DNA of 5,371 nt from a virus. Its lineage: Duplodnaviria > Heunggongvirae > Uroviricota > Caudoviricetes. Shown one piece after another: positions 1 to 5,371 of the stretch; positions within the stretch are counted from its first letter, which is position 1; the number at the start of each line of letters is the position of its first letter. The DNA lies in IMG/VR virus record IMGVR_UViG_2537562194_000023, positions 1 to 5,371 of that record; one strand, written 5' to 3'. The position numbers were made by a program, and so were the translations under genes. The notes under the pieces are model-generated. The model had not been told where the DNA came from and searched no databases. It saw nothing but the letters and a program-made list of their open reading frames with translations.

Positions 1-261
1 CTGAGTTTTTAAGTGACGTAAAACCGTGTTGAGGCCAACGCCCATAATGCGTGCACTGGCGCGACATCCGACGCCATTCATGGCCATATCAATGATTTTC
101 TGGTGCGTACCGGGCTGAGAGGCGGTGTAAGTGAACTGTAGTTGCCATGTTTTACGGCAAGGAGAGCAGAGATAGCGCTGATGTCCGGCAGTGCTTTTGC
201 CGTTACGCACCACGCCTTCAGTAGCGGAGCAGGAAGGACATCTGATGGAAATGGAAGCCAC
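1..261 (-). CDS. insA: IS1 InsA (transposition regulator), GTG start at 261-259, 3' end cut by the window edge
   Basis: Minus-strand translation from the GTG at 261 gives [87 protein letters not shown], which is 87 codons to position 1. This matches recalled IS1 InsA (zinc-finger Cys pairs, helix-turn-helix region). The six-frame track missed it because the start is GTG and there is no stop in the window; the track ORF 78-290(-) is an overlapping alternative frame. Confidence 0.85.
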
Positions 262-293
262 GCAAGCACCTTAAAATCACCATCATACACTAA

Positions 294-316
294 ATCAGTA
301 AGTTGGCAGCATTACC
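294..316 (-). repeat. IS1 terminal inverted repeat (left end, 23 bp)
   Basis: The reverse complement of 294-316 is GGTAATGCTGCCAACTTACTGAT, matching the IS1 IRL consensus except for one base (GGTA vs GGTG). The other inverted repeat is outside the window, so pairing cannot be checked. Confidence 0.85.
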
Positions 317-480
317 GAGATTGTTTTGTCGGAACTGATACGCTGGCGCTAATAGGTAGTAGGGTTCTTATGCTAAACATACAACCTCTTTCTTAATTCT
401 CGAACCTGTTTAGGATTCTGTGTAAATTCAAAATAAACCTGTCTGAACATTCCTAACAAACATCCACCGGACATGACAAC

Positions 481-503
481 AAAAAACCGGAGCCGGACTC
501 CGG
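481..503 (-). terminator. Rho-independent terminator closing the minus-strand tail-fibre/small-ORF unit (weakly bidirectional)
   Basis: A perfect 6-bp GC-rich stem (CCGGAG 487-492 / CTCCGG 498-503) with a 5-nt loop. On the minus strand it is followed by six U (plus A-run 481-486); on the plus strand by four U (504-507). It sits 19 nt downstream of the ORF ending at 522. Confidence 0.6.
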
Positions 504-521
504 TTTTGTGAAGCTGTCGGG

Positions 522-770
522 TTACTTCATCCCGCCAATATTTTCCCACGTCCCGTCAGCACGCAGGATTTGCAGCGGTCTTACCACGCACTGTATCTGC
601 TTTTTATCCGCATCCAGTATCACCACCTGCATGATTACCCTGTCCTGCTCCGGAATAATACCATTCTCATCGGACTCCAGGATGTCTGCCGGCCCCAGTC
701 GCAGTTGTGCTGTAAGCGACTGCACGTGTTCACGGCCATCATGCTTTCCGCAACCACACAGACGCTGCAT
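522..770 (-). CDS. Hypothetical small prophage protein (82 aa) immediately downstream of the tail fibre gene; function unassigned, possibly a tail-fibre accessory
   Basis: ATG at 770-768 to the stop at 522. Codon usage is typical of enterobacteria (CTG, CGT, GGC rich) and the ORF is followed by the terminator at 481-503. The SD is weak (AT-rich leader AAAAAACTT before the ATG). It shows no resemblance I can recognise to lambda Tfa. It lies in the same reading frame as the upstream stf. Confidence 0.45.
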   Translation of the reverse strand: MQRLCGCGKHDGREHVQSLTAQLRLGPADILESDENGIIPEQDRVIMQVVILDADKKQIQCVVRPLQILRADGTWENIGGMK

Positions 771-791
771 AAGTTTTTTAGTATATTCATG

Positions 792-2105
792 TCATTCTCC
801 TGTTCTGCCTGTATCACTGCCCACTTCATTCAGCCCCTTAACATCCTGCCACGGCCCGTCACCAAACCTGACCTGCAAATGCCGAAACAGCCCCTGAACC
901 TGTGTGGCATCTTTGGGGTCAAGAAAGGTCAGTCCGGTGATGAGCGCACCATCTGTATCCGGGAACCAGCCATTGCTGTTTGTCTCAATAATGTTTCCCG
1001 GCCCCAGACGGAACCGTATTTGCGTCTCCCCCGGGTCGCCCTTCGGCCCCTGAGGTCCGGTTGCCCCCACCGGGCCAGCCGCACCTGTTTCTCCTTTCGG
1101 TCCCTGTGGGCCTGCCGGGCCTGCCGCACCGGTATCTCCCTTTGGACCCTGAGGACCTGCATTTCCCGTCAGACCGGTCTCTCCCCGCTCTCCCCTGTCA
1201 CCTTTCGGCCCCTGCGGGACTGCCGGACCAGCATCACCTGCCGGTCCCCGTTCGCCGGTTGCCCCGACAGGGCCGGTGTCACCGCGCTCTCCCTTATCTC
1301 CCTTCGGCCCCTGAGGACCCGCGGGACCCGGTCCCCCCTTTGGCCCGGGAGGCCCCACCACGGTCGGGATTCGGTTTACGGCTTCTTCCGCCGCTATCCT
1401 GCTTTGTTCCGCTGACTGTGCGCTTTCTGCTGACTCCCGGGCTTTTTCTGTTGCGGTCGTTGCATCCCTGGCTGCATTACCGGCTGCACTTTCTGCCGTC
1501 TTTCTTGACAATTCAGCTTCTGCTGCACTTTGTGATGACTCACTGGCTTTTTGAGCGGCCGCAGAGGCCGAGGACGAGGACGCCTCCTCTGACTGCTTTG
1601 CAGCGGCTGCACTTTCTGCCGCCTGCCGGGCTGACTCCGATGCATCCCCTGCTGAAGTGTCAGCATTTGCAGCGTTCTCTTCTGCCTGACTGGCTGATAT
1701 GCCGGCATTCCTCGCTGATGTCTCCGCCTCTCCGGCATTCTTCTTCGCCTCCCCGGCGTGACGCGCTGCTTCTTCCACCATCAGTTCAAAACGACGCAGT
1801 GCCTCCGGCCGGACGTCATCCTCCGACATGGCACCGAGAAAATCATTCAGCGTACCGGGTCGGGAATCTTCATACACGGTGATGGTCCCGGCATGTGACG
1901 GCGGGAAGCCCTCCACCAACAGAATGACGCTGTACTGACCGTACTCAACGTCCATGCTGTAACGACCGGCTTCATCCGGATTTTCAGAGGCCACCGTGTT
2001 CACCACCACCGTGCTGCTGGTCCGTCTGGCTTTCAGTTGAATGGTGCAGTTCTCTACCGGTTTTCCTGTGCCGTCTTTCAGTACACCTGAAATCTTTACT
2101 GCCAT
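792..2105 (-). CDS. stf: Lambda Stf-like side tail fibre protein with a collagen-like (Gly-X-Y) domain
   Basis: The N-terminus [28 protein letters not shown]...[33 protein letters not shown] closely matches the lambda Stf N-terminal domain as recalled. It is followed by an Ala/Ser/Glu-rich low-complexity segment, then about 37 Gly-X-Y triplets ([19 protein letters not shown]...), then an ~76-aa non-repetitive C-terminal domain. I place the start at the ATG 2105-2103 (MAVKIS...), preceded by GTGGGGTG; the track start at the GTG 2111 adds MN and is less likely. Synteny is J-lom-stf as in lambda. This resembles the prophage collagen-like tail fibre class described in pathogenic E. coli. Confidence 0.85.
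1023..1355 (-). repeat. Collagen-like Gly-X-Y triplet repeat coding tract inside stf (GC-rich imperfect tandem repeats, GPQGPKG unit recurring)
   Basis: Protein residues 253-363 have Gly at every third position: 15 triplets, one break (V where G is expected in GPA-VPQ-GPK), then 21 triplets. At DNA level the plus strand shows recurring GGnCCnnnGGnCC-type motifs. It is coding, not a CRISPR array. Confidence 0.85.
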
Positions 2106-2116
2106 ATTCACCCCAC

Positions 2117-2143
2117 AAAAAAGCTCGCCTGAACCGGCGGGCT
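2117..2143 (-). terminator. Possible weak intrinsic terminator between lom and stf
   Basis: On the minus-strand RNA, AGCCCGCC (2143-2136) pairs with GGCGAGCU (2129-2122) with one internal C.A mismatch and a 6-nt loop, followed by UUUUU (plus 2117-2121). It is 26 nt downstream of the lom stop and just upstream of the stf start. Confidence 0.35.
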
Positions 2144-2169
2144 GTCATAACACTGTGTTACCTGGCTAA

Positions 2170-2769
2170 TCAGAACTTATAACCGACACCCACGATGAAA
2201 CCGTCAGTGCGCCAGTCGCCACTGCCGGAGCCTTCATAAGCAATATCAATGGCCACGGATTCGGTCGGGTTAAACTGCACGCCAGCCCCCCACGACAGAG
2301 ACGTGTTGCTGTGGCGACCGTCATCACTTCCGGTCAGCACATCATGCGTTTTCCCCTTGTTGTCAGTCACGCGGAGATAATCCCCGGAGAAAGTCGACAC
2401 ACGGCTGTAAGCCACGCCCGCCATCGCATACGCGCTGAACCATTCATTCACGCGCACAGACGGCCCCGCCATTACGCTGAACCAGCGGTTACGAACGGAA
2501 TCTTCATGCCAGCGGGTATCGCTGTAATGGGTCAGCTGGCGATTCTTGTCTCCTGCATAGCTGAACGACGTCACCATCCCCAGTGTGTCCGTAAACTCAT
2601 AACGGTATTTCACGTTAATCCCGTTCAGTTCATCGCTGCCAGGAACGTTCGTCGAGACATGAAGATACCCCGCGCTCAGCGTGGACTGATGTTCAGACGC
2701 CCATGCAGGCGCACCGGATACGGCCAGACAGATGGCTGCGGACAAAATGGCGGCATAAAGTTTACGCAT
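2170..2769 (-). CDS. lom: Lom outer-membrane protein (Ail/Lom/PagC/OmpX beta-barrel family), lambda lom orthologue
   Basis: The 199-aa product MRKLYAAILSAAICLAVSGAPAWASEHQSTLSAGYLH...GFIVGVGYKF is near-identical to lambda Lom as recalled. It has an N-terminal signal peptide (likely cleaved after AWA), a C-terminal aromatic residue typical of beta-barrel OMPs, and a GAGAGG SD 6 nt before the ATG at 2769. It sits between J and stf as in lambda. Confidence 0.95.
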   Translation of the reverse strand: MRKLYAAILSAAICLAVSGAPAWASEHQSTLSAGYLHVSTNVPGSDELNGINVKYRYEFTDTLGMVTSFSYAGDKNRQLTHYSDTRWHEDSVRNRWFSVMAGPSVRVNEWFSAYAMAGVAYSRVSTFSGDYLRVTDNKGKTHDVLTGSDDGRHSNTSLSWGAGVQFNPTESVAIDIAYEGSGSGDWRTDGFIVGVGYKF

Positions 2770-2793
2770 AATTACCTCTCGCTTTTCTGCAAT

Positions 2794-2817
2794 AAAAAAG
2801 GCGCCATTTCTGGCGCC
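2794..2817 (-). terminator. Rho-independent terminator downstream of the J remnant and upstream of lom
   Basis: On the minus strand, a perfect 7-bp stem GGCGCCA (2817-2811) / TGGCGCC (2806-2800) with loop GAAA is followed by six U (plus A-run 2794-2799). The plus strand has no U-tract after the stem, so it acts on the minus strand only. Confidence 0.65.
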
Positions 2818-2836
2818 CGTATATGGGTTATAAAAT

Positions 2837-3790
2837 TCAGCTGATACTGATACCTGCTGTGGATTTTTTCATCACCACAACCAGCAGATCGCTGATACTG
2901 GTTGTTGGTGTCCAGTTATTCGCTCCTGATGAAGATACGGTGAATGTCAGTGCCAGCGTCCCCTGTCCGGCAGGCATATCTATAACTGAGGAAAATACGC
3001 CCTGAACATCCGTCGTGGACTGATTAAAAATCTCCTGACCATTGCGGGTCACTCTTAACCGGCAGGTTGAATACCAGTATGACTGTTGGTTATTACTGTT
3101 GAAATTCTCATGCTTACCACCGCGGAATAACACTGGCGGTATCATGACCTGCCGGTCAAACTTCTGATCATCACCGATTCTTACCGTGATGGTGCCACTG
3201 GCATAAGTGCTCGTGCGGGGGAAAGACTTGCTGACCGTTTTGACAATATCGCCTTCAATCTGGTTGGCTGACAGTTTCCCCTTAATCTGACAGTTCTCAT
3301 TAATCGTGACGTTGTTGAGCGTCCCTGAGTTCGCATTCACACTGCCACTGATATCCGCATTTTTCGCCGTCAGTCGCCCGTCCGGCGTCAGGGAAAATGC
3401 CGGAGGATTGCCGGATGACGTGATGCTCACCGCAAACAGTCGTTTCAGGAACACGTCGTTCATGAACAGCTGATTCCCCTGCGCCACAAATAACGGCGTG
3501 CTGTTGCCGCTCTCCGGATTTATCATCGCGATACGGTCAGCCAGCAGCAGTATGTTGCTCAGTGGCTGGCCATCAGTATCCTCAATCCCTGCACCAATCC
3601 CGGCCACATAGGGAATGCCGTCTTTCGTTTTTGAACCTTCAGCATGTACAGCGCAGCCAGGTCATCATTTGTGTCCTTCTGCACGCGCTGTATCTGCTGA
3701 ATGGTGGCGCTCTGGTCTTCCTGCGTTTTACTGACCGTCTGTGTGATTTCATTGCGGGTTTCTGTGATGGTGGTCTGCATTTCCGCCATC
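2837..3790 (-). pseudogene. J: Tail tip host-specificity protein J, C-terminal remnant: 5' truncated by IS629 at 3790/3791 and carrying an internal frameshift at an A-run
   Basis: Minus-strand frame A (3790-3559) reads ...[55 protein letters not shown]... and then stops. Frame B (open from 3661 to the stop at 2837) reads ...[22 protein letters not shown]...[24 protein letters not shown]...[17 protein letters not shown], which resembles the lambda J C-terminal receptor-binding region as recalled. The two frames join cleanly if the A5 run (plus T-run 3628-3632) is restored to A6. There is no start codon or RBS for an independent gene. Position is upstream of lom, as in lambda. Confidence 0.75.
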
Positions 3791-3815
3791 TGAACCGCCC
3801 CGGAAATCCTGGAGA
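3791..3815 (+). repeat. IS629 left terminal inverted repeat
   Basis: TGAACCGCCCCGGAAATCCTGGAGA. It pairs with the reverse complement of 5076-5100 (TGAACCGCCCCGGGTTTCCTGGAGA) at 22 of 25 positions. Confidence 0.9.
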
Positions 3816-3844
3816 CTAAACTCCCTGAGAAAGAGGTAAACAGG

Positions 3845-4171
3845 ATGACTAAAAATACTCGTTTTTCCCCCGAAGTCCGTCAGCGGGCGATTCGTATGGT
3901 TCTGGAAAGTCAGGATGAATATGACTCACAGTGGGCGGCAATTTGTTCCATTGCCCCAAAGATTGGCTGTACGCCGGAGACTCTGCGTGTCTGGGTTCGC
4001 CAGCATGAGCGGGATACCGGGGGCGGTGATGGTGGGCTCACCAGCGCTGAACGTCAGCGTCTGAAAGAGCTGGAACGTGAAAATCGTGAACTGCGCCGCA
4101 GTAACGATATCCTTCGCCAGGCTTCCGCTTATTTTGCGAAGGCGGAGTTCGACCGCCTCTGGAAAAAATGA
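3845..4171 (+). CDS. IS629 OrfA (helix-turn-helix DNA-binding/regulatory protein; N-terminal part of the OrfAB transposase)
   Basis: AAGAGG SD 8 nt upstream of the ATG at 3845. The 108-aa product has a helix-turn-helix-like N-terminus and a leucine-zipper-like [21 protein letters not shown] segment typical of IS3-family OrfA. It ends in the A6 run that overlaps the orfB start. Confidence 0.95.
4160..4171 (+). other. Putative programmed -1 ribosomal frameshift window of IS629 (A6 run at the orfA stop/orfB start overlap)
   Basis: The sequence TGG AAA AAA TGA (orfA frame) overlaps ATG ATG (orfB, -1 frame). Tandem Lys codons followed directly by a stop fit the IS3-family mechanism that produces the OrfAB transposase. 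Confidence 0.6.
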
Positions 4172-5058
4172 TGCCACTGCTGGATAAGCTGCGTGAGCAG
4201 TACGGGGTCGGACCGGTATGCAGCGAACTGCATATTGCCCCGTCAACGTATTACCATTGTCAGCAACAGCGACATCATCCGGATAAACGCAGTGCCCGTG
4301 CGCAGCACGACGACTGGCTGAAGAGAGAGATACAGCGCGTATACGATGAAAATCATCAGGTGTACGGTGTGCGTAAAGTCTGGCGTCAGTTGTTACGGGA
4401 AGGAATCAGGGTGGCCAGATGTACAGTGGCACGTCTCATGGCGGTTATGGGACTTGCCGGTGTTCTCCGGGGTAAAAAGGTCCGTACGACCATCAGCCGG
4501 AAAGCCGTTGCCGCAGGCGACCGCGTAAACCGTCAGTTCGTGGCAGAACGACCTGACCAGCTGTGGGTGGCTGATTTTACTTACGTCAGCACATGGCAGG
4601 GCTTCGTCTATGTGGCGTTTATCATTGATGTGTTTGCCGGATACATCGTGGGGTGGCGGGTCTCATCGTCTATGGAAACGACATTCGTGCTGGATGCGCT
4701 GGAGCAGGCGTTGTGGGCCCGTCGTCCGTCTGGCACCATCCATCACAGCGATAAAGGCTCTCAGTATGTGTCACTGGCCTATACGGAGCGACTAAAAGAA
4801 GCCGGATTACTGGCATCAACAGGGAGTACAGGCGACTCGTATGACAACGCGATGGCTGAGAGCATCAATGGTCTTTACAAAGCGGAGGTAATACACCGTA
4901 AGAGCTGGAAAAACCGTGCAGAAGTGGAACTGGCCACACTAACGTGGGTGGACTGGTATAACAATCGACGATTGCTGGGAAGGCTGGGCCATACTCCTCC
5001 GGCAGAAGCAGAAAAAGCTTATTATGCTTCCATCGGAAACGATGATCTGGCAGCCTGA
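4168..5058 (+). CDS. IS629 OrfB (DDE transposase catalytic domain; normally expressed as an OrfAB fusion by -1 frameshifting)
   Basis: The 296-aa product carries the rve/integrase-type DDE core (e.g. ...[31 protein letters not shown]..., ...[11 protein letters not shown]..., ...[18 protein letters not shown]...) in the -1 frame relative to orfA. Its ATG (4168-4170) overlaps the orfA stop (4169-4171). Confidence 0.9.
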
Positions 5059-5075
5059 GTTCACAGATAAAACAC

Positions 5076-5100
5076 TCTCCAGGAAACCCGGGGCGGTTCA
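5076..5100 (-). repeat. IS629 right terminal inverted repeat
   Basis: The reverse complement of 5076-5100 is TGAACCGCCCCGGGTTTCCTGGAGA, matching the left inverted repeat apart from 3 central mismatches. Confidence 0.9.
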
Positions 5101-5371
5101 TTTTAATTGAAAGAGCAATTACCGAACAAAAGACGCTGACTATATACTCAAAACCAAACAACAATTCTGCCAATCAGGTATCATGGCAACACACGGAATT
5201 ACCATGTTTTTGCCTTCTCTGCCCATACAATACGGGCATATACTTCATACTCTATTGTAATATTTCTATCCATGCGCCCCACTCCATTTACCTGTAAATA
5301 ATATTCAAAATATTTATCACAGAAATCGTTTTTGGCCATGAACTGAGCACACTATAAAGTCCGGAACTGAC

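Follow-up and report, generated by a model that had tools for sequence, protein, structure and literature searches.

The closest described counterpart of the fiber analyzed here is EPclA of Escherichia coli O157:H7 Sakai (ECs2717, ECs2941/H0004), in which the segments PfN, PCoil, Col and PfC occur in the same order and with the same lengths (Ghosh 2012, PLoS One 7:e37872). This fiber class is thus already known, having been cloned and biophysically characterized in 2012 (PMC3368898). The recombinant protein, obtained from Sakai genomic DNA and closest to ECs2717 among deposited sequences, is a trimer with the CD signatures of collagen and coiled coil (PMC3368898). Full-length recombinant EPclA folds as a complete dumbbell, its PCoil is trimeric and helical, PfC trimerizes alone, and the canonical collagen domain has a Tm of 42 °C (Ghosh 2012, PMC3368898). 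EPclA, like the gene described here, occupies the slot after lom and is followed by a coupled ORF.

Other fibers share part of this design. EPclB (Z1483/ECs1228, 933W/Sp5) has PfN, PCoil, GPQGPK-style collagen repeats and the PfC end, but it contains two collagen domains split by a Pf2 repeat, the first with a conserved G-X-P-G-G-P-X-G interruption. The S74-type EPclD shares PfN, PCoil and the GPQGPK-style repeats, with a peptidase S74 chaperone domain at its C terminus. In the Stf of phage lambda the distal part is a long rod of the gp37-like kind with an OmpC-binding tip, in place of which the present fiber has collagen and a 64-aa PfC knob. Ur-lambda Stf (PDB 9E7M/9MGH; Sci Adv 2025, PMC12617516), whose gene also follows J and lom, shares the collar domain, to which a linker and then a proximal rod, a trimeric coiled coil, are joined there; twelve copies of the N-domain encircle the gpV-gpM junction as a collar and give rise to four trimeric fibers (PMC12617516). 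Docking of the N-domain on lambda tails was therefore already visualized in 2025 (PMC12617516) and, as both the fiber class and its docking have been described, the present locus carries little weight as a discovery.

Architecture of the fiber

The window, meaning the whole stretch of DNA analyzed (5,371 bp), carries on its minus strand a gene for a 437-aa protein (ATG at 2105, stop codon at 792-794; ORF list and translation), with GTG at 2111 as an alternative start. Its features and those of the neighboring genes are listed in Table 1. Taking the evidence jointly, it is probable that this gene encodes an EPclA-type side tail fiber of a lambda-like prophage in a pathogenic E. coli and that its Val allele represents a change of one O111 lineage, spread by recombination and locally destabilizing.

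Table 1. Features of the window, grouped by locus, with strand and supporting evidence.
Feature	Position	Strand	Basis
EPclA-type side tail fiber gene	792..2105	-	ORF translation; PF08400 + PF01391 + PF06820; PHROG tail fiber families
N-terminal collar domain, residues 1-93, putative tail-docking part	1827..2105	-	Ur-lambda Stf chain match
Ala/Ser/Glu-rich coiled coil (PCoil), residues 134-250	1356..1706	-	Heptads, predicted helix, Ghosh 2012
Collagen-like domain, residues 251-361, 37 in-phase triplets, 36 with Gly	1023..1355	-	Triplet parsing, Pfam Collagen
Codon 258 GGA, Gly at X of triplet 3 (GPK-GGP)	1332..1334	-	Only in-gene difference from 95NR1 copy
Val296 codon GTC (canonical GGC), first Gly of second GPQGPK motif	1218..1220	-	Codon table
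PfC C-terminal domain, about residues 362-426, distal trimerization knob	828..1022	-	PF06820; Ghosh 2012
11-residue tail after PfC	795-827	-	
Free-standing PfC-only ORF, 82 aa from internal ATG	522..770	-	PF06820, E 6e-35
Terminator-like hairpin and T-run, directly past PfC-only ORF	483..507	-	Consensus scan, pattern match
lom, Ail/Lom outer-membrane beta-barrel, immediately upstream of fiber	2170..2769	-	PF06316, E 4e-120
J tail-tip protein, C-terminal fragment, rest removed by IS1203	2837..3607	-	PF12421, PF09327
IS1203 (IS3 family) orfA/orfB, inserted in J	3845..5058	+	Pfam HTH_Tnp_1, rve; RefSeq annotation
ALIL frameshift pseudoknot of IS1203	4126-4242	+	Rfam RF01497, 121 bits

From N to C terminus the protein comprises a lambda Stf-type domain, an Ala/Ser/Glu-rich segment, 37 triplets and a 64-aa PF06820 domain. 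A profile search, as proposed in an earlier reading of the sequence without database searches (the sequence-only reading), matched collagen and the phage-fiber N- and C-terminal families (Pfam): PF08400 phage_tail_N spans residues 1-133 over its full profile (E 3.3e-69), PF01391 Collagen reaches 59.5 bits against a cut-off of 27.2 (E 3e-16), and PF06820 Phage_fiber_C covers residues 363-426, again over the full profile (E 2.9e-34). These matches bear out the lambda Stf-type side tail fiber with a collagen domain and the short C-terminal domain which that reading had recognized, and its remark that the class is known from prophages of pathogenic E. coli agrees with EPclA of EHEC (Ghosh 2012, PMC3368898). 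The dimensions match EPclA exactly (437 aa in total, 116 in PCoil and 111 in Col; Ghosh 2012, PMC3368898), 424 of the 437 residues (97%) are identical to H0004 of VT1-Sakai, and the gene occurs at ~97% DNA identity in 141 phage records, isolated Stx phages among them.

Residues 1-93 align to the entire Stf chain of PDB 9E7M/9MGH with ~90% identity (E 2e-53), from which we infer that the N-domain of the fiber docks on the tail. Four fibers per virion would thus establish an initial, reversible cell contact, with the PfC knob at their distal end.

The segment between the collar and the collagen had been taken for a low-complexity linker, an assignment that has to be replaced by a structured trimeric coiled coil on the basis of its heptads, a confidently predicted helix and experiments on EPclA (Ghosh 2012). 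Residues 134-250 are rich in Ala (32%), Ser (19%) and Glu (14%) and contain ~7% Ile, Val and Leu combined, and they show a strong 3.5-residue periodicity of the form A-x-x-S, with Ala at heptad position a and Ser or Ala at d. An AlphaFold2 model of the full-length monomer places a helix at residues 98-244 (pLDDT 80-93), although with a mean pLDDT of 51 and ~30 over the collagen segment it is uninformative on the tolerance of the break described below.

The collagen-like domain is exactly 111 residues long and consists, in a single phase, of 15 Gly-X-Y triplets, VPQ and 21 further Gly-X-Y triplets; the earlier estimate of about 37 Gly-X-Y triplets therefore holds for the triplet positions, 36 of which carry Gly. 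Five 33-nt direct repeats encode the motif GPQ-GPK-G(D/E)x. Among homologs the number of triplets ranges from 4 to 38, and the length variants are deletions between the five copies of the GPQ-GPK-G motif, in accordance with the recombination-prone repetitive DNA that the sequence-only reading had anticipated. The same reading expected both repeat number and interruptions to vary between copies, of which the former is observed and the latter is not: VPQ is the sole single-triplet break in 240 fetched proteins and ~200 fetched loci. A second peculiarity of this domain lies at codon 258, where relatives carry GAA (Glu, giving a K-G-E triplet); GGA is private to this contig, and GPKGGP was found in no other fetched locus or protein.

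The three chains would associate through the Ala/Ser heptads of PCoil and through the C-terminal PfC knob, and the 111-residue Gly-X-Y segment between them would form a collagen triple helix, the whole molecule being a hinged dumbbell ~55-62 nm long. This trimeric, triple-helical picture relies on homology and on the published experiments with near-identical proteins. Other ORFs overlap this region, two long ones over the collagen segment on the plus strand (570-1415 and 1061-1882) and one in a different frame of the coding strand (1394-1738); none has a family match, and they were taken as by-products of the GC-rich repeats.

The C-terminal domain and its coupled paralog

In lambda, stf is followed by tfa, whose product is the cognate chaperone of Stf. 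The window has no intact tfa, and the PfC-only ORF lies in its place. This ORF, which the sequence-only reading had named as a possible partner without recognizing its kinship, is a paralog of the PfC domain of the fiber itself (37% identity) and occurs after all 98 PfC-type fibers checked (98/98), with none after the EPclD fiber in the one locus examined. In its canonical form the small gene encodes 89 aa and starts at 789-791; the window has A6 instead of A7 (~776-781), which causes a frameshift and inactivates the canonical start. The junction between fiber and small ORF (TGAcATG, preceded by AGGAG at a distance of 6 nt) recurs in 97/98 loci, and the fiber stop codon is identical together with it. 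Read-through of this stop codon into the small ORF was considered and rejected, since fiber and small ORF share a frame in the window only through the shorter A-run, whereas canonical loci place the small ORF at +1. P0008 and P0011, "fusion" proteins of 494 aa, result from frameshifts, and multi-repeat matches of the PfC profile in the long proteins P0253 and P0279 are spurious, belonging to other beta-repeat families (CarboxypepD_reg, SprB). The hairpin past the PfC-only ORF, a pattern match, is the likely end of the late operon.

A search of PDB sequences with a profile of the PfC alignment gave chance-level matches only (best E 0.04), the AlphaFold2 model of the PfC-only protein has a pLDDT of 58.5, a level at which fold matches would carry no meaning, and the literature found describes no function for the free-standing paralog. 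One speculative extension, which we consider rather unlikely as a whole, is that EPclA has a two-component tip: the 89-aa paralog, translationally coupled to the fiber gene through the TGAcATG junction, would co-assemble with the PfC of the fiber or cap it and so supply or modulate receptor binding, and fibers with Val at residue 296 would be tolerated in virions, still assembling because the collagen segment is clamped at both ends. The coupled paralog is the likeliest place to seek cell recognition by these short-tipped fibers.

The Gly296Val replacement

The break had been described as GPA-VPQ-GPK with Gly changed to Val, and the sequence is read exactly so, with GTC at residue 296. A single transversion, GGC>GTC, accounts for it; it falls in motif two of the five GPQGPK motifs and yields a G5G-type interruption in which the triplet phase is kept; therefore no register shift in triplet phase is implied. 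Of the predicted kink or register shift, what stands is the expectation of a local bulge or destabilization. Compared with EPclA, the window fiber has Gly296 changed to Val, as the one interruption in a family otherwise uninterrupted, together with Glu258 changed to Gly and a decayed prophage around it. With the length of 111 aa and the phase preserved, it is a member of EPclA bearing a point change and no separate architecture.

In a homotrimer, Val296 would set three bulky side chains on the axis of the helix. Gly replacements are destabilizing in the order Val > Ser > Ala, with Val among the worse, and recombinant bacterial collagens that carry them are still triple-helical and less stable (PMC10765305). 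On these grounds we infer that Val296 makes the helix bulge locally and melt at a lower temperature and is no designed hinge. Gly substitutions of the osteogenesis imperfecta type, as modeled in recombinant Scl2, likewise place a single Gly-to-Val change in all three chains of a homotrimer; the present case differs in being a natural allele of a phage fiber clamped at both ends, with no hydroxyproline or chaperone system. As a natural Gly-to-Val change in a homotrimeric bacterial collagen whose parent has a Tm of 42 °C, Gly296Val offers a ready test case for the tolerance of interruptions.

The Val allele is present at 11 places in 3 of the 5426 complete E. coli genomes, compared with 4394 places in 714 genomes for Gly, and accounts for ~0.25% of all matches to the local 45-mer. 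In IMG/VR it occurs in 1 contig, as opposed to at least 120 with Gly, and none of 50,697 phage records contains it. Codon 296 reads GGC in 59 of 66 distinct copies, GGT in 3, GGA in 2 and GTC in 2. Val296 is thus a rare allele of one lineage and no variable feature of the family.

Each of the three genomes carries the allele at 3-4 places, out of approximately 9-11 that match. Three backgrounds are represented: a copy at the trp locus (L001), a prophage at ssrA (L002) and a prophage on the pphA side (L201). The last is a clean mosaic, of L002 type over CDS positions 1-807 and of window type over 808-1314. Over CDS 808-1157 (350 nt) the Val copies are all identical, whereas each of 64 distinct Gly copies has at least one difference from the window in this stretch, the median being ~10 sites. 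An identical 350-nt patch on three paralogous backgrounds indicates recombination between prophages, and makes a small, clean case of exchange between co-resident lambdoid prophages. The allele would have arisen in one O111 lineage, from which three or more prophage fiber genes received it by recombination or gene conversion on a patch of 350 nt or longer. All Val copies read in complete genomes are intact 437-aa ORFs, and one belongs to a prophage whose J and tail genes are intact; the allele has therefore escaped purging, and its product may be fully usable. The notion that Val is confined to dead prophages was rejected because of this last copy, whose prophage has its portal annotated as frameshifted.

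That each genome keeps 3-4 intact copies, on different backgrounds (three in all) and once beside an intact J, would also be expected if Val296 were a selected second flexible hinge in the shaft, as in non-fibrillar collagens, spread through better adsorption or assembly. Charged K-G-D and R-G-E triplets follow the break, and such triplets are reported to be enriched near natural interruptions (PMC11923368); moreover, with trimerization domains clamping the collagen at both ends folding need not stall. These triplets belong, however, to the canonical sequence and show no co-selection, and recombination between prophages spreads an allele among paralogs without selection. The restriction to a single lineage, the absence from phage records and the status of VPQ as the only such break argue against a hinge as well, as does the choice of one of the more destabilizing replacements in a domain with a Tm of merely 42 °C. 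Selection for a hinge is thus improbable, and a recombination-spread, locally destabilizing change is preferred.

Prophage context

The gene order J-lom-stf is that of lambda, and in the late operon the fiber gene stands in the slot of stf. The prophage copy is a decayed relic, a state not recognized in the sequence-only reading, with J cut by IS1203, an IS1 downstream of the fiber locus and the morphogenesis genes gone. RefSeq labels the J equivalent of 95NR1 as "missing N-terminus," and further downstream only a "tail assembly protein" remnant is annotated in relatives. Any use of the fiber of this relic would have to be in trans, by prophages resident in the same cell.

An intact ORF kept in a prophage unable to build tails, next to lom and effector cargo, might suggest a bacterial collagen-like surface or adhesion factor with no part in the virion, by analogy with streptococcal Scl and Bacillus BclA, since collagen-like proteins of other pathogens have such roles (Ghosh 2012, PMC3368898). 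This is very doubtful for a protein whose N-domain shares ~90% identity with the collar domain that lambda Stf displays on virions, whose gene lies in the stf slot and recurs in isolated phages, and which has no obvious N-terminal secretion signal when the sequence is inspected by eye. A virion side tail fiber remains the preferred assignment.

The window is an entire draft contig with IS elements at its bounds, and its right end maps ~380 kb away in related complete genomes. It may hold errors in the A6 run, at codon 258 and in the join across IS1203. For a short contig from a multi-copy gene these features, including the A6/A7 difference and the private codon 258, might suggest that the break itself is a sequencing or assembly artifact, but for the Val codon this is refuted: three genomes that were finished independently each carry the same GTC at 3-4 places, as does one IMG/VR contig, and Val is therefore real.

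Equally negligible is the view of the gene as a truncated remnant of a longer lambda-Stf-like fiber that has lost its receptor-binding C-terminal half, a possibility raised in the sequence-only reading: although the protein is far shorter than lambda Stf, and the prophage around it is decayed with a tail assembly remnant downstream in relatives, it is full-length, 437 aa ending in PfC being the commonest, canonical form, which hundreds of genomes and also isolated phages retain, with the same stop codon and coupled junction in 97/98 loci, and folding as a complete dumbbell when produced recombinantly (Ghosh 2012).

The fibre gene and the prophage that carries it

The gene encodes a complete, canonical EPclA-type collagen-like side tail fibre that lies in a decayed prophage, and the protein class is well characterised and already known, a previous sequence-only reading having placed it among prophages of pathogenic Escherichia coli. 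Collagen as well as phage-fibre N- and C-terminal profiles are matched in Pfam (see table below) and PHROGs assigns the protein to tail-fibre families. The EPclA proteins of enterohaemorrhagic E. coli (EHEC) prophages are built as PfN-PCoil-Col-PfC (N-terminal collar, coiled coil, collagen-like domain and C-terminal knob), and their common form has 437 aa with a PCoil of 116 aa and a collagen domain of 111 aa (Ghosh et al., 2012, PMC3368898), dimensions exactly equal to those of the window's fibre. VT1-Sakai H0004 shares 424 of the 437 residues, and of the 5426 complete E. coli genomes about 690 carry the fibre DNA at 95–99% identity (at most 17 matching places per genome), as do 141 phage records at about 97%, isolated Stx-converting phages among them. 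The size match and this wide conservation rule out that the gene is the front half of a longer fibre, a fragment origin that had been named earlier as a refuting possibility.

Features of the window and of two other prophages carrying the Val allele
Feature	Position	Strand	Evidence or remark
Fibre gene	ATG at 2105, stop codon 792-794	(-)	437 aa; ORF and translation
PF08400 (prophage tail fibre N-terminal)	residues 1-133	(-)	Pfam, E 3e-69
PF01391 (collagen)	in fibre protein	(-)	Pfam, E 3e-16
PF06820 (prophage tail fibre C-terminus, PfC)	residues 363-426	(-)	Pfam, E 3e-34
Val296 codon GTC	1218-1220	(-)	residue 296 in GPA-VPQ-GPK
PfC-only ORF	522-770	(-)	82 aa from internal ATG; PF06820, E 6e-35
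Canonical start of PfC-only gene	ATG at 789-791	(-)	
Terminator-like hairpin and T-run	483-507	(-)	strong, 11-bp stem; directly 3' of PfC-only ORF
Terminator-like hairpin and T-run	2799-2818	(-)	between J and lom
lom	2170-2769	(-)	
J, C-terminal part only	2837-3607	(-)	rest cut off by IS1203
IS1203 (IS3 family)	3790-5100		inserted in tail-tip gene J
IS1203 orfA/orfB	3845-5058	(+)	
ALIL programmed-frameshift pseudoknot	4126-4242		within IS1203; Rfam RF01497, 121 bits
IS1 InsA fragment	~1-290		left end of window
L201, pphA-side prophage	95NR1 2186570-2220621		intact J; tail module largely complete
L002, ssrA prophage	8B 1283431-1311475		J annotated as frameshifted; tail module largely complete

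The assignment of the N-terminal domain to the lambda Stf type holds, as fibre residues 1-93 match the Ur-lambda Stf chain along its full length (9E7M/9MGH; about 90% identity, E 2e-53). In Ur-lambda a collar holds four trimeric fibres via flexible 10-residue linkers and the side fibres accelerate adsorption through first cell contact (PMC12617516); because of the 90% identity the window's fibre would dock on the tail in the same way, with a coiled coil and a collagen helix as its shaft and the PfC knob as its distal tip. The Ala/Ser/Glu-rich stretch (residues 134-250), previously described as a low-complexity linker, is instead a rod: it reads in sevens with Ala first and Ser or Ala fourth in nearly every heptad, has a strong 3.5-residue periodicity, and a single-chain AlphaFold2 model has one long helix there (residues 98-244, pLDDT 80-93). 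Electron microscopy shows EPclA as a dumbbell, about 55-62 nm long, that is hinged between PCoil and Col (Ghosh et al., 2012, PMC3368898). Long ORFs on the opposite strand (570-1415 and 1061-1882) and in an alternative frame (1394-1738, minus strand) cross the part of the gene that encodes collagen and PCoil; none matches Pfam, and the GC-rich repeats with their scarcity of stop codons probably account for them.

The gene order J-lom-fibre is lambda-like. The window is the entire draft contig AEZV02000061.1 of GCA_000194355.2, and its closest complete relatives are 95NR1, 95JB1 and 8B (99.6% identity over positions 1-5100), strain 8B being recorded as O111:H8. The same locus in 95NR1 lies beside the trp operon with head and tail genes gone, hence the window's copy belongs to a prophage unable to build a tail. 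In the related complete genomes the 290 bases past IS1203 (5080-5371) have their 100% match some 380 kb away from the fibre locus (95NR1 position 2228265), where IS1203 is followed by a different sequence. Possible causes are a chimeric draft contig, joined across the IS copy, and a rearrangement in the strain.

A rare glycine-to-valine allele in the collagen domain

The triplet array (residues 251-361) comprises 15 Gly-X-Y triplets, VPQ and 21 further Gly-X-Y triplets in a single phase, with Gly in 36 of 37 positions, in agreement with the roughly 37 triplets and the one GPA-VPQ-GPK break counted earlier. The break is a single GGC>GTC change, classed as a G5G interruption in the GnG nomenclature (PMC11923368). 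As it is a substitution that leaves the phase unaltered on either side, a shift of triplet phase is not implied, and of the "local kink or register shift" previously proposed only a local effect is expected.

The frequency of both alleles was examined with paired 45-mers carrying the changed base at the centre, each of which finds its own allele only because a central mismatch leaves no 28-nt seed. Among the complete E. coli genomes the Val allele occurs at 11 places in 3 of 5426, which are the window's nearest relatives 95NR1, 95JB1 and 8B, and the Gly allele at 4394 places in 714; in IMG/VR the counts are one contig and at least 120, and none of 50,697 phage records contains the Val allele. 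Codon 296 in the 66 distinct full-length copies fetched is GGC (59), GGT (3), GGA (2) or GTC (2). No single-triplet break other than VPQ was found in 240 proteins and about 200 loci; interruptions are therefore not a variable trait of the family, contrary to what had been supposed, and the break at 296 is a rare allele of one lineage. Codon 258 (window 1332-1334) is GGA, placing Gly in an X position (GPK-GGP) that counts as a mild interruption (PMC11923368); of all fetched sequences only this contig has it, every relative having GAA (Glu), which gives a K-G-E triplet.

Repeat number does vary (4 to 38 triplets per homologue, commonly 37, 27, 26 and 19), and the suspected proneness of the repetitive DNA to recombination is borne out by triplet-by-triplet alignment, in which each shorter form has lost the stretch from one repeated motif to another. 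The end-points are mostly copies of GPQ-GPK-G(D/E)x, present five times in the 37-triplet form as 33-nt direct repeats (70-82% identity to the reference copy); in the 15-triplet form the deletion runs between two GAT triplets. Val296 occupies the first Gly of the second motif copy.

A sequencing error is excluded for the Val codon, found at 3-4 places in each of the three complete genomes. Three of these copies were read: the trp-locus copy of 95NR1 differs from the window by 1 nt within the gene, the ssrA-prophage copy of 8B by 32 nt (17 synonymous and 13 non-synonymous codons), and the pphA-side copy of 95NR1 is a clean mosaic of ssrA type (CDS 1-807) and window type (CDS 808-1314). CDS 808-1157 is identical in all Val copies; across this tract each of 64 distinct Gly copies has at least one difference from the window, the median being about 10 sites. 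On these alignments the simplest reading is that one mutation travelled within a patch, 350 nt long or more, which was exchanged among co-resident prophages via recombination or gene conversion. The pphA-side prophage has its J and tail genes intact and a portal gene annotated as frameshifted; a further copy of IS1203 interrupts its nleC.

Val ranks with the more destabilising substitutes for Gly (Val > Ser > Ala); recombinant bacterial collagens that carry such changes still form a triple helix, though one of lower thermal stability, and folding suffers most where the change lies close to the nucleating domain (PMC10765305). Since Val296 is mid-domain (15 triplets on the PCoil side, 21 on the PfC side) and the collagen segment is held at both ends by trimerisation domains, the fibre is predicted still to trimerise, bulging locally and having a lowered Tm. 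For the EPclA collagen domain the melting temperature is 42 C (Ghosh et al., 2012, PMC3368898), so that even the canonical margin over gut temperature is small. An adaptive role as an extra hinge is disfavoured, because the allele is rare, is confined to one lineage and is missing from the phage records. What is new here is this rare allele alone, passed between prophage copies within one O111 lineage, which makes a neat natural test case and no surprise.

The downstream PfC-only gene and the PfC module

The ORF directly downstream of the fibre gene encodes a PfC domain only (37% identity to the fibre's own PfC). In its canonical form it has 89 aa, an ATG one base past the fibre's TGA (TGAcATG) and AGGAG 6 nt upstream; it stands after all 98 uncut PfC-type fibres, with an identical junction in 97, and is absent after the one S74-type fibre locus examined. 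The hairpin 3' of it suggests that it closes the late operon. With 78 representative clusters among 1.84 billion proteins the family is narrow, sequence search finds no relative of solved structure, and the ORF is undiscussed in Ghosh et al. (2012), a literature search having found no paper that treats it. EPclA PfC trimerises by itself, and as both recombinant EPclA and PfC do so without the PfC-only protein (Ghosh et al., 2012, PMC3368898), the latter is dispensable for folding in vitro; it is possibly a tip partner of the fibre.

In the window the A-run at about 776-781 (within 771-791) is A6, not A7, which frameshifts the canonical start and leaves an ORF whose internal ATG has no obvious ribosome-binding site. 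This may be a sequencing error, since another draft contig (L084) has A6 plus a further single-base indel and the complete-genome loci L001 (trp-locus copy in 95NR1), L002 and L201 all have A7, as do nearly all IMG/VR loci. Two proteins of 494 aa (P0008 and P0011) that look like fusions of the fibre and the small ORF were rejected as stop-codon read-through; they result from a frameshift within the fibre's PfC, past which the reading frame continues into the +1-frame gene downstream.

In a 565-aa protein of the representative library (P0267) four PfC-like modules stand in tandem, each about 70 aa long with ...ADGTW.EIPA.KG at its end, and lead directly into a collagen array, an adjacency which suggests that PfC is a reusable small knob module tied to collagen segments outside Escherichia phages.

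Follow-up and report, generated by a model that had tools for sequence, protein, structure and literature searches.

A probable misjoin through IS629 in a draft contig of Escherichia coli O111:H- JB1-95, and the prophage deletion at the real locus

Introduction

The stretch of DNA analysed here, called the window, is 5371 bp in length and contains the tail end of a lambdoid prophage. An intact IS629 element ends the tail-tip gene J, and the sequence beyond the element changes abruptly in composition. The locus raises the question of whether the IS629 marks a rearrangement in the prophage or whether the two sides of the element were brought together in some other way.

Source of the Window and Comparison Genomes

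The window is the entire draft contig AEZV02000061.1 of E. coli O111:H- JB1-95, from a JCVI assembly that dates to 2011. In the literature, JB1-95 is described only as an O111:H- clinical isolate, and AEZV as its JCVI draft (PMC3359367, Table 1). Both junctions of the window IS629 were searched for in 5426 complete E. coli genomes and were found in only three: 95JB1 (NZ_CP021335.1) and 95NR1, both from the Adelaide outbreak, and 8B, from Idaho. JB1-95 and 95JB1 are taken to be one isolate on the strength of the name, the serotype, and the restriction of these junctions to so few genomes; an explicit equation of the two was not found in the literature on these strains. According to PMC6602927, every IS element and prophage was resolved by the PacBio genomes, and draft contigs of these strains break at such sequences. 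Most of the drafts end at IS elements; the window contig runs through one.

Organization of the Window

The features of the window are listed in Table 1.

Table 1. Features identified in the 5371 bp window.
Feature	Position	Strand	Evidence
Partial IS1 (InsA side); contig ends inside, outer end approximately 316-317	1-316	-	Pfam Zn_ribbon_InsA and HTH_Tnp_IS1
tfa-like tail fibre C-terminal-domain gene	522-790	-	Pfam Phage_fiber_C
Side tail fibre gene stf, 437 aa, collagen-like Gly-X-Y repeats	792-2105	-	ORF
lom, Ail/Lom outer-membrane beta-barrel	2170-2769	-	Pfam Ail_Lom
J' remnant, last 954 nt of the 3477-nt tail-tip gene J	2837-3790	-	Pfam Phage_Tail_Tip and Ig_GpJ_C
ATC, left IS flank, real junction of IS629 copy A	3788-3790		Junction in 3 of 5426 complete genomes
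IS629/IS1203 (IS3 family), intact, 1310 bp	3791-5100	+	Inverted repeats, ORFs, Pfam, RefSeq
IS629 orfA	3845-4171	+	Pfam HTH_Tnp_1
IS629 orfB	4168-5058	+	Pfam rve (DDE)
TTT, right-hand repeat of the copy B 3-bp target duplication; left-hand repeat outside the window	5101-5103		Sequence of 95NR1/95JB1
Right flank, late region of a different lambdoid prophage, up to the contig end	5101-5371	+	100% identity to copy B flank
46-aa conserved phage ORF	5199-5339	-	PHROG 2157, full-length match, E = 2e-37

The IS1 at the left end has a counterpart at the equivalent position of 95NR1 and 95JB1, annotated by RefSeq as "IS1 family transposase, frameshifted". The stf product carries the RefSeq name "prophage tail fiber N-terminal domain-containing protein". 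The J remnant keeps only the C-terminal 318 of the 1158 codons of J. It contains the Phage_Tail_Tip and GpJ C-terminal Ig domains and is followed by lom and stf, as in a lambda-like tail-tip region. Up to the IS boundary it is 98% identical at the nucleotide level to the intact J (annotated gpJ) of O111:H- strain 11128, where the order lom, stf, tfa, and IS1 after J is the same. Truncation of J by IS629, claimed in the initial annotation, was thus borne out. The BLAST alignment to intact J ran 8 nucleotides into the IS (to position 3798). Microhomology between J and the left IS end was considered and rejected; J reads TCATCCGC and the IS reads TGAACCGC, which agree at 6 of 8 positions, and the overrun is a chance extension.

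The element itself has the length of IS629/IS1203 and imperfect terminal inverted repeats. These start with TGAACCGCCCCGG and match at 13 of 13 positions, then at 22 of the first 25. Pfam matches across its ORFs are HTH_Tnp_1, HTH_21, and rve. orfA and orfB are joined by a programmed -1 frameshift, and identical copies are named [quoted passage not shown] by RefSeq. The window IS629 is 100% identical to two copies in 95NR1/95JB1, designated A and B below, and to copies at other loci. There are approximately 30 or more copies per genome, counted as places per record. Because the copies are identical and this numerous, reads inside the element cannot be assigned to one of them.

No 3-bp target duplication surrounds the window IS629, which has ATC on the left and TTT on the right, as was noticed at the outset. 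The other IS629 copies in the retrieved loci have 3-bp duplications in four of four cases (ATG, TTT at copy B, TAT, and AAC), so the absence in the window is informative rather than a matter of chance.

The right flank has a GC content of 36.9% versus 54.6% for positions 317-3790, and no J homology was found in it; the AT-rich character reported earlier is real. The description of this flank as non-coding-like was not upheld, since its 46-aa ORF matches a PHROG family. The two flanks are also not unrelated, as had been supposed. The right flank belongs to a lambdoid late region, lies between an Rz-like lysis gene and PerC/terminase, and has the same orientation as J-lom-stf. It is present in 673 genomes with a median of three copies.

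Two IS629 Copies in the Finished Genomes

In 95JB1, 95NR1, and 8B, the two junctions of the window lie on separate, 100% identical IS629 copies, A and B, approximately 376 kb apart. In 95NR1 they are located at 1.850 Mb and 2.228 Mb on the same strand.

Copy A truncates J in a defective lambdoid prophage whose integration site is ompW. Its right side does not continue into the window flank and instead reads CCCGTTGTG, starting 29 nucleotides into holin of this ompW prophage. The order is J'...ATC, IS, CCC-holin' (29 nt), DUF6645, tRNAs, Q...int. With ATC on one side and CCC on the other, copy A has no target duplication in the finished genomes.

Copy B is a simple IS629 insertion that lies between Rz and PerC in a second prophage. 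In 95NR1/95JB1 it reads ggcaTTT, IS, TTTtaattga, a perfect TTT duplication, and the window from 3791 to 5371 is 100% identical to copy B and its flank over 1581 bp. The initial annotation had proposed locating the right flank in a genome without this IS copy, and the empty site ggcaTTTTaattga was found in O111:H8 strain 7-32 9A. It had also proposed looking for a second IS629 copy to complete the junctions. Copy B is that copy, and it exposed positions 5101-5371 as its own flank.

Quality of the Contig

The contig is demonstrably error-laden and a mosaic of paralogues. T runs at positions 6, 774, and 3628 each lack a single T, a deletion that none of the aligned comparators shows, the Sanger-finished 11128 among them. 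The deletions at 774 and 3628 lie in genes and break ORFs, the former in the tfa-like gene. The latter produces an apparent frameshift in J'; in the finished genomes the T is present and the frame stays open throughout.

The window contains 18 substitutions, of which 12 agree with the ydfJ prophage, a paralogue in 95JB1, and six match none of the four paralogues sampled. The tail region of the copy B prophage was ruled out as the source of the variant patches; the 12 substitutions trace to the ydfJ prophage. One patch from a paralogous prophage spans positions 654-736 of the tfa-like gene. In lom, the substitutions at 2341, 2344, and 2368 come from a paralogue and the one at 2295 is unique; the 131-bp lom segment at 2270-2400 has no match of at least 99% in the 5426 genomes. 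A search of the whole assembly collection found the exact Stf, Lom, and 82-aa Tfa-like proteins in this contig only. The Adelaide and Idaho isolates have identical versions of Stf, Lom, and Tfa.

Origin of the Window Junction

The window is very probably a repeat-induced chimera in which the right junction was misassembled through IS629, judging from the sequence comparisons. The left arm (1-3790) would be the tail end of the ompW prophage with J cut by copy A, and the right arm (5101-5371) would be the right flank of copy B in the second prophage. The assembler would have entered the 1310-bp IS from J' and exited into the flank of the wrong copy. If flanks from two insertions were joined in this manner, the difference between ATC and TTT compares different IS copies. 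The two arms meet within a repeat whose copies do not differ, and 95JB1, 95NR1, and 8B all separate the two flanks. The window resembles repeat-induced chimeric or collapsed draft contigs in several respects: its arms meet in a long, multi-copy, 100% identical repeat, each flank has its own partner at a separate locus in finished genomes of the clone, and the consensus carries homopolymer indels and mixed paralogue alleles. Copy-specific SNPs that could place a crossover inside the IS do not exist; the 1310 bp show no difference among A, B, and the window.

For the junction to be real, flanks that sit on two IS copies would have to have been brought together in the JB1-95 stock. In the finished genomes both junctions share one strand, which rules out an inversion between the copies and leaves a deletion as the only way to the window arrangement. 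Homologous recombination between A and B would delete the interval between them, and as the copies are direct repeats without a mismatch, its product would be exactly J'-ATC, IS, TTT-flank. A deletion between direct repeats is the only real event between A and B that gives this junction, and it would remove tyrS and tus. The interval also holds fumC, manA, rsx genes, and yciC-tonB, among others. tyrS is reportedly essential in E. coli (Keio collection), and a clone with such a deletion should not be viable, which makes this reading extremely improbable. The chance is just as slight that an IS629 event joined J' to unrelated, non-prophage DNA with loss of the rest of the prophage, including its regulatory genes, as first proposed. 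The lack of a target duplication and the sharp fall in GC content at 5101 are in keeping with that proposal; against it, the right flank is prophage late-region DNA with a PHROG ORF and occurs in 673 genomes, and the finished genomes keep Q through int.

A further reading accepts the junction as a smaller deletion in the ompW prophage of the JB1-95 stock, with the order J', IS629, TTT-Rz-lysozyme-holin. 95JB1, 95NR1, and 8B would then be deleted further into holin, forming a nested, one-sided series with a fixed left IS end. As such a series predicts, the left junction is the same in all of these genomes and the right junctions differ. The right flank is also collinear, in the correct orientation and order (J...terminase, PerC, flank, Rz, holin), and the literature records deletions next to IS629 that range from a few nucleotides to over 40 kb and are associated with the IS-excision enhancer (IEE), an enhancer that occurs in O111:H8 (PMC9943667). 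This reading nevertheless requires two prophages to carry IS629 at one identical TTT site and to agree at 271 of 271 flanking nucleotides. The Australian and Idaho isolates share the holin junction, and the outbreak isolate of the same name should share it too. The junction is moreover drawn from an error-laden contig with a mosaic of paralogues. We regard the nested series as very unlikely. A version in which the stock truly has the Rz-side flank, its sister isolates have a longer deletion from the same IS end, and the TTT allele was shared by the two prophages through recombination is a shade less probable still. If true, deletions of different lengths, each anchored on one side by IS629, would form a nested series that arose naturally in a single outbreak clone.

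Deletion in the ompW Prophage

Whatever the origin of the contig, the real locus in the finished genomes is an IS629-bounded deletion inside a defective prophage, without a target duplication. At copy A, an intact IS separates collinear, same-orientation flanks of one prophage, and the genes between them are missing: the rest of holin, lysozyme, Rz, terminase, the genes for head and tail, and the initial two-thirds of J. By comparison with the neighbouring intact prophage, the deletion from holin to mid-J would be about 22 kb in size. The prophage retains Q, the tRNAs, the replication genes, cro/cI-like genes, exo, xis, and int to the right of copy A. The earlier claim that everything except J'-lom-stf had been lost, regulatory genes included, therefore fails. 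The broader claim that IS629 sits at a rearrangement breakpoint is partly correct. It stands for copy A, which lies at an internal prophage deletion, and falls for the ATC/TTT pair and the flank at 5101-5371, which belong to another event.

The copy A deletion is inferred to have arisen by one of two routes. One would be an adjacent deletion anchored at IS629, such as transposase promotes together with IEE. The other would be recombination between two direct IS629 copies within one prophage. None of the 5426 complete genomes shows an ancestral state with IS629 simply inserted in J or in holin, and the J'-ATC/IS and IS/CCC-holin junctions are each confined to the same three. With no intermediate carrying a simple insertion at either end, the data do not fix the order of events or separate adjacent deletion from recombination between IS copies.

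Relation to Known IS629 Events

IS629-bounded deletions of this sort are well known in EHEC. IS629 has been blamed for many deletions, and the IEE-dependent ones adjacent to the IS have the size range given above (PMC9943667). Copy A resembles the prophage deletions and inactivations by IS629/IS1203 in O157, O26, O111, and O103, which involve transposase and IEE, in that an intact IS without a duplication edges a multi-kb internal deletion. The junction of the window differs from these, as it is not such an event. Simple IS629 transposition, which proceeds by copy-out-paste-in and leaves a 3-bp duplication, is represented by copy B, with its TTT and known empty site, and by the copies with ATG, TAT, and AAC. 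Neither the window flanks (ATC/TTT) nor copy A (ATC/CCC) follow this pattern, both being without a duplication. The biology underlying the window is a loss, bounded by IS629, of the module for lysis, head, and tail from the ompW prophage, a routine form of IS629 prophage decay in EHEC.

For the draft sequence, a contig that runs through an IS in an IS-rich EHEC assembly can pair the flanks of two copies and mimic a breakpoint. False frameshifts and paralogue-mixed alleles yield the "unique" Stf, Lom, and Tfa proteins that are now in public collections. The contig crosses a 1.3-kb repeat of approximately 30 copies yet ends in a three-copy prophage repeat, which is odd whether the junction is a misjoin or real.

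Source Contig and Window Content

The window is the entire 5371-bp contig AEZV02000061.1 of GCA_000194355.2, and both of its ends are therefore contig ends, which lie in repeats. AEZV is a JCVI draft of E. coli O111:H- JB1-95 (PMC3359367, Table 1). The features of the window are listed in the table.

Features of the window
Feature	Position	Strand	Remark
IS1, partial	1 to ~316	-	cut off by window end
Tail-fibre C-terminal-domain gene (tfa-like)	522-790	-	
stf	792-2105	-	collagen-like repeats
lom	2170-2769	-	
J'	2837-3790	-	C-terminal 954 nt of tail-tip gene J
IS629/IS1203	3791-5100	+	intact, 1310 bp
IS629 orfA	3845-4171		
IS629 orfB	4168-5058		
Right flank	5101-5371		271 bp, AT-rich

The element is an IS629/IS1203 member, as its length, terminal inverted repeats, and orfA/orfB frameshift architecture all fit. 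The inverted repeats match at 13 of 13 positions and then at 22 of the first 25. The target duplication of this group is absent from the window copy, and the differing flanking triplets in the initial annotation (ATC and TTT) were confirmed. In the loci compared, each of four other IS629 elements has a 3-bp duplication (ATG, TTT, TAT, and AAC), so the lack of one here needs explaining. An IS629 copy with an AAC duplication disrupts the effector gene nleC (95NR1 ~2201259-2202568); its last base is T, where other copies have A.

The right flank has a GC content of 36.9%, compared with 54.6% for window 317-3790. It had been described as non-coding-like and unrelated to the left flank, and neither description holds. 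Among 5426 complete E. coli genomes, 673 have the flank, with a median of three copies each. Its position is always within lambdoid prophages, with an Rz-like lysis gene on one side and PerC/terminase on the other, and it is oriented like J-lom-stf. It contains a 46-amino-acid ORF (MAKNDFCDKYFEYYLQVNG...) at 5199-5339 on the minus strand, which matches PHROG 2157 (unknown function) end to end with E = 2e-37. The sampled hits among the 673 carrier genomes have no RefSeq annotation over this ORF.

Junctions in Finished Genomes

Of 5426 complete genomes, just three carry the left junction (J'...ATC / IS629): 95NR1, 95JB1, and 8B. The first two are PacBio genomes from the 1995 Adelaide O111:H- outbreak (PMC6602927), and 8B was isolated from a human in Idaho. 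All three also have the right junction (IS629 / TTTtaattga...), with 100% identity over 421 bp, but it lies at a different IS629 copy, approximately 376 kb away on the same strand (95NR1 positions 2,228,136 for the right and 1,850,180 for the left). It was the search for a second IS629 completing the junctions, proposed in the initial annotation, that revealed this separation.

The left junction belongs to copy A, the J-truncating IS629 of the prophage at ompW. Its right side reads CCCGTTGTGATT..., which in intact relatives is 29 nt within a class II holin gene, immediately downstream of a DUF6645/esterase gene. The right junction belongs to copy B, in another, otherwise complete-looking lambdoid prophage. 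Copy B reads ggcaTTT / IS / TTTtaattga, and the empty site is known from O111:H8 strain 7-32 9A (ggcaTTTTaattga). With TTT on both sides, copy B is a textbook insertion.

The window is identical to copy B and its flank at 1581 of 1581 positions, and window 1-5100 is 99.6% identical to the copy A locus. The window therefore joins copy A's left half-junction to copy B's right half-junction. The missing target duplication is understood on this basis, as the flanks match those of two different copies.

Origin of the Join

IS629 is 100% identical between copies, and roughly 30 or more are present per genome. An assembly could therefore walk through the element without unique support, and the sequence comparisons make it very probable that the join of J', IS629, and position 5101 is an assembly chimera. 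Copies A and B are direct repeats, so as a real event the fusion could arise only by deletion of the whole interval between them. This interval contains yciC-tonB, tus, fumC, manA, the rsx genes, and tyrS. As tyrS is essential in E. coli, a clone with this deletion should be inviable. Alternatively, the junction could be real if the ompW prophage of JB1-95 has a smaller deletion. In that case two prophages would have to carry IS629 at one and the same TTT site, with identical flanks, and an outbreak isolate of the same name would have to differ from mutually agreeing isolates of two continents. JB1-95 is equated with 95JB1 on the basis of name, serotype, and exclusive sharing of both junctions; a search of the literature on these strains found no explicit statement of it. 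The junction as read from the window is thus most likely an artefact.

Deletion in the ompW Prophage

The initial annotation placed IS629 at a deletion breakpoint. This stands for copy A in the finished genomes, a deletion junction without duplication (ATC/CCC), but not for the ATC/TTT junction of the window, most likely an artefact. The prophage order is ompW' - OspG effector - IS1 - tfa - stf - lom - J' - IS629 - holin' (29 nt) - DUF6645 pseudogene - TerB' - tRNAs - Q - RusA - ... - P - cro/cI-like - exo - xis - int - ompW. The prophage lacks the remainder of the holin, together with lysozyme, Rz, PerC, terminase, the head and tail genes, and ~840 codons from the start of J. By analogy with the neighbouring prophage, the deletion would be approximately 22 kb. 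The prophage keeps its early, regulatory, and integration modules, contrary to the proposed loss of regulatory genes.

The IS1 at the start of the window has a GGTAATG-type end at ~316; in the finished genomes the same IS1 stands between the tail-fibre genes and the OspG-family effector kinase gene. The IS1-tfa-stf-lom order of the window is shared by O111:H- 11128, but its J is intact.

The deletion may have been an IS629-anchored adjacent deletion, or may have arisen by recombination between two direct IS629 copies formerly in J and the holin. The adjacent deletion is supported by reports that IS629 is behind many genomic deletions in EHEC, that IEE-dependent deletions adjoining IS range from a few nucleotides to >40 kb, and that IEE is present in O111:H8 (PMC9943667). 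No genome in an intermediate state was found among the complete genomes searched, and no SNPs distinguish the IS629 copies, so either mechanism would fit. The event belongs to a well-described class, the IS629-associated prophage deletions of EHEC, and neither the element nor the deletion type is new.

Probable Contig Errors and Related Prophages

The non-IS part of the contig was compared with 95JB1 at its copy A locus. Three single-T deletions lie in T runs (window 6, 774, and 3628). The extra T is present in all aligned comparators, including Sanger-finished 11128 and the sampled paralogues covering those positions. The deletion at 774 breaks the tfa frame and truncates the gene; that at 3628 splits J' into ORFs 2837-3607 and 3559-3789. 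As every aligned comparator has the missing T, the apparent J' frameshift is an error, and all three deletions resemble homopolymer errors made in sequencing the draft.

There are also 18 substitutions. Twelve are alleles of the paralogous ydfJ prophage of 95JB1 instead of those of the ompW prophage, in patches at 654-736 (nine) and 2341-2368 (three). The other six (631, 1333, 2125, 2295, 2953, and 3175) match none of four sampled paralogues. The pattern is that of a consensus in which reads from several members of a repeat family were mixed. None of the 5426 complete genomes matches the lom segment 2270-2400 at 99% or more. Because of these differences, the exact Stf, Lom, and Tfa proteins of the window are absent from all other assemblies in the collection; 95NR1, 95JB1, and 8B, by contrast, have the same version of each protein as one another. 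The chief value of the contig is as a warning about IS-spanning drafts and the erroneous "unique" proteins that arise from them.

The stf gene has a long collagen-like Gly-X-Y tract (window 1000-1370, minus strand), which contains its only difference from the finished genomes, position 1333.

At 95JB1 1535166-1536842, within the ydfJ prophage, J' is also 5'-truncated and directly abuts a phage antirepressor gene, with lysozyme and holin genes coming next. The ydfJ prophage thereby shows another internal deletion of the head-tail region, with no IS at the junction. In 95JB1, over the regions 1.84-1.98 Mb and 1.53-1.55 Mb, the gene order is trpCBA-yciGFE-ompW'-prophage-ompW-yciCBA-tonB, then prophages, then ydgI-rstAB-tus-fumC...tyrS. 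Compared with the K-12 map, such an order may reflect a large inversion whose ends lie in or close to the prophages at ydfJ and tonB.
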